The notes beneath the pieces are model-generated. The model saw only the letters and a program-made list of their open reading frames with translations. It had not been told where the DNA came from and ran no database searches. The translations under genes were made by a program, and so were the position numbers. This document shows positions 1 to 64,000 of a DNA stretch of 64,000 nt, piece after piece. The DNA is from Cyclobacteriaceae bacterium (GTDB lineage Bacteria > Bacteroidota > Bacteroidia > Cytophagales > Cyclobacteriaceae): positions 7,872 to 71,871 of the forward strand of contig JBKCVO010000066.1 in NCBI GenBank assembly GCA_046317775.1, written 5' to 3'. How positions within the stretch are numbered: position 1 is the first letter of the stretch; every line of letters begins with the position of its first letter.

Positions 1-107
1 TAAAGGAAAATGCACGCAAGGGTGGCACAGTGATACTTCTGGATAACTGTGATGAATTTAAAAATGACTGTACCAAATATATAAGGTATGAAATGGTGAG
101 CCGTTAG
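1..107 (+). CDS. 3' end of a hypothetical protein (partial, runs off the window)
   Basis: Open frame 3..107 (KENARKGGTVILLDNCDEFKNDCTKYIRYEMVSR*), followed by the same post-stop module as the other island genes. Confidence 0.55.
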   Translation, partial: KENARKGGTVILLDNCDEFKNDCTKYIRYEMVSR

Positions 108-120
108 AAGTAACTCCCTA

Positions 121-357
121 TTTATTTCTTTGCAGATCCTCCTAGGAACTCTGCGTGACACGCTACTTTACGCCAACCACCAATCCTGCCCATCCTGCAA
201 AACCTGATTCAGACAATTACAACAACACTTTTTTTGGAGGTGTGGGAGGGAAGTACGAAATTTGAACAAAGAGCCAACATAGATGTAAGTGAAACATCCG
301 CAAGTTTTGTATGCCAAGTTTCGCAGCAAAGATGTGCATACACTAATGTTGGAGGTA
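121..357 (+). repeat. Composite intergenic element, copy 1 (modules A+B+C)
   Basis: A = tttatttctttgcaga..ctctgcgtgacacgctactttac (121-171); B = aatcctgcccatcct..cctgattcagaca (182-215); C = tttttttggaggtgtgggagggaagtacgaaatttgaacaaagag...gatgtgcatacactaatGTTGGAGGT (GTT at 348). Confidence 0.85.
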
Positions 358-394
358 AATCATTTGACAGACACCAAGACCAATAATTATACAA

Positions 395-1024
395 ATGAGA
401 AAATTGATTTTAATGACATATTTAATTACAACTACTATGTTTAACATTTTTGGACAAGGAAAAGATAAATCCGAAAAGGAATTTAATAAAATTAAGTCAA
501 GAATATTTCCTGTAGTAAAAGTCGAGACTAGTGGAGAAAGTGGAAAGACTATGGAGTTTACAGCTGAGAACCAACCCGTATTCAAGAAAATAGCTGGAGA
601 CCTGTTATGCTTTTATGGAATAGACAAAGGAGATAATTTCGTTCTTTTAACAAAGAGTCAAATTCCAAGTTCTATATCAATGGACGACCTTGATAACATT
701 GCAAAGGAAAATTTATTAGAAGAAGTTCAGAGGAATTTAAAAATACATAAAACGGACTTTGGCGGACTTGGATTTACGTGTGGCGGCAATCATGAAGCTG
801 CACTTATTCTGCTACCTGAAATTTGGGGTGTCCTAATTGAAAAATTAGGTGAAAACATAGTATTTGGTGTGCCTGCCAAAGACATGAGCGTTTTTGTGAA
901 CGCTGACCAAACAGACAGCGTAAGTAAATTGCAAGAAATGATTAACGATATTCACAAAGACGGTAGCCGGCTCCTCAGCAAAAAATTGTTTAAATATAAA
1001 GCCGGACAAATTGAAGTGAACTAA
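395..1024 (+). CDS. Hypothetical protein, DUF1444-like, with signal peptide
   Basis: 209-aa ORF; hydrophobic N-terminus ending FG-Q; FTCGGNHEAALILLPEIW and VFGVPAKD segments resemble DUF1444-type proteins. Confidence 0.6.
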   Translation: MRKLILMTYLITTTMFNIFGQGKDKSEKEFNKIKSRIFPVVKVETSGESGKTMEFTAENQPVFKKIAGDLLCFYGIDKGDNFVLLTKSQIPSSISMDDLDNIAKENLLEEVQRNLKIHKTDFGGLGFTCGGNHEAALILLPEIWGVLIEKLGENIVFGVPAKDMSVFVNADQTDSVSKLQEMINDIHKDGSRLLSKKLFKYKAGQIEVN

Positions 1025-1090
1025 ACATGAACTACTCGTCTGGCACGGAAGTTAGAGGCTGTGTAAAAATCAAAAATCTCCCCGCTGCCA

Positions 1091-1170
1091 TTTTTATGTA
1101 TTTCTTCGCAGAGCCTCCTCCCAGGAACTCTGCGTGACACGCTACTTTACACTAAAAACCAATCCTGCCC
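1091..1170 (+). repeat. Composite element, copy 2 (module A + start of B)
   Basis: tatttcttcgcagagcctcctcccaggaactctgcgtgacacgctactttacactaaaaaccaatcctgccc aligns with copy 1. Confidence 0.85.
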
Positions 1171-1176
1171 GCTAGC

Positions 1177-1983
1177 GTGATGGACAAGCGAATATCCAAA
1201 ATAAAGAATGACGTGCAAGACAGAAAATCTGTTGCTTGGAAAAAACTCTGCGATTATGTTGACAAGGTTGCTATAGAAAACTATGACGAATTTTCCCCGC
1301 TAGAGGAACTTGGAGAAGAGTTGTTTGCTCAAATTCATACTTTGCCCGAGACAATCTCAAAACTCACAAAAGTTAAAAAGGTTTGGCTTTACGGCAGTAA
1401 ACTGAAGCGGATTCCACCGGAAATTGGACAGATGGAAGCACTTGAATATTTTGACCCATACACTTCATACGACCTGCATTGGTTTCCTTACGAAATTACA
1501 AAGTGCAAAAACCTTAAAGACAGTAGAGTAAGCACAAGAATATTGTATGGCAATTGGAAAAATAGAATGGGATTCCCTCGTTTAACTCATAATCCCGTTC
1601 GGTATTCAGGCGATACTTTGAATTGCAGTGTTTGTGGCAAGACTATAACTTATGAGCAAACAAATCAACTTTGGATTTCATTGAGGGTTGGAACGGATGT
1701 ATTACCTCTTTTGACAAATCTATGTTCAAAGGAATGTGAAGGTAAATTACCGACACCACCCAAAGACTACATACAATTTGCGCATAAAGGCGGTGCCGAA
1801 TTAGTACAACCTCCTGACGAAGATGAACTGTATGAAGTAGAAATGAAGAAAGAAGAGCATGAACAAGTTGAGGATGTAACAGTAATTAGTCAACCGGACA
1901 TTAACGAAGCTCCTTTAGACAATCCTACTGTAAAGAAAGGATTTTCAATGTTAAAGTTAATTAGAAAAATATGGGAGCAATAG
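1177..1983 (+). CDS. Leucine-rich-repeat-like protein with Cys cluster
   Basis: LRR-like LPETISKLTKVKKVWLYGSKLKRIPPEIGQMEALEYF; CSVC...CSKEC; acidic C-terminal tail. Confidence 0.65.
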   Translation: MMDKRISKIKNDVQDRKSVAWKKLCDYVDKVAIENYDEFSPLEELGEELFAQIHTLPETISKLTKVKKVWLYGSKLKRIPPEIGQMEALEYFDPYTSYDLHWFPYEITKCKNLKDSRVSTRILYGNWKNRMGFPRLTHNPVRYSGDTLNCSVCGKTITYEQTNQLWISLRVGTDVLPLLTNLCSKECEGKLPTPPKDYIQFAHKGGAELVQPPDEDELYEVEMKKEEHEQVEDVTVISQPDINEAPLDNPTVKKGFSMLKLIRKIWEQ

Positions 1984-2101
1984 AGTAAGTAAAATTCTTT
2001 CAAAAAAAATCTCTCTCTTTTGTAACCTTTCTCAAAAACCTTTGTAATCGTAGCATCAAAATACAACATGAGGTAGCAACTCTATTAAAAACAGAAACTA
2101 G

Positions 2102-3304
2102 ATGAAAAAAATAGTAACAATAATTTTAACCGTATGGAGTTTGGGGACATTTGCTCAAACGACTTCAAAAATTGGTAATTCATCACCCAACTTGGTATTT
2201 GAAAAAATAATCAACTTCAATCAAAATAAGGCAACCTTAGCCGATTTTAAAGGCAAAGTTGTTGTATTAGATTTTTGGGCTACTTGGTGCAGCCCCTGTA
2301 TAAAATCCCTACCCGAATTAGAAGCATTGCAAACTAAGTATCAATCTGATTTGCAGGTTATAACAATCACAAGTGACCCTGCCGAAAGAATTGAAAAGTT
2401 TTTAAGTAAAAAAGCGCTGAAGTTACCGGTTGTAATTGATGAACAGGGAAAATTAGCCACAGTTTTTCCACATCGTACTATTCCTCATACTATTGTTATT
2501 GACAAATCCGGTATAGTGAGAGCAATAACAAGTTCATCACAGATAACTGAAGAAATAATTAACAAAGTTATCAATGGTCAAGAAGTCAACATTACAGAAA
2601 AGAAAGAAGTAATGGATTTTGATCCTTCCAAACCTTTATCAGGCAACGAAAATTTTACATACCAAATTACCATTACACCATTTCAAGAAGGATACCCTTC
2701 ATTTTCAAACATTCATACGGGCGAAGGCTTTTATAAAAACAGACGAATTTATGCTACAAACCTTGGTCCCAAATCCTTATTTGAAATAGCCTATCAATTT
2801 CCTGTCTCCATCAGAACCATCGTAGAAGTAAAAGATTTCAATAAACTGAAATGGAATAAAGACAATGCAGTTTGTTTTGAATTAACTGTTCCTGATAAAT
2901 TGTCGGAACAGAGATTTGAAATAATGAAACAGCATTTGGATCTATACTTTGATTATAAAGCAGTAACAGAAGAAAGGCTAAGAAAAGTTATGGTGCTTAG
3001 ACAACTAAAAGATAGTCCGAAAATCGTATTAACAAAAAGTTCGGATAAGACAGAAGCTTCCGCAAGTTATAGTGGAAAGGGCTTGTCTATGAAAAATTCG
3101 CTTGTAAGCAAATTGGCAGAATTTCTTGAAAGCCAACTTGATATACCAGTTGTAGATGATTCGAATCTAATTGAAAAATATGATGTAGAGATAGCTTGGT
3201 ATAATGAAAATCCTCAACAGATACATCAAGAACTCAAAAAAGTAGGGCTTGAATTAGTATCTGAAGATCGAATGATTAAAGTTTTAGTCATCAAAGACAA
3301 ATAA
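2102..3304 (+). CDS. TlpA/redoxin-domain protein with additional C-terminal domain (DUF3738-like)
   Basis: Signal peptide; VVVLDFWATWCSPC thioredoxin-like motif. Confidence 0.8.
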   Translation: MKKIVTIILTVWSLGTFAQTTSKIGNSSPNLVFEKIINFNQNKATLADFKGKVVVLDFWATWCSPCIKSLPELEALQTKYQSDLQVITITSDPAERIEKFLSKKALKLPVVIDEQGKLATVFPHRTIPHTIVIDKSGIVRAITSSSQITEEIINKVINGQEVNITEKKEVMDFDPSKPLSGNENFTYQITITPFQEGYPSFSNIHTGEGFYKNRRIYATNLGPKSLFEIAYQFPVSIRTIVEVKDFNKLKWNKDNAVCFELTVPDKLSEQRFEIMKQHLDLYFDYKAVTEERLRKVMVLRQLKDSPKIVLTKSSDKTEASASYSGKGLSMKNSLVSKLAEFLESQLDIPVVDDSNLIEKYDVEIAWYNENPQQIHQELKKVGLELVSEDRMIKVLVIKDK

Positions 3305-3317
3305 AACACAAGTGCTT

Positions 3318-3474
3318 CGATTATGTTTGGGAAGGGACGGGCTACGAGATCACATCCAAGGAATAGGTATATCCATCATGAAGAAATACATTTGTCATTA
3401 AGCAGAGCCGTATGGAGACTTTCACGTACGGTTCCGTGAGAACCTAAGGCTGAAACTCCCTGGGGTGACTCGAC
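3318..3474 (+). mobile_element. 5'-truncated group II intron remnant (domains V-VI, class D/IIB-like)
   Basis: GAGCCGTATG..CACGTACGGTTC (3405-3434) is a domain V-like helix with the AGC triad, about 4 nt shorter than usual; followed by a domain VI-like stem ending GTGACTCGAC. Left boundary approximate. Confidence 0.8.
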
Positions 3475-3497
3475 TGGCGCACATTTGACTAAACGAA

Positions 3498-4714
3498 ATG
3501 AATAAAATTCTAACACTATTACTAGTTTTTACATGGGGTGCCTCTTCATCTCAAACTAAATTCAATTCGACCATAGAGTTCACCGATGATTTGACAAAAT
3601 TTCAAAGTTTGTCAAATTTCAAAAACACATTACAAAATGTTGAAATTATGGCGCTTGGAGAAAATACTCATGGGCTTGGAGAAGTGTTTACCGCAAAAAT
3701 TGAATTGGTCAAATTTTTACATGAAAAGTTAGGCTTTGATTTGATTCTATTTGAATCAGGATATGGAGACGCAGCAATGGCTTGGGAAAAATTAGATGCT
3801 CTATCAGCCAAAGAATTTACAAGTATTTTTAGCTCAAACTTTTATTATAATTCAGAGGAAATTGAAAAACTGGTAGATTACGTAAAATCAAAGGAGGGTA
3901 AGTTAAAAATACAAGGTTTCGATTGCCAACCACAACAAAATTATCTAATAAAACGAATGACCGAAATAGCTCAGCGAATAGATTCCATATTAGCTAAATC
4001 AGTTGCAGTAGAAATGAAAAAATTTAACAACCTTTATCAATTTGAGAACGACAAAGACACAATTTCATTCAATAAACAACGAGATAATTTTATTAACTTT
4101 TTGCACAAGTACAACGATTTTGTAATTAAAACAATACTGAATTATTAAATTCAGGAGTGACAAAAAATGAAATAAGTGCTTTAAAAAAATCAAACGAGAT
4201 ATTCATAAAAACGTATTCTACAATTAAAATTGGAGAATTGATGAGTTGGCCTTTGTCGGCAAATAGTAGAGATAAGGCACTATTTGAAATCGTAAAATCG
4301 TTCAAAGACGAATACCCTGAATTAAAAATTATTATTTGGGCACAAAACAGCCATATTGAAAATAAGCCAAAGCCCAATTATACTGTAAATTGGATGGGGC
4401 ATTATCTTAAGAATACTTTTGACGATAAATATTATTCAATTGGGACGGTTGTTTATAGTGGAAAAAACTTAACCTACAATGGAACTTTCGATTTTGAGCA
4501 CAAAGACACCAATCATCTTGCATATCATCTTAACCGATTTGGAAAAGAAAAATTTGTGATAGACTTAAGAAAATACAACAAAAATGATTTTACCAAAGAA
4601 CTTCTTTTAGGAATGGAAAGCAATGGAAATATGGCAGAATTCGTTGCAAAAGACAGATTTGATGGCCTGCTTTTTGTTAAGTATAGTGGTGTTCCCAAGT
4701 TGATAAAAAAATAA
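3498..4714 (+). pseudogene. Erythromycin esterase family protein, frameshifted
   Basis: MALGENTHG..LFESG in 3498..4148 and IIIWAQNSHI..YYSIG in 4157..4714; adding one A in the AAAA at 4128-4131 joins them into a 405-aa ORF. Confidence 0.8.
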
Positions 4715-4727
4715 AACACATTATGCC

Positions 4728-4926
4728 TTTATTTCTTCGCAGTCTCCTACTAAGGACTCTGCGTGACACGCTACTTTACACTAACAACAAAACCTGCCCA
4801 TCCTAAAATCTTGCATATCCTGATTCAGACAGCGTGCAGTCTACACATTTCGCAATCCGCTCCGCCCATTAACTATTAACAACTTTTTTTGGAGGAGTGG
4901 AGCGGAAGAGCGAGATTTGAACAAAT
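4728..4926 (+). repeat. Composite element, copy 3 (A+B+left part of C)
   Basis: tttatttcttcgcag..ctctgcgtgacacgctactttacactaac; cctgcccatcctaaaatc..cctgattcagaca; tttttttggaggagtggagcggaagagcgagatttgaacaaa. Confidence 0.85.
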
Positions 4927-5016
4927 GCACGAAAATTAATCACGCGTACATTTTAATGGAACCATGTGCTTATACAACTGGTAATAATACCAGTGCAAAA
5001 ATTATTGTAAGATTTA

Positions 5017-5967
5017 ATGACAACACTTATCACGAAAAGACACCCTATTAAGTTTTATTTGGTTTTAGTTTTTGCGTTTCTATTTCTTTGCGGGTTAGGC
5101 ACGTTGTTAATGTTCGTTGGCATTGACCTTTTACAAAAGGAACAACATGCCACTAAAGACTATTTATCACCTGTTTTCAGTTTTCTGTTTTACTTTCTGG
5201 CAGTTTCAATGGTTTACATTTACTGGAAAATGTCACCAATAATTACCATCGACAAGCATACCATCGTTTTTGGAACACAAACATTTTATTTAAAGAACAT
5301 TAAAGATGTTAGACTTACAGGAAAGATGCCATTCCGTTATTACTTCATGACATTTCCAATGGAAGGAACTGCAATAACTTTCAATGACGGAACAGAAATA
5401 CTTTTATTTGATGATATGTATTCTAATAGTTGGGAAATAAAATCATTTCTAGAGCAGACAGTTATCAATAAACAAGAATACAAACCAAAGTTGATAGAAA
5501 GTGTGGTTAGAAATGTGCCATATCGAGATGAAGATGTGTTTAAAGGAAATCAATTCACAAGCCTAAGAGGAATTTCGCTTTGGGGAGTTATTGGTTTTTT
5601 TATTATTATGTTGTTTAGTAAAGGAAATCCGCCTATTGCGTTATTTGTATTTTTGGGAGTATTCAGTACTTTTTGGTTTATCCTGAGTTCATGGATGATG
5701 CACTACTTTGTAGTGACAAATGATTTCTTAATTATTAAAAATCATAATTTTTTATGGATGACTAAAATTTATCCACTCTCAGAAGTTAAGGAGATTGTTT
5801 ATGAAACACAAGAAAAGCAACCAAACTCGATGAGAGTGATAACAAAAGATTTTAAGAATAAATTGTATCGGGCAGGGACGTTGAGAGACAGTACTTGGTT
5901 GGACATGAAGAAAGAACTAGAAAGAAATAAAATAAAGGTTAGAAACGAGTGTATTTTTGAAGACTAG
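5017..5967 (+). CDS. Hypothetical membrane protein (two TM-pair plus soluble-domain modules)
   Basis: 316-aa ORF with two hydrophobic helix pairs, each followed by a beta-rich PH-like segment. Confidence 0.7.
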   Translation: MTTLITKRHPIKFYLVLVFAFLFLCGLGTLLMFVGIDLLQKEQHATKDYLSPVFSFLFYFLAVSMVYIYWKMSPIITIDKHTIVFGTQTFYLKNIKDVRLTGKMPFRYYFMTFPMEGTAITFNDGTEILLFDDMYSNSWEIKSFLEQTVINKQEYKPKLIESVVRNVPYRDEDVFKGNQFTSLRGISLWGVIGFFIIMLFSKGNPPIALFVFLGVFSTFWFILSSWMMHYFVVTNDFLIIKNHNFLWMTKIYPLSEVKEIVYETQEKQPNSMRVITKDFKNKLYRAGTLRDSTWLDMKKELERNKIKVRNECIFED

Positions 5968-6012
5968 CTGAGCTGTTCGCCTTACACGTAGAGGCTTGGC
6001 CGCAAAGCCATA

Positions 6013-6025
6013 TTTATTTCTTCGC
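6013..6025 (+). repeat. Left end of module A only
   Basis: tttatttcttcgc matches the start of module A, directly after gccata. Confidence 0.5.
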
Positions 6026-6113
6026 GGGGGTAGGCGGGATTGCTAGCTTCGATTGAAATACGCTGCTTCCGTTTAGTCTATCCAGAATCAGAAATTCATA
6101 AATTTGCGATCAC

Positions 6114-6554
6114 ATGAAGAACTGGGTAGTACTATTATTCCTGATTTCAGCTTTCACAGCGTCCGGGCAGGTTAACAAATCAGCATTGTTTGGTAGATGG
6201 ATTTGCACAAACAAGGACAGCGCCTATTACACGAGCAAGTATATTGTGTTTTACAGCGACACCACTTTTATTCGTAAAAGTAATCAGTGTGAATTTGTCA
6301 CTTGGGAAATCAACGCAGAAAAGCTTTATATTATGACGTGGACTGAGTGCCTTCCTGATGGAAAGGTTCATATGAGCTTTTATTTTTCAAAACCTCGGCT
6401 TCAGCTAAACTTAAAGAAGGTGCGGAGAAAGAAGATTATTGAATTGGTAAGAGGGAAGGAGGTAATTGAACAATTTAAAATAATAGAGTTCAGCGAACAG
6501 CGGGTGGACAAAGATTCACAGGTTATTAAAATCTTAAAGCTAAAGCGGATTTGA
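6114..6554 (+). CDS. Hypothetical secreted protein
   Basis: 146-aa ORF; signal peptide ending ASG-Q; TAAATTTG (-7-like box) at 6099-6106. Confidence 0.65.
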   Translation: MKNWVVLLFLISAFTASGQVNKSALFGRWICTNKDSAYYTSKYIVFYSDTTFIRKSNQCEFVTWEINAEKLYIMTWTECLPDGKVHMSFYFSKPRLQLNLKKVRRKKIIELVRGKEVIEQFKIIEFSEQRVDKDSQVIKILKLKRI

Positions 6555-6873
6555 AATTTTCGTTTTTCTTCCTCAAGCACTGACACAATCCGCAGAAACA
6601 CGCGTTTTGATTTACACACTCTGACTCCGTTAGGCGTAAAGACTCCTCCAAGGTGTCAGATGCTTTTTCTTCTTTTTATCCTTGTTTGCTTAGTTCTATA
6701 GCCGTCTCACACCTGCTTAGCGTTTCACAAACCGAGAATTCAGCGTATATGCACAGCCGCTGCGCAAGGGTGAAACAGAGATAATCTGCTTTGCTCAATA
6801 ATTTTTCTGACTGAACTGTATCTTTTCGGTGACTTTGCCATTTTAGTATGTAAAGAACGCAAACTGCTAAAAA

Positions 6874-8112
6874 ATGAAGAAACTCCTATTTGTTCTACTT
6901 ATTATTTTGGGGGCTTGCGAGAGCCAAAACCCATTCCCATATCTCCCTTACCAGCAGCAAAACACTTCAGAGGTAGCCTATGTCAAATTGGCGAAATCAA
7001 TCGCTACCAATTCCAAAGGGGTTATAGCCAATGGACTGAATTATGTGGAGCTAGAGGTTTTGGCTTTTAATAAGTTGGACATTGGTGTGCCGTTGTATGA
7101 TTCAAAGAATGATATAATCGAAGTGCAAACAAATGGAAAGAACTTTCAACTGAGGTACCCCTTTCGATTTAGTACCACAGAAAAGGGCAGCTATTCATTT
7201 CGGTTGAAACCCAACTCCATTCCTGTCCGCGATGTCAATATTGAAATAACTGCGATCGAGCCTGTTCTATTTCGCCCCACAGTACTTCCTGTGATTTTTC
7301 ACTATTTTAATCATACAGCAAAGCCCTTATCAAATTCTCAAAAAGATTCGGTGTCAAATTATCTGTCAAAGTTAGTGGGATGGTCCAACAAGGATTTCAG
7401 TAACTTGTCTGGATCAATAGATCCGAATGCAAGTGACACTGGCATTCAACTGCAAATGGCAAAGAACGATATTCAAGGTGCTGCATTAACATGGGCGGGC
7501 GTTAACTTTATTGAAACGGGCGGCACTTCATTTCAATCAACGAAAGATTTTGAGGATTATACCTGGCAAAATTGCTTTTGGCCTCCGAAGAAGTACATAA
7601 ATGTATGGGTTGCGTTAGCTCCCTACTTTGATCCGAAATTAAACGGCTTTAGCTGGGCGTACTTTCCCGACTTCATCCAAGGATCAAGTGCCTATCCACC
7701 GGGTCTTTATGGTGTGATGTTACATCAGAGAAGTGCCTTCTCGTCTTTATTATCTCACGAGATAGGTCATATGCTAAATTTGTTTCATGTATTTGGCGAC
7801 TGCACCAGAGATGCTGATGAATGTGCAGACACATGGAGTTATTATAGGACAGTTTATGACGATCAAAGTAAATTTTCGATCGAGAAAACGAGCTGCTCTT
7901 CAGAGAGGTTTATTTCAACTAACTTGATGGACTATGGACCATCCTGGAATAATACCTTCACGTTACAGCAGGCTCTTCTTATTCAACAAACCTTAAAAGA
8001 ATGTTCATTCTTGCCAACCAAACGAAATGGGTATATACATGGGCGAGCCTTTGAAGATGCCGAAAGACCAACGAAAGCAATGGTTTCAGACAAAACGAAA
8101 TTGGTGCTGTAA
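6874..8112 (+). CDS. M43-like zinc metallopeptidase lipoprotein
   Basis: Lipobox LGAC; HEIGHMLNLFH zinc motif; NLMDY Met-turn. Confidence 0.85.
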   Translation: MKKLLFVLLIILGACESQNPFPYLPYQQQNTSEVAYVKLAKSIATNSKGVIANGLNYVELEVLAFNKLDIGVPLYDSKNDIIEVQTNGKNFQLRYPFRFSTTEKGSYSFRLKPNSIPVRDVNIEITAIEPVLFRPTVLPVIFHYFNHTAKPLSNSQKDSVSNYLSKLVGWSNKDFSNLSGSIDPNASDTGIQLQMAKNDIQGAALTWAGVNFIETGGTSFQSTKDFEDYTWQNCFWPPKKYINVWVALAPYFDPKLNGFSWAYFPDFIQGSSAYPPGLYGVMLHQRSAFSSLLSHEIGHMLNLFHVFGDCTRDADECADTWSYYRTVYDDQSKFSIEKTSCSSERFISTNLMDYGPSWNNTFTLQQALLIQQTLKECSFLPTKRNGYIHGRAFEDAERPTKAMVSDKTKLVL

Positions 8113-8237
8113 TATTCGCGTTTACATAAAGCTGGAATATAAAAAGCTAGCAATCTGCAACCAGCACCCAATATCAGCCTCTGATCGCTGTCCAAGCTAT
8201 CCTTAGTCCGCGATTAAGCATCCCCAAATTTCTCCAA

Positions 8238-8443
8238 TGACACTTTACCTAACACATCCCTTTTCACTTTAACCATCATCCTGCCCATCCTAAAATCCTA
8301 AAATCCTGATTCAGACAATTACGACAACACTTTTTTGGGAGGAGTGGAAGAGAAGCACGAAATTTGAACAAAGAGTCAGCGGATGTAAGTGAAATATCCG
8401 CAAGTTTCACAGTAAAAGATGCGCGTATCCTATGTTGGCGGTT
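8238..8443 (+). repeat. Composite element, copy 4 (degenerate A tail + B + full C)
   Basis: tgacactttacctaaca; atcctgcccatcctaaaatcctaaaatcctgattcagaca; ttttttgggaggagtggaagagaagcacgaaatttgaacaaagag...gatgcgcgtatcctatGTTGGCGGT (GTT at 8434). Confidence 0.85.
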
Positions 8444-8538
8444 ATGGTAAAATAACACGCTAAAAATGCTAAAACACTTTAAACCTTTGGGAAAATAAAT
8501 TATCTAAGGGTTGTGTTAAACTAAATGTCAGAATAATT

Positions 8539-9609
8539 ATGAAGTCGTCTACAATTCTTTTATTGCTGTTACTATCAATTTCGAGTTGTAGTAAAAATGA
8601 TGATGTTGTTCAACCTACAACATCAGAATCTATGTATTTCCCTTCCAATACAAATACTACTTGGGAAACGAAACCGCTTTCAAGTTTAGGTTGGAATCAA
8701 AACGCAATCCAACCGCTGAAAGATTTTCTTACGCAAAAAAACACAAAATCATTTATGATTCTTGTAAATGGAAGAATTGTAATGGAAGAATATTTTAATG
8801 GTCATTCTTCAAACACTACTTGGGAATGGAACAGTGCAGGTAAAACCTTAGTTGCAACTACAACGGGAATCGCACAACAAGAAGGACTATTGAACATTAA
8901 CAACAAAGCATCTGATTATTTGGGAACGGAATGGACGAGTATGCCCTTGGCAAAAGAAAACTTAATTTCCGTAAAAGATTTACTAATAATGACAGTAGGC
9001 AATGATGATACAAAACAATATGTTGTTAAAGCCAACTTAACGTATGTTGCAGACGCAGGAACGCGGTGGGCGTACAGCAATATTTTTCAAAAATTAACCG
9101 ATGTTGTTGCCGGTGCAAGCAATAAACCTTTTGAAACATATTTTAATGAGAAATTAAAAAACAAAATTGGAATAGATGGATTTTGGGAGTTTGGAACAAT
9201 CTTTACCATATACCATAGCACCACCAGAAGTATGGCAAGGTTTGGTCTTATGGCATTGGCGAAAGGAAAATGGAATAACGAACAAATTATAAATGAGACT
9301 TTTTTTAATGAAAGCATTTCAACCTCTCAAAATATCAATCCTTCTTATGGATATTTATGGTGGTTAAATGGAAAAACTAGTTTTATGATTCCGGGTGAGC
9401 AAACAGTTTATCAGGGATACTTGATTCCAAATGCACCTGCTGATATGTATTCGGCAATGGGAGCGAATGACCAACGAATTTATGTAATACCAAGTAAAAA
9501 AATGGTAATTATAAGAATGGGAGATGCGTCTGACCCTGCAAACCCAAATTTTGCGGTTTCCGGTTTTGACAACGAACTTTGGGGCAAAATAAATGCTGTC
9601 ATAAATTAA
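8539..9609 (+). CDS. Serine hydrolase (class C beta-lactamase-like family) lipoprotein
   Basis: Lipobox ISSC; SAGK (SxxK); YSN motif; YGYLWWLN. Confidence 0.85.
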   Translation: MKSSTILLLLLLSISSCSKNDDVVQPTTSESMYFPSNTNTTWETKPLSSLGWNQNAIQPLKDFLTQKNTKSFMILVNGRIVMEEYFNGHSSNTTWEWNSAGKTLVATTTGIAQQEGLLNINNKASDYLGTEWTSMPLAKENLISVKDLLIMTVGNDDTKQYVVKANLTYVADAGTRWAYSNIFQKLTDVVAGASNKPFETYFNEKLKNKIGIDGFWEFGTIFTIYHSTTRSMARFGLMALAKGKWNNEQIINETFFNESISTSQNINPSYGYLWWLNGKTSFMIPGEQTVYQGYLIPNAPADMYSAMGANDQRIYVIPSKKMVIIRMGDASDPANPNFAVSGFDNELWGKINAVIN

Positions 9610-9827
9610 AGAAGCCTACTAAGCCTCTGCACTGTCAAAGAAGAACTTCGTCTCCGGGTCAGAATTTCTATGGAGTGCAGAAATAAAATACGTGTAAAAT
9701 CGATCTCGAATGTGACTCATACTTAAACTTTCATTTAAGGTAAATTATTTACCTACTGTTTTAAAAAAGAAATTTGTTTTCTAAAGTATCTGCTATACAT
9801 ACGACTTTGCGTTAGCGGCAGTATACT

Positions 9828-10310
9828 TTACAGTCGCCTTTTGGGTCTTGGCTTCGTACTGTCAACAATGGTTTTAATAGCCTTTTGAACCTGCTTATCC
9901 AAATCCTTTAATTTGTTGATGCTGTGGATCACATTCCTTTTCTTACCAAGAGTCAAACCGTCAAAAATCTCTTTGAGCGCTTTATCCTGTTCTAAAATGG
10001 TCTCAAGTACTTCAGGCATTTCTACACCCAATGGATTAGGATCTTCCTTTAGAGAAAAGTTAACTTTTTTACCTAAAGTTTTATCAAGCGCTTTTAGGTT
10101 TTTGGTCGAAAGAATAATAAAAAAATCACCTTCGCCTAAATGGTTTAACCCACACTGAAATGAAACGAGTTTATCAAGTGTGCAAATAAAACGAGTATGC
10201 CTCTTATTTTTAAATTTGTTCACAATGTCCGATTCAATTTTCAAATAAAAATAGCCACCCTTTCTCTTTTCGAGTTGCTTAATTATTTGTTCGCCTTTGT
10301 AAGTCTTCAT
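9828..10310 (-). CDS. DUF1905 / YdeI-OmpD-associated family protein
   Basis: GEGDFFIILS..DPNPLGVEMPEVL..LTLGKKRNVIHSINKLK pattern. Confidence 0.75.
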   Translation of the reverse strand: MKTYKGEQIIKQLEKRKGGYFYLKIESDIVNKFKNKRHTRFICTLDKLVSFQCGLNHLGEGDFFIILSTKNLKALDKTLGKKVNFSLKEDPNPLGVEMPEVLETILEQDKALKEIFDGLTLGKKRNVIHSINKLKDLDKQVQKAIKTIVDSTKPRPKRRL

Positions 10311-10553
10311 TTTAATTCAATGCACGTTTTTAATTTATGGAGATTATATAGATACAAAGAGTGAGTCCCATCATGCCCGATAGATCAGGCAACAGAAGAC
10401 TCCTTTTTTTAGCGTTCAAACCACAAATTTATGTTTCTTTTTTCTGACGAAATAGGGTTAAGTAAAAACGTCTTGCAACACAAAACTCCAAGTCCCAAGT
10501 CCTAAGCCCCAACTCCAAGTCCTAGTTCCCAATACGCGTTTTGTTAAGATTTT

Positions 10554-10680
10554 ATGACAAGACTTTTTTTGGAGGTGTGGGAGGGAAGAACGAGATTTGG
10601 TATAACAAAGAGCAATCGACTATAAGAGAAATAAGCGCAAGTTTTTTGGAAAACATGCGCATATGCTAATGTTGGTGGTC
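10554..10680 (+). repeat. Composite element, copy 5 (module C)
   Basis: tttttttggaggtgtgggagggaagaacgagatttgg...catgcgcatatgctaatGTTGGTGGT (GTT at 10671). Confidence 0.85.
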
Positions 10681-10731
10681 ATTGTAAGAAGACCTACAAA
10701 AATATAAAGCCGACCAAGAACAGAGAAGGAA

Positions 10732-11169
10732 ATGGAAATAAAAAAACTTAATTCAGACAGTTTAACAGACTTCAAATCTTTAATAGAAATTTTCAAAGAG
10801 GTTTTTGAAAATGATGAGCCTATTGCTAATGACGAGCATTTAGGAAAATTGCTATCTAACCCTGACTTTTTTGTGTTTGTTGTAATGACTAATAGTAAAG
10901 TGGTAGGCGGACTTACAATTTATGTACTGCATAGATACTATGGCACAAAACCGATTGCATATATTTATGACGTGGGAGTTAGCCACGACTACCAAGGACA
11001 AGGATTAGGCAAAGCACTCATAGCCACAGCGTGTAATTTCTGCAAAAAGAATGACTTTGAAGATGCTTATGTAGAAGCGGAAAGTGACGACATTTACGCA
11101 GTGAATTTTTATAGAAAGACCAAATTTAGCTCTGAACTAAAAGCAATACACTTTACTTATGACCTTTGA
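10732..11169 (+). CDS. GNAT N-acetyltransferase (AAC(3)-I-like subgroup)
   Basis: YIYDVGVSHDYQGQGLGKALI acetyl-CoA motif; YVEAESDD..AVNFY. Confidence 0.8.
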   Translation: MEIKKLNSDSLTDFKSLIEIFKEVFENDEPIANDEHLGKLLSNPDFFVFVVMTNSKVVGGLTIYVLHRYYGTKPIAYIYDVGVSHDYQGQGLGKALIATACNFCKKNDFEDAYVEAESDDIYAVNFYRKTKFSSELKAIHFTYDL

Positions 11170-11238
11170 GGCAAACAATGATAAAAAAACCGAAACCGTT
11201 ATCGGTCATTTTACCGATTAACGAATAAGCATTAACGC

Positions 11239-12582
11239 TTAACTGCCCGCCATCCTCACTCTCCAATTCGCGGGATACAAGTTGTTGAGGCGGTTGCCGA
11301 GCAGATTCACCCAGCCCAGTGGCGTCTTTTGATACGTCACCAACGCAAAACCTTTGCGGCCTTCACCGAGCAAAGGTGTCTCCTTACGCAAATAAGCGAG
11401 CGCTTCCTCCAGCGATACATCGAGTTGAATAAATTGATCCGTTTGCAATTCGATGGAAAGCGCAGCCGCATGTTCGGGAATAAACTTGTCGTGCTTCATC
11501 GTAGCAAGTGCCGTTCCTTTCGTGAGCACATTCAACTGCTGAGTCAGCCAATTGATTTCGGTAGCAAACTCCTCCGGCAACGCCACAATCAATTCATTCA
11601 ATTGAATCAACAGATGCGGATGTTGCAACCAATGGTTCAGTTGTTCCGCGGTCTTCTTCGCCAACAAAGGCAACACGTTCTTCGTGCGAAACACGGGTGG
11701 GGTAGTAGCCTCGCGCTTGCGCACCACCGCCATAAAAAATCCCTCGCCTTGTACAAGATGTGGATAACAATGATACCCCACCATGTTTCCCACCACCGAC
11801 TTGGTCACGCCCCACTTTGCATCCATCGTATGAGAAACAAATTCCACTTCTTTATTTTCGGCCAGCCACTTCAGGTTGCCTTCATTTTCAATGTCGTTGT
11901 ATGTACAGGTGGAGTAAATGAGTAAACCATTCTCTTTCAACGCAGGCCATACATCCGCCAAGATGCGCTGTTGCCGTTGCGAACAAAGCGTCACATTGTT
12001 CTCCGACCACTCCTGCATTGCATGTGGATCTTTGCGGAAAAGCCCTTCCCCTGAACAAGGAGCGTCTACCACCATCACATCAAAGTAGCCACTCAGTCGC
12101 TCAAAGTCTTTAGGGTCGTTGTTGCTCACCACCACATTCGCATGTCCCCACTTTTGTACATTCTCCGACAAGATGGAAGCGCGCGAGCGAATCACTTCAT
12201 TGCTCACCAGCAATGATTGTTCATTCATCAAACTCAACAGGTGGGTAGACTTCCCTCCGGGGGCCGCACATAAGTCCAGCACACGCAACGAACCGGTGGC
12301 ATCAGTAGCTTGTGTAAATGCTTGCTCAATCAACATCGAACTTGCCTCTTGCACATAATAAGCGCCCGCATGCAGCAGAGGATCTAAAGTAAAAACAGGG
12401 CGTTCCGGCAAATAATAGCCGTGAGTCGTCCAGGGTATTTTGGTAAATGCAGGTTGGTATCGCTTTCGCGGATTGGCACGAATACTAACAGGCGAAGGCT
12501 GCGCATGAGCCGCTTGCAGGGCAGGCCATTGATCCGGCAGCGCAGATTGCATTCTGTTGACAAAAGCTTCCGGAAAGTGCAT
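11239..12582 (-). CDS. RsmB/NOP/RsmF-family rRNA cytosine-C5 methyltransferase
   Basis: YYVQEASSM, VLDLCAAPGGKSTHL, DAPCSGEG, YSTCT motifs. Confidence 0.9.
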   Translation of the reverse strand: MHFPEAFVNRMQSALPDQWPALQAAHAQPSPVSIRANPRKRYQPAFTKIPWTTHGYYLPERPVFTLDPLLHAGAYYVQEASSMLIEQAFTQATDATGSLRVLDLCAAPGGKSTHLLSLMNEQSLLVSNEVIRSRASILSENVQKWGHANVVVSNNDPKDFERLSGYFDVMVVDAPCSGEGLFRKDPHAMQEWSENNVTLCSQRQQRILADVWPALKENGLLIYSTCTYNDIENEGNLKWLAENKEVEFVSHTMDAKWGVTKSVVGNMVGYHCYPHLVQGEGFFMAVVRKREATTPPVFRTKNVLPLLAKKTAEQLNHWLQHPHLLIQLNELIVALPEEFATEINWLTQQLNVLTKGTALATMKHDKFIPEHAAALSIELQTDQFIQLDVSLEEALAYLRKETPLLGEGRKGFALVTYQKTPLGWVNLLGNRLNNLYPANWRVRMAGS

Positions 12583-12658
12583 CGGTCAAAAATATCAGAT
12601 ACACACCTGTAAAGCAACATCTGTGAAGGTATTTGACTAATTTTGAATTTGTTATACT

Positions 12659-13936
12659 ATGGAAACAATTCACGCAAACAATCCCCGGTTGAAGTCGTGG
12701 GTAGAAGTACCCGCACATTCCGACTTCCCCATTCAAAATTTACCTTTCGGGATATTCAAAACACGGTATCTCACCTCCGTAGCGGGCGTGGCCATCGGAA
12801 AGCATGTGCTCGATCTTGTCTACTTGCACGAAAATGGTTTCTTCGATGGACTCGGTTTGCCCGCAGGCATATTTAACCAGCCGTTCTTAAACGACTTCAT
12901 GGCGTTAGGTCGCACGAAGACGAGAATGGTGCGTGAGCGCGTGTCCGAATTACTGCAACACGACAACGATGAATTGAAAGACAACGTAGCCGCACGCGAG
13001 TTGGCGCTCATTCCGATGGAAGAAGTACAAATGCAGATGCCGGTGCGCATACCTAACTACACCGACTTCTATAGCAGCGAAGAGCACGCCACCAATGTGG
13101 GCACACTCTTCCGCGATCCGAAGAATGCGTTGTTGCCTAACTGGAAACACTTGCCGGTAGGGTATCATGGTCGTGCTTCGAGCATTGTTGTTTCGGGCAC
13201 ACCCATCCATCGCCCGAAAGGGCAAATCAAACCACCCGATGCAGAGTTGCCGTTGTTTTGTCCTTCGAAGAAAATGGACTTTGAATTAGAGATGGCGTTC
13301 ATCACCTGCACTGATACCAAGTTGGGCACCAGCGTTTCCGCGAAAGCAGCAGAAGATCATATCTTCGGATTTGTCTTGTTCAACGATTGGAGTGCACGTG
13401 ATATTCAAAATTGGGAGTATGTTCCCTTGGGCCCATTTCTGGGGAAGAATTTCGGTTCCACCATCTCACCGTGGATTGTGACACTCGATGCGCTTGAACC
13501 GTTTCGTATGAAAGGTCCGGAGCAGTTCCCGCATGTATTGCCCTATTTAGCTACCGAAGGCGATCGCAACTTCGACATCACCTTAGAGGTGGCGATGCAG
13601 CCGGAGAAAGGAAGCGAGACAGTCGTGAGCCGCTCGAACTTTAAGTACATGTATTGGAATGTGTGTCAGCAGTTGGCGCACCATACGGTGAATGGCTGCA
13701 ATATTGAAGTTGGAGATTTGTATGCTTCAGGAACGATCAGCGGCCCTTCGCCCGGATCATTTGGTTCTTTGCTGGAACTGACGTGGAATGGCCAACGACC
13801 TTTGCATTTAAATGATGGTGCTGAGCGCAAATTTATAGAAGATGGCGACACCGTCATCATGCGCGGCCACTGCGAGAAAGAAGGTGTGCGCATAGGCTTT
13901 GGAGAATGTAAGGGTAAGATCATAGCTGCGGTTTAA
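12659..13936 (+). CDS. fahA: Fumarylacetoacetase
   Basis: SDFPIQNLPFG, YTDFYSSEEHATNVG, DFELEMAF, NDWSARDIQ, SGTISG motifs. Confidence 0.95.
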   Translation: METIHANNPRLKSWVEVPAHSDFPIQNLPFGIFKTRYLTSVAGVAIGKHVLDLVYLHENGFFDGLGLPAGIFNQPFLNDFMALGRTKTRMVRERVSELLQHDNDELKDNVAARELALIPMEEVQMQMPVRIPNYTDFYSSEEHATNVGTLFRDPKNALLPNWKHLPVGYHGRASSIVVSGTPIHRPKGQIKPPDAELPLFCPSKKMDFELEMAFITCTDTKLGTSVSAKAAEDHIFGFVLFNDWSARDIQNWEYVPLGPFLGKNFGSTISPWIVTLDALEPFRMKGPEQFPHVLPYLATEGDRNFDITLEVAMQPEKGSETVVSRSNFKYMYWNVCQQLAHHTVNGCNIEVGDLYASGTISGPSPGSFGSLLELTWNGQRPLHLNDGAERKFIEDGDTVIMRGHCEKEGVRIGFGECKGKIIAAV

Positions 13937-13949
13937 TATGCCTACGGAT

Positions 13950-14101
13950 GCCCCATCGGGGCTTCCTGTCTATAGGATTTAGTTTAAGAATATGCGTTGG
14001 ACTCCAGAGGAGTCTCCTTAAAACGATGTGCTAGTCAGGTGGCTCCTACGGAGCCAATTAAGTCAGATTGAGTTTCTATAAACAGGATGCTCCTTCGGAG
14101 C
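13950..14101. repeat. REPIN-like element (inverted REP pair with two internal hairpins); second copy at about 14204-14355
   Basis: gccccatcggggc-cctgtctatag ... ctataaacagg-gctccttcggagc; internal hairpins gactcc-aga-ggagtc and ggctcc-tac-ggagcc. Confidence 0.75.
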
Positions 14102-14113
14102 TTTGTTCAATAC

Positions 14114-14191
14114 ATGCTCGGCTACTGCGAGAAGGACGGAGTGCGTATTGGCTTTGGAGAATGTAAGGGGAAAATCATTGCTGCGGTTTAG
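14114..14191 (+). pseudogene. Orphan copy of the last 25 codons of fahA
   Basis: MLGYCEKDGVRIGFGECKGKIIAAV* versus MRGHCEKEGVRIGFGECKGKIIAAV*. Confidence 0.9.
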
Positions 14192-14367
14192 TACAATACG
14201 CTTGCCCCATCGGGGCTGCCTGTCTATAGAATTTAGTTTAAGAATATGCGTTGGACTCCGGAGGAGTCACCTGAAAACGATGTGTTAGTCAGGCTGCTCC
14301 TACGGAGCCAATGAAGCCGATTGATTTTCTATAAACAGGATGCTCCTTTGGAGCTTTAATCAATATA

Positions 14368-14563
14368 AAAGAAAGAGTTCAGTCAGGTGGACATAATATT
14401 CAAATTGAAACAATCAGGAAGATACGATCGAGGACTAAAGAAATCTTATAGAAATTTATATGCCCTTAGTTGTCATTGGACTATCTTTGATAACTGAGAT
14501 GAGGCGAAGCAACAAATAGCTTCAGGCACTAGAAGTAAGGATGTGAAAGTCTTTGATGAATAA
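14368..14563 (+). pseudogene. C-terminal remnant of a zeta-toxin-like/AAA P-loop ATPase
   Basis: KERVQSGGHNIQIETIR/RYDRGLKK..HWTIFDN*..IASG matches the RVxxGGHxIP..RRY.RGL..W..FDNS pattern; one frameshift, one internal TGA, 5' part absent. Confidence 0.7.
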
Positions 14564-14565
14564 AG

Positions 14566-14745
14566 ATGGAGCAGAATAAAGAATCAATATCGAAGAGGCA
14601 AAGCTTAATCAACAAAAGTGTTTCAAAAGGGCTGAAACTAGCTTTTAAAAGACTGGTAAAGGAGAAGTCGTTAAAAGACGAAAAGTTAGTTTTTGAGAAG
14701 AACGGTAAGATTAAATTTGTAAAAGCCCGAAAGATCAAGGTGTAG
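14566..14745 (+). CDS. Small basic protein of the type found downstream of zeta-toxin-like ATPases
   Basis: 59-aa ORF below the track cutoff: MEQNKESISKRQSLINKSVSKGLKLAFKRLVKEKSLKDEKLVFEKNGKIKFVKARKIKV. Confidence 0.65.
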   Translation: MEQNKESISKRQSLINKSVSKGLKLAFKRLVKEKSLKDEKLVFEKNGKIKFVKARKIKV

Positions 14746-14753
14746 ATTCGTGT

Positions 14754-15614
14754 ATGATCATCAACCCAAAAGAAATACCGCTTCCTAAATTAGTCAGCTA
14801 CTTGCAAGGTACAGTTGCGCCACGGCCGATTGCCTTAGTGAGTTCTGTAGATCAACAAGGCAACGTGAATTTGAGTCCGTTTAGTTTCTTTAATCTCTTC
14901 AGCCTCAACCCACCTATTCTTGTGTTTTCGCCTTCGCGGAGAGCGCGCAACAACACCACCAAACATACTTTAGAAAATGTGTTAGAAGTACCCGAAGTGG
15001 TAATCAATATGATCCACTACGACATGGTGCAACAAGTGTCGTTGGCCAGTTGCGATTTCCCGAAAGGAGTGAATGAGTTTATCAAGGCAGGTTTGACCGA
15101 AGTAAAATCAACAGTAGTAAAACCACCATGCGTAGGAGAGTCCCATGTTTCGTTTGAATGTAAGGTCAATCAAGTGATACCACTCGGCAACGAAGGAGGA
15201 GCAGGAAATTTGGTTATATGCGAAGTGCAGTTAATCCATATCAACGATTCCATTCTCGATAGCGAAGGAAGAATCGATCCGCAATTACTGAATGCCGTAG
15301 CGCGGATGGGAAATGATTATTATAGCCGCGCCAGTGGAGATGCTATCTTCACCGTTCCGAAGCCAAACGAGAAAGTGGGTCTAGGCATCGATGCGTTACC
15401 AACAGAAATTCGCACCAGCAAAATACTTTCCGGCAATGATCTAGGCATGCTCGGCAATAGTGAAAAACTTCCATCTGCCGAAGCCATTGTGCAATTCAAA
15501 AGCGAGCATCCGCAATTCACAAACCTGAGCGAAGAAGCATCCCATCAACAAGCAAAACAGTTTCTACAGTCCGGTGATGTAGAGAAAGCATGGTTGGTGT
15601 TGATGCGAAATTGA
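14754..15614 (+). CDS. Flavin reductase family protein
   Basis: VAPRPIALVSS, NLSPFSFFN, TTKHTLENV, ARMGNDYY. Confidence 0.9.
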   Translation: MIINPKEIPLPKLVSYLQGTVAPRPIALVSSVDQQGNVNLSPFSFFNLFSLNPPILVFSPSRRARNNTTKHTLENVLEVPEVVINMIHYDMVQQVSLASCDFPKGVNEFIKAGLTEVKSTVVKPPCVGESHVSFECKVNQVIPLGNEGGAGNLVICEVQLIHINDSILDSEGRIDPQLLNAVARMGNDYYSRASGDAIFTVPKPNEKVGLGIDALPTEIRTSKILSGNDLGMLGNSEKLPSAEAIVQFKSEHPQFTNLSEEASHQQAKQFLQSGDVEKAWLVLMRN

Positions 15615-15771
15615 TTTTAAGTTCAGGTCAGTTTGAGTTTTCCCTCACGCCAACATGGTGAGAACGCAAACCACGGATTAGGATTTGATGCCCATAATTC
15701 TTTGGCACGATTGCTGCACAATTACCAAAAAAGCGTATCTTGTTCATACCCAAACACCTAAACCTCCCTGT

Positions 15772-18691
15772 ATGAATCTTTTCAGACCGGTGCTAATTCT
15801 ATTAGTAGCACTTTCAAGCCCCTTCTTTCTGGGGGCTCAGAATGGACCTCCTTCAGAAGAAGTGATCACTAAAATGAAAACAGCATTGGCTCCGCTCTTT
15901 CAGGAAAATCAGGATTATGTATTCTCCGATCTAAAGAGTGAAGCCAAAGGCAACGGCTTTCGCATCAGCGGCAATGCTACATTCTTTCAGATGAATAGCG
16001 TTACGCTGGTCGCCACGTTCGCTTCCGCAGATGTGATGGCTCGTTTCGAATTGCAGTTTCCAGCCGGCAGCAAACTTCCGAACGATGCGCAACAGAAGTT
16101 AGCCAAACAAAATATTGTCAACTGGATGCCCCAGGAGATACAAAAGGTAGTCAGTCTTCAATCACTCTATGTGGAGCTGGCACAAAACACCATCAGCACT
16201 GTAGGTATTCATTTTGCGGCCCAGCAAGACTGGAACCCCGTAGCTGGTATTGCTGCTAAGAATATAGCTGTTGATTTTAACTTGAATAATCCCCTCGGTA
16301 CCGTTTCCATTTCTTCTACACTCAAGAGCGATTTTAAAATTGGCGATGCCTCCATCAAAGTAGGAGCCACCTTGTCGAGTAACCCCAATGATTGTGTGTT
16401 GTCGGGCGATATTAGTAATCTGAGCTTGGGCAATGTATTGAGTAGCATCGGCATGAATAAGGCTCCCGAGTGGCCAGATGCCCTTTTGGAATCTCTCGAT
16501 GTCGAAGGGCACCATCTCCATGGCACCATTCGCCAAAACATTGTCCCTCAACACCACGTCAGATTTCGGTCAGGTAGAATTTTTTATCAATGCTTCCAAA
16601 ACGCCTGCCGAGTTTATGGTCGGTGTTTCACCACCTTCCGATTTTTCGTTCAAACGCATCGATCCCAATCTCGGTGTCCTCGATAATGTAGGCTTAAAGA
16701 ATACCGCGATTGTGTTGGCATCGTCTACTCAAAAAACAAGACTTGCCTTATTTAAAAAGTTAGGACAAGAAACAGATGTTACCCGCGGACTTACGCTCCT
16801 CTCGCTCTACGATATCTCCGCCATGTCCAAAGAAGTGGAGAAACTGATTGGCAAAAGTCAGTTGTTGTTGCGCGCCACCGTCAGCAACAATCCGGGCGAA
16901 ATGAAATTGATGGCTTCGCTGGATACCAACATTCCATTTGACGCAAAGCAGACCACGATTTTAAAGAATGTCAACTTCACCATCGCACCCAATCCAGTCA
17001 ATTTTGAGGTGAGCCTTGGTGGAACGTTGGATGTGAAGGCAGAGAAAAACAGAACACTAAGTTTCACGACACGTGTTGCCGTCAACATCACCAATGCTGA
17101 ATTGAGCATTGAAGGAATTATGAAAGGCACGTGGGATCGCCCATTCGAAACCAATGGCGTGCAGTTGATTGATTTAGGAATTGGCGTAGGTGTGAGTTTT
17201 AAAACCACTCCACTCCCCATGCCCACGATGCAATTCAAAGGAAAAATTAAAGTGGGTGACCCGCGCAATCCCGCCTTTGCAGGTGATGTTACATTCGCGC
17301 TCGATCCATCTAATCCGACACAGTGTATGATTGATGCCGGTTTCAATCAGATATTGATGAGAGATTTGGTGCGAGTAGTGCAATACTCCAATCCATCATT
17401 TCGTGTTCCGGACGATTCACGCAACTTGGTCAACTCCATGGGCGTAACCGATGCGCGTCTCACGATTGTGCCTGGACTCACTACCGTGACCGTGCTGGAG
17501 AAAAATTATGAACCCGGATTTTTAATTAAAGGAAGTGCAGCCATTGATGGATACAATACCAACTTGTTGGTAGGCATTTCAGCAGCCGGAATCAAAGCAG
17601 GTGCCGGCATTTCTTCCATTGTATTTCCTCCTTATTTCTCTTTCACCGGTGCGTTGGACAAGCCCGATCCGTTTTTTAACATGGTGCTCAGCACGACCGA
17701 CCCGAAGTCTTCTAAGATTGCCTATAGCGGAAAAGCTACGGTGTTAAAGTTGACAGCTGAGTCGGATATGATGTTGAGTGATAAAGGATTTGACCTGTAT
17801 ATGAATGGAAAGATCTTTGATAAGTTCCAGGCGAAGTTGCGCATTGCCGCAGGCAGCACGAAAGATGGGGCAGGCTACAATGTGATGGCCACGATGGACT
17901 CGGACTTGCAAAAGTATATAAGTGATATCGCTTCCGCGGAAATCGATAAGGCTACGAAAAATTCGCAGAAAGCATTTAAAGATGCGCAAACCACGCTAAC
18001 ACAAAAGCAACAAGAGGTGGCTACGCTCAATACGGAGATTGAAAAGCAACGCGCAATCGTGCAAGCCGAGCGCGATAAGGATTGTAAGAAGTTCAACGAT
18101 GCGGAGGCGGATGTAAAAAGAGACCGCAAGAAAGTAAATGGCCTGAAAGATGACATCGATGACAAAGAAGATAAAATAAAAAAATTAGCAAAGGCAATTG
18201 AGAAGGATGCTACCAAAGCCATTGAAAATGGTGCAAAGATTACCAAGCTGAAAGCGGAAGTAGTGGGTTTAGAGGCAGCGGTGGCCACAGCGAGAGGTGT
18301 GTTAAAAGCTTCTGAAAAAGTGTTGGAAGCTTTAGGAAAAGGTTGTGATCAAACACCGATTGATTTGGATCCTCGTATTGCCGGATTAATCACCGCCCGC
18401 GAAACAGCCGATAAGAGTTTGCAAGCTGCCAAAGCAGTTGTGCAGGGTACAGGTGCCATTACCGGTGGCTCACTCAAAGCAACGAAGTACATTGTTGAAA
18501 AGGGCAGCACGGGCGTGGTGACCATCACCTACGCCTATTTCGAAAGCAAGTTAAGCATAGCCGATGGCGGTATGGTATCGATGAAAGTGAAAGGTACTTA
18601 TGCGGGTGAGCCACTCGATCAATCCTTCACCATCAATTTGCCGAGCCCTCAGGCAACCGTGGAAGCATTTGCGCAGCAATTATTAAAGTAA
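15772..18691 (+). pseudogene. Large secreted beta-rich protein with C-terminal coiled coil, split by a single-base frameshift
   Basis: Signal peptide MNLFRPVLILLVALSSPFFLGA-Q; frames join at GAT GCC c TTT TGG (16477-16489); removing one base gives 972 aa. Confidence 0.75.
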
Positions 18692-18703
18692 CAACCGTGT
18701 AGT

Positions 18704-19708
18704 ATGAAAAAATCATTTGTGTGGATTTTGTGCTGCTTTTTCAGTGCTGCATTGTCACAAGCACAGACTAATCCGCTCCTCAAAAAATATGCAGGTGCGT
18801 ATTACTTACTCAACTTTGGTGAAGAGACTCCAAACGCAGCAACGGAGAAAATTAATTTGACAGCCGATGGTAAATGGACGAGTGTAAGTTTTGTGATGGA
18901 TGAAGATGGGAAAGTTTCAAAAGTGCCGGTAAAAAAATCTGGTACATGGAAGGGAGCAGAAGGCACTATTCAATTAGCGGAAGTAGGATCTTCTGCTCTA
19001 AATGAATTTAAGTTGGACGCTGGTATATTTTTAGGAAGTAGTTCGTATCTGCAAAAGATTTTTGTTTCCAGTCCGGTGTATGTAGCTAAATATGCAGGCA
19101 CCTTTCTCTTGCTGGGTGCAGATGAAGAAAAACCAACGGACTATACCGAAACCATTACACTCAAAGCAGATGGAAAATGTACACGGTCAACTCCTGCAGT
19201 CGATGACAACGGAGTAATTGGCAAAACCCCGATCATTGTGCAGGGAACGTGGAAAGCGAATGAAGGGACGCTGCAAATCACCTTTCCGGTATTGGAGCAA
19301 TTGCGCATGACGGAGTTCGTTTTCAAAGAAGGAAAATTTGTAGATCGTGGCGGAAACTATTTGAAGAAGCCGGTTCGCGCAGCACCTACCGTGAATCTCC
19401 TGCCAAAGCATGCAGGGTCTTACTATCTGTTAGTGGAGGGTCAGGCGCCAACACCCAAGTCCGATAAATATGTATTGACCCCCGATGGAAAAGGTACGTG
19501 GACGTATTTTAAAGAAGATGGCACAGCAGTGGTAACCAAAGGCACGTGGAAATCAAGCGAAGGGTTGATTCAACTGAATTTTAGCACAGGCGAAGAGGGG
19601 ATGGGGCAAGAGCTGCTAACAGATTTCAGATGGAAGGATGGTGCATTTCGCGCGGAGAATGTTTATCTAAAAAAGATCGAATCCAAACCTACAACTATAA
19701 AAAAATAA
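18704..19708 (+). CDS. Secreted protein with three tandem ~100-aa repeats
   Basis: Signal peptide; three units K[YH]AG.[YF].LL...L..DGK...GTWK..EG..Q....F...YL.K. Confidence 0.8.
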   Translation: MKKSFVWILCCFFSAALSQAQTNPLLKKYAGAYYLLNFGEETPNAATEKINLTADGKWTSVSFVMDEDGKVSKVPVKKSGTWKGAEGTIQLAEVGSSALNEFKLDAGIFLGSSSYLQKIFVSSPVYVAKYAGTFLLLGADEEKPTDYTETITLKADGKCTRSTPAVDDNGVIGKTPIIVQGTWKANEGTLQITFPVLEQLRMTEFVFKEGKFVDRGGNYLKKPVRAAPTVNLLPKHAGSYYLLVEGQAPTPKSDKYVLTPDGKGTWTYFKEDGTAVVTKGTWKSSEGLIQLNFSTGEEGMGQELLTDFRWKDGAFRAENVYLKKIESKPTTIKK

Positions 19709-19730
19709 ATTCATTCAACATCACTAACCC

Positions 19731-20303
19731 ATATCCTCTACAACTATTATTCCCATTCTGATCATTATTGGCATTGTCATTCTGATTCCGATTTTTATTT
19801 ATAACGGCCTCATTACTTCGCGCAGTGCAGTCGAAAGTGCTTTCGGAAGTATTGATGCGATGCTCAAAAAACGCTACGACCTCATCCCCAACTTGGTGGA
19901 GTCAGTGAAAGTATACATGAAACACGAGAAAGACACACTGATTCAGGTAACGGAACTTCGCACCAAAGCGGTCTCAGGATCTGTAACCACCGAAGAGAAA
20001 GTGGCCATTGACAACCAGCTTTCTTCTATGATGCGAAAAGTAATGGTATCGGTAGAAAGTTATCCCGATTTAAAGTCCAGCGAACAATTTACCATGCTAC
20101 AACGCAGTTGGAACGAAGCCGAAGAGCAAATTGCTGCCGCACGCAGAGCCTATAATTCTGCGGTTACCCAATATAACAACGCCATCGAAAAGTTTCCCTC
20201 CAATATACTCGCAGGTATGTTTGGTCATACACGGAAAAATGTGTTTGAAATTCCGCAAGCCGAGCGCGAAAACATCAGTGCGAAAAACTTATTTGGTAAT
20301 TGA
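19731..20303 (+). CDS. lemA: LemA family protein (N-terminal TM helix lies upstream of the first ATG)
   Basis: SIDAMLKKRYDLIPNLVESVK, ESYPDLKS, AARRAYNSAVTQYN, FPSNILAGMFG; in-frame TM segment from ATA at 19731. Confidence 0.85.
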   Translation: MSSTTIIPILIIIGIVILIPIFIYNGLITSRSAVESAFGSIDAMLKKRYDLIPNLVESVKVYMKHEKDTLIQVTELRTKAVSGSVTTEEKVAIDNQLSSMMRKVMVSVESYPDLKSSEQFTMLQRSWNEAEEQIAAARRAYNSAVTQYNNAIEKFPSNILAGMFGHTRKNVFEIPQAERENISAKNLFGN

Positions 20304-20308
20304 TCAAT

Positions 20309-21331
20309 ATGAAAACGACAGAATCGTTTCAGTCATTTTATCAAACCACACTTACTTCGATCGTGAATGCGTTAGATGTGGAGCGAAAGGAGATGGTAAA
20401 GAAGATTTACATGGCGGGTGCTGCCGCTGTCATCTTTGTCATTCTCTACGGCATGATCAACAAGTCTACCGTCCGCGAAACGCAACTCGGACCGAATGGC
20501 CCCACACAATACACCTATACCGGTGGATACTCCGGTGCAATCTTTTATATCGCGATTGCCGGTGTGTTGGGTTATTTCTTTTGGTATCGTCCGAGGGCAA
20601 AGAAGTTTAGAAGCCGGTTTAAGAATGAAATCATCCGAAGAATCATTAAGCATGCAGATGAAAAATTAGAATACCATCCGGAGGCAGGTATTTCGGTAAC
20701 GGACTTTATTCAAAGCACTATTTTTGATACCGCGGGTGATCGTTACTTATGTGAAGATTTGGTGAGTGGAAAAATCGGCAGCACCACTATTCGCTTTTCG
20801 GATGTGCAAACGCAGCGCAAGAAAGAGCTGAAAGGCGATGATGGTGCACCTGATTTTAAGCGATGGGTCACACTTTTTAAAGGGATAATTTTTGTTGCCG
20901 ACTTCAACAAGCATTTCAAAGGACGCACCATGGTGCTCACGGATCAAGCCGAAAAATCATTGGGCGGTTTGGGTACTTTCTTTCAAAAAATGAATGCCCA
21001 ACGCGACCCGCTGGTCAAAATGGAGAATACCGATTTTGAAAAAGCGTTTGTGGTCTATGCTTCCGATGCCGTGGAGGCACATTACATCCTGACACCCGCA
21101 TTGATGGAACGCATGCTGAATCTTCGCTCTCGGTTGGGAAACGTGCAGTTTGCGTTTTATAACTCGGTAGTGTTTATTGCCATCCCCACAAAGAATGATC
21201 TTTTCGAAGCAAACATCTTCCGTCCTTTAACAGTACAAAGTGAAATGGAAAAGTATTTTGTACAGCTTCAGTTCTTTACGGGCATCGTAGAAGACCTCAA
21301 CCTCAACAACCGCATTTGGACGAAGGAGTAG
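20309..21331 (+). CDS. DUF3137 domain protein
   Basis: Two TM helices; TLFKGIIFVADFNKHFKGRT, FEKAFVVYASD..EAHYILTPALMERML; typical LemA neighbour. Confidence 0.85.
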   Translation: MKTTESFQSFYQTTLTSIVNALDVERKEMVKKIYMAGAAAVIFVILYGMINKSTVRETQLGPNGPTQYTYTGGYSGAIFYIAIAGVLGYFFWYRPRAKKFRSRFKNEIIRRIIKHADEKLEYHPEAGISVTDFIQSTIFDTAGDRYLCEDLVSGKIGSTTIRFSDVQTQRKKELKGDDGAPDFKRWVTLFKGIIFVADFNKHFKGRTMVLTDQAEKSLGGLGTFFQKMNAQRDPLVKMENTDFEKAFVVYASDAVEAHYILTPALMERMLNLRSRLGNVQFAFYNSVVFIAIPTKNDLFEANIFRPLTVQSEMEKYFVQLQFFTGIVEDLNLNNRIWTKE

Positions 21332-21422
21332 ATGGGTAAATATTCTATTGAAGAATTCCAATTTGAATTTTATCTTCACAACAAAAAGTAGCAATTCGGA
21401 ATGTATTAAATCAATACAAGCT

Positions 21423-21842
21423 ATGGGTGGTGTGTATGCGTCTATATTGTTAATCAATGGAGAAGATTTAGTCTTAGCCAATCGACACATCATTGGTCAG
21501 GAGGAAGTAAAGCAAATGACGGTGAATATGTTAGTCGATTCCGGTGCTTATATGCTTGCCATCAACGAGTCGATTCAGGAACAATTGAAGTTTCCGGTCA
21601 TTGAAAGAAGAAAAGCACAAATGGCGAATGGCTCACTTGAAGAATATGATGTAGTCGGACCAGTGGAAGTTCGATTCAAAAATAGACAATGTACTTGCCG
21701 CGCGATGGTATTGCCGGGAGATAATGAACCACTTCTCGGAGCTATTCCTATGGAAGATATGGATGTACTCATTCATCCCTTACGGCAGGAGCTGGTTGTT
21801 AATCCGGAGCATCCTTATTTTGCTCAAATGAGGATGAAATAG
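21423..21842 (+). CDS. Clan AA (retropepsin-like) aspartic protease
   Basis: MLVDSGA catalytic motif; PLLGAIPMEDMD. Start taken at MGGVYA. Confidence 0.85.
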   Translation: MGGVYASILLINGEDLVLANRHIIGQEEVKQMTVNMLVDSGAYMLAINESIQEQLKFPVIERRKAQMANGSLEEYDVVGPVEVRFKNRQCTCRAMVLPGDNEPLLGAIPMEDMDVLIHPLRQELVVNPEHPYFAQMRMK

Positions 21843-22331
21843 CTATTTCTTCTTTCTCTTTTTCACAGCCAATTCCAAATATCCGTAAGTTGAATCTTTC
21901 TCCCGATCGAAATCTACATCGGTTAAAACACCAATCACGATTTCAGCGGTGGTATAGATTCGGTTCTCATCAAGTAAATGTCCACCGGTAGTTACACCCA
22001 AACTATCAGATACCGATAAATGCAGATGAGCCGCAGTTTCATTGAATGTACCCACCAGCGAAACAATTTCAAAATGACCTTGTCGTAAAGAACCGGAAGA
22101 TTGATTTGCGTATCGAAGATTCACCTGTTCCAAACTGCCCACACAGGTAGCAATAAATCCGGCTTTTATCTTCTCCTTCACCGCCAACTCCATCAATTCC
22201 TTTTTCAGGTCCTGATGCGGCTTAAACCGGATAGTAATAAATGTAGCCTTACTGCTTACTTCCTGCGTCATACCAAATGTTACAACAGTTAAAACAAGTA
22301 CAAAGGCAATCGAAATTCTTTGAAGCTTCAT
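21843..22331 (-). CDS. PPC/DUF296 domain protein
   Basis: CVGSL, FEIVSLVG, HLHLSVSD..GGHL, TTAEIV. Confidence 0.85.
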   Translation of the reverse strand: MKLQRISIAFVLVLTVVTFGMTQEVSSKATFITIRFKPHQDLKKELMELAVKEKIKAGFIATCVGSLEQVNLRYANQSSGSLRQGHFEIVSLVGTFNETAAHLHLSVSDSLGVTTGGHLLDENRIYTTAEIVIGVLTDVDFDREKDSTYGYLELAVKKRKKK

Positions 22332-22339
22332 TGTATTAT

Positions 22340-22443
22340 CAAATCATCGAATCAACAAATTACCGAATTAGCAAATTACCGAATTACCGAATTTTCAAAT
22401 AGAGTGATTTTCAAATCTTCAAATTGACTCATTTTCAAATTGA
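22340..22443. repeat. Degenerate short tandem repeats (aattaccg / ttttcaaat)
   Basis: aattaccg three times, followed by four ttcaaat units. Confidence 0.75.
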
Positions 22444-23268
22444 TTAAGGGAACTTCGGAAACTTCGAAAAATCCGGTTCACGCTTTTCGAGGAACGCATT
22501 CTTGCCTTCTTTCGCCTCATCGCTCAGGTAATAGAGCAGTGTAGCATTACCTGCCAATTCCTGAATACCTGCCTGACCGTCCAACTCGGCATTGAACGCA
22601 CACTTCAGCATGCGTATCGCCAGCGGACTCTTCTTCAAAATTTTGTTGGCCCACGCCACATACGTTTCTTCCAACTGATCGAGAGGTACCACTTTATTCA
22701 CCAAACCCATTTCCAATGCTTTAGCCGCATCGTATTGATCGCAGAGATACCAAATCTCACGCGCTTTCTTCTGACCTACAATACGCGCCAGATAGGAAGC
22801 ACCAAAGCCACCATCAAAACTTCCTACAATCGGACCGGTTTGTCCGAAGCGTGCGTTATCTGCAGCAATCGTTAAGTCGCACACCACATGTAACACATGG
22901 CCACCACCAATGGCCCATCCCGCAACAGCGGCAATCACGGGCTTAGAGATAGAGCGAATTATTTTTTGCAGATCAAGCACGTTCAAACGTGGCACCGTGT
23001 CCTGCCCCACATAGCCTCCATGACCGCGCACACTCTGGTCGCCACCGCTGCAAAAGGCTTTACCACCTTCTCCAGTCAGGATAATTACACCTACTTCCTG
23101 GTCTTCGCGGCAGTGATACATGGCATCAATCATTTCTGTAACCGTCAGTGGCGTGAACGCATTGTGTACACGCGGCCGGTTGATGCTAATGCGTGCAATG
23201 CCATTGTATTTGTGAAATAAAATCTCTTGGTATTCTTTAACGGGTTTCCAATCGTACTTAAGCGTCAT
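22444..23268 (-). CDS. menB: 1,4-dihydroxy-2-naphthoyl-CoA synthase
   Basis: [26 protein letters not shown]; start taken at MTLKYDW. Confidence 0.95.
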
Positions 23269-24985
23269 ATCCTTTTTTGATTTGTGAATTAAATTGTGTG
23301 TATGCTTCTTGTGCTGATTTCTTGTCGCTGTGCAATTCAAGAATTTTTGTTTTGCTGCTAAATTCAAAAAAATCTTTCAGTGCATTTTTAGTCTTCTTGC
23401 CGGAATCCAGTAAGGTGAACTCAAAGCCAAACTCATCGGCCAGATTTTTAGCGGTTAGTTTTTGTTGCGTGATAAAATACTCTTCAGCTTCCGCAAGATG
23501 GCTGGGGCCATCGATCATTCCGAAAATGATGCCTCCATGGTTGTTCACCACTACCACATGCAGATTCGGAACAGGATAGTTGTGCCAGAATGCATTGCGA
23601 TCATAGAAGAATGCCATATCGCCTGTAATCAAGATCGTAGGTATATCTGATACGAGTGCATTTCCAACGGCCGTGCTGGTGCATCCATCAATACCACTGG
23701 TGCCGCGATTCGCAAAAACATGTACCCCTTTTTGCTGAGCAGTTAAGCCAATTAAATTCGCATAACGCACGGCCATGCTATTTGACAAATGTAAACTGCA
23801 TCGCATCGGCAAGGCGTGCATCAATTGCTGAATAACGCCCAACTCATGAAAGTCGACTTGCTTGAAAAAGTTTTCGTGTAACCGCTGCACCCGGTGCTCT
23901 TCGGCCTGCCACAAGCTGTAGTAGTTTCCTTTTTTCTGCGAAGCAAATCCGGATTCCAACTTATCCGTAGCCAATTCGTCAAAAAACTGCCGTGGAGTGG
24001 TGCGAATGATTTTACTCACTGATTGAAAAGGATCCGGCACACGTGAGGCAGGTTGAATGTGCCAATGCTCGATGGCCTTATGCTTACGCAGATAAAGCTT
24101 CAAGCTTTTCGAGATGACTGATTTACCAAATGTGATCAGCAACTCCGGTTGCAATGAAGATAGGATAGAGGCATTTCCTTTGCCTACAATTAATTCGCTG
24201 TAGCGGATGGTATTTTCTAAGCCGTGGAAGTTTGAAATAACGTCTCCTATGATCGGAGCATGAAACTTCTTTGAAAACCGATCGGCTACTTTGTGTAAAC
24301 CATCATTGTATTCCTGATGTCCCGCTACTATCAGCACCTTGGTGTATTTTTTCAACGAAGAGACGATCTCTTCCTTTTCGACTGGAGATAATGCAGGTAT
24401 CGTTTCCTTTTCAGTGATGACGTGTGGGGTAGAGTAATTGATCTGCTCTCCTTTGGCAGGATAGAGAGGTTCACGCAACGGTACATTGATGTGTACTGGT
24501 CCTTGTGGAAAACTGCGTGACAAATGAATGGCTTCGTTGATTACACGTTGAATGTACCACACTGAATCCGAGTGTTCGTAATCTTCGGGCAGTGTAAATG
24601 ATTTTTTTACATGCGTACCAAAGAGTCCGTTTTGCTGAATAGTTTGCCCGTCCCATTGATCTATCCATTCTTTCGGACGATCGGCCGTAAAAATCAGCAG
24701 CGGTACTTCTTGATAAAACGCTTCTGCTACAGCAGGTGCAAAATTGTAAGCGGCCGAACCCGAAGTGCAAACCAAAATAGTAGGTTGTTGCTTTTGCTGC
24801 GCAATTCCCAATGCAATAAAAGCAGCACTGCGTTCATCGCTGATCGTTCGAGTTGTAATGGCAGGATGGCGTGCAAACGCAACGGTGAGTGGCGCGCAGC
24901 GCGAACCGGGACAAAGAATCACTTCGGTTAATCCATGCTCGGCACAGAGCGGAGCAATATCGTAAATGGGTTGTAGACGTGTCAT
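23258..24985 (-). CDS. menD: SEPHCHC synthase
   Basis: [47 protein letters not shown]. Confidence 0.95.
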
Positions 24986-26157
24986 GCAGATTCAATTACA
25001 CCCATCATATTTTTCATTTTCATTTCCGTCTCTTCCCACTCCTTTTCAGGGATGGAGTCGATGGTGACACCGGCACCGGCATATAAACGCACGGCATTTT
25101 CCAATACTTGCATGCACCGCAAATTCACAAAGAGAAAACTTTCCTGTTGAAAGTTAACCGGTCCGAGATAGCCGCTGTAAAACTCGCGCGCATAGCCTTC
25201 GTTGGCCTGAAGAAAAGCGATGGCTGCATCTAACGGCATACCGCATACAGCAGAGGTAGGATGCAATAACTTCAACATCACCGATCCCAGTTGGGGGAAG
25301 TTGACTTCCTTCATATCCACCATGTAATCCGTTTTCAGGTGCATCACATTTCCGGCTACAATGGTTTTGGGTCCGTGCTCCTGGTACTCGCGCACACGAA
25401 TCTTTTTAAAACAGTTGATGATGTAGCGACAAACCAATGCCTGCTCTTCAATTTCTTTTTGCGTCCACGCTACCGACTTCAAATTGATTTCAGGTGAGTA
25501 GGGGAGAGTTCCCGCAAGGGCATGTGTTCTGAATTTTGATTCGCGATCCACACTCACCAGTAATTCAGGAGTGGCTCCGCACCAGGTGCCCGTTTGGGCG
25601 GAAGAGAAAACGGATACAAAAGCGGCCGGATGCTTCGCGCTAAGCGTCAGAAAAGTATTCACACAATCCAGCGGTGTGTGTAGCTTCACTTCTTTGTAGC
25701 GTGAAGGAACAATTTTTTCGAACGTTCCTTTTTCAATTTCCTCAATGCCTTTGGCCACGATGTCCTGATAGGAGTGTGCTGTACCGGCTTCGGCTGATTT
25801 GATGTGATAGCGAACTTTCTTTTCAACCGTGAGATCGGGAATGGAGTAGGAAGCGCTGCTGCCTTGAACAACATCCTGCGCGACTTCTCCGTTTTTGAAT
25901 TTGAAAATCAGATCGGCTTTTAAGAAAATCTTTTTTTGATTAGGCAGAAAAGGAGAAAACACAAAGCCCGGCTCTGAATCTTCCAACGAAACCTCATCTA
26001 CTTCGTTTACACCCTGCTGACTGATGAAAAGGACGCTTTCGGAAGTATTCGGCATACGCCAAAGCGAAAATGCGCCACCTTCGGTCAGGCAATCGGCCAG
26101 AATACTCTGGATGGCTTCTGCCTCATTCACAAATCGCCTGCCTTCCGCTATCTCCAT
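24982..26157 (-). CDS. menF: Isochorismate synthase (chorismate-binding protein)
   Basis: GATPELL, EIEEQ, LHPTSAVCG, YSGYLGP, LYAGAGV; position in the men cluster. Confidence 0.85.
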   Translation of the reverse strand: MEIAEGRRFVNEAEAIQSILADCLTEGGAFSLWRMPNTSESVLFISQQGVNEVDEVSLEDSEPGFVFSPFLPNQKKIFLKADLIFKFKNGEVAQDVVQGSSASYSIPDLTVEKKVRYHIKSAEAGTAHSYQDIVAKGIEEIEKGTFEKIVPSRYKEVKLHTPLDCVNTFLTLSAKHPAAFVSVFSSAQTGTWCGATPELLVSVDRESKFRTHALAGTLPYSPEINLKSVAWTQKEIEEQALVCRYIINCFKKIRVREYQEHGPKTIVAGNVMHLKTDYMVDMKEVNFPQLGSVMLKLLHPTSAVCGMPLDAAIAFLQANEGYAREFYSGYLGPVNFQQESFLFVNLRCMQVLENAVRLYAGAGVTIDSIPEKEWEETEMKMKNMMGVIESA

Positions 26158-26583
26158 CTATTTTTTGTCTAATACGGCCATCGTTATTCGGCTAACACAA
26201 ACCAGCTCAAGTTGTTCGTTCGTAATCTTAATTTCCCACACCTGTGTTTTCTTTCCGATGTGAATCGGTCTAGCGACACCGATCACATACCCGTTGCGCA
26301 CAGATTTAATGTGATTGGCATTGATTTCCAGCCCCACACAATGTTGCTTCGTTGGGTCAATGCAACAAGTGGCACCCACACTGCCCATTGTTTCGGCCAG
26401 CGCTACCGATGCTCCTCCATGTAACAAACCAGCCGGCTGATGGGTTCGATGATCCACCGGCATTTTTGCTTCTATAAAATCATCGCCTATCTGCGTGAAT
26501 TCGATGCCCAGGTGCGCCACCATGGTGTTGACGGACATTTTATTGATTAAATCGAGCGTAAGGCCCGGAGGGAACAATTTCAT
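26158..26583 (-). CDS. menI: Hotdog-fold thioesterase (DHNA-CoA hydrolase-like)
   Basis: HQPAGLLHGGASVALAET, GLEINANH; position in the men cluster. Confidence 0.8.
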   Translation of the reverse strand: MKLFPPGLTLDLINKMSVNTMVAHLGIEFTQIGDDFIEAKMPVDHRTHQPAGLLHGGASVALAETMGSVGATCCIDPTKQHCVGLEINANHIKSVRNGYVIGVARPIHIGKKTQVWEIKITNEQLELVCVSRITMAVLDKK

Positions 26584-26650
26584 AATGATGGTGGATAGAA
26601 GTATTTCCTTATTTTTGCGCCCGATTACAAAGCAGGCAAATTAATAGAAA

Positions 26651-27322
26651 TTGACCACCAAAAAAATATATATCATTCGCCACGGCCAAACGGATTTCAA
26701 CCTGAAGGGCATTGTGCAGGGAAGTGGCGTAGATTCATCACTGAATGACATCGGTCAACTGCAGGCAAAGGCTTTCTTTGAAACCTATCGCTCGGTACCT
26801 TTTGATAAAATCTACATCTCAAAATTGAAGCGCACTGCCGAGTCGGTTCGCGATTTTATCGAGATGGGGATTCCCTTCGAAAAACTGGAAGGTCTCAACG
26901 AGATCAGTTGGGGAACGAATGAGGGACAAAAGATCACTCCTGAAGAAGATGCCTATTATCATTGGATGCTAAAGCAGTGGCAATCCGGCAATACAGCCGA
27001 GCGCATTCAGGGTGGCGAAAGCCCTGAAGATGTGGTGGCACGTCAGCGGGTTGCATTAGACCATATTATGTCCAAGACGGAGGAAAAGAATGTTTTGATT
27101 TGCATGCACGGTCGTGCATTACGGATTATTCTCTGCGAACTCTTAAACTACCCGCTCAAGAGCATGGATATGTTTGAGCATCAGAATTTGTGCCTCTATC
27201 AACTCGATTTCACGGGTTCGATTTTTACCATCAAAAAGCATAATGACATTGAACACCTTGGCTTGCTTTATCAAGTTTCCAAAGAGAAAGAAAAACTTTC
27301 GAAGGTGGCAACTAGCTCTTAA
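26651..27322 (+). CDS. Histidine phosphatase / phosphoglycerate mutase family
   Basis: RHGQT, LNEISWG, GGES, HGR. Confidence 0.9.
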   Translation: MTTKKIYIIRHGQTDFNLKGIVQGSGVDSSLNDIGQLQAKAFFETYRSVPFDKIYISKLKRTAESVRDFIEMGIPFEKLEGLNEISWGTNEGQKITPEEDAYYHWMLKQWQSGNTAERIQGGESPEDVVARQRVALDHIMSKTEEKNVLICMHGRALRIILCELLNYPLKSMDMFEHQNLCLYQLDFTGSIFTIKKHNDIEHLGLLYQVSKEKEKLSKVATSS

Positions 27323-28817
27323 CGGGTTTGATTTGCTCTAGCCCAGCCTTTGCTTTCGCATCAATGCTAGATTTGTATTCGTGTTTTTTGTAACTCATCG
27401 CCATCTCAAAGTACTTACGCGCGTTTACAAAATCTTTTTGTTCTTGCGCCAGATAGCCTAATTGCAAGGCGGAACTTGCTCCAAAGTACCACGGATTATC
27501 TTTTGTTAACTGAATAGTTTGGAGGTAGAAAGTCTTGGCGCCTGCAATATCTTTTAGTTTGTGGGCGAGTCGTGCTTTGCGGTAAGCAAACTCTGCCTGA
27601 TCTTTCGGGTTCTTCAATTCAGCTAGAGTAATAGCTTGCAATGCGGTGGTTGCTTCCGGATAATAACCGCCATCGGTCAGCAGACGAACTTTTAAAATCT
27701 TGGCGTTGGGTAGTTTTCCTTCTTCCAATTGCTTGGCTGCATGTTTGTCCGGCTCAGCATTATCTTTGCCCATTACTTTGGCTTTTTCGAAGTTGACTTT
27801 GGCCTGCACTTCATCATTCATTAGCCAGTAGCACAACGAAATCTTATAGTAAGAATCTTTCACATAGCTGACGCTGCGATAGCCTTTTTGAAACTTTTGG
27901 TAATAAGGAATCGCTTTTTGGTATTCGCCTTTTTGTAGCAGCGCGTCTCCATGAAGATACTCCACATAGTACAAGGGGAGACCCTGATTTTGTTTGTCGA
28001 GAATCGCGAATAATTCCAACGCGTTTTCAGCTTGTGCATCCTTCATCAGCATGTTGATGGCGATGAATAACACCAGCCGATTGTTGGGTTGCTCTTTCAA
28101 ACAATCTTTCATCCCTTGGGCAGCTTCGGCAAAATGTTGGTTGATAAATCCCTTTACAGTGAAAAACAGAATGGTTGCTTCTAAGCTTAACGATGATTTC
28201 GATAAACGTAATTCGGAAAGCAATTTTTGTCCGGCCACTACCTGACCTTTCATGCCGAGTAGTCCCATGAACCAAGCGTACTTATCAGGTACCGAACCCA
28301 CCATCACTTGAATGACACCGGCTGTTTTTTTGATGGGTACGAAATCAGGATATTTTTTCTGACACTCTTGCACCATGTTATACGCCCTGCGAATGGCGAA
28401 CACTGCGTTGAACTCTTGTCCCGTGTTCAGCAAATTGAATCCGCGCTGCAAATTCAACTCTGCCTGCAAAAACAACACTTCCGGGCTAGCTGGAAGATCG
28501 TCTAAATAATCCTGACGGATTTTGTAGTTCGCTTCAAATTGTTCCAGTCGTTTCGGGTCTTCTGTTACCAGAATGTCGATGGTTTCATTAAGGCTGAGTA
28601 CATACATTTTGTGCAACTCATCACTCTTGTAAGTGATTTTATTCAGTTGTACCAAGGCTAACTCAGGTTGAAGATTTAAAACCAACTGATAGGCTTTCTG
28701 CATTTCAGGGCTGAATTGCCAGATTTTATCAGTGGCAACAGCACTGTGAAACACGAAAAAAAAACAGGCGAGAAGGCCTGCTTTTTTGGTGAGTGATATG
28801 GATAACTGACTAAGCAA
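27312..28817 (-). CDS. Tetratricopeptide repeat protein
   Basis: Helical repeats such as GDALLQKGEYQKAIPYY and AKTFYLQTI; signal-like N-terminus. Confidence 0.8.
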   Translation of the reverse strand: MLSQLSISLTKKAGLLACFFFVFHSAVATDKIWQFSPEMQKAYQLVLNLQPELALVQLNKITYKSDELHKMYVLSLNETIDILVTEDPKRLEQFEANYKIRQDYLDDLPASPEVLFLQAELNLQRGFNLLNTGQEFNAVFAIRRAYNMVQECQKKYPDFVPIKKTAGVIQVMVGSVPDKYAWFMGLLGMKGQVVAGQKLLSELRLSKSSLSLEATILFFTVKGFINQHFAEAAQGMKDCLKEQPNNRLVLFIAINMLMKDAQAENALELFAILDKQNQGLPLYYVEYLHGDALLQKGEYQKAIPYYQKFQKGYRSVSYVKDSYYKISLCYWLMNDEVQAKVNFEKAKVMGKDNAEPDKHAAKQLEEGKLPNAKILKVRLLTDGGYYPEATTALQAITLAELKNPKDQAEFAYRKARLAHKLKDIAGAKTFYLQTIQLTKDNPWYFGASSALQLGYLAQEQKDFVNARKYFEMAMSYKKHEYKSSIDAKAKAGLEQIKPVKS

Positions 28818-29604
28818 CTTTTTTAACGGCTCGTTTAACAGGTGCTGCTTTCTTAGGTTTTGGTTCTTCTTCCATAGAGCCTAAGTCTACATCTGCCAAA
28901 ATACGGCCTGAGTGCTCGTCAATAACAATTTTCTTCTTCTCTCTGATCTCAGCAATTTTTTGTGGAGGGATGATGATGTTACAACCTTCTGCTGCACCGC
29001 GTACAACGCGAACCACAGCCAACCCATTGCTCAAGCTCCTACGCAGGCGATCGTAATGCTTCAACATCTTATCATCAATTTTCTTCACTGCCTTTTCGCG
29101 CTCGCTCATCAGGCGTTTTTCTTCTTCCTGGCTTTCAGCCAAAATATCCTGCAATTCGCCTTTCTTATTGTCTAAATCCTGATTGCGGTCTTTGATAATC
29201 GCCTCGATGGAATTGATTTCAGCTTTCTTCGCTTCAATCTTCTCTTTGGCTTCTTTGATTTTCTTCTCGCAAATCTGAACTTCCAACTCTTGCAGTTCTA
29301 CTTCTTTGGTGATGGCGTCAAATTCGCGGTTGTTCTTTACGTTTTTTTGTTGCTCGTTGTATTTTTTGATCAGCTTTTCAGCCTCTTTAATACCTTCTTT
29401 ATTCTTCTTAATGTTCTCCTCCAACTCCTTCATTTCACCCTCAAAGCGTCCTAAACGGGTTTTGTAGCCTTCCATTTCATCTTCCAAATCCTGAACCTCA
29501 TCAGGAAGGTCGCCTCTCAATTTTTTAAGTTCGTCTAGTTTTGAATCGATGGACTGAAGTTTTACAAGCGCTTCAAGTTTCTGTGTAACTGTCTGATTTT
29601 CCAT
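28810..29604 (-). CDS. C4-type zinc-ribbon coiled-coil protein (degenerate Cys set)
   Basis: LVKLQSIDSKLDEL..LPDEV, long coiled coil, AAEGC..IPPQ..DEHSGRIL. Confidence 0.85.
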   Translation of the reverse strand: MENQTVTQKLEALVKLQSIDSKLDELKKLRGDLPDEVQDLEDEMEGYKTRLGRFEGEMKELEENIKKNKEGIKEAEKLIKKYNEQQKNVKNNREFDAITKEVELQELEVQICEKKIKEAKEKIEAKKAEINSIEAIIKDRNQDLDNKKGELQDILAESQEEEKRLMSEREKAVKKIDDKMLKHYDRLRRSLSNGLAVVRVVRGAAEGCNIIIPPQKIAEIREKKKIVIDEHSGRILADVDLGSMEEEPKPKKAAPVKRAVKKVA

Positions 29605-29607
29605 TAC

Positions 29608-30711
29608 TTATAAATAGCTTATTGGATTTGTGTTAGTCGTTGAAAAAGTGGTTGCAAACGTAGTAAATTTTTCCCTTAAAACCTCCGAAAGCAGGTCTTT
29701 TGTGAATTGTTCGCTTTCAAAATGGCCAATGTCGGCAATCACGATTTTGCCCTCGGCATCAAAGAATTCGTGGTATTTGAAATCGGCAGAAACGTAGACA
29801 TCGGCTTGCGCAGCGATGGCTGTTGGCAACAAAAAACTTCCTGACCCTCCACATACTGCCACCCTTTGAATTTTTCTGCCAATCGGGGCGGTGTATCGGA
29901 TGGTGGAAATGTTCATGCGTACTTTCAAACCCTGTAAGAAGTCGATTAGTTCCACTGGCTCAGCCAGCATGCCCACCATGCCCGCACCTACTTCCTGATT
30001 TTCGTTTTCGAGACGGTGGAGGTAGTAGGCCGCTTCTTCATAGGGATGTGCAGTTTGCAAGGCACTCACGATTTTGCTTTTCAGGTGCTCCTGAAAGATC
30101 ACTTCGATGCGAGCTTCTCTCACCGTTTCTTTTTTGCCTTGTGTGCCAATGGTTGGGTTAGCATTCGCACTTGGCTGAAAGGTTCCTTCGCCCAATACTT
30201 CGAAACTGCAATTCTTGTATTCACCAATTTGCCCGGCTCCGCTTTGATGCAACGCACTCAACACCTGATCTTTGGCTTCCGGTGGAACAAAAGTAGTCAG
30301 CTTCATTAAGGTATTGGCTTTGGGTTGCAAAATGCGGCATTGGGTAAGCCCGATCTTTTCTGCAATTCGCTTGTTCACCCCCGCCATCACATTATCTAAA
30401 TTGGTATGAATGGCATAAATCGCAATATCATTTTTAATGGCTTTGATGATAGTCCGCTCGATGTAGTTTTGACCGGTAAGCTTCTTTAGTCCTTTGAAGA
30501 TAATCGGATGATGGGCTACGATCAGATTGCAGTTTTTTGCAATGGCTTCGTCTACTACTGCTTCGGTACAATCGAGGCTCACCAAAGTGCCTTTCACTAC
30601 CGCATTGGGTTCGCCCGTGAGCAGGCCGCTGTTATCATAACTTTCCTGATAGGCCCTCGGGGCAATGGATTCTAAAAAGTTGGCTACTTCTTTTATCGTG
30701 GTCGTTGCCAT
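29608..30711 (-). CDS. Nif3-like dinuclear metal centre protein
   Basis: ESYDNSGL, AHHPIIF, HTNLD, HPYEE, GHFESEQF. Confidence 0.92.
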   Translation of the reverse strand: MATTTIKEVANFLESIAPRAYQESYDNSGLLTGEPNAVVKGTLVSLDCTEAVVDEAIAKNCNLIVAHHPIIFKGLKKLTGQNYIERTIIKAIKNDIAIYAIHTNLDNVMAGVNKRIAEKIGLTQCRILQPKANTLMKLTTFVPPEAKDQVLSALHQSGAGQIGEYKNCSFEVLGEGTFQPSANANPTIGTQGKKETVREARIEVIFQEHLKSKIVSALQTAHPYEEAAYYLHRLENENQEVGAGMVGMLAEPVELIDFLQGLKVRMNISTIRYTAPIGRKIQRVAVCGGSGSFLLPTAIAAQADVYVSADFKYHEFFDAEGKIVIADIGHFESEQFTKDLLSEVLREKFTTFATTFSTTNTNPISYL

Positions 30712-30739
30712 TGTTTGCTTATTTTTGAATTTTAACCAT

Positions 30740-30804
30740 TGACGAATCCTGATTGTACCGTCAGGATTGCCAAGGTTAAACCTGTCAATCCGAAGGATTC
30801 GTCA
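30740..30804. repeat. Nested inverted repeat in a divergent intergenic region
   Basis: tgacgaatcct...aggattcgtca enclosing aatcctga-ttgtaccg-tcaggatt. Confidence 0.7.
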
Positions 30805-30874
30805 GTCATTTGATCAACTTGTTTCTTAATTCGTAATTTGGGTTTAAAATTAGCGAAAGAATGCGGCACTGCTT

Positions 30875-31927
30875 ATGTCTCTTTTAAAAGTATTACTCTG
30901 GCCATTGGCAGGACTTTATAATCTGGCAACCCGTGTGCGCAACTATTTGTACGACATTGGGCACAAACCTTCCTTTTCATTTGAGAGTGTCATCATCAGC
31001 GTGGGCAATCTCAATGTGGGTGGTTCGGGTAAAACCCCGATGATCGAATACTTGGTGCGATTGTTGAAAGACCGCTATTCAGTGGCTATCCTTAGCCGCG
31101 GCTACGGACGAAAGACGAAAGGCTTTCGTCTGGCAACGGAGGTAGATGATGCAACCACCTTGGGCGATGAGCCTTACCAATATTACCGAAAGTTTGGTAG
31201 CGAGGTGATGGTGGCGGTGGGCGAGGAGCGGGCATTGGCAATTCCTACGTTGCTCAACGAACCAAAGGAGCCACAGGTTATCTTATTAGACGATGCCTTT
31301 CAACATCGCTCGGTGGTTCCGCAGTTTTCCATTTTATTGACGGATGCCAGCAAGCCATTTTATTCCGATCATGTATTGCCGATGGGTCGCTTGCGCGAGA
31401 GCAGAATGGGTGCGAAGCGAGCCGATGCCATTATTATTACCAAGTGTTCGCCACAGCAGCAGTTGAACGAAGAAGAAGTTAAGAAATATGCGGGTGATAA
31501 ACCGGTATTTTTCAGTGGTCTTACCTATATGGAGCCACAACCTTTTCAGGAAGGGAATAAGCTGACTAAGCGCATTGTTTTAGTAACGGGTATTGCAACA
31601 AGTTCCTATTTGCAAGAGCACGTTTCTAGCTATTATCAGTTGGTGAAACATTTTCAATATGGCGATCATCACGCCTACACATTGGCGGACATAGAAGCCA
31701 TTCAAACCTATGCCAGCGCGAATGGTGAAGTTTCTATCTTAACAACAGAAAAAGACATGGTGAAACTGATTGCCCCTCAGTTTCAATCCCAGTTGAAGCC
31801 TTCTCTTTGGTTTTATCTGCCGATTCAGACAGCTTTTTTGAAAAGTGGTTCGGAATTTGATGATATGATTGGCCGGTTGGTGGAAACCCGATTGGCCGAA
31901 TTGAAACAAAATCCTATAGAAGAATAA
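30875..31927 (+). CDS. lpxK: Tetraacyldisaccharide 4'-kinase
   Basis: VGNLNVGGSGKTP, LSRGYGR, GDEP, LDDAFQH, PMGRLRE, TTEKD. Confidence 0.95.
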   Translation: MSLLKVLLWPLAGLYNLATRVRNYLYDIGHKPSFSFESVIISVGNLNVGGSGKTPMIEYLVRLLKDRYSVAILSRGYGRKTKGFRLATEVDDATTLGDEPYQYYRKFGSEVMVAVGEERALAIPTLLNEPKEPQVILLDDAFQHRSVVPQFSILLTDASKPFYSDHVLPMGRLRESRMGAKRADAIIITKCSPQQQLNEEEVKKYAGDKPVFFSGLTYMEPQPFQEGNKLTKRIVLVTGIATSSYLQEHVSSYYQLVKHFQYGDHHAYTLADIEAIQTYASANGEVSILTTEKDMVKLIAPQFQSQLKPSLWFYLPIQTAFLKSGSEFDDMIGRLVETRLAELKQNPIEE

Positions 31928-31930
31928 CAA

Positions 31931-33889
31931 TTGCTACTTTTGCGCGTGATTTTCAAGAAGCCCTTTCTTTTCCTTTGCCTCATGCTGTTGCTGACGGCTC
32001 CTGCGCTAGCGCAAGTGAAGAAAGATTCGGTTCAACAAAAACGAAAAGTGCTGAAAGCAGCCCCCAAGGCTTCCTCCGATCAACCCAAAAAAAGGTTGTA
32101 TTCCAAAATCATCAACGACTCTACCAAAAACGTTTACGGCCCCAAAACTTCGCTGTGGTCCACGGAAGGTGAATTGTTTTTTAACAAGAAAAATTTTCAA
32201 CCACTCGATACCAGTATACATAACTTCCATCATTGGACACCCATTCAGCGGTTGGATAACAAATACCAGGATTTAGGGAATGTGGGCACGGCCATGAATC
32301 CGATTTATCCGATTGTATCTACTCAGATTGGCGCAAGTCCCGGCTTCACATCGTATGATCCTTATTTCGATACGAAAGAACCGCGCTATTATGACACGAA
32401 GTCGCCATTCACCCGCATGTATGTGGTGTGGGCAGGTAACGGACGAGCTACCACGCACATTGAATTTACCCGAAACATCAATCCACGTTGGAACTTTGGT
32501 TTTAACTACCGCCCGATTCTGGCCGATAAACAGATTCAGCGAAAATTTGCCGATCGCCAAACCATTAGCCATTACTATGATTTTTTTACCACCTATCGAT
32601 CCAAAAAAGAAAGATATTTCCTCGCATTTAACTATCGAAGAATTCGCCACCGCATCAAAGAGAATGGTGGTGTAGCATTACCCACCAATAACACCTTTGC
32701 ATCGTTCTTCGATGCCAATGCATTACCTAATTTAACGACAGCCGAGTCCGAAGACTTGCGGCACAATCTGCATTTTCACCATCGCTTTCAATTGGCGAAG
32801 CCTTTCCAGATCTACCAAACGCTGGATTATCTCACACGCTCTAATATGTTTAGGATGGAAACATCCGACCTAGCGTCTGATTATTTTAAACAGATTATCA
32901 TTGCGGGTGCGGCAGCCGATGAATCTACCTTTCAAACCTTTCAAAATGAAATGGGCGTGAAAGGTAATGCTGCCTTTTTGTTTTATAATTTTTATTACAA
33001 GCTGCGCACCGTCAACAATACTATTCCGAAGCTGCAGGGTTTTGACCCACGGGCAAATGCGAGCTTGACCGAACATTATGTGGGTGGACGAATGGCCTTG
33101 CGATTTGATTCGCTTACTGAATTGCGAGGCGCAGCCGAATTGTTATTCGATGGTAACTATAAGATCGAAGGAACGCTCTCCACGCCATGGCTGGATGCCG
33201 GCATTGTTAGTTCGTTGGCAAAGCCGGGCTATTTGCAACGCGCGTATCGAGGAAGCTTTAACTATTGGCGGAATAATTTCGAAAACACCTTTTCAAATCA
33301 ACTGAATGGTTTTGTGAAAGTGAATTGGAGAGGACTCAGTTTTAGCCCAGGTGTTACGTACACCATTTTAAGCAACTCCATTTATTTTACGGAATTTAAA
33401 GACGGAATCATTTCGAAACAATCTTCAGGCAATCAGCAAATTTTTTCACCGGAGGTGCGACTGTCCATTCGATTCCTCCGAAACTTTAGATTGTCAACTC
33501 AGACCATCTACACCCAGTTGTGGAAAAACGATGATGAGATCATTCGCATTCCTGAACTATTTGTGAATGGACAATTAGCCTATCAGGGATTTTTCTTTAA
33601 GAAAGCATTGCAATTGGAATTGGGTGTGGATGTACACTATAAATCCGATTACAAAGCGTATGGTTATGCACCGGACATTCAATCGTATTATGTGCAAGAC
33701 ACCCAAACTATCAAGGGTTTTCCGATAGCCGATGTATTTTTAAATGCGCGCATCAAGCAAGGCAGATTGTTTTTAAAATATCATAATGCAGCGCAGGCGT
33801 TTACGGGCACCGGATATTTACTGACCTATGGCTATCCGGGGGTTGGCAACGTGATTGATTTTGGTTTCGAGATTCCGTTATTTGACTGA
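31931..33889 (+). CDS. Putative porin (Bacteroidota outer-membrane beta-barrel)
   Basis: QDLGNVGTA, YDTKSPFT, alternating beta-strand pattern, C-terminal FEIPLFD. Confidence 0.8.
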   Translation: MLLLRVIFKKPFLFLCLMLLLTAPALAQVKKDSVQQKRKVLKAAPKASSDQPKKRLYSKIINDSTKNVYGPKTSLWSTEGELFFNKKNFQPLDTSIHNFHHWTPIQRLDNKYQDLGNVGTAMNPIYPIVSTQIGASPGFTSYDPYFDTKEPRYYDTKSPFTRMYVVWAGNGRATTHIEFTRNINPRWNFGFNYRPILADKQIQRKFADRQTISHYYDFFTTYRSKKERYFLAFNYRRIRHRIKENGGVALPTNNTFASFFDANALPNLTTAESEDLRHNLHFHHRFQLAKPFQIYQTLDYLTRSNMFRMETSDLASDYFKQIIIAGAAADESTFQTFQNEMGVKGNAAFLFYNFYYKLRTVNNTIPKLQGFDPRANASLTEHYVGGRMALRFDSLTELRGAAELLFDGNYKIEGTLSTPWLDAGIVSSLAKPGYLQRAYRGSFNYWRNNFENTFSNQLNGFVKVNWRGLSFSPGVTYTILSNSIYFTEFKDGIISKQSSGNQQIFSPEVRLSIRFLRNFRLSTQTIYTQLWKNDDEIIRIPELFVNGQLAYQGFFFKKALQLELGVDVHYKSDYKAYGYAPDIQSYYVQDTQTIKGFPIADVFLNARIKQGRLFLKYHNAAQAFTGTGYLLTYGYPGVGNVIDFGFEIPLFD

Positions 33890-33892
33890 CTT

Positions 33893-34486
33893 ATGGAAAA
33901 GCACGTGTTGGGCCTGACACTGCCCACAGACCCACGGTGGGTGAATATTGCTGAACTACACATTGAAGATATTTTAGTTGATCACGCCTACTGCGAACAG
34001 AAGGCGGCCTCGGCTTGTATATCTCTAATTCTTCAATTTCCGGATAAAGAGAAATTGGTGGAAGTACTTACGCCAGTAGTGGCGGAGGAATGGGCGCACT
34101 TTGAGCGTGTGCTGGAAGAATTAAAAAAGCGGGGCTACCGATTGGGCTTTCAACGTAAAGATGAATATGTAGAGCAATTGAATAAGGCGATACGAAAAGG
34201 TGGCAATCGGGAGCAGCAGTTGCTAGAAAAGTTGCTGATCTGTGCGTTGATTGAAGCGCGCAGTTGTGAACGATTCCGATTGTTGTGGAAAGAAATTGGC
34301 GATGAAGAACTCAGTAAATTTTATTATGAGCTAATGGTCTCCGAAGCAGGTCATTATAAAAACTTTCTGGCGCTAGCGAAAGAGTATTGCGATCCGGAGA
34401 AGGTAGAGGCTCGCTGGCGAGAACTGCTTCGCCAAGAAGGAGAGATCATGGCGAGCCTTGCTCCACGAGCAGATCGTATTCATTAA
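33893..34486 (+). CDS. miaE: tRNA-(ms2io6A) hydroxylase
   Basis: DHAYCEQKAA, EEWAHF, IEARSCERF, SEAGHY di-iron motifs. Confidence 0.92.
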   Translation: MEKHVLGLTLPTDPRWVNIAELHIEDILVDHAYCEQKAASACISLILQFPDKEKLVEVLTPVVAEEWAHFERVLEELKKRGYRLGFQRKDEYVEQLNKAIRKGGNREQQLLEKLLICALIEARSCERFRLLWKEIGDEELSKFYYELMVSEAGHYKNFLALAKEYCDPEKVEARWRELLRQEGEIMASLAPRADRIH

Positions 34487-34497
34487 CTACTCTTCAA

Positions 34498-35829
34498 TTA
34501 CTTCAATAATTCCGCAATCGCATTTTCTACTTGTTGAAAATTGAACTTCACATAAACCGTCTTGAAGCTTTGTTCTATTTCTGCGTGGCACAAGTTTCCA
34601 ATGCTTCCTTCATGTGTATGATGGATGGCAGTAGAATAGGTGAAGCTGCCGTTTTCAATATCACTACCAATTTTTTTGTACGCATCGCGGAAAGGGACAC
34701 CGCTTAACACCAACTTGTTCACTTCTTCTACGCTGAAGAGGTAGCGGTACTTCTCATCGTTGAGAATATTTTCTTCCACTTCCAAGTGGGAGATCATCAG
34801 ATGCGTCATTTCCAGACAATCGCGGAGGGTTTGCAAAGCCGGAAAGAGTTTTTCTTTGAGCAGCTGCAAATCACGGTGATAGCCGGAAGGTAGATTAGTG
34901 GTGAGCATAGCAATTTCATTCGGCAAACTCATGAGTCCGTTGCACTTGGCGCGGATCAACTCAAACACATCCGGATTTTTTTTGTGCGGCATGATACTAG
35001 ATCCGGTAGTCAGATTTTCCGGAAAGCGAATGAACCCAAAATTCTGATTGAGGTACAAACACGCATCCATCGCCAGTTTACCCAATGTAGCGGCTACGTT
35101 GCTGATCGCCTGCGCTACAATGCGTTCGGCTTTTCCGCGGCCCATTTGTGCATAGACCACATTGTAGTTCAGATCATCAAAGCCAAGCAACTTTGTGGTG
35201 AGTGTGCGATTGAGTGGAAACGATGAACCATAACCGGCAGCAGAACCCAGCGGATTTTTATTGACCACACGATATGCAGCTTCCAACGTGATCAGGTCAT
35301 CGGATAAGCTTTCCGCGTAAGCTCCCAACCACAATCCAAATGAGGAAGGCATTGCCAACTGCAAATGAGTATAGCCCGGCAACAAATGATCTTTGAATTG
35401 ATCACTCTGGCTGAGCAGCAATTGAAAGACTCGCTCAATTTGAGGTGCTAACTCTAAAATTTCACTTCGCAAAAATAACTTTACATCCACCAGCACCTGG
35501 TCGTTGCGTGAGCGTCCGCTGTGAATTTTCTTACCAACATCGCCTAGCTTCTTGGTCAACATCCATTCCACTTGCGAGTGAATGTCTTCCACTTCTTCCT
35601 CCATCTTAAAATTACCCTGCCCGATTTGGACGTAGATATTTTTAAGCTCTGATGAAAGTAACGTTAGTTCTTCATTGGTCAAAAGATGAATGGACTCTAG
35701 CATGCGAATGTGTGCGAGTGAACCCAGCACATCAAACGATGCTAGATAAAGATCCATTTCGCGGTCTTTGCCCACCGTAAAGCGGGTCACTTCCTTGCTA
35801 GAGTCGGTATTTTTTTGCCAAAGCTTCAT
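34498..35829 (-). CDS. argH: Argininosuccinate lyase
   Basis: HSGRSRNDQ, PGYTHLQ, GSSIMPHKKNPD. Confidence 0.95.
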   Translation of the reverse strand: MKLWQKNTDSSKEVTRFTVGKDREMDLYLASFDVLGSLAHIRMLESIHLLTNEELTLLSSELKNIYVQIGQGNFKMEEEVEDIHSQVEWMLTKKLGDVGKKIHSGRSRNDQVLVDVKLFLRSEILELAPQIERVFQLLLSQSDQFKDHLLPGYTHLQLAMPSSFGLWLGAYAESLSDDLITLEAAYRVVNKNPLGSAAGYGSSFPLNRTLTTKLLGFDDLNYNVVYAQMGRGKAERIVAQAISNVAATLGKLAMDACLYLNQNFGFIRFPENLTTGSSIMPHKKNPDVFELIRAKCNGLMSLPNEIAMLTTNLPSGYHRDLQLLKEKLFPALQTLRDCLEMTHLMISHLEVEENILNDEKYRYLFSVEEVNKLVLSGVPFRDAYKKIGSDIENGSFTYSTAIHHTHEGSIGNLCHAEIEQSFKTVYVKFNFQQVENAIAELLK

Positions 35830-35833
35830 TATA

Positions 35834-36418
35834 TTATTTTATGAGTAAAGGAAAATTGATTTGAAGATACTGAATCAGGAGGATGGTTTTACCATCGCGT
35901 ATTTCTCCCGAAGCTACCATGTCAACTGCTTTCGCGAAAGGTAACTCGATTACGGTAATATCTTCGTGAACATCTACACCACCACCCGATGATACTTTCA
36001 TCGAAGGTGAGTACTCTGCTACAAAGAAATGCAGAATTTCCGTCACCGATCCGGGCGACATGTACGCTTCAAATATCTTCTTGACTTCTTTGATCTGATA
36101 ACCGGTTTCTTCTTCGGTTTCTCTGCGAATGCAATCTTCCGGATTATCTAAATCCAATAACCCAGCACATGCTTCCAGCAACATGCCGGTGGCATTGCCA
36201 TTGATATAAGTGGGAAGCCTGAACTGCTCGGTGAGGAGAATAGTCTTCTGATTGAGATTGTAGAGTAATATTGTAGCTCCGTTACCTCGGTCATACGCCT
36301 CTCTGCTTTGCTGAATCCAAGTACCGTTTTGGTGTTGATAGTCGAAAGTTACTTTCTTCAGCGTATACCAGTTATTTGAAAGAATTTCAGTATTGGTGAT
36401 CTTTACGCGTTGGTTCAT
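35834..36418 (-). CDS. nudK: NUDIX hydrolase, GDP-mannose pyrophosphatase-like
   Basis: [39 protein letters not shown]. Confidence 0.8.
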
Positions 36419-36498
36419 GGGTGTTTCAGGTTACTGGTTTCTAGTTTTTGAGTTCCAGATATCTTCAATCGTTAACTTCTTTATTTTCCCATTAGCAT

Positions 36499-36562
36499 CT
36501 TTGTGATTTCGTGTCCTCGTGGCGCAAATACTTTTTAGCCACAAAGGCTCAAAGGCACAAAG
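36499..36562. repeat. Imperfect inverted repeat with 8-nt periodicity (REP-like)
   Basis: ctttgtgatttcgtgtcctcgtggc ... gccacaaaggctcaaaggcacaaag. Confidence 0.65.
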
Positions 36563-36565
36563 AAA

Positions 36566-37633
36566 TCAGATGGTTTTTATCAAACTCTCCAGCACTGCTA
36601 TATACGATTCTATACCCTGTTCAATTTCCTTTACAAAGATAAACTCATCCGCACTATGGGACCTAGCTGAATCACCGGGGCCCATTTTGATGGATGGAAC
36701 AGGAATCAACGCCTGATCGGAAGTAGTAGGGGAGCCGTAAGTATTGATTTTCAATTTCTCCGCCACTTTCATCAATGGATGATCATTGGCTATTCCGGAT
36801 GGGCGCAAACGCAACGAGCGTGGCGTTACCTGACAACGTACATTTTGTTGAACGGTCTCCAGAATTTCTTCCAGCGTGTAACAATCTGTTGCGCGAATGT
36901 CAACCGTAAACTTACATTCCGGTGGCACCTGATTATGTGCTTGTCCCGCATGAATCACCGTGACGCTCATTTTTACTTTGCCCAGTGTTTCTGAAATTTT
37001 CGGAAACTCATACGTGCGAAACCACTGGATGTCTTCGATTGCAGCATAAATTGCATTCACACCTTCTTCACGGGCAGCGTGTCCGGCTTTGCCTTCGCTC
37101 ACACAATCCAACACCAACAATCCTTTCTCAGCACGTGCGATTTGCGTAAGCGTTGGTTCGCCTACAATGGCAAAATCGATCGTTGGTAGATCGTTCCAGA
37201 TCATTTCAACACCACCTGTACCGGAGATTTCTTCTTCGGCTGTAGCAGCCATCACTAAGTTGTAAGGAAGATTAGGGCGATCATAGAAATAGAAAAAGGT
37301 AGCGATGAGTGATACAAGCGGGCCGCCAGCATCATTGCTTCCCAAGCCAAATAGCTTGCCATTCTCGATGACTCCGGCAAAAGGATCACGTGTGTAACCG
37401 GGATTGGGCTTCACAGTGTCGTGGTGCGAGTTGAGTAAAATCGTGGGCTTCGCTTTATCGAAGAAACGATTCACAGCCCAAACATTATTTCCTTTCCGCT
37501 CGGCCTTCATACCATGGTAATTGAGAAAGCCTATCAGTAAGCCAGCCGTTTTATCTTCTTCTTTGCTGAAGGAAGGAATACTGATCAACTGTTGTAACAA
37601 GTCGATCGCAATAGGGGCAAGGTGTTCTTTCAC
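36566..37633 (-). CDS. argE: M20 metallohydrolase (ArgE-like deacylase)
   Basis: NSHHDTV, GSNDAGG, AEEE, GEPT, HSADE; located inside the arg operon. Confidence 0.8.
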   Translation of the reverse strand: MKEHLAPIAIDLLQQLISIPSFSKEEDKTAGLLIGFLNYHGMKAERKGNNVWAVNRFFDKAKPTILLNSHHDTVKPNPGYTRDPFAGVIENGKLFGLGSNDAGGPLVSLIATFFYFYDRPNLPYNLVMAATAEEEISGTGGVEMIWNDLPTIDFAIVGEPTLTQIARAEKGLLVLDCVSEGKAGHAAREEGVNAIYAAIEDIQWFRTYEFPKISETLGKVKMSVTVIHAGQAHNQVPPECKFTVDIRATDCYTLEEILETVQQNVRCQVTPRSLRLRPSGIANDHPLMKVAEKLKINTYGSPTTSDQALIPVPSIKMGPGDSARSHSADEFIFVKEIEQGIESYIAVLESLIKTI

Positions 37634-38421
37634 TACAGTGTAATTAGTGTGCCTTTTGTTTCGTAGCCCGTGTTTGCAATCAAGTGTGTATGTTCACCAA
37701 TCAGCACTTCTTTCACACCCGATTGAATCGCTTGAAACGCATTTTCTAATTTAGGCAAAATGCCATCGTGAAAAGCCCCTTTCTTCAATAGCTCTTCATA
37801 GGATGTCTTATTCAACGAAGTAATGACCGAATCTTCTTTCGTTACATCGGCCAGCACGCCCGTTTTTTCAAAGCAGAAAATGAGGCGCGTGTCAAAGTGC
37901 TTACTCAAGGCAATGGCTAACACTGATGCAATGGTGTCGGCATTGGTATTGAGCATCGATCCATTCGCATGGGTGAGGGGTGCAAATACCGGAATGACAT
38001 TTTGCTTAAGTAAAAAATAAAGCAATATGGAGTTCACGCTATCCGGAGTAATGTCGCCCACAAAACCAAAATCCACTTCACCCACCGGGCGCTTGGTGGC
38101 TTTGATCAGGTTTCCATCGGCACCCGTTAAACCAATGGCATTGCAATGATGTGCCTGCAATTGTGCCACGATTTGTTTATTCACCAAACCGCCATACACC
38201 ATCGTCACCAAATCCAGTGTGGGTGCATCGGTTATGCGTCTGCCTTTAATGTAATTGCTTTTGATACCCAACTGCTCGCCTAATTTGGTGGCAATCTTTC
38301 CGCCTCCGTGAATCAGAATTTTAGGTGCCTGAATGGAAGCAAAGTCCTTCAGGAAATGTTGCAACGATTTTTCATCATCCAATACATTGCCCCCAATTTT
38401 GATAACGTACAATTTATTCAT
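37633..38421 (-). CDS. argB: Acetylglutamate kinase
   Basis: VIKIGG, HGGG, NTNADTIA, GILPKL. Confidence 0.92.
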   Translation of the reverse strand: MNKLYVIKIGGNVLDDEKSLQHFLKDFASIQAPKILIHGGGKIATKLGEQLGIKSNYIKGRRITDAPTLDLVTMVYGGLVNKQIVAQLQAHHCNAIGLTGADGNLIKATKRPVGEVDFGFVGDITPDSVNSILLYFLLKQNVIPVFAPLTHANGSMLNTNADTIASVLAIALSKHFDTRLIFCFEKTGVLADVTKEDSVITSLNKTSYEELLKKGAFHDGILPKLENAFQAIQSGVKEVLIGEHTHLIANTGYETKGTLITL

Positions 38422-38430
38422 ACTTAAGAA

Positions 38431-39381
38431 TTACTTTTTCAAAATTTCTGCCAGCACCGCTTGTGCAGCCCAAATCCGGTTCACCGCTTGCTGCGTTACA
38501 ATACTCGAGGTGCTGTCGAGGATTTCATCACTCAACTCCACATTTCTGCGCACGGGCAAACAGTGCATCACTTTAGCATTACGAGTGGTGGCAATTTTTT
38601 CGGTTGTCAACATCCACTCCGGATCGTTGCAATAAATTTTGCCGTAGTCTTGGTAGGTACTCCAATTTTTCACGTAAATGAAATCCGCATCGCGCAAAGC
38701 TTCATCCTGATCGTGCGTGATTGTGGCACCTTTGGTAAACTGCGGATCTAGTTCGTAGTCTTCGGGATGTGCGATCGTAAAATCGGCACCACCCCAGGCA
38801 TTAATCCATTGTGAGAAACTGTTGGCTACACATTGTGGCAAGGCTTTTACATGGGGAGCCCACGTCAAGACAATTTTCGGTTTGCGTTTCTCGGTAAAGT
38901 TTTCGTTGATGGTGATTAGATCGGCCAGACTTTGCAAGGGGTGGAGTGTCGCGCTTTCTAAACTTACTACGGGCACTCCGGCATACTTAATAAATTGATT
39001 GATGTACAATTCGCTGTAGTCGTCTTGCTTATTTTTCAGCGAAGGAAACGTGCGAATGCCAAGTACATCAAAATATTTTCCTAAGATAGGCGCTGCATCT
39101 TTCACGTGCTCTACGGTGGTGCCGCTCATGATCGCCTCGTCTTCAAATTCAAATGCCCATCCATCCTGGCCCACATTAAAGACGATCACATCCATGCCCA
39201 AGTTTTTCGCAGCGATTTCGGTGCTGAGTCGTGTGCGCATGCTGGGATTTAAAAACAATAAACCCATTCGTTTTCCCTGACCTAAATGAACAGACTTCAA
39301 TGGATTTTTTTTGAATTCCAATGCTTGGGCAATCAACGATTGAAAGTTGCCAGCATCGTGGCATGATAGAAATTTCTTCAT
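38431..39381 (-). CDS. N-acyl-ornithine carbamoyltransferase (ArgF' type)
   Basis: NPSMRT, HPLQ, LTWAPH, HCLPVRR, distinctive of the AOTCase/SOTCase group. Confidence 0.88.
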   Translation of the reverse strand: MKKFLSCHDAGNFQSLIAQALEFKKNPLKSVHLGQGKRMGLLFLNPSMRTRLSTEIAAKNLGMDVIVFNVGQDGWAFEFEDEAIMSGTTVEHVKDAAPILGKYFDVLGIRTFPSLKNKQDDYSELYINQFIKYAGVPVVSLESATLHPLQSLADLITINENFTEKRKPKIVLTWAPHVKALPQCVANSFSQWINAWGGADFTIAHPEDYELDPQFTKGATITHDQDEALRDADFIYVKNWSTYQDYGKIYCNDPEWMLTTEKIATTRNAKVMHCLPVRRNVELSDEILDSTSSIVTQQAVNRIWAAQAVLAEILKK

Positions 39382-40514
39382 CCTACAGAAACGGGTTTAA
39401 GTTCTTGAGCAAGGGCTTCTAAAAAGAGATCAATCTCTGCCTGCGAAATCGCAAGCGATGGCAACAAGCGCACCGTATTGGGTTTTGCTTCTCCGGTAAA
39501 GATATGATGTTTGAAAAGCAGTTCTTTTCGAAGCGAGGCCAGTTCCTCGGGTAAATCAAAACCAATCATCAAACCTTGACCGCGCACATCGACAATAGCA
39601 TCCATTCCTTTTAATTGTGCGATCAGTTGCTCACCCAATTGATGAGCCTTCGCCATCAGATTTTCTTTTTCGATTACTTCTAGCACAGCCAGTGATGCAG
39701 CGCAGGCAAGGTAGTTTCCACCAAAGGTAGTGCCCAACATTCCACTCCAAGGTTGAATGGAAGGATGAATCAACACACCACCCACCGGAAAACCGTTTCC
39801 CATTCCTTTTGCAATGGTAATCAAATCGGCTTCGATGCCGGCAAACTGATGTGCGAAGAATTTTCCGGTACGGCCATAGCCGGATTGTACTTCATCTAAG
39901 ATTAATAATGCACCAACTTCCTTACACTTTTTAGAAAGCAATTGTAGAAATTCATTCGTAGGAACGTGGATTCCCCCAACTCCCTGAATACCTTCGATGA
40001 TGACAGCAGCTACTTCATTATTGATTGCCTTCGTGAATGCATCCGCATCGTTGAAGGGTAAAAACTGAATAGCATGATCGGCATTGAAAGGTGCAACGAT
40101 CTTTGGATTGTCGGTGGCGGCAACAGCTCCGGAGGTTCTTCCATGAAATGCCTTTTTAAAGGAAATTACTTTTTTACGACCAGTAACAAACGAAGCAAGC
40201 TTCAATGCGTTTTCATTGGCCTCGGCTCCGGAGTTACACAGAAACAATTGGTGGTTGGGATAACCGCTCAGCCGGCCAAGATGCTCTGCCAGTTTTTCTT
40301 GCAATTCATTTTTAATGCTGTTGGAGTAAAAGCTGATTTTATCCAACTGAGATTTCAGTGCTTCTACAAAATGCGGATGGTTGTGCCCGATGGAGATGAC
40401 AGCATGGCCACCATATAAATCAAGATATTTTTTGCCTTCTTTATCCCACAGCCAAGAGCCATGTGCCTTGACAGGTTCAATAGGAAAGAGTGGATATACG
40501 TCAAATAGTTTCAA
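39378..40514 (-). CDS. argD: Acylornithine aminotransferase
   Basis: NSGAEANE, FHGRT, DEVQSGYGRTG, AKG, TTFGGN. Confidence 0.9.
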   Translation of the reverse strand: MKLFDVYPLFPIEPVKAHGSWLWDKEGKKYLDLYGGHAVISIGHNHPHFVEALKSQLDKISFYSNSIKNELQEKLAEHLGRLSGYPNHQLFLCNSGAEANENALKLASFVTGRKKVISFKKAFHGRTSGAVAATDNPKIVAPFNADHAIQFLPFNDADAFTKAINNEVAAVIIEGIQGVGGIHVPTNEFLQLLSKKCKEVGALLILDEVQSGYGRTGKFFAHQFAGIEADLITIAKGMGNGFPVGGVLIHPSIQPWSGMLGTTFGGNYLACAASLAVLEVIEKENLMAKAHQLGEQLIAQLKGMDAIVDVRGQGLMIGFDLPEELASLRKELLFKHHIFTGEAKPNTVRLLPSLAISQAEIDLFLEALAQELKPVSVG

Positions 40515-40536
40515 GTTCTGTTTTGTTTAAATGTGT

Positions 40537-41514
40537 TTAAAAAACGATCGGTTTCAGTTTCAATCCCAGCGTTTCATCGAATCCAAAAATCAAATTCATA
40601 TTTTGAATTGCCTGCCCGCTGGCGCCTTTTACCAGATTATCGATGGCAGAGTGGATGACCAGTTGGTTGCCTACTTTTTCCAAATACAAAAGGCATTTAT
40701 TGGTATTCACTACCTGCTTCATATCGATCATGCTCTCCGCTACATGCGTGAAGGGATGCGAGGTGTAGAAATCTTTATACAGTTGATTGGCCTCTTCCAA
40801 ACTTAGGTTTGATTCAAGCACCGATGTCACAAAAATGCCTCTCGTAAAATCACCGCGCCAGGGAATAAAATGAACATTGTCGGCAAATGCTGGCTGCAAC
40901 GAGCGCAGCGTCTGTTGGATTTCTCCTAAGTGTTGATGCTTAAGCGTTTTGTAAGGCGATATGTTATTCGCTCGCCAGGTAAAGTGCGTGGTATCTTGTA
41001 ATTTTTGTCCGGCACCTGTTGAACCCGTAATGCCGGTAGTGTGTACGGACTTTAACAGACCGGCTTTCGCCAGCGGCAACAATCCCAATTGAATCGCGGT
41101 AGCAAAGCAACCGGGGTTGGCAATGTTTTTAGCGCCTTTAATTTTTTCGCGTTGAAACTCGGGCAATCCGTATACAAACTCCCGACCCGAAACGGAATCG
41201 CCCAGACGAAAGTCATTTCCCAAGTCGATGATATGTGTAGTGGCAGGAAACGTAGTTTCACTCAACAGTTTTTTGCTTTCTCCGTGACTCAGGCACAAAA
41301 ACAACACATCAACTTCCTGATTAAAATCTGCACTGAAAGTCAAATTGGTTTCGCCTACCAAATCTCCATGAATAGAGGTGATCGGTTTACCCGCCTGACT
41401 GCGACTTTGTACAAACTTCAGTTCCACCTGCGGATGGTTGAGCAACAATCGCACGGTTTCTCCTCCGGTGTAGCCAGCTCCTCCAATAATTCCTGCCTGA
41501 ATTTTTTTTGTCAT
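40537..41514 (-). CDS. argC: N-acyl-gamma-glutamyl-phosphate reductase
   Basis: GGAGYTG, ANPGCF, GSTGAG, IDNLVKGASGQA. Confidence 0.95.
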   Translation of the reverse strand: MTKKIQAGIIGGAGYTGGETVRLLLNHPQVELKFVQSRSQAGKPITSIHGDLVGETNLTFSADFNQEVDVLFLCLSHGESKKLLSETTFPATTHIIDLGNDFRLGDSVSGREFVYGLPEFQREKIKGAKNIANPGCFATAIQLGLLPLAKAGLLKSVHTTGITGSTGAGQKLQDTTHFTWRANNISPYKTLKHQHLGEIQQTLRSLQPAFADNVHFIPWRGDFTRGIFVTSVLESNLSLEEANQLYKDFYTSHPFTHVAESMIDMKQVVNTNKCLLYLEKVGNQLVIHSAIDNLVKGASGQAIQNMNLIFGFDETLGLKLKPIVF

Positions 41515-41521
41515 GGTTGAA

Positions 41522-42727
41522 TTATTTCTCACCCGGTTGTGAATTCATCACCTGATGGTAAATCGCCACCTGGTTGCCAAATATTTTGGTGAAGCCTTTC
41601 ACATCGTCACCGCTCCAACCCAGATTCATTTCGCCATACTTTCCAAACTTAGCCGACATCAAATCAAAGTTCGATTCAATACCATTGATTTGATAGCGGT
41701 AGGGGTGAAGCGTAATCGAAACTTCGCCTGTACAGTTTTGCTGGGTGCTTTTGAGAAAGCTTTCAATGTCGCGCATCACCGGATCAAGGTATTGGCCTTC
41801 GTGCAGCCAGTTGCCATAGAATTGCGCCAGCTGATCTTTCCAACTCAATTGCCATTTGGTGAGCACATGTTTTTCGAGGGCGTGATGCGCCTTTAAGATC
41901 AATACAGGTGCAGCAGCTTCAAAACCCACTCGGCCTTTGATACCAATGATGGTGTCGCCTACGTGAATATCGCGGCCAATCCCGTAAGGAGCAGCTATGG
42001 CTTGTAGTTGTTGAATCACTTCAGTTGGGTGAGCATATTTTTTTCCGTTCAACGAAACGGGTTCACCTTTCTCATATCCAATTCTTATTTCTTCGCTTCC
42101 GGTTTTGGTTACCGGTGTGGGCCATGCTTCTTCGGGTAGTTGTCCTAACGAGTTAAGTGTTTCTTTGCCACCTACGCTCGTGCCCCAAATGCCTTTATTA
42201 ATGGAGTATTTCGCCTTCTCGAAATTGTAAACAACGCCTTTCGCTTTCAGGTATTCAATTTCGGCTTCGCGGCTCAATTTCATATCACGAATAGGCGTGA
42301 TGATTTCAATGCCGGGGGCTAAAATTTGAAACACCATATCAAAGCGCACCTGATCGTTTCCGGCACCGGTGCTGCCGTGTGCTACTGCTTCAGCACCAAT
42401 TTGCTTGGCGTAATTGGCCACCGCTAGCGCCTGTGACATGCGTTCGGCACTCACGCTCAATGGATAGATCGCGTTCTTCAACACATTGCCGAAGATCAGA
42501 TACTTAATCACTTGATCGTAGTAGCGTTTGGTTTCATCGATAGTCCGGTGTGAGGCTACGCCTAAACCCATCGCACGTTTTTCAATGGCCTGAAGTTCGG
42601 CAGCATCAAATCCTCCTGTATTCACCGTAAGGGTATGCACTTCATAATCCAAATCATCGGTCAAATATTTCCCGCAGTACGAAGTATCTAAACCTCCACT
42701 GAATGCCAGCACAACTTTTTTCTTCAT
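41522..42727 (-). CDS. argG: Argininosuccinate synthase
   Basis: LAFSGGLDTS, HGSTGAGNDQVRF, FEAAA. Confidence 0.95.
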   Translation of the reverse strand: MKKKVVLAFSGGLDTSYCGKYLTDDLDYEVHTLTVNTGGFDAAELQAIEKRAMGLGVASHRTIDETKRYYDQVIKYLIFGNVLKNAIYPLSVSAERMSQALAVANYAKQIGAEAVAHGSTGAGNDQVRFDMVFQILAPGIEIITPIRDMKLSREAEIEYLKAKGVVYNFEKAKYSINKGIWGTSVGGKETLNSLGQLPEEAWPTPVTKTGSEEIRIGYEKGEPVSLNGKKYAHPTEVIQQLQAIAAPYGIGRDIHVGDTIIGIKGRVGFEAAAPVLILKAHHALEKHVLTKWQLSWKDQLAQFYGNWLHEGQYLDPVMRDIESFLKSTQQNCTGEVSITLHPYRYQINGIESNFDLMSAKFGKYGEMNLGWSGDDVKGFTKIFGNQVAIYHQVMNSQPGEK

Positions 42728-43479
42728 TACCAAAATAGAAATAGGCTTAAAATTGAATTTTTCTTTTCGCGGGTGTCGCCTTCATCTTTTTTGCGCCAGC
42801 CTTTCAGCAGCACAAATTGTTTGAAGCGTACCCATCTTTCGAACAGCTTGAAGTTACCGGCAAACTCACGCTTGCGGTGGTGCTCCAGATTTCCTTCCGG
42901 GGTAACTACCGTTTGTGCCAACTCGGCTTTTTTCTTCGCCACTTCTTCAGGGTCGTAGAGCATCGCAGTACACATGCAGTTCTGGCGATTTTTGCTCATC
43001 AGAATTTCGTAGTTCACGCAGCTCTGACAGCCTTTCCAAAATTGATCGTCTGTCGTGAGTTGTGAATACGTCACCGGCTCGTAACCGAGCTCGGAGTTAA
43101 TTTTCATTACGGCCAATCCGGTGGTCAATCCAAAGATTTTTGCGTCCGGATATTTCTTTCGGGATAGCTCGAATACTTTGCGCTTGATGAGTGTAGCAAC
43201 TCCCGATTTGCGGAAAGCGGGCGACACGATTAGTCCGCTGTTGGCTACGAACTTTTCGTGTTCCCACGATTCGATGTAGCAAAAGCCAACCCACGTATTA
43301 TCGGGTGTGAGAGCGATGACTGCTTTGCCCTCTTCCATTTTCAATTTGATATAGTCAGGCGAGCGCTTGGCAATCCCTGTTCCACGAGCCTTGGCCGATT
43401 CAGCCATTTCTGTGGTGATTGTTTCTGCAAAATGTGTATCGGCAGCCGTAGCCGCGCGAACAATGATATTGTTTTCCAA
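42727..43479 (-). CDS. GNAT acyltransferase heading the arg operon (probable N-acylglutamate synthase)
   Basis: SAKARGTGIAKR, VANSGLIV, FWKGCQSC; TAATG overlap with argG. Confidence 0.8.
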   Translation of the reverse strand: MENNIIVRAATAADTHFAETITTEMAESAKARGTGIAKRSPDYIKLKMEEGKAVIALTPDNTWVGFCYIESWEHEKFVANSGLIVSPAFRKSGVATLIKRKVFELSRKKYPDAKIFGLTTGLAVMKINSELGYEPVTYSQLTTDDQFWKGCQSCVNYEILMSKNRQNCMCTAMLYDPEEVAKKKAELAQTVVTPEGNLEHHRKREFAGNFKLFERWVRFKQFVLLKGWRKKDEGDTREKKNSILSLFLFW

Positions 43480-43583
43480 TTTGATAAAATGTTAAGAAAT
43501 GGTAGAACCGAGTAAACGTGCGAAAAGCACTTTTACAAAATCACCTGGTGATTTTGAATGACATCAGTACAAAGATGTCGGTA

Positions 43584-43715
43584 TCAGATTCTAATCCGCC
43601 TGTGCGGTCGTCTGCTAACGGTGCAAACCGTAGAGAGAAGGTGAAGCAATGCCTGATCGGCACTGGTGGCGAGCGATGATGCGCTCAAAGGGTGGTTGTT
43701 GACTAATTTTTCCAA
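43584..43715 (-). promoter_or_regulatory. Candidate Arg-rich leader peptide ORF (43 aa)
   Basis: TTG start; MEKLVNNHPLSASSLATSADQALLHLLSTVCTVSRRPHRRIRI*; Arg codons AGA CGA AGG CGG AGA; downstream hairpins; precedes the arg operon. Confidence 0.6.
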
Positions 43716-43871
43716 TTCTCGGTGATGCTTGTTTTAAGTTACGTAAATGGCATTCAAAAAATGTTTTTGTAAAATTAACGGATTTAACAACGAATAATCC
43801 AATATTGAGTTGGAATTTTACAGATTAATTTACTGTTACCAAACGACCGATCGCTTTTTTCTCCACAAGCC

Positions 43872-44435
43872 ATGCAAGAGTTCTTAAATCAATACGGATA
43901 TCTCGCACTCATGATTGGCACGTTTTTCGAAGGCGAAGCGGCTATTCTTGTTGTGTCTTCGCTCATCCATAAAGGTCTCTTTGCATTTCCGTTCACCGTG
44001 TTCTCCGCTTTTCTGGGATCGTTTGCGAGCGATTGGATTTATTACCTCATTGGCAGACTGAATGGAATTTATTTTGTGGCCAAGCGACCGAAGCTGCAAG
44101 AAAAGGTAAGTGTGTTCACCAATTTTTTTCAACGCTACAAATTTCAAGTGCTCTTCAGTTACCGCTTTCTCTATGGTTTTCGCGTGGTGATACCACTGGT
44201 GATTGGTATGAGCGGCTTGCCCCCGATTAAGTTTCTTTTTTACAGCGTATTCACTGGGCTAATTTGGGCAACCACCGTTTGCTCCGTTGGATATTGGACG
44301 GGCGTATTTTTTGAAATCGAACCAACCACATTTCAGGATAATTTACTTTTCGTGATGCTGGGATTCTCCGCGTTTGGACTTACGCTCGGTTACTCCATTA
44401 ATAAGATCATCAAAATGAACTCGGTTAATTCATAA
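43872..44435 (+). CDS. DedA family membrane protein
   Basis: GTFFEGE, SRFLYGFR-like [13 protein letters not shown]. Confidence 0.88.
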
Positions 44436-44439
44436 GCAA

Positions 44440-45630
44440 ATGGAACAACGAACAATTGGAACACCACTCACTTCATCGGCCACACGTGTGATGATGCTCG
44501 GCTCCGGTGAATTGGGTAAAGAAGTAGTGATCGAATTTCAGCGCTATGGGGTAGAGGTAATCGCAGTCGATCGCTACGATCACGCTCCGGCCATGCAAGT
44601 CGCACATCGTTCGTACACAATTTCGATGTTAGATGGAAAAGCACTGAGAAGTGTAGTTGAGAAGGAGCGACCACACTTTATTGTTCCGGAAGTAGAAGCA
44701 ATTTCCACCGACACATTGGTGGAATTAGAGAAAGAAGGATTTCGGATTATTCCAACAGCCAACGCCACACGATTGACCATGAACCGTGAAGGCATTCGCA
44801 CGTTGGCAGCCGAACAATTGAAGTTGAAAACTTCGCCTTATCAATTTGCGGGTTCGTTCGAAGAGTTTACCAAAGCGATTGATACGATCGGAATTCCTTG
44901 TGTGGTAAAACCTATCATGAGTTCGTCCGGTAAAGGCCAAAGCGTGGTGAAGTCGCCTGCTGATGTAGAAGCCTCCTGGAAGTATGCACAGGAAGGTGGC
45001 CGCAGTGGCGGAGGCAGGGTGATTGTAGAAGGCTTTATCGATTTTGATTATGAAATTACCTTGCTCACCATACGACATAAAGAAGGTGTTTCGTTTTGCG
45101 AACCGATTGGCCATCGGCAAGAACATGGCGACTATCAGGAGTCGTGGCAGCCACACCCCATGCCTGCAAAAGCACTCGAGCGCGCTCAACACATTGCCAA
45201 ACAGGTGGTAGATGCGCTGGGCGGTGTTGGCATTTTTGGTGTTGAATTTTTTGTAAAAGGAGAGGAGGTTTATTTCAGTGAGCTATCGCCTCGCCCGCAC
45301 GACACGGGCATGGTGACGATGATATCACAAGACCTTTCTGAATTTGCGTTACACGTTCGTGCGATTTTGGGTTTACCGATTCCCGTGATTCGTCAGCTGG
45401 GGCCAAGTGCTTCGTCTGTCATTTTAGTGAGAGGACAATCCAAAAATATTTCCTTTTCGGGATTAGAAACTGCACTCAGCGCTCCCGATACACAACTTCG
45501 GTTGTTTGGCAAACCCGAGGTAAATGGCGAGCGAAGAATGGGCGTGTGTCTGGCGAAAGCCGAAACAATTGAAGAAGCCCGAGCCAAAGCAAACGCAGCT
45601 GCAGCGAGCGTGAAGTATCATTTGCAATAG
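44440..45630 (+). CDS. purT: Formate-dependent phosphoribosylglycinamide formyltransferase
   Basis: [41 protein letters not shown]. Confidence 0.95.
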
Positions 45631-45637
45631 CGAAAAC

Positions 45638-46000
45638 ATGTCAACGGAAGAGTTATCCAGAATTGCCCATCAGTGGTTTGAGGCTTTCAATCAACACGAT
45701 TTAGAAAAGCTACTCAGTTTGTACGATGAAAATGCACAACACTATTCTCCCAAACTAAAAGTGAGACAACCAGCCACCAATGGATTGATCAAAGGAAAGG
45801 GCGCATTACGCGCGTGGTGGCGAGATTCATTTGATCGACTGCCCTCTTTACAATATGAAGTAGTGCGTCTTACACCTTATCAGGATCGTGTTTTCATGGA
45901 ATACATTCGCCATGTGGAAGGCGAAGAAGATTTGCGCGTAGGAGAAATGCTGGAGATCGATCACAACAAAATTGTGCGCTCATCGGTTTTTCATCAGTGA
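45638..46000 (+). CDS. SnoaL/NTF2-like protein
   Basis: WFEAFNQHDLEKLLSLY, GKGALRAWW. Confidence 0.85.
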   Translation: MSTEELSRIAHQWFEAFNQHDLEKLLSLYDENAQHYSPKLKVRQPATNGLIKGKGALRAWWRDSFDRLPSLQYEVVRLTPYQDRVFMEYIRHVEGEEDLRVGEMLEIDHNKIVRSSVFHQ

Positions 46001-46007
46001 TTTCTTA

Positions 46008-46089
46008 GGGCATCTCTAAAAACACAATTATCCTTCTCCACAAGAGAAGGATATGGATGAGGTATAAAAAGAACGTTTTTAGATATGAC
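46008..46089. repeat. Small MITE/REP-like element
   Basis: Terminal IRs catctctaaaaac / gtttttagatatg (one mismatch) enclosing hairpin atccttctc-cacaa-gagaaggat. Confidence 0.6.
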
Positions 46090-47285
46090 TACTTATCCAT
46101 TAACAGCATGGGATGAATCAATCCTCCTTTCAGAAAATAATCGGCTACCAGTTGACCGAGAGCCGGACCATGTTTAAATCCATGTCCCGATCCTCCGCCT
46201 AAAATCCAGAGGCGATCATTCTCAGGATGCGAGCCTAGCACAAAATTTCCATCTGGAGAGTTTTCATACGGACACACTCGGCTCTCTGCAAGCGGTGCAT
46301 TTTTTAACCCGGGAAAACGATGTCCAATAAACTGCCGGGCTTTGGCCAGAACCTCCGGGTTGTAAATGCGATCGCCATGCGTGGGATCAAACACTTCACC
46401 ACGCTTGTCCACTCCAATCTTAAACCCACGGCTGGCATTTCCCGGAATGCCGTAATAAAAGTCACTGCCATCCAAATCAATCCATGTCGGTAACTGATCG
46501 TAGGCTTTGCTGTTTTCAGAAGGAGCACCAAAGTAATAAGCCTCTTGTTTGCTACACGTAATTTTTTCGCGCAGCAAATCAGGAAATAACTGCCCCAGCC
46601 ACGATCCACAAGCGAAAATTTGCAAGTCGCTTTGAAGCACTTGGCCATTCGATAGTTTCAATCCCGTAAGGTATTGCTTGGCAGATGTGGCTGGTTCTAC
46701 AAAGGCCTGAACAAAAGTGCCGCCTTCGCGGATGAATGCTTCATGAACCGCCTGACAACTTTCACGGGCTTTTAAATAACCGCCAAACGGATCGAGCCAT
46801 GCGTGATGCAGATCGCTTGTTTCAATAACTGGAAATTTTCTCTGGATATCTTCCGGAGTCAGGTAGGTGTATTCCATACTGTGTTTCTTCGCAAAAGGAA
46901 TGGAATCATCTACAATCGGGTTGTGTTCCCGGTAACAAAACCAAATCACTCCATTATTAAAGAACAGTTGCTTGTTCCATCGCTGTTGATTTTCCTTCCA
47001 CAGTTCCAGAGCCTTTACATTCAAGTCGAAGTAAAATTCATTACTGCCATAAGTAGATCTGATCACCCGGGTTTCATCACCCGAGCTGCTGCGAGAGTTG
47101 CCAGCGCCCCATGCATCTACCAATGTAACCTTGTAGCCATTGCGCAAAAGATGCAAGGCCGTCCAACCACCGAACGCCCCGGCACCGACCACGGTGATAG
47201 TCGAACTCAACGGCAAACTTGGAATTGAAGTTTGTGACTTGTTATTTAGAGTATCGGGAGCAAATGTATTGATGTTGGGTTTCAA
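46089..47285 (-). CDS. FAD-dependent oxidoreductase (monomeric sarcosine oxidase-like)
   Basis: VVGAGAFG, SSSGDETRVIR, GGGSGHGFKHGP; start uncertain. Confidence 0.85.
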   Translation of the reverse strand: MKPNINTFAPDTLNNKSQTSIPSLPLSSTITVVGAGAFGGWTALHLLRNGYKVTLVDAWGAGNSRSSSGDETRVIRSTYGSNEFYFDLNVKALELWKENQQRWNKQLFFNNGVIWFCYREHNPIVDDSIPFAKKHSMEYTYLTPEDIQRKFPVIETSDLHHAWLDPFGGYLKARESCQAVHEAFIREGGTFVQAFVEPATSAKQYLTGLKLSNGQVLQSDLQIFACGSWLGQLFPDLLREKITCSKQEAYYFGAPSENSKAYDQLPTWIDLDGSDFYYGIPGNASRGFKIGVDKRGEVFDPTHGDRIYNPEVLAKARQFIGHRFPGLKNAPLAESRVCPYENSPDGNFVLGSHPENDRLWILGGGSGHGFKHGPALGQLVADYFLKGGLIHPMLLMDK

Positions 47286-47391
47286 GCTGAGTTTGTTTTA
47301 ACCTCAACAAATTTAAAGGGTTCCGCCAATAGTCAATGCGCTATCTTTTCCTACACTTATAAATCATTTTGTTAATTATAAAATAGAGAGG

Positions 47392-48009
47392 ATGAAATTG
47401 AAGTACCCAATCAATCTGCATAAAGGTCTCACATTTTTGGTGGTGATCATTCTAATGAAAATATATCACAATGATTCAATCGCAGCTTATCTCTATCTGG
47501 CGCTCCATGGAAGCTACGGATTGATGTGGCTACTGAAAGACCAGCTGTATCCTGATAAACAATGGGAACAATCCGTTTCCATTCCTTACGCGATATTTGT
47601 TTTTGCCGTGCTGGCACTCTACTGGATTGCACCTTTTGTGTTGATCAGTCAGAGCCGAACGCCCTCCATTGAAGTGATAGCTTTGGCAGTTGCGATAAAT
47701 GCAGTAGGAGTGATGCTCCACTTCGCTAGCGATGCTCAAAAGTATTTTACTATAAAGTACAAACCGGGTTTGATTACGGAAGGCTTCTTCGCGCGTAGCC
47801 GCAACATCAACTATTTTGGGGAGGCAATGATCTATGTCAGTTTCGCGCTGCTGTCTGCCAGTTGGCTGGGATGGATTGGGATCGCTGCCTTCTTCTTTGG
47901 AGCATTTGTGCCTAACATGATCAAAAAGGACAAGTCGTTGGCACGTTATCCCGAGTTTGAAGCCTACAAGAAAAAGACCTGGCTTTTCTTACCTCGATTA
48001 ATTCGATAA
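47392..48009 (+). CDS. Membrane protein, steroid 5-alpha-reductase/DUF1295-like
   Basis: Multiple TM helices; SDAQKY..GLITEGFFARSRNINYFGE. Confidence 0.8.
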   Translation: MKLKYPINLHKGLTFLVVIILMKIYHNDSIAAYLYLALHGSYGLMWLLKDQLYPDKQWEQSVSIPYAIFVFAVLALYWIAPFVLISQSRTPSIEVIALAVAINAVGVMLHFASDAQKYFTIKYKPGLITEGFFARSRNINYFGEAMIYVSFALLSASWLGWIGIAAFFFGAFVPNMIKKDKSLARYPEFEAYKKKTWLFLPRLIR

Positions 48010-48582
48010 TATCCAATTATTCCACTCTATTATAATGGTAATCACTAATATCGAGAAGAAGGCCAGTGCAATGAATTGATGTACCCATTCAGCTGAAGGC
48101 TTTTTCCGAATACACATTATTAATAGAAGAGCAGGAAAAAACAGTTTCAGCCATTGGGTGTCCATCCACATATCTCTCACCAGAAGCGCATCGAAGATTG
48201 AGAGAATGGGCAGCACGCTACCGAAAAGAAAAATCTTTCGGTAGTTTTCTAGGTAAAACGTGCGCAAGTCGACAGTTCCATCCTGAAGGCCAAACGGAAA
48301 CAGCAACCGCGCTAGGATGAAAAGAACCACCGGGTAGATCATCACAAATAAAAAGATACCCAGACTCCAGGAAGCTTCACTGCGTAGGTCGTAGGTAGCC
48401 CACCAATCCTGAATGTGCAGAATCAAGATGACAATTACCCACAGCGCGTGTGGCCAATACACTTTCACCCGATTACTTTGATGAATTAAATCGGCAATCC
48501 CGGTGAGCACTTGAGTGATTCCCAGTCCTAAGATGATGGAAATGAGAACAGTTACATATTCGAAGGGACTGATGCTATCCAT
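47998..48582 (-). CDS. Hypothetical multi-pass membrane protein
   Basis: 194 aa; FEYVTVLISIILGLGITQVL, YWPH, about five to six hydrophobic segments. Confidence 0.75.
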   Translation of the reverse strand: MDSISPFEYVTVLISIILGLGITQVLTGIADLIHQSNRVKVYWPHALWVIVILILHIQDWWATYDLRSEASWSLGIFLFVMIYPVVLFILARLLFPFGLQDGTVDLRTFYLENYRKIFLFGSVLPILSIFDALLVRDMWMDTQWLKLFFPALLLIMCIRKKPSAEWVHQFIALAFFSILVITIIIEWNNWILSN

Positions 48583-48749
48583 ACACTCATTGATCTTTAA
48601 AATAGTTCTAAATAGACCGAGCTACTCATTTGTTCAAACAATGGCAACGCTTTGCCTGCAAACTTATCCACATTTACGGACTTATCGCGCCTGCCTTGTT
48701 CGATCACTCATTTTGAGTCAAATAAATATAGGTTGATCTGTAAAATAAA

Positions 48750-48780
48750 TTTGAAATAATGCATTCCGAGTGTAGATTTG
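48750..48780 (+). promoter_or_regulatory. Bacteroidota primary-sigma promoter for the act-cox operon
   Basis: TTTG (48750-53), 19-bp spacer, TAGATTTG (48773-80), matching TTTG-N19-TAnnTTTG. Confidence 0.6.
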
Positions 48781-48816
48781 TGCCATTCCGTAAAAAAGCG
48801 GTTACCTAAACGCGTC

Positions 48817-50076
48817 ATGATGAAGGATAGATTATCTGATCTCGTTAAGATTCTCACAATCGTACTGTTCGTTACAACAAGCATTACTTCTTTCTCCCAA
48901 GAAATACCGACAGACGCTGCCGCAATCAGCGCAGGTGAGGCCTTATTTAATGGCAATTGTAAATCATGCCATCGTGTCAAACAAAAATTGGTAGGTCCGG
49001 CATTGGCTGGAGTAGAGGGTCGTGCACCATCCATCGCTTGGATTCTGGAATGGGTGAAGAACCCCGCCAAGAAAATCGCTTCTGGCGATGAGTATGCCAA
49101 CAAAATTTATAATGAATATAACAAAAGCCAGATGACGGCTTTCACTAGCTACACCGATGCTCAAATTCTGAGTATTTTGGCTTATGTAAAAGCAGAGGCA
49201 TCTAAAATAGATTTACCTCCTCCTCCGCCTCCTGGTGGTGATGTAGCAGGTGGTGGTGGTTCGGGCGTTCCATCTTCTTACATGAATACCATCCTTGGCG
49301 GGATGATTCTGATTTTGGTGTTGATGCTGATCATCTTAGGATTGATTGTAAATGCTCTAAAGAGATTCTTGAATCAAAAAGAACTTACTGCAGAAGATGC
49401 AGAGGTTGTTAATTCACCATATACCTTCTCTAGCATTACTCGCAGCACCGGGTTTATCTTCTTAGTCACTTTCTTGGTAGTTTCGATCGGATTCAAAACC
49501 GTAATTGATGGACTCTATTCCATTGGTGTTCAACAAGATTACCAGCCCAAGCAGCCAATCGCCTTCTCTCACAAACTGCATGCTGGTTCTTACGAGATCG
49601 ACTGTAAGTATTGTCACACCGGTGTGATGAAAGGAAAACAGGCTAATATTCCTTCACCTAATATCTGTATGAACTGCCACACGCAGATTAAACAGGAATC
49701 TCCTGAGATCCAAAAGATATATTCAGCAATCGGTTATGATCCTAAGACTGCTTCTTACACAGGCAAACAAAAGCCGATCGAGTGGGTTCGTATCCACAAC
49801 TTGCCCGACTTAGCATACTTCAACCACGCACAACACGTAAATGTAGGTGGCATTGAGTGCCAAACTTGCCATGGCCCAATTCAAGAGATGGAAGTAGTGA
49901 AGCAATACTCTTTGTTAACGATGGGATGGTGTATTGACTGCCATCGCAAGACAGATGTAAACACCAAGGACAATGCTTACTACGACAAATTAAATGAACT
50001 CCACCTGTTTGCGAAGAAATCAAAGATGAAAGTGGAAGACATTGGAGGTTTGGAATGCGCTAAATGCCACTATTAA
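48817..50076 (+). CDS. actA: Alternative complex III ActA (monoheme + pentaheme cytochrome c)
   Basis: Six CxxCH motifs (CKSCH, CKYCH, CMNCH, CQTCH, CIDCH, CAKCH); start placed downstream of the promoter. Confidence 0.92.
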   Translation: MMKDRLSDLVKILTIVLFVTTSITSFSQEIPTDAAAISAGEALFNGNCKSCHRVKQKLVGPALAGVEGRAPSIAWILEWVKNPAKKIASGDEYANKIYNEYNKSQMTAFTSYTDAQILSILAYVKAEASKIDLPPPPPPGGDVAGGGGSGVPSSYMNTILGGMILILVLMLIILGLIVNALKRFLNQKELTAEDAEVVNSPYTFSSITRSTGFIFLVTFLVVSIGFKTVIDGLYSIGVQQDYQPKQPIAFSHKLHAGSYEIDCKYCHTGVMKGKQANIPSPNICMNCHTQIKQESPEIQKIYSAIGYDPKTASYTGKQKPIEWVRIHNLPDLAYFNHAQHVNVGGIECQTCHGPIQEMEVVKQYSLLTMGWCIDCHRKTDVNTKDNAYYDKLNELHLFAKKSKMKVEDIGGLECAKCHY

Positions 50077-50112
50077 TATTATAGAAAGTTTTTCGGTCAC
50101 GATACAGATTCT

Positions 50113-53100
50113 ATGAGCACTACTACTAAAAAGACATACTGGAAAGGATTACCCCAACTGACGAATGATCCGGCTTACGTAAAAGATGCCGACAAAGAGT
50201 TTGTTGACAAAGGCGTACAAGACGATCCGGGTCACTCCAGAAGAGATTTCTTGAAAATGATGGGCTTCAGTGTAGCCGCTGCATCCTTAGCAGCGTGCGA
50301 AGCGCCTATCCGAAAAGCCATCCCTTATGTGGTGAAGCCAATGGATGCCGATGCCGGTATTCCTAATTATTATGCTTCTTCTTACGTAAATGGAGGAGAT
50401 TATTGCTCCGTAGTTGTAAAAGTACGCGATGGTCGTCCGATCAAAATTGATGGAAATACCTTATCCAGCGTAACAAAAGGCGGAACCAGTGCACAAGTGG
50501 AGGCTTCTGTGCTTTCTTTGTATGATAACTTCCGCTTACGCGGACCGAAAGCCAATGGCAAAGACACCGATTGGCAAACCATCGACAAAGAAGTGACAGC
50601 TAAGTTGGGCGACATCGCTGCAAAAGGCGGTCAGATCCGAATTGTCAGCAATACCATTCTCAGCCCTTCGACAAAGGCAATCATTGAGAAATTCAAAGTA
50701 AAATACCCAACCACTACACACGTTCAATACGATCCCATTTCTTATTATGGAATCCTAAAGGCGAATGAAGAGTCGTTTGGAGTTGCTCAAATCCCTTCAT
50801 ACGATTTCAGCAAAGCTAAATTGATCGTCAGTGTAGGAGCCGATTTCTTAGGAACTTGGTTATCACCTATCGAATTCTCTAAAGGTTATGCTACCACTCG
50901 CGAAGTAAGCGAGGACAAGAGAGAAATGTCTCGTCACTATCAGTTCGAAAGCAATCTTTCGCTGACAGGCGCAAATGCAGACTACCGTGGTATGATGAAG
51001 CCTTCACAAGAGGCGGCTGTTCTTACTCAGATTTACAATATTGTTGCAGGAAAATCGGCTGCTGACTCAGGCGTTCAATATGTAGAAAAAGCAGCTAAGG
51101 AATTGCTCGAAAATAAAGGAGCTTCTATCGTAGTTTCAAGCTCGAATGACAAAGAAGCTCAAGTTCTTGTCAACGAAATAAACAACTTGTTGGGTAATTA
51201 CGGATCTACGATTCTTACCTCATTGCCAGTTAATTTCCGCCAAGGAAATGACGAAGCAATGGCTGCATTCGTAGCCGAAGCCAAAGAAGGAAAAGTAGAC
51301 GGAGTTATTTTCTATAATTGCAATCCGGTTTATGATCATCCTGCGGGCGCTGATTTAGCAGCTGCTCTGAGGAAAGTAACTTTAAGCGTTTCTACTTCCT
51401 ATACGCCTGATGAAACCGCATCGGCAGTTGCCTACATGGCTCCGGATAACCACTACTTAGAATCATGGAATGACTTTGAGCCGAAGCCTAATCGCTTCAG
51501 CTTATCGCAACCGGCCATCACGCCACTTTTTAAATCACGTCAGGCTCAAGAAAGTTTCCTAACGTGGGCAGGAGAATCAAACGTAGAATACTATTCTACC
51601 CTGAACGAGAATTGGAAGAACTGGTTCTTTGCGAAACAGACCGATGTGTTGGATTTCCAAAGCTTCTGGGATAAATGCCTCTATGAAGGTGTTTATGAAG
51701 TAGCTTCTGAATTAAAAGAATTAACCTTCACCTCACATGCGGATGATGCGTTGGCAAATGTTGCCAAAAGTGCCAAAGCAGGTGATTTCGAATTGGCGAT
51801 TTATGAAAGCTATGGAATTGGAAATGGAAGCCAGGCAAACAACCCGTTGCTGCAGGAATTACCCGATCCTATTACCAAAGCAACTTGGGATCATTATGTA
51901 ACCATTTCTCAAAAGGACGCTAAAAAATTAGGATTAGAAAATGATGCAGAAGGCAATACCAAGCTGTTAACAATTTCAGTTGGTGGTAAGTCAATCACGT
52001 TGCCTGCATTGATTCAACCGGGACAAGCTCCGGGCACAATCGGCATTGCATTAGGCTATGGCCGTACTAATGTAGGCGAAGTAGCTAAAGGTTTAGGCCT
52101 TAATTTATATCCATTCGTATCAACAGCAAACGGTTCTTTGAACTACACTGCATCAGGTGTGAAAGTAGTAGCTACTGCTGACGACTTTCAGTTAGCGCAA
52201 ACACAAATCCATCAGACTTACATGGGGCGTGCAAGCGTGATTCAAGAATCAGTTCTATCTGAGTTTAAGAAAAATCCGGCTGCCGGACGTGAGTTTCCAA
52301 AGATTTCAAATTGGGATGAGAAGGTAGACGCTTCTTCCTTGTCTCTATGGAAAGGTCATGAATATAAAAACCATTATTGGGGTATGGCGATCGACCTCAA
52401 CACATGTAACGGTTGCGCGGCTTGCGTAGTCGCTTGTAATGTGGAGAACAACGTAGCCTTGGTTGGTAAACAAGAGGTCATCAACCGCAGAGAGATGCAT
52501 TGGTTGCGCATTGACCGCTATTACAGCAGCGATGCAAATCCTGAAAATTATGATGCGGCAGAAATTGCTTCAGAGAATCCGGAAGTAGTATTCCAGCCAA
52601 TGATGTGTCAGCATTGCAACAATGCACCTTGTGAAACAGTATGTCCGGTGGCTGCCACAACACACAGCACCGAAGGCCTGAACCAAATGACGTATAACCG
52701 TTGTATCGGTACCCGCTATTGTGCTAACAACTGTCCTTATAAAGTAAGACGTTTCAACTGGTTCAAATACCACGATAACCAACAGTTCTATCAATCTAAC
52801 CCAGCTATGAACACGGATTTGGGAAGAATGGTATTGAATCCGGATGTTACCGTTCGCTCTCGCGGTGTTATGGAGAAATGCTCTTTCTGCGTACAGCGCA
52901 TTCAAACTGGAAAGCTGACCGCGAAGAAGGAGAGAAGACCGATGAAAGACGGAGAAGTTGTTACAGCGTGTCAGGCTGCTTGTACCACAGGTGCCATCGT
53001 GTTTGGAGATATGAACAATCCGGAAAGCAGCATCAGCAAGTTGCTGAAGATTGAAAGCGATCCGAAACGTCCTTATGGAATTGATAAGAAAATCGGAAAT

Positions 53101-53199
53101 CCACGCGCGTACCGCGTACTGGAAGAAATTGGTGTGAAACCAAATATTTTCTATCTGACCAAAATCAGAAACAAAGACGAGAAAAAAGAACACGCATAA
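50113..53199 (+). CDS. actB: ACIII ActB (Tat-exported molybdopterin-fold/4Fe-4S subunit)
   Basis: SRRDFLK Tat motif; CNGCAACVVAC, CQHCNNAPC, CIGTRYC, CSFC. Confidence 0.93.
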   Translation: MSTTTKKTYWKGLPQLTNDPAYVKDADKEFVDKGVQDDPGHSRRDFLKMMGFSVAAASLAACEAPIRKAIPYVVKPMDADAGIPNYYASSYVNGGDYCSVVVKVRDGRPIKIDGNTLSSVTKGGTSAQVEASVLSLYDNFRLRGPKANGKDTDWQTIDKEVTAKLGDIAAKGGQIRIVSNTILSPSTKAIIEKFKVKYPTTTHVQYDPISYYGILKANEESFGVAQIPSYDFSKAKLIVSVGADFLGTWLSPIEFSKGYATTREVSEDKREMSRHYQFESNLSLTGANADYRGMMKPSQEAAVLTQIYNIVAGKSAADSGVQYVEKAAKELLENKGASIVVSSSNDKEAQVLVNEINNLLGNYGSTILTSLPVNFRQGNDEAMAAFVAEAKEGKVDGVIFYNCNPVYDHPAGADLAAALRKVTLSVSTSYTPDETASAVAYMAPDNHYLESWNDFEPKPNRFSLSQPAITPLFKSRQAQESFLTWAGESNVEYYSTLNENWKNWFFAKQTDVLDFQSFWDKCLYEGVYEVASELKELTFTSHADDALANVAKSAKAGDFELAIYESYGIGNGSQANNPLLQELPDPITKATWDHYVTISQKDAKKLGLENDAEGNTKLLTISVGGKSITLPALIQPGQAPGTIGIALGYGRTNVGEVAKGLGLNLYPFVSTANGSLNYTASGVKVVATADDFQLAQTQIHQTYMGRASVIQESVLSEFKKNPAAGREFPKISNWDEKVDASSLSLWKGHEYKNHYWGMAIDLNTCNGCAACVVACNVENNVALVGKQEVINRREMHWLRIDRYYSSDANPENYDAAEIASENPEVVFQPMMCQHCNNAPCETVCPVAATTHSTEGLNQMTYNRCIGTRYCANNCPYKVRRFNWFKYHDNQQFYQSNPAMNTDLGRMVLNPDVTVRSRGVMEKCSFCVQRIQTGKLTAKKERRPMKDGEVVTACQAACTTGAIVFGDMNNPESSISKLLKIESDPKRPYGIDKKIGNPRAYRVLEEIGVKPNIFYLTKIRNKDEKKEHA

Positions 53200-53230
53200 A
53201 ACCAGTTTTGATTTTTATTGAATTTAAGAT

Positions 53231-54604
53231 ATGCAAGTAACTTCTTCGATACGCGAACCGCTAATTACCGGAGGTAAAACCGTCCATGATGTTTCAGAAG
53301 ACATTAGCCGTCAGGTAGAAGGTAAACCCACTCAATTGTGGTGGATTGCCATGGGTATTTCCCTGACGCTTTTTGCGTTTGGCTTCTATTGCCTTTGCAC
53401 TCTTCTTTGGGAAGGGGTAGGGGTTTGGGGGTTAAATAAAACAGTAGGTTGGGCGTGGGATATCACCAACTTCGTTTGGTGGGTTGGTATCGGTCACGCA
53501 GGAACGTTGATCTCTGCCATCCTTTTGTTATTCCGCCAGAAGTGGAGAATGTCTATCAACCGTGCCGCGGAAGCGATGACCATTTTTGCCGTTATTTGTG
53601 CGGCTACATTCCCGTTCGCTCACATGGGGCGTTTGTGGTTAGGATTTTACTGGGTGTTTCCATTACCCAATACATGGGGTTCGCTTTGGGCTAACTTCAA
53701 CTCACCATTGTTGTGGGACGTGTTTGCAATCTCAACGTATTTCTCGGTTTCATTGGTGTTCTGGTACATGGGACTTATCCCTGACTTCGCAGTTATCCGC
53801 GACAGAGCGGTTCGCCAGGGACATCAGCTTCGTGCCAACATTTATAACTTTTTAAGCTTTGGATGGGATGGTGCCGCTAAAACATGGAGCCGCTATGAAT
53901 CGGTTGCCCTGATTCTGGCAGGTCTTTCAACACCTCTCGTATTATCAGTTCATACAATCGTATCCATGGACTTCGCTACTTCGGTGGTTCCGGGATGGCA
54001 CGCTACCATTTTCCCTCCCTACTTCGTGGCTGGTGCGATCTTCTCTGGTTTTGCCATGGTGTTAACGCTTCTTTTAATCACTCGCAAAGTGTTTAAACTG
54101 GAAGATTACATTACTATCTACCACGTAGAGTTGATGAACATCATTATCATCGTGACAGGTTCAATCGTAGGTATCGCTTATATCACAGAGTTCTTCATTG
54201 CCTGGTATGGTCAGGTGCCAGCTGAGCAATATGCGTTCTATAACCGTATGCAAGGTCCGTATTGGTGGGCATACTGGTCCATGATGACGTGTAACGTAAT
54301 TTCTCCTCAACTCTTCTGGTTTAAGAAAATCAGAACGAATCTGGTGGCTACGTTTGTGTTGTCAATCATCGTGAACATCGGTATGTGGTTTGAGCGTTTC
54401 GTGATCATTGTAACGTCTATTCACCGTGACTATGTTCCTTCAAGCTGGTCGATGTTCCACCCTACATTGTACGATGCAGGAGAGTACATCTTCACATTTG
54501 GTTTATTCTTGACGGCCTTCTTATTATTCGCCAAGTTTTTCCCGGTGATCAACATGGCAGAGGTAAAGAGCATTATTAAGTCATCATCAGAACAGAAGCA
54601 CTAA
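53231..54604 (+). CDS. actC: ACIII ActC (NrfD family)
   Basis: [36 protein letters not shown]. Confidence 0.93.
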
Positions 54605-54607
54605 TAT

Positions 54608-55132
54608 ATGGAGAGCAATAAGAACTTTGTTGTCGGAATATTTGAGGATGAAGACGTGCTATTGCACGCGGTAGAGCATACACGCGAGAAAGGATTGAAA
54701 ATCCATGAGGTGTATTCTCCGTTTCCGGTTCACGGCTTAGACGAGGCATTGGGATATAAGCGTTCGCGCTTGCCAATTGCTGCATTCTTATTCGGCATGA
54801 CCGGCACTTCTTTAGCCTTATTGATGCAGTTCTGGATGTTGGGTTACGATTGGCCAATGATCATTGGTGGTAAGAACCACGCTTCGTTGCCTCCCTTTAT
54901 TCCGGTAACTTTTGAAATGACGGTGTTGTTGGCGGCTTTTGGTATGGTGGGAACCTTCTTTATCGCCAGCGATATGAAGCCTTACAAATGGCCGCGTCAG
55001 TTTGATCTTCGTAGCACAGACGACAAGCACGTAGTGGCTGTGGACTTAGCTGCAAACAAAATGAGTAAAGAAGAAATCAGCGCTTTGTTAAAATCACAAG
55101 GAGCGTCCGAAGTAAACGAAAAGAATTTTTAA
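54608..55132 (+). CDS. actD: ACIII ActD (DUF3341)
   Basis: EVYSPFPVHGLD, FIPVTFEMTVL. Confidence 0.92.
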   Translation: MESNKNFVVGIFEDEDVLLHAVEHTREKGLKIHEVYSPFPVHGLDEALGYKRSRLPIAAFLFGMTGTSLALLMQFWMLGYDWPMIIGGKNHASLPPFIPVTFEMTVLLAAFGMVGTFFIASDMKPYKWPRQFDLRSTDDKHVVAVDLAANKMSKEEISALLKSQGASEVNEKNF

Positions 55133-55798
55133 TTGAACGTTGCTATGCGAATAGGATTAAAATTATCAATGGGTCTTCTGGTGGTTGTTTTCATGGCCGC
55201 TTGTAAGGCGAGTGGAGATTATCAGGGTTTGGAGTATGCTCCGAACATGTACCACTCGGTTGCTTACGAGCCGCTTTCTCAAATTACCGACCCGAATCAA
55301 GGAAAGTTTACCAATGCGTTGAACAATGGAAGAGGAGAGTTTTATAACTCAAACCAATACAATCCTTATAATATGAATTTGCGTTTGCCTCCCGCGAACA
55401 CGGTAAGAAGAACTGCTACAGGTTGGCTGCCGTACCGTGGAGCGAATGACAGCACCGGCTTACGTTTGGCGAATAAGCTGGTTAATCCGTACGATTCAGC
55501 AGCGGCAATTTTAACGCAAGGAAAAGCTTTGTATGAAATGTATTGCCAACATTGCCATGGCGCCAAGGCGGGTGGTGATGGAAAGGTAGCAACAGGAGTT
55601 AAGATAGATGGTGTGGAGCACAGCGTTTACCCTGGAGTTGCCAACTTAAAGGGTGATGCTTACAAAAATATTACCGAGGGGCACATCTTTCATGTCATTA
55701 CCTATGGCAAAGGCTTGATGGGATCGCACGGTTCTCAGGTAAGCGAAGAAGATCGCTGGAAGATCGCCAGGTATGTAAAACAACTACAAAAGAATTAA
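55133..55798 (+). CDS. actE: ACIII ActE monoheme cytochrome c lipoprotein
   Basis: Lipobox MAAC; YAPNMYHS; CQHCH; M ligand in GLMGSH. Confidence 0.9.
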   Translation: MNVAMRIGLKLSMGLLVVVFMAACKASGDYQGLEYAPNMYHSVAYEPLSQITDPNQGKFTNALNNGRGEFYNSNQYNPYNMNLRLPPANTVRRTATGWLPYRGANDSTGLRLANKLVNPYDSAAAILTQGKALYEMYCQHCHGAKAGGDGKVATGVKIDGVEHSVYPGVANLKGDAYKNITEGHIFHVITYGKGLMGSHGSQVSEEDRWKIARYVKQLQKN

Positions 55799-55810
55799 TT
55801 TCTATTCTCA

Positions 55811-57166
55811 ATGATAGCGGACGAAAAATACATTTTCAAACCTCAGACCAAGCAAAAGCTATTTATCCTGATCGGTGTTGGTTTATTGCTTTTTGTTATT
55901 GGGGTATTCATGGCCCAAAATGGCGGTCATCATGAAGCAGCAGAAAAGCATGCTTCCACTGAGATAGCAAAGGAATTACTGGCAAGTACCGAGCCTGCTC
56001 AGCATGGGGCTGCGCATGCACCAGCTGCCGAAGGACATCATGGAAGCCCTACCTGGTTGAAACGCATTTATACTTCTTTGTGGCAGAATAACATCTTCTT
56101 TGCCGGCATCGGAGTTATCGGATTATTCTTCATCGCAATTCAGTATGCTGCGCAAGCAGGCTGGTCTGCGCCTATCAAGCGTATTCCTCTTGCAATTGGT
56201 GCCTGGATTCCTGTTGCCGGAGTGTTGACTTTTATTCTTTGGTTGCTTGTGCACGGGGATATCTTTCATTGGACCGATCCAAATCTATATATAAAAGGAA
56301 ACGAGCATTATGACAAAATATTGGTAGGTAAGAAAGCATATTTCTTCGGGCCTTTTAATGAAGGTACATTCCCGATCTTTTATATTGTAAGAATGGTGTT
56401 GTTCTTCGGCCTGTGGTATATGTTCTTTACCTGGATCAAGAAGGAAATGTTGGCGGAGGATGTGGATGGAGGAACGAAACATTGGTTCACTTCACGTAAG
56501 CTTTCGGCCTATTTCTTAGTGATTTTCGCTGTGAGTTCTTCTGTTGCAGCTTGGGATTGGGTAATGAGCATTGACCCACATTGGTTCAGTACTATGTTTG
56601 GTTGGTATGTGTTTGCGAGCTGGTGGGTAACCGGTTTGGCAACCATTACTTTGATCGTAGCAAATTTGAAGGGCGCTGGTTATTTGAAAGTAGTTACCCA
56701 GAACCACTTGCATGACCTTGGTAAATTTGTATTCGCGTTCAGTATTTTCTGGACCTATATCTGGTTCTGTCAGTTCATGCTGATCTACTACGCCAACTTA
56801 CCGGAAGAGACAGTTTATTTTATTCAGCGCATGAGAAATGCACCGTATAGCTGGATATTTTACTTCAACATTTTCTTAAACTTTGTGTTGCCCTTCTTGT
56901 TATTAATGACGAGAGATGCCAAACGCCAGGTGTCGATGTTGAAGGTTGTTTGCCCAATTGTGATTGTAGGTCACTGGTTCGATTTCTACAACATGATTAC
57001 TCCGGGTGCTATGAAGTTGGAAGGTGGCCTTGGTTTGTTGGAGATCGGATTGGGACTTGTGTTTGCAGGTGTATTCTTATACGTTATTCTGAATGCACTT
57101 TCCAAGTTACAATTGGTGGCAAAGAACCATCCGTTTATGCCAGAGAGTTTGAATCATCATATTTGA
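55811..57166 (+). CDS. actF: ACIII ActF membrane subunit
   Basis: WDWVMSIDPHWFSTMFG, HLHDLGK, QFMLIYYANLPEE. Confidence 0.9.
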   Translation: MIADEKYIFKPQTKQKLFILIGVGLLLFVIGVFMAQNGGHHEAAEKHASTEIAKELLASTEPAQHGAAHAPAAEGHHGSPTWLKRIYTSLWQNNIFFAGIGVIGLFFIAIQYAAQAGWSAPIKRIPLAIGAWIPVAGVLTFILWLLVHGDIFHWTDPNLYIKGNEHYDKILVGKKAYFFGPFNEGTFPIFYIVRMVLFFGLWYMFFTWIKKEMLAEDVDGGTKHWFTSRKLSAYFLVIFAVSSSVAAWDWVMSIDPHWFSTMFGWYVFASWWVTGLATITLIVANLKGAGYLKVVTQNHLHDLGKFVFAFSIFWTYIWFCQFMLIYYANLPEETVYFIQRMRNAPYSWIFYFNIFLNFVLPFLLLMTRDAKRQVSMLKVVCPIVIVGHWFDFYNMITPGAMKLEGGLGLLEIGLGLVFAGVFLYVILNALSKLQLVAKNHPFMPESLNHHI

Positions 57167-57194
57167 TTTGTTTTAAGATTATTAAAGTAATACT

Positions 57195-58268
57195 ATGAAT
57201 TGGATAATTTGGGTCGGAGCAATTTTGGTGTTGATCATACTGTTTATGATCTTCCGGATTGGAAACCTGGTAGAACTTGTAAAAGGAAATAAAGAGGAAG
57301 AGTTTTCCATCTCTTGGAATAACATCAACGCCTATTTGTTTCTCGGCTTTATGTTTTTCGGCCTTGTATTCTTCTTCTGGTACTCGATTACTTATTTTGC
57401 TGATTATGACCCGCCAGTAGCATCTATTCACGGCAAAATCACAGATGATTTATTTTGGTTGACCATGTGGGTGACCGTGATTGCGTTCAGTATCATTTTC
57501 ATGGTCATGTTTTGGTTCACCTTTACGTATCGTTACGACAAATCACGCAAAGCCGAATTCTTTGCAGATAATACCAAACTCGAAATTCTTTGGACGGTTG
57601 TGCCGGCCATTGTTCTAACTGTTCTGGTGGTTCAGGGGCTAATTGCTTGGTCGGATATTACAGGCCCTGCGAAAAAAGATGCAATAGTGGTTGAAATGAT
57701 TGGTCAACAGTTTTTGTGGACAGCCCGCTATCCGGGAACGAAGGACAATGAATTGGGAAAACATAATTATAAAATGATCGATGCATCCAACGAGTTTGGA
57801 TTGGATTTGAGCGACAAAAACTCTTTCGATGACTTCAAGTCATTGGAGTTACATATTCCGGTGAACAAAGAAATTCTGATGAAAATCAGAGCGAAGGATG
57901 TATTGCATAGCGTATTCCTCCCTCACTTCCGTGTGAAGATGGATGCTGTTCCTGGAGTACAAACTCACTTCAAGTTTACGGCAACGAAAACAACTGCAGA
58001 GATGCGCGAAGAGCTAAATAACCCGAACTTCAACTATGAAATGGCTTGCACCGAAGTTTGCGGAAGAGGTCACTTCTCCATGAAGTTTCCGGTGGTAGTT
58101 GACTCAGAAGAAGATTATCAGAAGTGGTTGTCTTCACAAGAATCTTGGTTGAAACAAAATCCAGAATACTTAAAATATGTGCCCGCTGAATTGAAGGAAG
58201 TAGCTATGATCAAGGCGGGTATTCCTTTGGACAACAATGTATCAGTGCAGACCGCAGCTATAAAATAA
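57195..58268 (+). CDS. coxB: Cytochrome c oxidase subunit II
   Basis: LEILWT, DVLHS, CTEVCGRGHFSM CuA motif. Confidence 0.93.
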   Translation: MNWIIWVGAILVLIILFMIFRIGNLVELVKGNKEEEFSISWNNINAYLFLGFMFFGLVFFFWYSITYFADYDPPVASIHGKITDDLFWLTMWVTVIAFSIIFMVMFWFTFTYRYDKSRKAEFFADNTKLEILWTVVPAIVLTVLVVQGLIAWSDITGPAKKDAIVVEMIGQQFLWTARYPGTKDNELGKHNYKMIDASNEFGLDLSDKNSFDDFKSLELHIPVNKEILMKIRAKDVLHSVFLPHFRVKMDAVPGVQTHFKFTATKTTAEMREELNNPNFNYEMACTEVCGRGHFSMKFPVVVDSEEDYQKWLSSQESWLKQNPEYLKYVPAELKEVAMIKAGIPLDNNVSVQTAAIK

Positions 58269-58283
58269 GCAGAGAAAGAAACT

Positions 58284-60155
58284 ATGGCAACATTAGACGT
58301 ACATCATCACATTGAAACGCACGATCATGACGATCATGGTCATGAGCATCACCACGGTAATTTCTGGACAACCTATATCTTCTCGGAAGATCACAAAGTA
58401 ATTGCTAAGCAATTCCTGCTTACCGGTATGGCATGGGCGCTTATCGGGGGTATTCTATCTGTATTATTTCGTTTGCAGCTGGGATTTCCGGAGGCAAACT
58501 TGTCATGGTTAAAGCCAATCTTAGGCGGTTGGTTGACTGCGGAAGGAAAAATTGATCCTGATTTTTATCTGGCATTGGTAACGATGCACGGCACAATCAT
58601 GGTGTTCTTCGTATTGACTGCAGGCCTGAGTGGAACGTTCAGTAACTTCTTGATTCCGTTGCAAATCGGTGCCCGTGATATGGCATCCGGTTTCATGAAT
58701 ATGTTGTCGTACTGGTTCTTCTTCTTATCCAGTGTGATCATGTTTATTTCACTTTTCATTTCCACTGGCCCTGCGGCAGGTGGTTGGGTGATTTATCCTC
58801 CTTTGAGTGCTTTACCTCAGGCCATTCCTGGATCTGGATTGGGTATGACATTGTGGTTGGTATCCATGGCATTGTTTATTGTGAGTTCACTCTTAGGTAG
58901 TATCAATTACATCACTACCGTAATCAATATGCGTACGGTGGGTATGTCATTCGCTAAGTTGCCACTTACCATTTGGGCGTTTTTTCTAACCGCAGTTATT
59001 GGAATTCTTTCTTTCCCCGTTCTATTTGGTGCGGCATTACTGTTAATTTTTGACCGTAGCTTCGGTACCAGTTTCTACCTTTCTGACATTTACATTGGTG
59101 GAGAGGCATTGCCTAACCAAGGTGGTAGCCCAATCTTATTCCAGCATTTATTCTGGTTCTTAGGTCACCCTGAAGTGTACATTGTATTGTTGCCTGCTTT
59201 GGGTATTACATCTGAAATTATAGCAACCAATTCGCGTAAGCCAATCTTCGGTTACAAAGCGATGGTGGGTTCAATGTTAGGTATTGCAATCCTATCATTT
59301 GTTGTGTGGGCTCACCACATGTTTGTAACGGGTATGAATCCTTTCCTTGGGTCTGTTTTTACCCTTCTTACATTGATCATTGCAGTTCCCTCTGCAGTTA
59401 AAATCTTTAACTATGTCACTACCTTATGGAAGGGCAATATCCGCTTTACACCTGCGATGTTGTTCTCGATTGGTCTGGTTTCATTCTTCTTAACTGGAGG
59501 TATTACGGGTCTTTTCTTAGGAAACTCAGCTGTCGACATTCAGTTGCACGACACATACTTTGTAGTAGCTCACTTCCACTTAGTAATGGGTAGTGCTTCT
59601 TTCTTCGGTATGATGGCGGGTGTATATCATTGGTTCCCTAAAATGTTCGGACGAATGATGGACGAGAAGTTGGGCTATTTGCACTTCTGGTTAACCTTCA
59701 TTGGTGTTTACTTGGTGTTCTTCCCTATGCACTATATCGGTATTGCAGGATTCCCGAGAAGATACTACTCATGGACCGCATTCGAAACATTCAGTGGATT
59801 CGCTGATTTGAATATGCTTGTGAGTGTGGCAGCGATTATAACGTTAGCGGCACAGTTCGTATTCTTATTCAACTTTATCTATCACATTTTCCGCGGTAAA
59901 TTAGCTCCGGCTAACCCTTGGAATTCAACTACCTTGGAATGGACAACACCACGCCTTCCCGGACACGGAAACTGGCCTGGCGAAATCCCTACTGTTTATC
60001 GTTGGCCGTACGATTACAGCAAACCAGGTTCAAAAGAAGATTTCATTCCTCAACATATTCCATTCTCTGAAACACCAGAATCAAATCTGCCCAATGAAAA
60101 CGATCAGATCAAGTTAGATCTTGGCGGAGCAGGTGTAGGAGGCAATAAACACTAA
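58284..60155 (+). CDS. coxA: Cytochrome c oxidase subunit I (A1 type)
   Basis: GHPEVY, WAHH, HFH; His-rich N-terminus. Confidence 0.96.
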   Translation: MATLDVHHHIETHDHDDHGHEHHHGNFWTTYIFSEDHKVIAKQFLLTGMAWALIGGILSVLFRLQLGFPEANLSWLKPILGGWLTAEGKIDPDFYLALVTMHGTIMVFFVLTAGLSGTFSNFLIPLQIGARDMASGFMNMLSYWFFFLSSVIMFISLFISTGPAAGGWVIYPPLSALPQAIPGSGLGMTLWLVSMALFIVSSLLGSINYITTVINMRTVGMSFAKLPLTIWAFFLTAVIGILSFPVLFGAALLLIFDRSFGTSFYLSDIYIGGEALPNQGGSPILFQHLFWFLGHPEVYIVLLPALGITSEIIATNSRKPIFGYKAMVGSMLGIAILSFVVWAHHMFVTGMNPFLGSVFTLLTLIIAVPSAVKIFNYVTTLWKGNIRFTPAMLFSIGLVSFFLTGGITGLFLGNSAVDIQLHDTYFVVAHFHLVMGSASFFGMMAGVYHWFPKMFGRMMDEKLGYLHFWLTFIGVYLVFFPMHYIGIAGFPRRYYSWTAFETFSGFADLNMLVSVAAIITLAAQFVFLFNFIYHIFRGKLAPANPWNSTTLEWTTPRLPGHGNWPGEIPTVYRWPYDYSKPGSKEDFIPQHIPFSETPESNLPNENDQIKLDLGGAGVGGNKH

Positions 60156-60175
60156 TCCCTAGGATTAGTAAGAGA

Positions 60176-61204
60176 TTGAACCGAACAGCGACTAAAGGAT
60201 TTTTTAAGCTTTGCTTAACTACTTTAGTCGCTGTTTATTTTTTGATAGCCGTGGGTGGCATCGTTCGTGCCACAGGGTCGGGCATGGGTTGCCCCGACTG
60301 GCCGAAGTGCTTCGGTAGCTGGGTTCCACCTACCTCTGTTGAGCAGTTGCCGGAGAACTACAAAGAATCGTATGCGCAGTATCGCGACAAGAAGAACCAA
60401 AAATTTGTCCGCCTTCTCCATTCAATAGGTATGGATGAGACAGCCGATCAGATTTCAAATGACAAAACCATTTTGGTGGAAGCAGATTTTAATCCGGTGA
60501 AAACGTGGATTGAATACCTGAATCGGATTGTGGGAGTGGTGATTGGATTATTGATTGTTTTGCTGTTTGTGCGTTCTTGGCAGTACCGGAAGTCAAGCCC
60601 CATTTTATTCTGGCTTTCCCTCGCTACCTTACTTGCGGTGATATTCCAGGGATGGTTTGGATCGATTGTAGTCTCTACCAATTTAACGCAATGGACCATT
60701 ACGGTTCACATGTTTCTGGCGATGGTGATCGTTGCCATATTGGTTTATTTGTTGCATGTAAGTGCCGAACAGCCACTTCATATTTCAGTGGCCAATTCGT
60801 TAAAATGGTTGGTGGTTTTATGTGCAGTGTTATTGCTTACCCAAACCTTCTTCGGTACGCAGGTACGTGAGGCAATTGACCGGCTGGCGGGTGCGAGCCG
60901 TGACACGTGGATTGCCTCGTTGGGAGGAGAGTTTATCATTCACCGATCTTTTTCCTGGCTGCTGGTGGTCGTGCACGGATACCTCTTCTGGAAGTTGTAT
61001 CAAACTAGTGCTGCTAAAACTTTAACCACAACCTTAATGGTGTTAATTTTGTCTTCGGTTTTGAGTGGAGTAGGCATGGCCTACGGAGGTGTGCCTCCTT
61101 ATCTGCAGCCTCTCCACCTGACCTTGGCAACCGTCACTTTTGGTGGCCAATTATATTTGTTTTTTGGATTGAACAGTAGAAATAAATCGGTGTTAGTGAA
61201 GTAG
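60176..61204 (+). CDS. ctaA: Heme A synthase (COX15/CtaA)
   Basis: GSGMGCPDWPKC, EYLNR, HMFLA, HRSF, LHL. Confidence 0.9.
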   Translation: MNRTATKGFFKLCLTTLVAVYFLIAVGGIVRATGSGMGCPDWPKCFGSWVPPTSVEQLPENYKESYAQYRDKKNQKFVRLLHSIGMDETADQISNDKTILVEADFNPVKTWIEYLNRIVGVVIGLLIVLLFVRSWQYRKSSPILFWLSLATLLAVIFQGWFGSIVVSTNLTQWTITVHMFLAMVIVAILVYLLHVSAEQPLHISVANSLKWLVVLCAVLLLTQTFFGTQVREAIDRLAGASRDTWIASLGGEFIIHRSFSWLLVVVHGYLFWKLYQTSAAKTLTTTLMVLILSSVLSGVGMAYGGVPPYLQPLHLTLATVTFGGQLYLFFGLNSRNKSVLVK

Positions 61205-61206
61205 CT

Positions 61207-62100
61207 ATGGAAGCAGTTCAAAATCTAAGTAAATGGACGTTAGCAATCGGTAAAGCGAGAGCTTTTTATGAGTTGCTGAAGCCTCGTTTATCAATGCTGG
61301 TAGCATTTTCATGCGCCTTTGGGTATGGATTAGCATCGAAAGGAAGCATTGATTGGTTGGTACTTTCGATGTTAGCATTAGGTGCCTTTTTGCTTTCGGG
61401 AGCTTCGGTTTGCATTAACCAGATTATCGAGCGCGATTTGGATAAAATTATGACGCGCACTATGTCGCGCCCCATACCAACTGGACGAGTTTCAGTCAAT
61501 GAAGCCAGTATCTTCTCAGTAGTTTGCCTTTTGTTGAGTATCGCTATTCTGTGGGTTTTCACGAATCCATTGACCGTTGTTTTATCGATCGTTTCCATGG
61601 TGTTGTATAGCTTTATCTATACACTGCTGAAGCGAGTGGGTCCGATTGCTGTTTTTGTAGGAGCAATTCCGGGAGCACTACCGCCACTGTTGGGATGGAT
61701 TGCCATGACCGGAGGCATTACGTATGAAGCGATGATCATTTTTGGAATTCAGTTTATCTGGCAGTTTCCACATTTCTGGGCGATTGCCTGGGTAGCGGAT
61801 GACGATTACAAAAAAGCTGGTTTCAAGCTATTGCCATCTGGAGGTGGGAGGGACATCAACACCGCCATTCAGATTATGGTTTATACCATGTTTTTGATTC
61901 CGTTGGGCTTGTTGCCGGCCAAATTCGGTATCACCGGTTTGGATTCGGCCATTGTTGCATCAGTATGTGGTGTGGCTTTTTTTGCACAGACATTTTCATT
62001 GATGAAAACCGGTAGCCAGAAGTCGGCCAAGCGCATTATGTTTGGCTCGTTTTTGTATTTACCGATTGTACAGATAGCATATTTGTTGGATAAAATTTAA
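61207..62100 (+). CDS. cyoE: Protoheme IX farnesyltransferase (heme O synthase)
   Basis: ERDLDKIMTRTMSRPIP, YTLLKR, WQFPHFWAI. Confidence 0.93.
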   Translation: MEAVQNLSKWTLAIGKARAFYELLKPRLSMLVAFSCAFGYGLASKGSIDWLVLSMLALGAFLLSGASVCINQIIERDLDKIMTRTMSRPIPTGRVSVNEASIFSVVCLLLSIAILWVFTNPLTVVLSIVSMVLYSFIYTLLKRVGPIAVFVGAIPGALPPLLGWIAMTGGITYEAMIIFGIQFIWQFPHFWAIAWVADDDYKKAGFKLLPSGGGRDINTAIQIMVYTMFLIPLGLLPAKFGITGLDSAIVASVCGVAFFAQTFSLMKTGSQKSAKRIMFGSFLYLPIVQIAYLLDKI

Positions 62101-62108
62101 TACTGATT

Positions 62109-62684
62109 ATGAACGAGGCTGTTGATTTTAAAATTGTAGAGGCTCCGGCAAAGCCCATTTCCATGAATCCAAAGAAATTTGGAATGTGGTTGTTTATTGC
62201 CAGTGTGACCATGCTTTTCATGGCTTTAATGTCGGCTTATATTGTTAGACGGGCTGAAGGAAATTGGGTCTTTTACGAATTGCCAAACATATTTGGGTAC
62301 AGCACGATTTTGGTCATACTCAGTAGTGTATGTCTTCAATTGGCTTATTTCTATCGGGTGAATGTGACTAGAGCAAATAACTTAATTGTTGCTACTTTTT
62401 TACTGGGCATCGTTTTTCTAGCGATGCAATCACTGGGAATGTACCAATTATTGAAAGAAGGTCATCACTTTACAGGAGGAAACGTTTCAGAGTCGTTTTT
62501 TTTCATATTCCCTTGGCTACATGGATTGCATATCATTGGGGGCCTGGTTTATTTGATAATTGTTTTCATAACCCTGCGAAAGGGATCATTCAATAAGGTG
62601 CAGATGGAAATGTGCACAACTTATTGGCATTTTTTAGGTCTTCTTTGGCTATATTTGTTCGTTTTCTTAACATTGCTGAGATAA
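62109..62684 (+). CDS. coxC: Cytochrome c oxidase subunit III (first of two)
   Basis: MWLFIAS, LHGLHI, YWHFLGLLW. Confidence 0.88.
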   Translation: MNEAVDFKIVEAPAKPISMNPKKFGMWLFIASVTMLFMALMSAYIVRRAEGNWVFYELPNIFGYSTILVILSSVCLQLAYFYRVNVTRANNLIVATFLLGIVFLAMQSLGMYQLLKEGHHFTGGNVSESFFFIFPWLHGLHIIGGLVYLIIVFITLRKGSFNKVQMEMCTTYWHFLGLLWLYLFVFLTLLR

Positions 62685-62694
62685 ATTTCTAACC

Positions 62695-63474
62695 ATGGCA
62701 CACGCACACGCGACAACCGCATCGGATCAAAATGTTTGGAATGGAGGAGTAGCTCCACTAGGCGCCAGTTATGGCAAGCTGATGATGTGGTTTTTTTTAC
62801 TTTCAGATGCATTTACCTTTTCAGGATTATTGATCACGTACGGTTTAGTACGCTCTTCACATCCGGCATTTACAGGGTTGGCAGATGCTTTCACCTTTTC
62901 GCATGACTATTGGCCTATCCCTGAAAAGGTATTTGAGGCAGTTCCATTTTTACATGGAGTTTCATTACCGCTGGTGTTTGTGGGTATCATGACGTTCATT
63001 CTGATTATGAGCAGTGTAACGATGGTATTGGCGGTAGAGGCAGGTCATCGTATGGATCAAAAGGCTGTAGAAAAGTGGATGTTGTGGACCATTTTAGGAG
63101 GTCTTACTTTCTTAGGTTGCCAAGCTTGGGAGTGGACACACTTTATCGTTGGTACCGATGTGGCTACAAAAGTGACTGATTTTGTTTTTGTAAACGGAGA
63201 ATTGACAAAAGTCACTAAAGATGTATACGGTGCGAATCTTCATATCAACCAATATGGCCCTCAGGATTTTGCCGACTTCTTCTTCTTTATTACAGGGTTT
63301 CACGGCTTCCACGTATTCAGTGGGGTATTGTTAAACTTCCTCATTTATTACAACACCGTTACAGGTGTTTACAACCGCAGAGGCCACTATGAAATGGTGG
63401 AGAAAGTAGGTTTGTACTGGCACTTTGTAGACTTGGTTTGGGTATTCGTGTTTACATTCTTCTACCTCGTTTAA
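62695..63474 (+). CDS. coxC: Cytochrome c oxidase subunit III (second)
   Basis: MMWFFLLSD, TGFHGFHV, YWHFVDLVW. Confidence 0.9.
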   Translation: MAHAHATTASDQNVWNGGVAPLGASYGKLMMWFFLLSDAFTFSGLLITYGLVRSSHPAFTGLADAFTFSHDYWPIPEKVFEAVPFLHGVSLPLVFVGIMTFILIMSSVTMVLAVEAGHRMDQKAVEKWMLWTILGGLTFLGCQAWEWTHFIVGTDVATKVTDFVFVNGELTKVTKDVYGANLHINQYGPQDFADFFFFITGFHGFHVFSGVLLNFLIYYNTVTGVYNRRGHYEMVEKVGLYWHFVDLVWVFVFTFFYLV

Positions 63475-63509
63475 TTTAGATTTCTTACTAACATTCAAAA
63501 TATAGACAA

Positions 63510-63842
63510 ATGGCACACCACTCACACGAACCAGAAGTTGTTGTTCTTCCTCCGGACAAAGAAAAAATTAAAAAGCTTTGGACTGTAGCTGCGATTTTAG
63601 GAGCTATCACTGCAGTTGAATTCATTGTAGCTTTTACGGTTCCAACAGGATTTTTTAAAACCAGCGTATTCGTAATCATGACGATTGTGAAGGCCGGTTA
63701 TATTGTGGGTGAGTTTATGCACTTAAAATACGAAGCCAAGGTTTTGTTTTGGTCTGTTCTGATACCGATCGTTTTTATTGTTTGGATGTTGATCGCCTTC
63801 TTGTACGAAGGATTTCAATTATCGGATGTTAATTTCATTTAA
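63510..63842 (+). CDS. Cytochrome c oxidase subunit IV family protein
   Basis: Three TM helices; KAGYIVGEFMHLKYE. Confidence 0.88.
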   Translation: MAHHSHEPEVVVLPPDKEKIKKLWTVAAILGAITAVEFIVAFTVPTGFFKTSVFVIMTIVKAGYIVGEFMHLKYEAKVLFWSVLIPIVFIVWMLIAFLYEGFQLSDVNFI

Positions 63843-63932
63843 ATGATCTGCAAGAAATAATGAAATGGCTAAGGGTAAAACTTTAGCCATTTTTGTTTTA
63901 GAGGGGTAGTACATGGATTTAATGAGAGTCAG

Positions 63933-64000
63933 TTGAAAAGGAAAAATTTATTCTTAAGCATTGCGCTTCTATTGCCTGTTTTGGTCTTTGTTTTTTTAAA
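63933..64000 (+). CDS. Start of the next operon gene (partial)
   Basis: TTG-started open frame MKRKNLFLSIALLLPVLVFVFL running off the window. Confidence 0.45.
   Translation, partial: MKRKNLFLSIALLLPVLVFVFL

Follow-up and report, generated by a model that had tools for sequence, protein, structure and literature searches.

The low-GC island that occupies positions 1-11220 of the 64,000-nt stretch of Cyclobacteriaceae DNA analysed here (the window) is probably a chromosomal integron-type cassette array, with a recombinase encoded elsewhere and a junction element that is attI-like and bears a putative promoter. Cassettes enter and leave at G|TT cores of the form (A/C)(A/T)(T/C)G|TTGGNGGTNAT, and two kinds of junction in this Cytophagales clade share that core. 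One is an attC hairpin, of which the window has none, and the other is an element of about 190-250 nt, of which the window has four.

The island has a GC content of 0.33-0.40 over positions 1-11000, compared with 0.41-0.50 in the rest of the window. Eleven open reading frames (ORFs) were called, two of which (3498-4148 and 4157-4714) are halves of one erythromycin-esterase gene that is intact, with 405 aa, in strain L003. The island therefore carries ten genes rather than eleven, nine on the forward strand and one on the reverse (Table 1). An earlier note on this DNA had listed 11 unrelated, AT-rich genes, 10 of them co-oriented; the base composition and the lack of common function are borne out, whereas both counts fall by one. 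Pfam matches include AhpC/TSA with DUF3738, an esterase, an M43 peptidase, a beta-lactamase fold, YdeI/OmdA and GNAT, and four of the ten genes have none. Genes for PorP/SprF, a CHU_C protein and GSDH lie upstream of the array. The first array gene has a 5′ boundary (GTTGTAGGCAATT, position 7444 of L001) that scores 11.3 bits on the R′-box matrix described below and is preceded by a hairpin of -13.4 kcal/mol (z -2.2). Inspection of the left flank, as the earlier note had proposed, revealed no recombinase within 8 kb. No Phage_integrase match is present among the called genes over this 8 kb and 53 kb to the right (about 72 kb of the 74.8-kb contig), and gene tables list no recombinase within 10 kb of the RsmF-side array end.

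Table 1. Genes, repeat modules and other features of the island and its right border
Feature	Position	Strand	Remarks
First array gene, 3′ end	1-106	+	187 aa; start upstream of the window at L001 7471
Copy 1, left module	107-177	+	begins a few nt past a stop codon; invariant CTCTGCGTGACACGC; R″-like end TTTACGCCAAC (167-177)
Copy 1, AATCCT-type short repeats and spacer	178-227	+	repeats end in CCTGATTCAGACA (203-215)
Copy 1, promoter-like module	228-264	+	CTTTTTTTGGAGGTGTGGGAGGGAAG..GAAATTTG; -33 TTTG 233-236, -7 box 257-264
Copy 1, distal module	265-360	+	TGCGCA-type repeats; end CTAATG|TTGGAGGTAAAT, core at 348
Cassette gene	395-1024	+	209 aa; no Pfam match
Left-module-only repeat copy	1091-1172	+	nhmmer 82 bits; no promoter or core
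Cassette gene	1177-1983	+	268 aa; no Pfam match
AhpC/TSA thioredoxin-like and DUF3738 gene	2102-3304	+	
Group II intron domain V/VI fragment	3403-3474	+	RF00029, 39.3 bits, E 6.2e-5, 72 nt
Erythromycin-esterase-family gene	3498-4714	+	1-nt deletion in an A-run at 4127 splits the frame
Copy 2	4722-4990	+	left module 4722-4788, AATCCT module to 4831, promoter-like 4883-4919; distal end degenerate (..CAACTGGTAATAAT), without a clean GTT core
Cassette gene	5017-5967	+	316 aa; no significant Pfam match; putative membrane protein, judged by eye
Left-module stub	6005-6030	+	TATTTATTTCTTCGCGG, after a stop codon
Cassette gene	6114-6554	+	146 aa; no Pfam match
Peptidase M43 gene	6874-8112	+	
Copy 3	8240-8446	+	R″-like TTTACCTAAC at 8244, AATCCT module, promoter-like 8334-8366; distal module ends CCTATG|TTGGCGGTTATG, core at 8434 (14.8 bits)
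Beta-lactamase-fold gene	8539-9609	+	
DUF1905/OmdA (YdeI-like) gene	9828-10310	-	sole reversed gene
Copy 4	10541-10683	+	promoter-like 10568-10599; distal end GCTAATG|TTGGTGGTCATT, core at 10671
GNAT acetyltransferase gene	10732-11169	+	last cassette
Array end	11184-11210	+	AAAAAACCGAAAC-C-GTTATCGGTCATT; R″-like box abuts R′ box (14.4 bits), no internal arms
RsmF 16S rRNA methyltransferase gene	11239-12582	-	conserved core gene bounding the array

The junction element is a composite intergenic repeat that is absent from the earlier note and, within the window, limited to the island. Copies 1 (107-356) and 2 are full, copies 3 and 4 are right parts, and one further copy consists of the left part only. 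The left module is found after four stop codons and contains a short hairpin (CGCAGAG..CTCTGCG). It also accounts for stubs that had been read as inverse cores behind the stop codons, since ctcccta (114) and tatgcc (4722) are its first bases and cctacta (4746) is found some 25 nt into the copy that starts at 4722. The repeat is poor in structure, with fold z-scores of -0.3 and -0.55 and only an 8-bp palindrome common to 26 aligned copies. It is present in multiple copies per genome in four MAGs and three metagenome assemblies, where it always lies immediately 5′ of an ORF and in the same orientation; copies are 75-95% alike. Its modules also occur singly and in varying combinations, with the AATCCT-type module inverted around a GxxExxY-like gene in relatives, and module borders are frequent breakpoints between genomes. 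The repeat is a mosaic of separable modules, and homologous recombination between copies may add to the shuffling of the array.

The three GTTGGNGG sites of the window, at 348, 8434 and 10671, are 3′ ends of this repeat and are located 47-105 nt upstream of a start codon, an arrangement seen 0.02 times in shuffled sequence. The claim that several genes start shortly after core-like sites thus stands for these three, whereas a fourth proposed site, at 3475, is the 3′ edge of an intron fragment. On an R′-box matrix trained solely on attC R′ boxes from other genomes, 8434 has the score given in Table 1, 11198 (GTTATCGGTCATT) reaches 14.4 bits and 10671 reaches 11.2 bits, and a single match of at least 14 bits is found in the remaining 105 kb of window strand. 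The final GTT site that had been proposed at 11198, beside a convergent core gene, is upheld by this score, and the core gene is that for RsmF; between these convergent genes, the array end folds into a small hairpin and scores 7.9 bits on the attC model R2 described below. The textbook arrangement GTTRRRY-gene-RYYYAAC, by contrast, was not recovered: GTTRRRY is located 15-110 nt upstream of one of the ten starts (shuffle mean 0.75), and RYYYAAC follows none of the ten genes within 30 nt of the stop.

Sister strain L042 is 97-99% identical to the window apart from an insert of about 860 bp at CTAATG|TTGG (10671). From its first bases, TTAGGTG, this insert runs through a gene for a 242-aa protein to a 132-nt hairpin (-28.5 kcal/mol, z -3.3), after which comes AAACG|TTGGCGGTCATT. 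It is one canonical cassette, composed of a gene and an attC, with an exact G|TT boundary at either end. Moreover, at five loci in relatives the bases past G|TT of the repeat match the R″ box of the next attC in reverse complement (11/13, 13/14, 14/15, 11/13 and 11/13 positions). The insertion at 10671 and these complementary ends indicate that the repeat end is a working cassette boundary, and bases past the repeat GTT share a consensus with bases past true attC sites. Such strain-level gain or loss contradicts the earlier proposal that the cassettes are frozen. Nevertheless, five junctions in the window, half of them all (1025-1176, 1984-2101, 5968-6113, 6555-6873 and 9610-9827), lack a usable site, which suggests partial erosion of the array.

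Gene content was found to vary among relatives. One with a 92% identical RsmF carries wholly different genes at the RsmF-adjacent locus, and another, at 67% RsmF identity, carries still other small genes. Conversely, the cassette from 8271 to about 9621 (repeat plus beta-lactamase-fold gene) is 91% identical to one in L025 that lies in a different context; the repeat is kept upstream of the gene, and homology ends 12 nt past the stop codon. This shared cassette fits a repeat that travels with its downstream gene and a repeat that serves as recipient site equally well. The cargo of related arrays includes SUKH/SMI1_KNR4 (in a Flavobacterium array, L046), an RHS fragment, SIR2 with HerA, and AAA_15/21 proteins. 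To the eye, one ORF of the L006 array resembles a KAP NTPase.

True attC hairpins of 132-139 nt exist in related Cytophagales and Flavobacterium arrays and show strong covariation. Nine independent sites have 89.4% paired cells, compared with 66% in shuffles; compensatory changes occur at 19 of 26 pairs, with a score reached by none of 500 shuffles; and G.U pairing on the modelled bottom strand is conserved. These sites have AAC and GTT at their ends, fold preferentially as the bottom strand and belong to cassettes with complementary ends. R2, a covariance model trained on genuine attC sites of the clade, gives true sites 30-103 bits. It matches 20 sites in related Cytophagales loci and the L042 contig, held-out ones included; a Flavobacterium proteolyticum array adds 20 more, and another genome 7. 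With filters off, R2 detected no attC in positions 1-14000 of the window (best 12.5 bits, E 0.59); the model is specific to Bacteroidota and misses class 1 attC controls, so a very different type of attC could escape it. Intergenic hairpin energies in the island are no better than those of shuffles, and no integrase-proximal attI of the clade was found. The term CALIN denotes a group of attC sites that has no integrase (Cury et al. 2016, PMC4889954; Neron et al. 2022, PMC9024848). The usual definition demands at least two attC sites, by which the window is not a CALIN. Of the previously suggested Bacteroidota CALIN without intI, the integron-like array and the missing integrase are supported; the reading of the junctions as cut-down attC sites is not.

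All four window copies fit a sigma-A-like pattern, TTTG-N20-GAnnTTTG, just upstream of the cassette boundary, whereas the extra cassette of L042 lacks it. The -7 consensus of Bacteroidota sigma-A is TAnnTTTG (PMC9723704), and the -7 box of the repeat starts with G rather than T. Judging from this resemblance in sequence, we infer that the repeat carries a putative Bacteroidota sigma-A-type promoter about 85-110 nt upstream of the core. Between promoter and core lie the TGCGCA repeats, candidate sites for protein binding, perhaps by the recombinase or by a regulator. In an integron-type array of this kind, the junction element would unite the roles of Pc promoter and attI site. A tyrosine recombinase supplied in trans would insert promoterless attC cassettes at the G|TT of the element, with an L042-type attC and the CTAATGTT end of the repeat as presumed partners, and the inserted cassettes would be transcribed from the element's promoter.

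An unlikely alternative is that the array is a relative of the rAID-1 arrays of Bacteroidales, detached from a XerD-like tyrosine recombinase rather than from IntI, with cargo mostly for defence or immunity. The literature likens the formation of these recombinase-associated acquired interbacterial defence arrays to that of integrons and calls it unknown (Ross et al. 2019, bioRxiv 10.1101/471110; PMC12247911). They are recognised by a 5′ XerD-like recombinase (at least 44% identity to BF9343_RS08045) and at least two co-directional downstream genes with a GC content of at most 41%, and they also have conserved intergenic motifs and a cargo of orphan immunity genes. The window belongs to the same phylum, and its short co-oriented genes, its GC content below this limit and the presence of conserved intergenic repeats agree with such an array. 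The cargo of related arrays, including the ORF likened by eye to a KAP NTPase, also points towards rAID-1, as do genome surveys with IntegronFinder that record almost no integrons in Bacteroidetes. However, the upstream gene table shows that the defining recombinase is absent from the window array, and no recombinase gene is adjacent here or in some 20 related loci. The bacterium itself is an environmental member of the Cytophagales, and the cargo comprises enzymes and unknowns with no match to SUKH, SMI1_KNR4, Imm or other immunity families in Pfam. Furthermore, the hairpins of relatives, about 130 nt long, display all of the attC hallmarks of integrons.

It is less probable still that the island is a hypervariable region strewn with a MITE- or BIME-like mosaic repeat that carries a promoter, where genes turn over by homologous recombination and GTT ends are incidental. 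That would be in keeping with a repeat conserved in sequence and not in structure, with modules that occur apart, in varied combinations and even inverted, with breakpoints at module borders, and with copies alike enough for homologous exchange. Three observations weigh against it: the L042 insertion is precisely bounded by G|TT and carries an attC hairpin, the 5′ ends of five cassettes complement their own attC R″ box, which homologous recombination does not predict, and the bases after the repeat GTT match those past true attC sites. Bacterial interspersed mosaic elements are likewise modular, multi-copy intergenic repeats that can give a downstream gene a promoter, although the junction repeat differs in being found only in accessory arrays, always co-oriented with the gene, and in ending at a site-specific cassette-insertion site. 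We give very little credence to a CALIN whose attC left (R″-L″) arms were lost, leaving GTT cores and inverse-core stubs around immobile cassettes: the left-module hairpin and the R″-like box TTTACGCCAAC could be relics of attC arms, and the lone R″/R′ pair of the array end and the five junctions without any site also speak for it, but the attC model stays at chance level across the island, what lies upstream of the cores belongs at full length to a conserved family in seven assemblies and is no deletion product, RYYYAAC is not enriched after stops, and cassette presence is polymorphic at 10671.

The integron-type array that we favour resembles CALINs and chromosomal integrons in its co-oriented, functionally unrelated genes of foreign composition without a nearby integrase, in its G|TT boundaries, in content that varies among strains and relatives, and in the attC hairpins of relatives. 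It differs from CALINs in that the window has no detectable attC and its four junctions are long, conserved in sequence, unstructured and equipped with a promoter-like motif, so that the cassettes would not be promoterless; moreover, the attC family of the relatives is specific to Bacteroidota. Another parallel for the junction element may be attI itself, in which a promoter likewise precedes a non-hairpin, GTT-ending recombination site that receives attC cassettes. For example, in delta-attI cassettes, attI-derived sites within arrays take the place of attC at the ends of cassettes and function as substrates (2026, PMC12901181). The junction element differs from both in having no adjacent integrase gene and many copies per array and genome; delta-attI sites derive from attI, and the likeness of the junction element to attI is one of layout.

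One junction of the island contains the 3′ fragment of a group II intron rather than a complete intron (3403-3474). Only domains V/VI are present, with a score just below the Rfam RF00029 gathering score of 40, and no RT ORF occurs in 3305-3497. TGGCGC at 3475 was rejected as a core site, being the sequence directly 3′ of this fragment. The attC sites of integrons are known targets of group IIC introns. Group IIC introns have also been tied to integrons in general (PMC7923331), and the fragment adds to the likeness between the window and chromosomal integrons.

Cassettes of the island are gained or lost site-specifically at a G|TT core, and two types of junction share this core. In a sister strain (L042), whose RsmF is 99% identical and whose contig matches the window at 97-99%, the sole difference is a run of ~860 additional bases, located precisely at window 10660-10671. 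The window reads ..CATATGCTAATG|TTGGTGGTCATTG.. at this site; the sister strain reads ..CATATGCTAATG|TTAGGTGTAAG.., followed by a 242-aa ORF and then by CAGCTAAC-AGCACCTTGCCAAAAGCGGGGCT..loop..AGCCCCGCCTTTGGCAAGCTGCT-AAACG|TTGGCGGTCATTG.., an inverted repeat of 132 nt that folds at -28.5 kcal/mol (z -3.3). The extra segment is built like an integron cassette that entered or left at the G|TT core, and this natural insertion event places the crossover at G|TT.

The island (window 1-11220) has a G+C content of 33-40%, against 41-50% in the other 53 kb, and its genes were inventoried from the ORF list and Pfam scans (see table). One further array gene lies left of the window, followed by PorP/SprF, CHU_C protein and GSDH genes. 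To the right, the convergent core gene for fumarylacetoacetase also follows the array, beyond RsmF, as do menaquinone, arginine, alternative complex III and cytochrome oxidase genes. As the earlier note had maintained, no integrase adjoins the array: no recombinase was found among the called genes in 8 kb to the left and 53 kb to the right. A capsule or O-antigen locus, a guess that rested on AT-rich, co-oriented genes in a member of the Bacteroidota, is ruled out by the absence of glycosyltransferase, flippase and polymerase domains from the Pfam results for the array genes. The erythromycin-esterase-family gene is whole (405 aa) on the contig of a co-occurring strain (L003), and its split in the window, due to the loss of one base from an A-run at 4127, could be a true pseudogene or a homopolymer assembly error. 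Outside the array, window 13858-14365 contains a tandem duplication (unit ~254 bp, copies 86-91% identical) that spans the final 79 nt of the fumarylacetoacetase gene and 175 nt downstream, within an unusually long intergenic region of 817 nt; the homologous region of L042 forms a strong fold (-37 kcal/mol across 210 nt).

Genes of the array and its right boundary, and modules of the junction repeat
Feature	Window position	Strand	Basis
Gene, no Pfam match	395-1024	+	ORF list, Pfam
Gene, no Pfam match	1177-1983	+	ORF list, Pfam
AhpC/TSA + DUF3738 gene	2102-3304	+	Pfam
Erythromycin-esterase family gene, two ORFs	3498-4714	+	Pfam
Gene without significant match	5017-5967	+	Pfam
Gene, no Pfam match	6114-6554	+	ORF list, Pfam
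Peptidase M43 gene	6874-8112	+	Pfam
Beta-lactamase fold gene	8539-9609	+	Pfam
DUF1905/OmdA gene	9828-10310	-	Pfam
GNAT gene	10732-11169	+	Pfam
RsmF, convergent core gene after array	11239-12582	-	Gene table
Repeat module 1: left module with CTCTGCGTGACACGC and R''-like TTTACNCNAAC			
Repeat module 2: AATCCT-type short repeats, terminating in CCTGATTCAGACA			
Repeat module 3: small hairpin module, present in some copies			
Repeat module 4: CTTTTTTTGGAGGNGTGGGAGGGAAGNNCGARATTTG, promoter-like			
Repeat module 5: distal, two or three TGCGCA-centred repeats, terminating in CTAATG|TT			

The first type of junction is an attC site. Hairpins resembling that of L042 are present in related arrays. MAFFT with RNAalifold misaligned the arms of these sites, hence a first covariance model was seeded from three equal-length hairpins; it recovered 14 sites. 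A plain AAC..GTT energy scan gave too much noise on GC-rich control DNA, and covariance models together with a single-hairpin scan took its place. Class 1 attC controls validated the hairpin scan and were not recognised by the Bacteroidota model. Among nine independent sites, none of them a seed, 89.4% of cells were paired, against 66% in shuffles and 35-51% in slid controls; compensatory changes were seen at 19 of 26 pairs, and the covariation score was 0.57 versus 0.20 (0/500 shuffles reached 0.57). G.U pairs are conserved on the modelled bottom strand, where the top strand would have A.C mismatches. After rebuilding, the model (R2) found 20 sites of 30-103 bits, the held-out seeds included, in 14 loci (13 related Cytophagales and L042), 20 more in a Flavobacterium proteolyticum array, where they follow nearly all of at least 21 genes, and 7 in another genome. 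Integrons have been reported only sporadically in Bacteroidota and are near-absent in genome surveys. The model, which recovers 47 sites in arrays of Cytophagales and Flavobacterium, offers the phylum a recombination-site family that can be tested. The Flavobacterium locus (L046; GCA_015223105.1, JADFTZ010000005.1, 191848-207609) is apparently a large and so far undescribed cassette array from a cultured organism: its small genes are co-oriented and include two for SUKH/SMI1_KNR4 proteins, its attC sites measure 132-139 nt, and it reaches the contig end. In the window's island, the best R2 match with filters off scored 12.5 bits (E 0.59) and lay inside a gene.

The second type of junction is a composite repeat whose core-bearing end reads CTAATGTTGGTGG. 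The three GTTGGNGG sites that the earlier note had singled out at 348, 8434 and 10671 lie far beyond chance (three observed, 0.02 expected) and are the final bases of this repeat, which that note did not describe. Its occurrences in the window all fall within the island: two copies are full, one has only the left part, two have the right-hand part, and one is a stub. As a long attC or structured RNA, the full 250-nt repeat was rejected on its fold (z -0.3 as DNA, -0.55 as RNA). An attC-like hairpin in the distal module was likewise rejected after RNAalifold and an exhaustive helix scan of 26 copies from several genomes, which gave no R''/R' pairing and no compensatory changes; the only consistently pairable part is an 8-bp palindrome, TATGCGCA/TGCGCATA. 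Since the repeat folds no better than shuffled sequence and only this palindrome can pair, it is conserved in sequence and not in structure, the opposite of integron attC sites. Module 4 fits the Bacteroidota sigma-A layout (TTTG, 20-21 nt, (T/G)AnnTTTG) in 4/4 copies, with the -7 consensus taken from PMC9723704. An exact 23-mer from the left module had no match in species-representative genomes, and Rfam at E <= 1 returned nothing except a group II intron fragment.

Other motifs proposed as integron sites fared less well. The textbook core GTTRRRY is not enriched before gene starts (1/10, 0.75 expected), nor is RYYYAAC after stops (0/10). The supposed inverse-core stubs at 114 and 4722 are the start of a module that recurs after four stop codons, and the one at 4746 falls inside the 4722 copy of the left module. 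TGGCGC at 3475 lies directly 3' of the intron fragment (3403-3474, domains V/VI, 39.3 bits), a 3' remnant oriented like the cassettes. It fills the junction (3305-3497) that separates the AhpC-like gene from the esterase gene, where no reverse-transcriptase ORF is left.

Array order in relatives alternates as gene-attC-gene-repeat-gene-attC, and the end of the repeat behaves as a cassette boundary. Five cassettes that run from a repeat G|TT to an attC begin with 13-15 bases that are the reverse complement of their own attC R'' box (identity 11/13 to 14/15), precisely what a cassette needs if it is to circularise. The consensus after the core, GTT-RKBRBB-WAWT, is shared whether attC or repeat precedes. 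A matrix trained on the relatives' attC R' boxes alone scores 14.8 at 8434 and 11.2 at 10671, with one match of at least 14 in 105 kb of strand in the rest of the window; the final GTT at 11198, also claimed earlier, is upheld at 14.4. A search for leftover R'' boxes that would be complementary to the starts (5' ends) of the cassettes in the window itself gave nothing convincing.

Pattern scans detected the repeat in four MAGs and three metagenome assemblies, in many copies per genome, each directly 5' of a co-oriented ORF; the relatives that carry it are Cytophagales, labelled Cyclobacteriaceae or Flammeovirgaceae. At the same chromosomal site, a relative with RsmF 92% and fumarylacetoacetase 94% identical has a convergent array with none of the window's genes, and relatives with 67% RsmF identity have different small genes. 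The beta-lactamase-fold gene and its upstream repeat are 91% identical to a Flammeovirgaceae UBA5008 segment in another context, with homology stopping 12 nt past the stop codon; further cassettes are common to other genomes in shuffled combinations. No recombinase was found by Pfam among ~40 ORFs of related loci, in precomputed Pfam tables for 8 more contexts (reached via homologues of the L042 cassette protein), or near any of the ~20 related arrays examined.

The island functions like an integron array. It differs from a CALIN in having no detectable attC sites, and from rAID, the only array system described in Bacteroidota, whose mechanism is not known, in having no adjacent recombinase. 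The repeat probably combines a promoter with an attI-like recipient site on which a tyrosine recombinase encoded elsewhere would act, with the IntI type and the XerD-like rAID type as candidates; its TGCGCA repeats might bind the recombinase or a regulator. Site-less junctions, the left-only copy at 1091-1172, a degenerate end near 4975 and an armless R''/R' pair at 11184-11210 would be decay products. A second, promoter-bearing junction type would alter the understanding of array-gene expression, since in integrons cassettes distant from Pc are usually silent. We tentatively entertain the possibility, which we regard as rather unlikely, that the repeat is a portable unit of promoter and attI-like site which, in a clade of Cytophagales, seeds and punctuates integrase-less arrays at many chromosomal loci, with a trans-acting recombinase placing attC cassettes behind dozens of dispersed promoters. 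If this distributed integron were real, deep cassettes would be expressed, not silent. Attachment sites derived from attI, distinct from attC, have a precedent inside arrays (PMC12901181); in the open-access literature we found no account of a junction element that bears a promoter and ends in an R' core.

Behind the promoter-bearing repeat, related arrays carry defence- or conflict-type genes: SIR2+HerA, a reverse transcriptase, an AAA_15/AAA_21 ATPase and an RHS-repeat fragment (L021 1923-4731; L032 4069-5913 and 6436-7950; L018 4474-5394). Rfam at gathering score gave nothing in 13 related loci, so that the reverse-transcriptase gene of L032 is unsupported as a group II intron. Another ORF of the related arrays (L006 6044-7462) reads by eye, from its sequence, as a putative KAP NTPase. 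On the window's own contig, left of the window, the array opens with a hairpin GCGCTAGCGAGGGGTT..GAACCCCGCTAGCGAGG located 70-140 nt before its first gene (L001 7385-7455; -13.4 kcal/mol, z -2.2; flanks AAACTAAC and GTTGTAGGCAATT). The hairpin resembles a short attC or attI site but goes unrecognised by the attC model; GCTAGC motifs are seen again at window 1165 and 6041. Tandem repeats of 7-8 nt of the CCAAGTC/CCCAAGT type (window 10475-10540; related locus L013 9394-9470 and 10391-10527) replace the AATCCT-type repeats directly upstream of some junction-repeat copies. Finally, in three genomes a 124-aa gene, apparently of the GxxExxY type as judged by eye, lies between inverted AATCCT..CCTGATTCAGACA modules (TGTCTGAATCAGGATT...gene...AATCCTGATTCAGACA; L024 4125-4720, L030 1542-2160, L019 1540-2051). 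This unit, ~90% identical among the three, looks like a small mobile element and may be the source of the AATCCT module in the junction repeat.

What the first reader, a model, noticed from the sequence alone, without database searches (positions are those of the whole stretch)
121..357. Composite ~240-bp A-B-C element that appears to replace cassette recombination sites
Seen: modules A (T-rich lead plus cgcagag/ctctgcg hairpin plus gtgacacgctactttac), B (atcctgcccatcct..gattcagaca) and C recur in the same order at 121, 1091, 4728, 8238 and 10554, whole or partial. Module A starts right after an inverse-core-like stub lacking its final AC: cccta|ttt (120), ctgcca|ttt (1090), tatgcc|ttt (4727), gccata|ttt (6012). 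Established: group IIC-attC introns insert at the equivalent bottom-strand GT^T position. Inference: fixed module order and a shared breakpoint point to one non-autonomous, site-specific element that enters at the inverse core and ends in a new core site. I do not recognise this as a described family.
Basis: partly seen in the sequence, partly recalled or inferred. Interest (0 to 1): 0.72.

Follow-up and report, generated by a model that had tools for sequence, protein, structure and literature searches.

The report
Mosaic repeat replacing integron attC sites
The repeated A-B-C block is real and sits where integron-type gene cassettes normally carry their recombination site, but it is a patchwork of independently shuffled short modules, one of them promoter-like, rather than one inserted mobile element.

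Summary
Observation confirmed. Modules A, B and C recur in one order and one orientation at 121, 1091, 4728, 8238 and 10554, plus the A lead at 6013, only within the first 11 kb. Chance expectation is about 0.

The region is an integron-type cassette array in a Cyclobacteriaceae-like MAG. No integrase-like ORF was detected from 8 kb upstream to 53 kb downstream.

Homologues of two window cassettes lie elsewhere behind canonical ~130-nt attC sites. Their homology to the window begins exactly at G|TT, where module C ends (348, 8434). So the block does occupy the attC slot and does end in a core site. The same canonical attC family occurs inside related mosaic-bearing arrays, and A-type hairpins there are fused to truncated attC left arms.

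It is not one element. Fifty-two related copies show 20 module combinations. B belongs to a multi-phylum heptad-repeat family that also flanks GxxExxY genes. C splits into C5 and C3. C5 is promoter-like: 48 of 51 copies precede a co-oriented ORF. C3 is conserved in sequence but not in structure. B-C5-C3 is co-inherited with the downstream gene, and junctions vary.

Best reading: an attC relic (A) plus a portable promoter-and-docking block (B-C5-C3). This is a new variant of a known kind. Function is untested.

The parts
116..120 (+).
   Evidence: Sequence read. It sits 9 nt after the stop codon of the upstream ORF. Its attC origin was not tested for this copy.
121..172 (+). Module A copy 1: T-rich lead 121-131, hairpin 132-154, conserved tail 149-171
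   Evidence: DNA fold -6.0 kcal/mol, z -3.1. Homologous A/A2 hairpins in relatives are fused to attC left arms.
182..215 (+). Module B copy 1: ATCC heptad repeats ending in CCTGATTCAGACA
   Evidence: It belongs to a multi-phylum repeat family.
228..264 (+). Module C5 copy 1: promoter-like block (TTTG, 20 nt, GAnATTTG)
   Evidence: In the wider family 48 of 51 C5 copies precede a co-oriented ORF start within 400 nt, median 110 nt.
265..356 (+). Module C3 copy 1: attC-like site (R''-like GCCAAC 273-278, R' core GTTGGAGGT 348-356). Cassette boundary lies between 348 and 349.
   Evidence: Inverted repeat 274-287 / 339-352. The bottom strand folds with a 7-bp R box, -10.8 kcal/mol, z -2.1. Homologues of the downstream cassette start at this GTT behind canonical attC sites.
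1025..1059 (+). Reduced attC remnant of cassette 395-1024, ending in R'-like core GTTAGAGGC (1051-1059)
   Evidence: Relatives carry a full ~130-nt attC starting CGCCAAC at this position.
1086..1170 (+). Copy 2: TGCCA stub (1086-1090), module A (1091-1150), first 10 nt of B (1161-1170), then truncated at the next ORF
   Evidence: Hairpin fold -9.9 kcal/mol, z -4.2.
3403..3480 (+). Group II intron domain V-VI remnant, sense strand, whose 3' end abuts the 5' boundary of the esterase cassette (3481 TGGCGCAC...)
   Evidence: Rfam RF00029, 39.3 bits against a gathering score of 40, E 6e-5. Boundary set by comparison with L166, caaacG|TTAGCAAACATTT.
4724..4831 (+). Copy 3: TGCC stub (4724-4727), module A (4728-4779), module B (4793-4831)
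   Evidence: Esterase homologues have TGCTAAC, TGCCTAC or TGCTATC where the window has TGCC|TTTATTTC.
4883..5003 (+). Copy 3: C5 (4883-4919) plus a diverged C3 without a GTT core, co-inherited with the downstream 316-aa ORF
   Evidence: L167 7300-7670 carries the same B-C5-C3div-ORF unit behind a different upstream gene.
5993..6025 (+). Terminator-like hairpin (5993-6009) followed by the A-type T-rich lead only (6013-6025)
8238..8442 (+). Copy 5: A-tail remnant (8238-8248), B (8278-8317), C5 (8330-8366), C3 with R' core GTTGGCGGT (8434-8442). Cassette boundary lies between 8434 and 8435.
   Evidence: Alignment A3 shows L168 and L169 have a canonical attC ending ...caaacG|ATAGCGATTATGG where the window and L167 have C3 ending ...cctatG|TTGGCGGTTATGG.
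9811..9819 (+). R'-like core GTTAGCGGC at the end of the intergenic region after cassette 8539-9609
10486..10679 (+). Copy 6: CCAAGTC-type heptad repeats (10486-10533), D-tail (10540-10562), C5 (10563-10599), C3 with R' core GTTGGTGGT (10671-10679)

Best explanation
The first 11 kb of the window is an integron-type gene-cassette array with no integrase nearby. In it, the folded attC sites that normally separate cassettes have largely been replaced by a polar mosaic of short modules. The mosaic has two halves with separate histories.

(1) Module A is a hairpin fused to a truncated left arm (R'' side) of a canonical attC. It is the relic of the upstream cassette's recombination site and stays with the upstream gene.

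(2) B-C5-C3 is a portable block inherited together with the gene downstream of it.
- B is a heptad-repeat module from a family found in many phyla. Its left edge is a recurrent recombination junction.
- C5 looks like a Bacteroidota promoter (TTTG, 20 nt, nAnnTTTG) pointing at the next gene.
- C3 is conserved in sequence rather than in structure. It carries two or three ATGCGCA boxes about 23 nt apart and ends in the core ...AATG|TTRGNGG. Cassettes of integron origin begin exactly at that G|TT.

Shown:
- the repeat and its module order;
- the independent assortment of the modules;
- the identity of the cassette boundary with a canonical attC R' boundary;
- the coexistence of canonical attC sites and the mosaic in sister arrays;
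- the polarity towards downstream ORFs.

Inferred:
- C5 drives transcription of the downstream cassette, in the manner of the outward promoters of attC-targeting introns and of promoter-bearing ORF-less cassettes;
- C3 served, or still serves, as the integrase docking site;
- the 40-60-nt identical modules now let cassettes be reshuffled by homologous recombination even without an integrase.
For: - Repeats are real and confined to the array.
- The source contig has no tyrosine-recombinase-like ORF from -8 kb to +53 kb. The array sits at the same chromosomal locus in a relative, with different cassettes.
- The family occurs in 4 related MAGs, 3 metagenome assemblies and L167. There are 52 non-redundant C5 copies in 20 module combinations. 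An A-type hairpin lies upstream of 7, B of 27 and C3 downstream of 26.
- 48 of 51 C5 copies are followed by a co-oriented ORF start, median 110 nt away.
- Homologues of window cassettes lie behind canonical attC sites, and homology starts at G|TT.
- A canonical attC folds at -28 kcal/mol with R and L boxes.
- The same attC family lies inside the mosaic arrays L155, L019, L006 and L014.
- The R'-like motif GTTRGNGGY has 5 of its 10 window hits in the array, all on the + strand and all intergenic.
- A/A2 hairpins are fused to attC left arms of 5 to 70 nt.
- B-C5-C3 is shared with the downstream ORF but not the upstream one, in the window against L167, in two separate cases.
- In L007 against L019, homology begins at the left edge of B. 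In L010 against L018, high identity drops near the C5/C3 boundary, about 47 nt into C3.
- C3 shows no covariation: 69.8% of cells paired against 68.7% in shuffles.
Against: - No transcript or transcription-start data exist. The promoter reading rests on resemblance to a consensus recalled from the literature. The first base of the -7 box deviates, and the strict motif is not enriched in the window.
- No integrase was found, so C3 cannot be shown to be a substrate. Only copy 1 folds like an attC. The other copies have degenerate R'' boxes (AGC or ATC in place of AAC).
- The recombinase search was a crude motif regex on ORFs, not a profile search.
- All relatives are MAG or metagenome contigs, many of them short, so array ends and genome-wide distribution are unknown.
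- High identity within modules could reflect recent spread of one element followed by rapid decay, which would look similar.
Confidence: 0.5

Rival explanations
1. A-B-C is one non-autonomous, site-specific mobile element, or its footprint. It enters attC at the inverse core and brings a new core site, and is mobilised in trans by an unseen recombinase of the IS110/IS1111, RAYT or RT type.
For: - The block lies between an R''-like stub and an R' core.
- Three of the four window junctions end in GCC(A).
- Known attC-targeting elements insert near the 5' end of attC and carry outward promoters.
- A intact group II intron 3' end sits at another cassette boundary in the same array.
Against: - The modules assort independently, and A accompanies 7 of 52 C5 copies.
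- B-C5-C3 travels with the downstream gene and A with the upstream one.
- The left junction lies anywhere from 4 to 70 nt into the attC left arm.
- There are no TIRs and no end-to-end complementarity.
- No recombinase or RT is linked in about 40 loci.
- No Rfam intron domains lie inside the block.
- B alone occurs across phyla.
Confidence: 0.15
2. The block is a lineage-specific, unusually long but still functional attC. R'' lies at the start of A and R' at the end of C3, and the interior is a large variable terminal structure colonised by repeats.
For: - It occupies the same slot as a canonical attC.
- Chromosomal integrons often have homogeneous attC families, so a lack of covariation is not decisive.
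- Copy 1 of C3 folds with an R box.
Against: - There is no significant complementarity between the left end of A and the right end of C3. Duplex energies fall within shuffles, fraction at or below observed 0.13-0.72.
- The AAC of R'' is missing at all four window junctions.
- C3 has its own R''-like box.
- Half of the C5 copies have no C3.
- The left and right halves are inherited separately.
Confidence: 0.12
3. B-C5-C3 is a dispersed 'mini-platform': a promoter plus an attI-like double-stranded site with direct integrase-binding boxes. Many copies lie inside the arrays, so that cassettes can be inserted and expressed at many positions.
For: - C3 is conserved in sequence but not in structure. 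It has 2-3 direct ATGCGCA boxes about 23 nt apart and a terminal G|TT at which cassettes begin.
- A promoter-like C5 lies immediately upstream.
- In the window, each C3 that ends in a GTT core (348, 8434, 10671) is followed directly by a single cassette ORF.
Against: - No integrase is known for this lineage.
- The boxes do not resemble the terminal core.
- attI sites are known only next to intI.
- The same data fit a degenerate attC.
Confidence: 0.13
4. The modules are purely regulatory or structural intergenic repeats (BIME/REP-like or heptamer-repeat-like) with no relation to recombination. The coincidence with cassette boundaries arises because any intergenic element lies between cassettes.
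For: - The organisation is a mosaic with strict polarity towards genes.
- Heptamer repeats in Bacteroidetes, cyanobacteria and Beggiatoaceae have been described upstream of genes (PMC4679880).
- There is no structural covariation.
Against: - Homology to canonical-array cassettes starts at the exact GTT nucleotide in two independent cassettes.
- The conserved core after C3 matches the R' cores of the canonical attC family.
- A-type hairpins are physically fused to attC left arms.
Confidence: 0.1

Closest known systems
Integron attC sites and cassette arrays without a nearby integrase (CALIN; homogeneous attC families of sedentary chromosomal integrons)
   Same: - Co-oriented, mostly promoterless small ORFs.
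- Cassette boundary at G|TT of a GTTRRRY-type core.
- The same cassettes occur elsewhere behind canonical attC sites.
- A canonical attC family is present in sister arrays.
   Different: - The block is not an imperfect palindrome, and R'' is truncated or degenerate.
- There is no covariation or stable fold except in copy 1.
- It is 240-420 nt long and modular.
- It contains a promoter-like element.
Group IIC-attC introns and IS1111-attC insertion sequences (PMC3001079, which cites Tetu & Holmes 2008)
   Same: These are elements that sit between a cassette ORF and its attC, entering near the 5' end of attC and supplying an outward promoter for the next cassette. A group II intron 3' remnant lies at a cassette boundary in this very array.
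   Different: - There is no ribozyme domain, RT or DEDD transposase in or near the block.
- The described elements lie antisense to the cassettes, whereas the block is polar in the sense direction.
- The junction position varies, and the modules assort independently.
ORF-less / gene-less integron cassettes with promoter activity (PMC6557892; bioRxiv 10.1101/2023.11.21.568050)
   Same: Non-coding sequence inside cassette arrays that can transcribe downstream cassettes. The window stretch 1052-1170 looks like an ORF-less unit made mainly of the mosaic.
   Different: Those are ordinary cassettes bounded by normal attC sites. Here the promoter-like block is fused to, or replaces, the recombination site itself and is repeated with high identity.
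attI site plus Pc promoter of an integron platform
   Same: A sequence-conserved site with direct repeats that ends in a GTT core next to a promoter, with cassettes starting at G|TT.
   Different: There are many copies inside arrays, no adjacent intI, and no evidence that the boxes bind an integrase.
Bacterial interspersed mosaic elements (BIMEs/REP) and intergenic heptamer direct repeats (TAACTGA repeats, PMC4679880; cyanobacterial STRR, from my own knowledge)
   Same: Combinatorial mosaics of short intergenic motifs in a fixed relative order. The heptamer repeats are shared by Bacteroidetes, cyanobacteria and Beggiatoaceae, lie upstream of genes, and are suspected of a role in gene rearrangement.
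   Different: The sequences are different. Here the mosaic is tied to cassette boundaries and attC relics. The B heptads end in a conserved ATTCAGACA terminus and form inverted pairs.

Membership tests
Integron attC site | Lies downstream of a cassette ORF, with the cassette boundary at G|TT of the R' core (GTTRRRY) | tested here: met
   C3 ends in GTTGGAGGT (348), GTTGGCGGT (8434) and GTTGGTGGT (10671). Homologous cassettes behind canonical attC sites begin at the same nucleotide.
Integron attC site | Inverse core R'' (RYYYAAC) complementary to R' | tested here: not met
   At the start of A the AAC is absent in all four window copies. Within C3 only copy 1 has GCCAAC. The others have GTCAGC or GCAATC. 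The R-box helix is 52% paired across 15 family copies.
Integron attC site | Imperfect palindrome that folds as single-stranded DNA (R and L boxes), with structure conserved rather than sequence | tested here: not met
   RNAalifold predicts no consensus pairs. The named hairpin scores 69.8% paired against 68.7% in shuffles. Bottom-strand folds are -6 to -10.8 kcal/mol against -28 for a canonical site. There is no complementarity between the start of A and the end of C3.
Integron attC site | Recombined by an integron integrase | not testable with these tools
Complete integron | intI gene with attI and Pc adjacent to the array | tested here: not met
   No tyrosine-recombinase motif ORF was found in the window, in the 8 kb upstream (L001) or in about 40 related loci. 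This was a regex-level search only, and the contigs are fragmentary.
Group IIC-attC intron or its remnant | Ribozyme domains (D5/D6) and an RT ORF, inserted antisense in the attC bottom strand | tested here: not met
   Rfam E-value scan of 1-12000: the only intron hit is 3403-3474, outside the block and on the sense strand. There is no RT nearby.
IS1111-attC / IS110 family element | DEDD transposase, or a non-autonomous copy with defined ends and a structured non-coding RNA | tested here: inconclusive
   The loci were not screened for a DEDD transposase. The ORF lists and the Pfam hits on record for L001-L005 show none. C3 shows no conserved structure. The ends are variable. No profile search for bridge- or seek-RNA was possible.
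MITE | Terminal inverted repeats and target-site duplication flanking the whole unit | tested here: not met
   No inverted repeat joins the ends of the block. The flanks show no duplication. Module B on its own does form inverted pairs elsewhere.
BIME/REP-like mosaic intergenic repeats | Combinatorial assortment of short motifs in a fixed relative order in intergenic DNA | tested here: met
   There are 20 combinations among 52 copies, and the order is always A/F > B > D > C5 > C3/E/rcB. This is a likeness of organisation only. There is no sequence relationship to enterobacterial BIMEs.

The most novel reading that the evidence does not exclude
These Cytophagales arrays carry many internal copies of a 'mini-platform'. 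B-C5-C3 would be a portable promoter fused to an attI-like, double-stranded docking site. Integron cassettes would then be captured and expressed at many points of an array that has no resident integrase. The heptad module B, shared across phyla and flanking GxxExxY nuclease-family genes, would be the mobile or recombinogenic end that moves these units.
Probability: 0.15. Interest if true: 0.85.

Novelty: new variant of a known kind. Interest (0 to 1): 0.6.

Why it matters
Integrons are reported as rare in Bacteroidetes genomes (IntegronFinder 2.0 preprint). How genes far from the platform promoter are expressed, and what happens to arrays that lose their integrase, are open questions.

Here a Cyclobacteriaceae lineage shows cassette arrays in which canonical attC sites coexist with, and are replaced by, a conserved promoter-like mosaic. 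The same cassettes can be compared in both states. That makes three things directly testable:
- whether attC sites can be swapped for expression modules;
- whether recombination continues at the remaining core;
- whether short shared modules take over cassette shuffling by homologous recombination.

The cross-phylum heptad element (module B) is a separate lead to an undescribed repeat family.

Tried and rejected
- Rfam, gathering threshold on the whole window and E-value mode on 1-12 kb. Nothing fell in the block, only the intron D5-D6 at 3403-3474. Rfam on 17 loci bearing B found no family for B.
- Exact module-A 23-mer in genome contigs gave 0 hits. A degenerate A pattern found only L007, L019 and one Ruminococcus MAG locus, not examined and probably a chance hit. 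The same pattern in metagenome contigs gave 0, because that collection does not hold the source samples.
- Near-identical contigs of the same population (L001-L005) gave no empty-site alleles.
- A crude attC detector (R''/R' plus L boxes) showed no enrichment in the array. This led me for a while to doubt any integron link, a view overturned by the cassette-homologue comparisons.
- C3 as a structured RNA or a folded attC was rejected for lack of a consensus structure and of covariation.
- The whole block as one giant hairpin was rejected.
- Reading D-C5-C3 as a small ORF was rejected by eye on the sequences printed, because indels and stop codons differ between copies.
- A sigma-70 promoter and terminator scan found no hit at C5. 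A itself is not a canonical terminator, though the A lead supplies the T-run after a hairpin at 5993-6009.
- A literature search for the B sequence returned only unrelated primer matches. GxxExxY papers were uninformative.
- A plasmid search with the block found no match.
- Module A as the reverse complement of intron D5/D6 was rejected by inspection.

Full report
**Observation.** The sequence at 121-357 and its relatives are as described. Direct-repeat finding and alignment recover three blocks in one order on the + strand.
- The 23-nt tail of A is identical at 149, 1128 and 4757, with 0 matches expected.
- The T-rich lead of A recurs at 121, 1097, 4728 and 6013.
- B, made of ATCC heptads plus CCTGATTCAGACA, lies at 182, 4793 and 8278. 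A 10-nt start of B lies at 1161.
- C lies at 228, 4883, 8330 and 10563.
- All copies fall within the first 11 kb of the window.

**Context.** The window is contig JBKCYQ010000142.1 of MAG GCA_046315535.1. Near-identical contigs occur in several metagenomes.
- Positions 1-11.2 kb hold about eleven small, unrelated ORFs, almost all on the + strand. They are wedged between PorP/SprF-CHU_C genes and core genes.
- No ORF with tyrosine-recombinase motifs lies in the window or in the 8 kb upstream.
- A related metagenome contig (L148) has the same two flanking core genes, at 86-88% nucleotide identity. An array with entirely different genes abuts them. The locus is therefore a fixed hypervariable site.

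**The repeat is a family of modules, not one unit.**
- A degenerate pattern for the 5' part of C, here called C5, found 18 loci in four Cyclobacteriaceae, Flammeovirgaceae or Bacteroidetes MAGs. It found 12 more loci in three metagenome assemblies.
- Further modules appear in those loci. D is a hairpin just upstream of C5. F is a strong hairpin after stop codons. E is a B-like variant that forms C5-E-C5 tandems. There are also runs of heptamer repeats (ATTAACY, CCAAGTC, CATTGAC).
- The order is always A or F, then B, then heptads, then D, then C5. C5 is followed by C3, by E, by an inverted B with a GxxExxY gene, or by unique sequence.
- Fifty-two non-redundant C5 copies show 20 combinations. 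An A-type hairpin lies upstream of 7, B of 27, D of 17, and C3 follows 26. Fourteen of 42 B copies have no C5 downstream.

**Module B.**
Hits came from Chloroflexota, Poribacteria, cyanobacteria, many Bacteroidota, Beggiatoa, Desulfamplus and others.
- Of 141 hits, 107 carry at least two further ATCC heptads upstream, so most are not chance. About 35% of those have an inverted partner, usually 58-110 nt away.
- In the one inverted pair I inspected (L024), the GGATT units are conserved but the spacers between them are not complementary. That argues for repeated protein-binding sites rather than a hairpin.
- In five loci an inverted B and a direct B exactly bracket a 124-aa ORF. The L013 copy was scanned and matches TIGR04256, GxxExxY (1.6e-39); the others are 76-95% identical to it.
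- No Rfam family and no paper containing the sequence was found.

**Module C5.**
- Forty-eight of 51 copies are followed within 400 nt, median 110 nt, by the start of a co-oriented ORF.
- The block reads TTTG, then 20 nt, then GAnATTTG. From my own knowledge, this resembles the Bacteroidetes -33 TTTG / -7 TAnnTTTG promoter apart from the first base of the -7 box.
- Sequence identity between copies typically ends 3-7 nt after the final TTTG. That is where a transcription start would lie.
- This is resemblance only. The strict motif is not enriched in the window.

**Module C3.**
- It contains two or three ATGCGCA(A/T) boxes about 23 nt apart. The long forms are a duplication of one box.
- It ends in CTAATGTTRNNNG. 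RNAalifold finds no consensus structure. The obvious hairpin plus an R''/R' helix pairs no better than column shuffles, 69.8% against 68.7%.
- Only copy 1 (271-356) folds with a 7-bp R box.

**The integron link.**
- Homologues (76-90% aa) of the window cassette 395-1024 lie on other metagenome contigs with different neighbours. They are flanked by canonical ~130-nt attC sites: R'' YGCCAAC, a spacer, L'' TATTTGCG or TGTTTCTGC, then L', a spacer and R' GTTGKMGG. One of these sites folds at -28 kcal/mol as a classic attC hairpin.
- Homology to the window starts exactly at GTTGG(A/C)GGTAA, that is at 348-350, the last bases of C3.
- The serine-hydrolase cassette 8539-9609 gives the same result independently. 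L168 and L169 have a canonical attC ending ...caaacG|ATAGCGATTATGGTAAAATAA. The window and L167 have B-C5-C3 ending ...cctatG|TTGGCGGTTATGGTAAAATAA.
- The esterase cassette (3498-4714) also occurs in a canonical array, L162.
- Its 5' boundary in the window is at 3481. It lies directly after a sense-strand group II intron D5-D6 remnant.
- The same canonical attC family is present inside the mosaic-bearing arrays L155, L019, L006 and L014, co-oriented with the mosaic.
- In the window the R'-type motif GTTRGNGGY has 5 of its 10 hits in the array. All five are on the + strand and intergenic: 348, 1051, 8434, 9811 and 10671.
The block stands where an attC stands, and it ends in a core site.

**Module A and the 'stub'.**
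- In relatives, A-type hairpins follow attC left arms of different lengths. These are R'' + L'' + about 45 nt in L014 and L145, and R'' + 5 nt in L153. In the window only 4-5 nt remain (TGCCA, TGCC).
- At 4727 the esterase homologues carry TGCTAAC, TGCCTAC or TGCTATC where the window has TGCC|TTTATTTC.
- At 6012 the GCC belongs to a terminator-like hairpin whose T-run is the A lead.
- A is best seen as a hairpin joined to a truncated attC left arm, with no single breakpoint.

**Who travels with whom.**
- The window and L167 share [B-C5-C3 of the CCTATG type, then the serine hydrolase] behind different upstream genes (M43 peptidase against a pentapeptide protein).
- They also share [B-C5-diverged C3, then the 316-aa ORF] behind different upstream genes (esterase against serine hydrolase).
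- In L007 against L019, homology of a 250-aa cassette begins at the first heptad of B and runs to the next mosaic.
- In L010 against L018, 92% identity extends about 47 nt past C5 and then drops within C3.
- A two-gene unit shared by L007 and L148 has tight boundaries with no mosaic at all.
- B-C5-C3 therefore belongs with the downstream gene and A with the upstream one. Junctions occur at several module edges as well as at G|TT.

**Interpretation.** The best-supported account is an integron-derived array in which folded attC sites have been replaced.
- On the upstream side an attC relic remains (A).
- On the downstream side sits a portable block combining a promoter-like element with a sequence-conserved site that keeps the R' core.
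- This is functionally analogous to what Léon and Roy showed for group IIC-attC introns and noted for IS1111-attC elements. Those elements sit between an ORF and its attC and supply an outward promoter to the next cassette (PMC3001079). It is also analogous to promoter-bearing ORF-less cassettes (PMC6557892; bioRxiv 10.1101/2023.11.21.568050).
- It differs in having no ribozyme, RT or transposase, in being modular, and in being fused to the core site itself.
- Promoter activity, integrase recognition of C3 and homologous-recombination shuffling at the modules are all inferences.
- I give this account 0.5. The single-element model gets 0.15, a long functional attC 0.12, an attI-like mini-platform 0.13 and purely regulatory repeats 0.10.

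**Novelty.** I found no description of this mosaic or of module B. Integrons are reported as rare in Bacteroidetes. Intergenic heptamer repeats with the same phyletic spread are known, with unknown function (PMC4679880). I class the finding as a new variant of a known kind.

**Limits.**
- All comparison sequences are MAG or metagenome contigs.
- Recombinase detection was by motif regex only.
- No attC covariance model was available.
- No expression data exist.

Noticed in passing
window 3403-3480: Group II intron domain V-VI remnant (RF00029, 39.3 bits against a gathering score of 40) on the sense strand. Its 3' end abuts the esterase cassette boundary at 3481. Described IIC-attC introns lie antisense. 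A homologous intron 3' end precedes the mosaic in L153.
   Followed up: partly
window 3498-4714: The erythromycin-esterase-family gene is split into two ORFs (216 aa and 185 aa) in the window and in L001. It is intact (405 aa) in the near-identical metagenome contig L003, so this is a population polymorphism or pseudogene.
   Followed up: partly
L013 4220-4673, L017 1640-2093, L007, L038, L092: A 124-aa GxxExxY-family ORF (L013 copy matches TIGR04256; the others 76-95% aa identical to it) is exactly bracketed by inverted copies of module B. This looks like a small mobile or selfish unit. Compact B/B palindromes without an ORF occur in Chloroflexota, Poribacteria, cyanobacteria and Proteobacteria.
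   Followed up: partly
window 8539-9609: The serine-hydrolase (beta-lactamase-fold) cassette has 83-93% aa-identical homologues named by their sources as Flavobacterium, Maribacter and Microscillaceae. About 7,900 proteins score E <= 1e-40, which suggests wide horizontal spread.
   Followed up: partly
window 13858-14365: A tandem duplication of about 254 bp (repeat families D3, D5, D8; 86-91% identity) covers the 3' end of ORF 12659-13936 and the sequence downstream.
   Followed up: no
window 10486-10533 and 4868-4880; many related loci: Runs of heptamer repeats (CCAAGTC, ATTAACY, CATTGAC) lie between B and C5. They resemble cyanobacterial STRR repeats and the TAACTGA-type repeats reported in Bacteroidetes, cyanobacteria and Beggiatoaceae.
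   Followed up: partly
L021 4069-5913 (- strand): A related array carries a retron-type reverse transcriptase (Ec67-like, 370 bits, below the curated cut-off), so these arrays may hold anti-phage systems.
   Followed up: partly
L148 (reverse complement) 3547-6449 against window 11239-13936: The array's right-hand flank (two core genes) is conserved in a relative while all adjacent cassettes differ. The locus is a fixed insertion hotspot.
   Followed up: yes
L165 1568-1830 and 1-156: Another Bacteroidota contig carries, after the esterase gene, a ~190-nt repeated element followed by a ~65-nt attC-like site (CCCAAC...GTTGG). Its inverted arms (GCCGGGTCTCCTCC / GGAGGGACTCGGC) resemble the stem of module A. 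This suggests that A-like hairpins upstream of attC sites are more widespread.
   Followed up: partly

Follow-up and report, generated by a model that had tools for sequence, protein, structure and literature searches.

A stretch of about 150 bases lying between two genes of a Cyclobacteriaceae bacterium is, with a probability that we put at roughly 0.85, the inactive 3′ remnant (a stub of domain IV, followed by domains V and VI) of a class D/IIB-like group II intron from a lineage that resides in cassette arrays of the Cytophagales. The remnant occupies positions 3344-3474, probably starting at about 3322, on the + strand of the 64-kb stretch of DNA that was analyzed, which we refer to as the window. 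The interpretation offered in the original prediction, namely that a group II intron 3′ end is fused here to a cassette core site and that an intron of this type had used the top strand of that core, is largely right.

The observation of a domain V/VI intron end in the window is confirmed. In a local Rfam scan, the group II intron model RF00029 (Intron_gpII) matches positions 3403-3474 of the + strand with 39.3 bits (E = 2e-6). The scan that had been proposed as a check on the original prediction thus yields a match, but one that falls under the gathering score of 40, and a scan of the whole window at the gathering threshold reported nothing. When positions 3344-3476 are used as a blastn query, the stretch is 88% identical to the intron at locus L092 (E = 1.6e-45) and 85% identical to that at L088 (E = 1e-40), and identity to intact introns in metagenome-assembled genomes (MAGs) of Cytophagales and Cyclobacteriaceae is 85-88% over 131-141 nt. 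The 3′ ends of these relatives score 59-60.5 bits on RF00029, and the introns at L088 and L092 also match RF01999, the model for domains I-IV, with 76-82 bits.

The intergenic span that holds the stub extends for 193 nt, from the stop codon of the ORF at 2102-3304 to the start of the ORF at 3498-4148. The last intron bases are ACTCGAC (GGGGTGACTCGAC), with the final base at 3474; they are followed directly by TGGCGCAC at 3475-3482, and the ATG of the downstream ORF at 3498 lies 23 nt past the intron end, all as had been described from the sequence. The start that had been proposed, 3318, is close to where homology fades, since alignment with relatives makes intron homology firm from 3344 and tentative from about 3322 (GGGAAG). 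The segment at 3322-3343 (TTTGGGAAGGGACGGGCT) is probably intron-derived domain IV sequence from just 5′ of the former start codon of a reverse transcriptase (RT) gene. The stub corresponds to approximately the last 140-165 nt of a 755-nt, ORF-less form of the intron, and the window match aligns with positions 616-755 of the intron at L088. Features of the region are collected in Table 1.

Table 1. Features of the intron stub and of the sequences on either side of it, in window coordinates.
Feature	Coordinates	Strand	Basis
Upstream cassette-like ORF, 400 aa, thioredoxin/AhpC-TSA + DUF3738	2102-3304	+	Pfam AhpC-TSA, Redoxin, DUF3738
Junction stretch, from stop codon to firm intron homology	3305-3343	+	MAFFT alignment with L092, L088 and L161: GGGAAG match, then replaced segment
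Domain IV remnant with RT-deletion junction, and linker to domain V	3344-3404	+	Junction in common with L092; blastn homology begins at 3344
Domain V, 30 nt, GAGCCGTATG----GAGACTTTCACGTACGGTTC	3405-3434	+	RF00029 alignment, 4-nt gap in distal stem
Domain V-VI linker and domain VI to 3′ splice site (...GTGACTCGAC^)	3435-3474	+	Alignment with relatives; RF00029 model runs to position 77 of 77 at 3474
3′ exon, the 5′ leader of the downstream cassette	3475-3497	+	Comparison with 3′ exons of relatives and with unoccupied sites (TGGCGGTCATG.., TGGCAGCAAT..)
Downstream cassette gene, erythromycin-esterase-like protein	3498-4714	+	Pfam Erythro_esteras on both halves

The upstream ORF matches positions 43-187 of the 190 positions of the DUF3738 profile and the match reaches residue 397 of 400. 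The C-terminus of this protein is therefore complete, indicating that the deletion that removed the 5′ part of the intron ended past the stop codon. No attC is present after this ORF, the attC and the roughly 590 nt of intron 5′ sequence that would be expected are both missing from the junction stretch, and structure prediction for 3305-3345 gave no structure (z = 0.58). Domains I-III, the intron 5′ end and any other intron or RT sequence are likewise absent elsewhere in the 64-kb window, in agreement with the earlier statement that the 5′ intron and the RT gene are lacking.

What is left of the intron is damaged. Domain V was predicted to be about 4 nt short, and it measures 30 nt in the window versus 34 nt in 12 of 12 close relatives (GAGCCGTATGAAGGGAGACTTTCACGTACGGTTC, with a GAGA tetraloop). 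The AGC triad and the proximal helix are retained, and the missing bases are AAGG, the 5′ strand of the distal helix, without which the GAGA tetraloop hairpin is unable to form. The linker between domains IV and V has a 3-4-nt deletion, and in domain VI two substitutions (AAGGG to AAGGC and CCCTT to CCCTG) each break one stem pair. Given the loss of AAGG, the loss in the linker, the two stem-breaking changes in domain VI and the lack of domains I-III and of a 5′ end, the window element is, to judge from its sequence, a dead fragment without catalytic or mobile capacity.

No exact match to the 30-nt domain V of the window turned up in a scan. The deletion in this domain is private to the window copy. 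A gapped domain V pattern returned 119 loci, from which blastn then picked a tight family present in Cyclobacteriaceae, Cytophagales, Chryseolinea and other Bacteroidota MAGs (L092, L088, L109, L019, L035, L061, L029 and others). Intron ends in these relatives all read ..GGGTGACTCGAC. A full-length intron at L181 spans 1923 nt, with GTGTG at its start and CGAC at its end, so full-length copies of the kind that the original prediction had proposed to look for do exist. The ORF-less elements at L088 and L092 are 755 nt long, start with GTGTGTCTTGAAC and contain no RT ORF, and L029 and L181 have the same intron plus a 1.17-kb domain IV insertion that codes for a 405-aa RT/maturase. The ORF-less form is an internal deletion in which the first ~12 RT codons are fused to the last ~5 (..ACGAGATCACAGCCAA/GGAA/TTGGTATATCCATGA..). 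The deletion junction of the ORF-less element at L092, CAGCCAA/GGAA/TTGGTATATCC, is also found in the window at 3346-3375, where the first codons of the RT ORF (ACGAGATCACATCCAA, encoding ..TRSQP..) are joined to its last codons (GGTATATCCATCATGA, encoding ..VYP and the stop); the same two halves lie 1.17 kb apart in the full-length intron at L029. This common junction indicates that the window copy descends from the ORF-less lineage. The RT gene thus appears to be missing from the window for two reasons, an older deletion of the ORF and a later 5′ truncation.

The relatives also reveal how the target is recognized. In the intron alignment, an EBS2 loop at about position 298 (CCUCGUAA-NNNN-AAAG) and an EBS1 loop at about position 330 (UU-ACGUUUG-U) are both complementary to the 5′ exon. 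EBS1 (ACGUUUG) forms 5-7 of 7 pairs with exon positions -7 to -1 (CAAACGU) in the four copies from which the EBS1 loop was extracted, and EBS2 forms 4 of 4 pairs with positions -11 to -8 in all six copies for which both sides are known. The EBS2:IBS2 pairing occurs in three states, UGUU:AACA (L088, L144, L163 and L181), GCUA:UAGC (L092) and UGUA:UACA (L135), and there are compensatory changes in the stem under EBS1. The loop CTCGTAA was considered as EBS1 and rejected; that loop is EBS2. These pairings answer favorably the question, raised with the original prediction, of whether the intron's exon-binding sites complement attC cores.

The insertion point is equally regular. At 16 of 19 5′ junctions in the family, the intron follows the 3′ end of an attC-type palindrome ending in ...CAAACGT^, and insertion always follows ..ACGT, leaving the first two bases of GTT on the 5′ side and the third on the 3′ side. 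The +1 base of the 3′ exon is T in all copies, and the 12 distinct 3′ exons, which include TGGCAGTAAT, TAGCGGCAAT and TGTAGCCAAT, start with T(G/A)G or T(G/A)T; that of the window is TGGCGCACAT. At most junctions where it can be read, the following ORF is on the intron strand, and the window intron is co-stranded with its flanking ORFs. These data support the proposal of insertion into the top strand at GT^T of the R′ core, unlike the bottom-strand, antisense insertion of IIC-attC introns. In the window, the T and the GGCGCA that follow the intron are the rest of the R′ core (GT^TGGCGCA); next comes CATTTGAC, a motif found at an equal distance in other cassette starts, and positions 349-372 of the window read GT^TGGAGGTAAATCATTTGAC.

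The 5′ exons of most copies in the relatives are alike over about 127 nt, with nhmmer profile matches of up to 119 bits. This 127-nt profile finds unoccupied copies as well, five of them in the 4.7-kb contig L147 and several in L146, L181 and L186, at the spacing of cassette boundaries. The unoccupied sites read ...AAACGT^TGGCGG and ...AACGT^TGTGGG, that is, with R′ = GTTRRRY. One example is R″(CCGCCAAC)-AATGTGCATAATCAATGGCGGGG...CCCGCCACTGCTTATGCACAAACGT^TGGCGG, in which R″ is of the RYYYAAC type, R′ is of the GTTRRRY type and the arms are imperfectly complementary. One unoccupied site folds into a single long hairpin (z = -5.8), and in an RNAalifold consensus of eight sites AAC pairs with GTT, the L″ and L′ arms pair with each other, and 7 of 16 pairs have compensatory changes. 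Judged by their sequence and predicted folding, the target sites of the relatives are attC-type sites.

The window itself offers less direct evidence for a cassette array. Positions 1-11200 have a GC content of 33-40%, versus 44-46% elsewhere in the window, and contain ten co-oriented, unrelated ORFs (thioredoxin-like, erythromycin-esterase-like, M43 peptidase, beta-lactamase-fold, GNAT, and several with no Pfam match). Farther upstream on the same contig (L120) are one more such ORF and then genes for PorP/SprF, a CHU_C protein and GSDH; this upstream part of L120 contains no recombinase. A tblastn search with an IntI1 query found no IntI in the 64-kb window, in the adjoining 8 kb of upstream sequence on L120, or at the loci of close intron relatives. 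A recombinase beside a more distant intron (L063) was considered as an IntI and set aside as Xer-like, IS91-associated and below the IntI cutoff. The canonical 127-nt attC profile has no match in the window, where the other junctions instead have a longer composite repeat ending in ..CTAATGT^TGG(A/C/T)GG. The pairing of R″ with R′ is kept in only one copy of this repeat (272-356), fold z-scores range from -0.4 to -2.8, and an Rfam search of the repeat found nothing. We do not call these junction repeats attC sites, because the profile has no match and whole-element hairpins are weak or lacking. The same composite repeat adjoins canonical attC sites at L019.

Taken together, the window array looks like a degrading, integrase-less (CALIN-like) cassette cluster. 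The claim that the intron end independently supports a cassette interpretation stands in part: the targets of the relatives are of the attC type, but the window keeps only the 3′ exon half of its own target and no integrase was found, so the cassette reading of the window array is supported indirectly. In the two closest genomes, UBA5008 (labelled Flammeovirgaceae) and a Cyclobacteriaceae MAG (loci L203 and L204), RsmB is 91-92% identical and the array is absent next to rsmB; synteny around rsmB in these two genomes revealed no empty site of the array.

We propose the following course of events. The RNA of an intact intron would pair with the 3′ end of an attC-type site through EBS1 (positions -7 to -1) and EBS2 (-11 to -8) and, mostly in the sense orientation of the gene that follows, would reverse splice into the top-strand R′ core just after its second base (GT^T). 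Synthesis of cDNA by the endonuclease-less 405-aa RT/maturase would presumably be primed from the nascent strand at a replication fork, by analogy with the class D intron RmInt1, for which such priming is established. The 755-nt derivative without an RT presumably spread by being mobilized in trans. An ORF-less copy would then have homed into the attC that separated the thioredoxin-like cassette from the esterase cassette, directly before the latter. Later, a deletion reaching to the stop codon of the upstream ORF would have taken out this attC together with the first ~590 nt of the intron. Minor deletions and base changes would subsequently have destroyed domain V, weakened domain VI and brought the copy to 15% divergence. 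An intron at GT^T splits the R′ box, which would probably block integrase recombination at the junction. Homing, followed by deletion, followed by point decay is the simplest order of events, although the truncation may have happened at the time of insertion instead of by a later deletion. As a scar, the stub marks the place of a former attC R′ site.

An unlikely but serious alternative is that truncation came first and the stub was then brought in as the 5′ end of the esterase cassette, or that it arose when recombination between two intron copies fused unrelated stretches of DNA. Relative to the canonical G^TT crossover, the insertion point is displaced by 1 nt in the 3′ direction, which makes the intron physically part of the downstream cassette, with which it could travel. 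The absence of the array next to rsmB in the two closest genomes marks it as recently acquired or variable DNA, and broken or internally deleted copies are frequent in the family (L129, L161, L186 and L163). Against carriage, the esterase cassette was not found a second time, either alone or together with the intron. Across the stub region there is no difference among the four strain variants (L120-L123), so they offer no polymorphism by which to order the events. A history of carriage would in any case alter how the element came to lie here, not what it is, and homing followed by decay in place is the history that we prefer.

Since the window has no RT, tests of intron class were run on the RT of a relative (L029). 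This protein has 405 aa and contains RVT_1 and GIIM domains only, with no endonuclease domain; it scores 402 bits on TIGR04416. In a tblastn search of plasmid records, its full-length matches are headed by an unclassified Aquicella sequence (48%). A match in Paracoccus denitrificans PD1222 (19605-20831) is 41.6% identical (328 bits), and a Shigella match is 38.4% identical. An RmInt1-like RT from Sinorhizobium (L201, 419 aa counted from the ATG) is 38% identical (294 bits) from end to end, including the C-terminal ...LF(A/V)HW tail. Intron RTs that are common on Klebsiella, Escherichia and Enterobacter plasmids, by comparison, reach 33% over just 80% of the length. The Paracoccus match lies inside Pa.de.I1 (CP000491, 19065-20924), which is in the class D list of Toro and Martinez-Abarca (PMC3552965, Table S1) together with RmInt1, Sh.dy.I1 and members from Cytophagia and Flavobacteria (Leadbetterella and Zunongwangia); the same authors describe the C-terminal extension as a signature of the ORF class (PMC3552965). 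We assign the family, with reservation, as class D/IIB-like and not IIC, as had been predicted for the window element, the assignment resting on best matches and the C-terminal tail rather than on a phylogeny with a reference set.

It is improbable that the family is instead a IIC-type element that recognizes the attC hairpin as a structure, in the manner of IIC-attC introns or of the top-strand IIC intron of Enterobacter cloacae. The lack of an endonuclease domain and the hairpin-forming palindrome at the target would suit such an element, and among solved structures the best matches of the family RT are IIC enzymes, the GsI-IIC RT (181 bits) and the Eubacterium rectale IIC RT (169 bits). However, the RmInt1-like class D RT gives the same order of solved structures, and no class D RT came up among them, so this ranking is not diagnostic. 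The family RT is nearer to the class D references over its full length, and its IBS1 of 7 nt is longer than the 3-5 nt of IIC introns. IIC introns are also not known to have an EBS2; the family has an EBS2 loop that covaries with the exon, a IIB feature that argues against IIC. A first reading of the RT as IIC, based on the solved-structure ranking and the hairpin target, was dropped in light of the plasmid tblastn search, the class D table, the reciprocal search with the RmInt1-like RT and the EBS2 covariation.

It is even less probable that the hairpins of domains V and VI have been co-opted, for example as a terminator, an insulator or a promoter element for the esterase gene. Outward promoters that serve downstream cassettes are known from IIC-attC introns (PMC3001079), and the stub lies only 23 nt upstream of a start codon. 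Conservation of the stub is limited to near-identical strains, however, and its mutational decay is what would be expected of neutral sequence. Moreover, the esterase gene is itself frameshifted in the window, where it is split into ORFs of 216 aa and 185 aa by a 1-base deletion (a single missing A) near 4128; in strain variant L122 the gene is intact and encodes 405 aa. Finally, that the resemblance to group II introns is a product of chance, a reading that could appeal to the RF00029 score just short of its cutoff, is next to inconceivable in the face of 131 nt at 85-88% identity to bona fide introns and of an RT-deletion junction, common to the window and L092, that falls outside domains V and VI.

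We compared the family of this class D/IIB-like remnant with known systems. Like the class D (IIB3) introns RmInt1 (Sr.me.I1, Sinorhizobium meliloti) and Pa.de.I1 (Paracoccus denitrificans), it has an RT of ~405-419 aa with no D/En domain and with the ...LFAHW extension (38-42% full-length identity), a total size of ~1.9 kb, and an exon recognized by EBS1 and EBS2. The listed class D introns home mostly into IS or transposase genes or into non-coding DNA (PMC3552965), whereas the present family homes to the L′-R′ end of an attC-type palindrome, which gives it many targets per array, and has a proliferating ORF-less derivative. For introns of this class, such a target is an unusual one. By its table entry, Vi.vu.I1 is a further class D intron in a cassette array, listed for a chromosomal-integron cassette of Vibrio vulnificus ('Hypothetical', 'CI cassette'; PMC3552965, Table S1).

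Group IIC-attC introns (S.ma.I2 and relatives) resemble the family in being mobile, in occupying integron attC sites and in having an RT without an endonuclease domain. Their insertion is into the bottom strand, antisense to the cassettes (PMC3001079), as the original prediction had stated, and the orientation seen here is the opposite. Class C introns insert at structural DNA motifs such as terminators and attC sites and not at a sequence-defined homing site, according to the review by Zimmerly and Semper (PMC4424553), whereas the present family has a class D-like RT, uses EBS1 and EBS2 pairing to enter R′ at GT^T on the top strand, and mostly reads in the same direction as the following gene. 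As cited in PMC7923331, the intron of E. cloacae (Rodriguez-Martinez et al. 2012, J Bacteriol 194:150) also uses the top strand; that description, of a single class C case in a clinical class 1 integron, sets it apart from the class D-like family. The IIB introns of halophile integrons and CALINs (UHB.I2, H.ha.F1 and H.ha.F2) have CL1 or class E RTs and no conserved exon sequence (Sonbol & Siam 2021, PMC7923331). They are like the present family in lying in cassette orientation just after an attC and in leaving 5′-truncated fragments with only domains V and VI in an integrase-less array (PMC7923331), and they differ from its class D-like RT and its many independent insertions at one precise R′ core site with EBS/IBS covariation. 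Our literature search turned up no account of class D introns with a defined homing site in the attC R′ core, nor any account of such a lineage from Bacteroidota. As an element, the window copy is an ordinary dead fragment, and its family is a novel form of a known association between introns and integrons.

These comparisons lead us to a broader proposal, which we hold at about even odds. A class D lineage in the Cytophagales would have taken the top-strand L′-R′ end of attC as its homing site, would retarget by changes in EBS2 and would have made ORF-less copies. It would ride with cassettes and freeze junctions, in this way helping arrays to decay into integrase-less clusters, and it would amount to a second, independently evolved association of introns with integrons, opposite to that of IIC-attC introns in strand, orientation and recognition.

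Group II introns in integrons have so far been treated mainly as a class C speciality: bottom-strand, antisense and structure-guided. If a class D lineage homes to the top-strand R′ core by base pairing, attC sites would have been colonized on two or more occasions and in opposite manners. Descriptions of integrons in complete Bacteroidota genomes are few (PMC9024848), and the present family adds a concrete case of cassette arrays in this phylum. It also suggests how arrays might become frozen, as the integrase should be unable to act on an R′ box that is occupied by an intron. The window copy is functionally inert; for annotation, stubs such as this one mark former attC sites in degraded arrays.

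The low-GC island has a GC content of 33-40%, compared with 44-46%, and carries 11 unrelated ORFs that are all co-oriented. In the two closest genomes, the region beside rsmB lacks it. The first junction of the island, at approximately 7390-7455 of L120 (the window's own contig, including 8 kb upstream), is a short hairpin with the end GGGTTGTAGGCAAT, and this junction looks like a simple attC or an attI-type boundary. One gene of the window, an erythromycin-esterase-like gene at 3498-4714, is broken into ORFs of 216 and 185 amino acids by a single missing A at approximately position 4128, while the same gene is intact in the strain variant L122 (405 amino acids). Either the gene is a true pseudogene, or the assembly has an error here in a homopolymer run.

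The class D/IIB-like intron family has non-autonomous members. The 755-nt ORF-less version has one deletion junction that is common to its copies, the mini-copy of approximately 170 nt in L186 joins the 5' ~57 nt of the intron to its 3' ~114 nt, and domain V of the L161 copy is interrupted by a 23-nt insertion. A more distant class D-like intron, whose RT has the tail ..MFYHWQL, adjoins a Xer-like tyrosine recombinase that is itself flanked by IS91-family transposases. This recombinase scores 160 against TIGR02249, under the integron-integrase cut-off of 265.

Coordinates of the features described in this section
Feature	Location	Strand	Remarks
Low-GC island	window 1-11200 + L120 7170-8320		~12 kb; between porP/sprF and rsmB
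Composite intergenic repeat, fuller copies	window 100-356, 4725-4985, 8270-8448, 10540-10678	+	
Composite intergenic repeat, partial copies	window 1095-1170, 6010-6040	+	
Cassette leader motif	window 3475-3497, 349-372; cassette starts in L147, L146, L109, L181		window CATTTGACTAAAC; TCATTTGACAGAC; TTTCTGGACAATG; TTAAACGACTGC
Intron family copies	L088 6167-6921, L092 1825-2581	-	
Intron family copies	L161 1-191, L186 7773-7942		
More distant class D-like intron	L063 2340-4200	-	Chitinophagaceae MAG
Neighbouring recombinase	L063 4479-5402		Chitinophagaceae MAG

All copies of the composite intergenic repeat in the window lie on one strand. The repeat includes the hairpin TTTCTTCGCAGAG..CTCTGCG and contains ATCCTG repeats followed by CCTGATTCAGACA and then by TTTGGAGGTGTGGGAGGGAAG..GAAATTTG, a pattern found in four copies versus zero expected by chance; its 3' terminus is ..CTAATGT|TGG. 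The repeat has no match in Rfam. It is also carried by L019, where it adjoins canonical attC sites. In L129 a broken copy of the intron gives way to the repeat after position 180, and there the repeat terminates in its ATCCTG..CAGACA segment repeated in inverted orientation. It could be a long variant of attC, a promoter module or a MITE-like element. The cassette 5' leaders have in common the motif ..(T/C)NGAC(A/T).., approximately 10-22 nt past the GTT core. This motif may extend the recombination site, or it may serve as an expression signal.

Follow-up and report, generated by a model that had tools for sequence, protein, structure and literature searches.

A conserved arginine-codon-rich leader ORF upstream of the arg operon in Cytophagales and Chitinophagales, a probable reporter of charged tRNA-Arg supply

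How is arginine biosynthesis controlled in bacteria whose arg operon has no argR gene beside it? Arginine is the textbook example of a pathway under a protein repressor, and ArgR/AhrC, bound to operator DNA, is the usual means by which bacteria control their arg genes. In Bacteroides, argR is presumably the first gene of the arg cluster. The window analysed here, by which we mean the whole 64-kb stretch of DNA, carries a nine-gene operon in the order GNAT-argG-argC-argD-argF'-argB-argE-nudK-like-argH, in which argF' is of the acetyl/succinyl-ornithine carbamoyltransferase type and many genes abut or overlap. An earlier note on this sequence had proposed that a small ORF upstream of the operon is an arginine-sensing leader peptide and that ribosome-mediated attenuation replaces ArgR. 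The features needed to follow the argument are as follows.

34498..42733, minus strand: argG, argC, argD, argF'-type, argB, argE, nudK-like and argH genes, the rest of the operon, with NCBIfam matches
42727..43479, minus strand: GNAT acetyltransferase gene, 250 aa, first gene of the operon, TTG start in the context AATTGGAAAA
43581..43586, minus strand: stop codon of the leader ORF in its conserved context TGATAC; TGATA[CG] follows the last sense codon in nearly all loci and in every tail type
43587..43613, minus strand: Arg-codon cluster, the proposed sensor, AGA CGA CCG CAC AGG CGG ATT AGA ATC = R R P H R R I R I
43584-43715, minus strand: leader ORF, 43 codons, TTG start in the context GAGAATTGGAAAA, TGA stop at 43586-43584

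The observation that no argR lies beside the operon holds, as the 5' neighbour of the leader is a divergent DedA/VTT membrane protein gene followed by purT. The same is true of 160 related loci, in which, as in the window, the genes adjacent to the operon are unrelated to argR. A phmmer search of the six-frame translations of the 64-kb window and of these 160 loci with E. coli ArgR, a single distant query used without a positive control, found no homologue at E values up to 10. The absence of ArgR is thus a local one, and the part of the earlier proposal according to which the leader replaces ArgR goes further than these data.

Two members of the operon deserve comment in their own right. The gene at 35834-36418 (minus strand), which sits between argE and argH, encodes a NudK/YffH-type Nudix hydrolase (E 4e-79 to GDP-mannose pyrophosphatase NudK) with no obvious role in arginine synthesis. 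As for the GNAT protein, it matches known N-acetyltransferase models weakly (E 4e-4), and because of this the first enzyme of this pathway variant must be regarded as poorly characterised. It also has a conserved C-terminal extension (residues ~147-175) with an invariant Cys pattern, FWKGC-SC ... NC-C-TAM, which from its sequence looks like a metal-binding module.

The unannotated minus-strand ORF that the earlier note had described was confirmed at 43715-43584. It encodes a peptide of 43 residues, MEKLVNNHPLSASSLATSADQALLHLLSTVCTVSRRPHRRIRI, with the C-terminus SRRPHRRIRI, and its TGA is separated by 104 nt from the TTG start of the GNAT gene at 43479. All five of its Arg codons, which read AGA, CGA, AGG, CGG and AGA in that order, fall within the final nine codons, just as the note had it. 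In the 42 long ORFs of the window, 3.4% of codons specify Arg, and 57% of these are CGT or CGC. The leader ORF is therefore unusual in its clustering of Arg as well as in its choice of Arg codons, the chance of five Arg codons without CGT or CGC being ~0.43^5 = 0.015. The identity of its start context to that of the GNAT gene was also borne out, the ten bases AATTGGAAAA being common to both. Bacteroidota initiate translation without Shine-Dalgarno pairing. At the start of the GNAT gene (window 43477-43479, minus strand), TTG or GTG is found in nearly all related loci and ATG in few, and the surrounding AA-TTG-GAA is nearly identical to the start context of the leader. The conservation of a weak start codon on both reading frames suggests, at the sequence level, a shared layer of translational control. 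For the proposal that the upstream ORF is a translated sensor, its TTG or GTG start is a point against.

Related loci were collected with the GNAT protein as query, 80 from species-representative genomes and 80 from metagenomes. The named records belong to Cyclobacteriaceae, Roseivirgaceae, Chryseolinea, Chitinophaga, Sediminibacterium, Ferruginibacter, Filimonas and other Chitinophagaceae. We counted a locus as positive if an upstream ORF ended 60-170 nt before the GNAT gene and carried three or more Arg among its final 10 codons. This rule was satisfied by 129 of 148 unique GNAT-arg loci, compared with 11 for the reverse complement of the same regions and 2 for the coding control, so that the conserved Arg-clustered upstream ORFs that the earlier note had proposed to look for at orthologous loci are indeed there. 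The 148 independent loci span Cyclobacteriaceae, Chryseolinea, Chitinophaga, Chitinophagaceae and uncultured Bacteroidota. Almost all of the loci collected, ~150 in number, have a small ORF on the operon strand with an Arg-rich C-terminus, which ends 80-135 nt before the GNAT start. The C-terminal tails fall into several types, written here up to the stop codon.

...TRRPHRRIRI (W-type): window and its closest relatives
...RSFRRQIRI
...RRPRPTRFVRI
...FRYLSRRPRI: Chitinophaga
...LPRPRRGC and ...SPRRRPGC: other Chitinophagaceae
...FYSRR, ...FSPRR and ...VRR: ATG-start peptides that begin with MKK, uncultured Bacteroidota

Arg is the sole feature that all these types have in common. The N-terminal two thirds of the peptides are poorly conserved in sequence and in length (the ORFs comprise 22-44 codons), as is the N-terminal part of known leader peptides. 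In the loci examined, the ORF is linked solely to arg operons. The genes found 5' of it vary by lineage, with at least 12 unrelated families and 40 singletons on either strand. As the upstream genes differ while the leader stays, the element travels with the arg operon. Two GNAT-arg loci have upstream ORFs that fit the Arg-tail pattern poorly, namely those of Adhaeribacter rhizoryzae (L058, ...AYRQVYPLRA) and of Aquiflexum sp. (L075, ...RRFRNSFRVTSPI). Judging from these ORFs, both bacteria may have lost or replaced the leader, in which case they would be useful contrasts.

Upstream of the leader ORF, the close relatives of the window share two further features.

43770..43777, minus strand: candidate Bacteroidota -7 promoter box TAATTTTA, ~55 nt 5' of the leader ORF start
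43743..43756, minus strand: conserved 5'-UTR motif TGAATGCCATTTAC (also TGAATGCCWTTTA), between the candidate promoter and the leader start

The first is named after TAnnTTTG, which we take to be the Bacteroidota -7 promoter consensus, and all 20 of the W-type relatives listed conserve it there as TAATTTTG/A. The second occurs in 16 of the 20 W-type leaders, and in 10 of these 16 its best complement is a GGCATTG located 71-72 nt 5' of the ORF end. In the window the motif possibly pairs with GGCATT inside the ORF (43653-43648). One relative has GGCA/TGCC in place of the usual letters of the motif and its partner, a variant that hints at a helix around the leader start codon.

Is the leader ORF translated, and is it Arg that is being conserved? 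For the window's tail type, entropy at codon positions 1, 2 and 3 amounts to 0.28, 0.24 and 0.81, respectively, and inside each tail type the third position is about three times more variable than the first two. Pairwise differences in the window's type are synonymous in 396 cases and non-synonymous in 142. The five Arg positions are kept in 14-16 of 16 unique W-type tails, with AGA, AGG, CGA, CGC, CGT and CGG all in use. The Arg located two codons before the stop is encoded by AGA, AGG, CGA or CGC in this type and by AGA, AGG, CGG or CGT in the RSFRRQIRI type. Such two-base swaps between AGR and CGN codons change the RNA sequence but leave the amino acid, or the family of tRNA in use, the same. 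In addition, a start motif, NAR-[TG]TG-RA, in which a purine-rich stretch is followed by TTG or GTG and then by RA, can be found 22 to 44 codons 5' of the stop. Its frame is that of the stop in 47 cases, the other two frames accounting for 5 and 1, so that insertions and deletions must have kept the frame despite the variation in length. Altogether, these sequence comparisons make it well supported that the frame is translated and that the Arg identity of three to five of the last ten codons is under purifying selection.

Selection also appears to extend to the choice of codon, in a manner different from that first proposed. According to the earlier note, the Arg codons of the leader would be rare ones, never CGT or CGC. 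This is true of the ORF in the window and does not apply to the family, in which CGT and CGC represent 30% of the Arg codons of the tails and are thus not avoided. The hallmark of the family is CGA, which accounts for 44% of tail Arg codons compared with 8% in the long flanking ORFs of the same loci; Arg codon usage, which the note had suggested computing, was taken here from the long ORFs of the window and of the loci. Each tail type has a near-invariant CGA followed by an Arg or a Pro codon, and this CGA is invariant in groups A, C and D. The pair is CGA-AGG in 14 of 14 tails, CGA-CGA in 14 of 14, CGA-CGT/C in 31 of 31 and, in the window's type, CGA-CCG in 10 of 16. In bacteria, CGA is decoded slowly, through an I-A wobble, by the inosine-containing tRNA-Arg(ICG), which also decodes the abundant CGT and CGC codons. 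In yeast, CGA-CGA and CGA-CCG are strongly inhibitory codon pairs. We infer that CGA may have been retained because, among the codons read by the major Arg isoacceptor, it is the slowest, and that the leader would thereby respond to how fully this tRNA is charged.

A sensor of free arginine might also be envisaged, in the form of a nascent peptide that arrests its own ribosome, like the fungal arginine attenuator peptide or TnaC. High arginine would then stall the ribosome at or near the UGA and shut the operon. The stop codon and its surroundings have properties in keeping with this idea, given that the UGAUA context is nearly universal across the related loci and that the stop lies in or beside a conserved hairpin; moreover, the last residues are kept within clades (RI or GC before the stop) and Pro is common in the tails. 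However, a peptide sensor would not be expected to select among synonymous codons, and the preference for CGA is what one would expect of a sensor of tRNA supply. The tail sequence varies between clades, leaving Arg alone in common, and some clades end in plain RR. We therefore regard peptide arrest as unlikely, and favour a leader that reads the supply of charged tRNA-Arg.

Past the leader ORF, the spacer that leads to the GNAT gene is structured, and in the window its 104 nt fold into three hairpins (z = -2.72 relative to dinucleotide shuffles).

43560..43579, minus strand: H1, GACATC / GATGTC, which begins 7 nt past the first base of the stop codon; 81% of cells paired
43536..43556, minus strand: H2, CAAAATCAC / GTGATTTTG with the apex CCAGG, the strongest and best conserved helix; 92-98% of cells paired
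43512..43530, minus strand: H3, GTGC / GCAC (43530-43518) followed by GTTTAC, weak and terminator-like; core 94% paired

A covariance model built from the window and three close relatives recovers the element where expected in 40 loci, which belong to the RRPHRRIRI, RSFRRQIRI and RRPRPTRFVRI types. In the resulting alignment of H1-H3, 85.7% of cells are paired, compared with 61.8% for shuffles and 30-48% for slid partners, and double-sided changes are found in 223 cells for 72 expected; the alignment was fitted to the model, which favours structure, and the margin is large nonetheless. H1 has two-sided changes at all six pairs and also appears in the RNA folding of the window. H2 shows many compensatory changes and is likewise predicted by folding. 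H3 consists of a 4-bp GC stem as its core, with a modest U-rich tail, and its A/U extension is paired in 58% of cells. For the 78 nt that begin at the stop codon, the mean z relative to shuffles is -1.70 over 144 loci, and the ORF body is structured as well, with a mean z of -1.53. The apex of H2 is nearly always C-NAG-G (CCAGG, CTAGG or CAAGG) on a stem that covaries freely, and in several relatives the arms of H2 resemble anti-Shine-Dalgarno/Shine-Dalgarno pairs (CCUCC/GGAGG, AUCACC/GGUGAU).

Other clades have other hairpins. In Chitinophagaceae, an 8-bp helix, CUGAUAGG/CCUAUCAG, includes the stop codon and is paired in 100% of cases (n=46). One of its pairs covaries as UA/UG/CG, and it encloses a small covarying hairpin, with the conserved GUGAAAAAAUCCCC after it. 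The element as a whole, CUGAUAGG-ACGAGC...GCC-CCUAUCAG-UGAAAAAAUCCCC, is almost invariant (L027-L080 and L122-L146; e.g. L044, 2897-2945). The unpaired GGACGAG and UCCCC around this hairpin, for which Rfam has no match, are conserved beyond what base pairing would need. In Chitinophaga, a similar helix, GAUAGCG/CGCUAUC, has its 5' end inside the stop codon. The hairpins thus differ by clade while the Arg tail persists.

Could the structured RNA, be it H1-H3 or the stop-codon hairpin of Chitinophagaceae, be the actual regulator, binding a protein or a ligand, with the ORF secondary or incidental? The strong covariation of H1-H3 and the near-invariance of unpaired GGACGAG and UCCCC in Chitinophagaceae are what such an element would display, and the folding of nine leaders, described below, revealed no switch that depends on the ribosome. 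On the other hand, the variation at third positions, the AGR/CGN swaps and the in-frame start motif indicate that the frame itself is selected, the hairpins change from clade to clade while the Arg tail stays, and no Rfam family matches. We consider this possibility very unlikely. An alternative in which the ORF specifies a small protein with an independent function, or adjusts GNAT translation through, for instance, the delivery of ribosomes, with no arginine sensing involved, is extremely unlikely. The non-AUG start context conserved in both ORF and GNAT gene and the one ATG-start homologue called as an unnamed gene in a public collection would fit such a role, but the N-terminal two thirds are unconserved over 22-44 codons, the Arg tail alone is kept, the ORF occurs exclusively with arg operons in the loci examined, and it ends ~100 nt and three hairpins before the GNAT start, too far for direct coupling.

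How a leader that reports the supply of charged tRNA-Arg might act on transcription is less apparent. A consensus terminator scan of the intergenic region of the window was negative, and H3 does not pass it. With relaxed settings, a hairpin followed by a T-tract was found in 24 of 150 spacers for 4 expected, an enrichment that still concerns a minority of loci. We folded nine W-type leaders while masking the footprint of a ribosome placed on the first Arg codon, on the last one or on the stop. H1 and structures internal to the ORF alone responded to masking, and H2 and H3 remained unchanged. The claim of ribosome-mediated attenuation made by the earlier note is hence sustained for its first half, an Arg-sensing leader, by the selection on frame and on Arg, and not for its second, as the nine leaders revealed no alternative between terminator and antiterminator that the ribosome would control.

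Several candidate switches were considered and set aside. A long-range helix joining the last codons to the segment 3' of H3 had looked promising on inspection of several leaders and was present in minimum-energy folds; with a mean z of -0.4 relative to shuffles, 54% pairing as in the shuffles and no covariation, it was rejected. A mini-hairpin formed by the last codons and the stop is paired in 87% of cases, which is fully accounted for by sequence conservation. For Chitinophagaceae, we considered whether the 3' strand of the stop-codon hairpin pairs with the first GNAT codons; z was ~0, and the Arg-8 codon has no matching codon bias. A second small ORF starting from a conserved GTG past that hairpin proved inconsistent in frame and length.

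The composition of the leader is compatible with the loading of Rho. On the transcript strand, C exceeds G in 94% of leaders (ORF and spacer, 151 loci, including window 43480-43715), and the C/G ratio is 1.46 in the leader compared with 0.84 in the adjacent GNAT gene. A C-rich, G-poor composition is typical of Rho-binding regions. A model in which Rho would simply bind a naked-RNA rut site was discarded, the ORF body being more structured than shuffles; in the folding calculations, its structure argues against such a simple arrangement.

Considering the sequence evidence as a whole, we regard the finding as real: the arg operons of Cytophagales, Chitinophagales and related uncultured Bacteroidota have a leader ORF specific to them that is conserved, translated and rich in Arg codons, and that is followed by a structured spacer. 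It is probable that this ORF is the translated leader of the arg operon transcript and reports the supply of charged tRNA-Arg. Its role as the sensor is well supported by the comparisons above. When charged tRNA-Arg is scarce, the ribosome would dwell on the CGA codon or the Arg cluster, 2-9 codons before the stop. The distance from Arg to stop is 2 codons in most types, 3-4 in Chitinophagaceae and 1-2 in the types that end in RR. As an Arg codon is near the stop in all types, a waiting ribosome would reach the foot of the first hairpin. It would thus sit over the stop codon and its surroundings and over the base of the first hairpin downstream or, in Chitinophagaceae, the hairpin that contains the stop codon. 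With the stop-proximal structure open or occupied, read-through would ensue, and transcription and expression of GNAT-argG...argH would continue. When arginine is plentiful, the ribosome would terminate and leave, the leader would refold, and most transcripts would be shortened or silenced before the GNAT gene.

The nature of this OFF step is the weakest link of our proposal, and both the read-through and the refolding are steps that we infer. In the window's clade, the weak H3 hairpin with its U-rich tail might serve the purpose. In clades with no terminator, Rho-dependent termination on the C-rich, G-poor leader would be more likely. Control in Cytophagales and Chitinophagales might then be free of ArgR and rely on a slow CGA close to a hairpin-linked stop, with Rho loading or another effect of the parked ribosome as its output, a scheme that we put forward as a tentative and rather doubtful one. 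If it is true, this way of reading CGA at a stop hairpin would represent a structurally new expression platform for leader-peptide control.

How does the leader compare with known systems? The classical leader-peptide attenuators are trpL, hisL, thrL, leuL, ilvL and pheL. Like them, it is a short ORF in the 5' leader, with codons for the end product near its 3' end, a structured spacer and linkage to the operon. Unlike them, it senses arginine in our interpretation, it has non-AUG starts, and it retains one particular synonymous codon, CGA. Furthermore, no overlapping terminator/antiterminator pair was detected, and canonical terminators are present in a minority of loci. From its sequence, the leader thus appears to possess the two sensor features of the classical attenuators and, as far as tested, to lack their terminator/antiterminator alternative. 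The E. coli tnaC leader and the Salmonella mgtL/mgtP and orf34 leaders are Rho-dependent leader-ORF attenuators. In our proposal, the arg leader resembles them in that the position of a ribosome near the end of the leader ORF would decide the fate of transcription, and in being C-rich and G-poor. It differs from them by its target, which is arginine biosynthesis instead of tryptophanase, Mg2+ or polyamine genes, by the lack of sequence similarity, and by a rut site that is conjectural here. The orf34 leader upstream of Salmonella speF is a case in which consecutive Arg codons read arginine supply (PMC6386406).

The fungal arginine attenuator peptide (Neurospora arg-2, yeast CPA1 uORF) is likewise encoded by an upstream ORF on a gene of the arginine pathway. 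It senses free arginine through a conserved nascent peptide and blocks scanning ribosomes, whereas in the bacterial leader it is the Arg codons that are conserved, and codon choice matters. The fungal uORF and the bacterial operon leader are unrelated elements with a theme alone in common. As for the ArgR/AhrC system, it has the same target genes and the same physiological purpose as the leader, and differs in being a DNA-binding repressor protein.

Leader-peptide attenuation as such is known from Bacteroidetes: Flavobacterium psychrophilum has leaders of this kind on its ilvE, hisG, trp and aromatic operons (PMC9723704), and the Bacteroid-trp motif belongs to the same class. Our search of the openly available full-text literature yielded no description of an Arg leader in Bacteroidetes and, with the same scope, no biosynthetic arg operon controlled by a leader peptide. 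Arginine is not mentioned in a broad survey of attenuators (PMC2965389). No Rfam 15 family matched the window or 12 loci at gathering score, matches at E up to 10 being at chance level, and no NCBIfam 20 model matched eight leader peptides. Three of four leader peptides were absent from a collection of 15 billion proteins, in which the fourth is present with no name. In our estimation, the element is thus quite probably an arginine-specific member of the leader-peptide attenuator class, apparently undescribed.

If confirmed, the leader would explain how arginine synthesis is controlled in two large orders of environmental Bacteroidota, and arginine would join the amino acids that are sensed by ribosome-mediated attenuation. 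For annotators, it would amount to a new small gene and RNA element in hundreds of genomes. It would also offer a natural example of a single synonymous codon, CGA, retained as a sensor. As the usual terminator/antiterminator logic is not visible, the leader may reveal a route of attenuation in a phylum that initiates translation without Shine-Dalgarno pairing.
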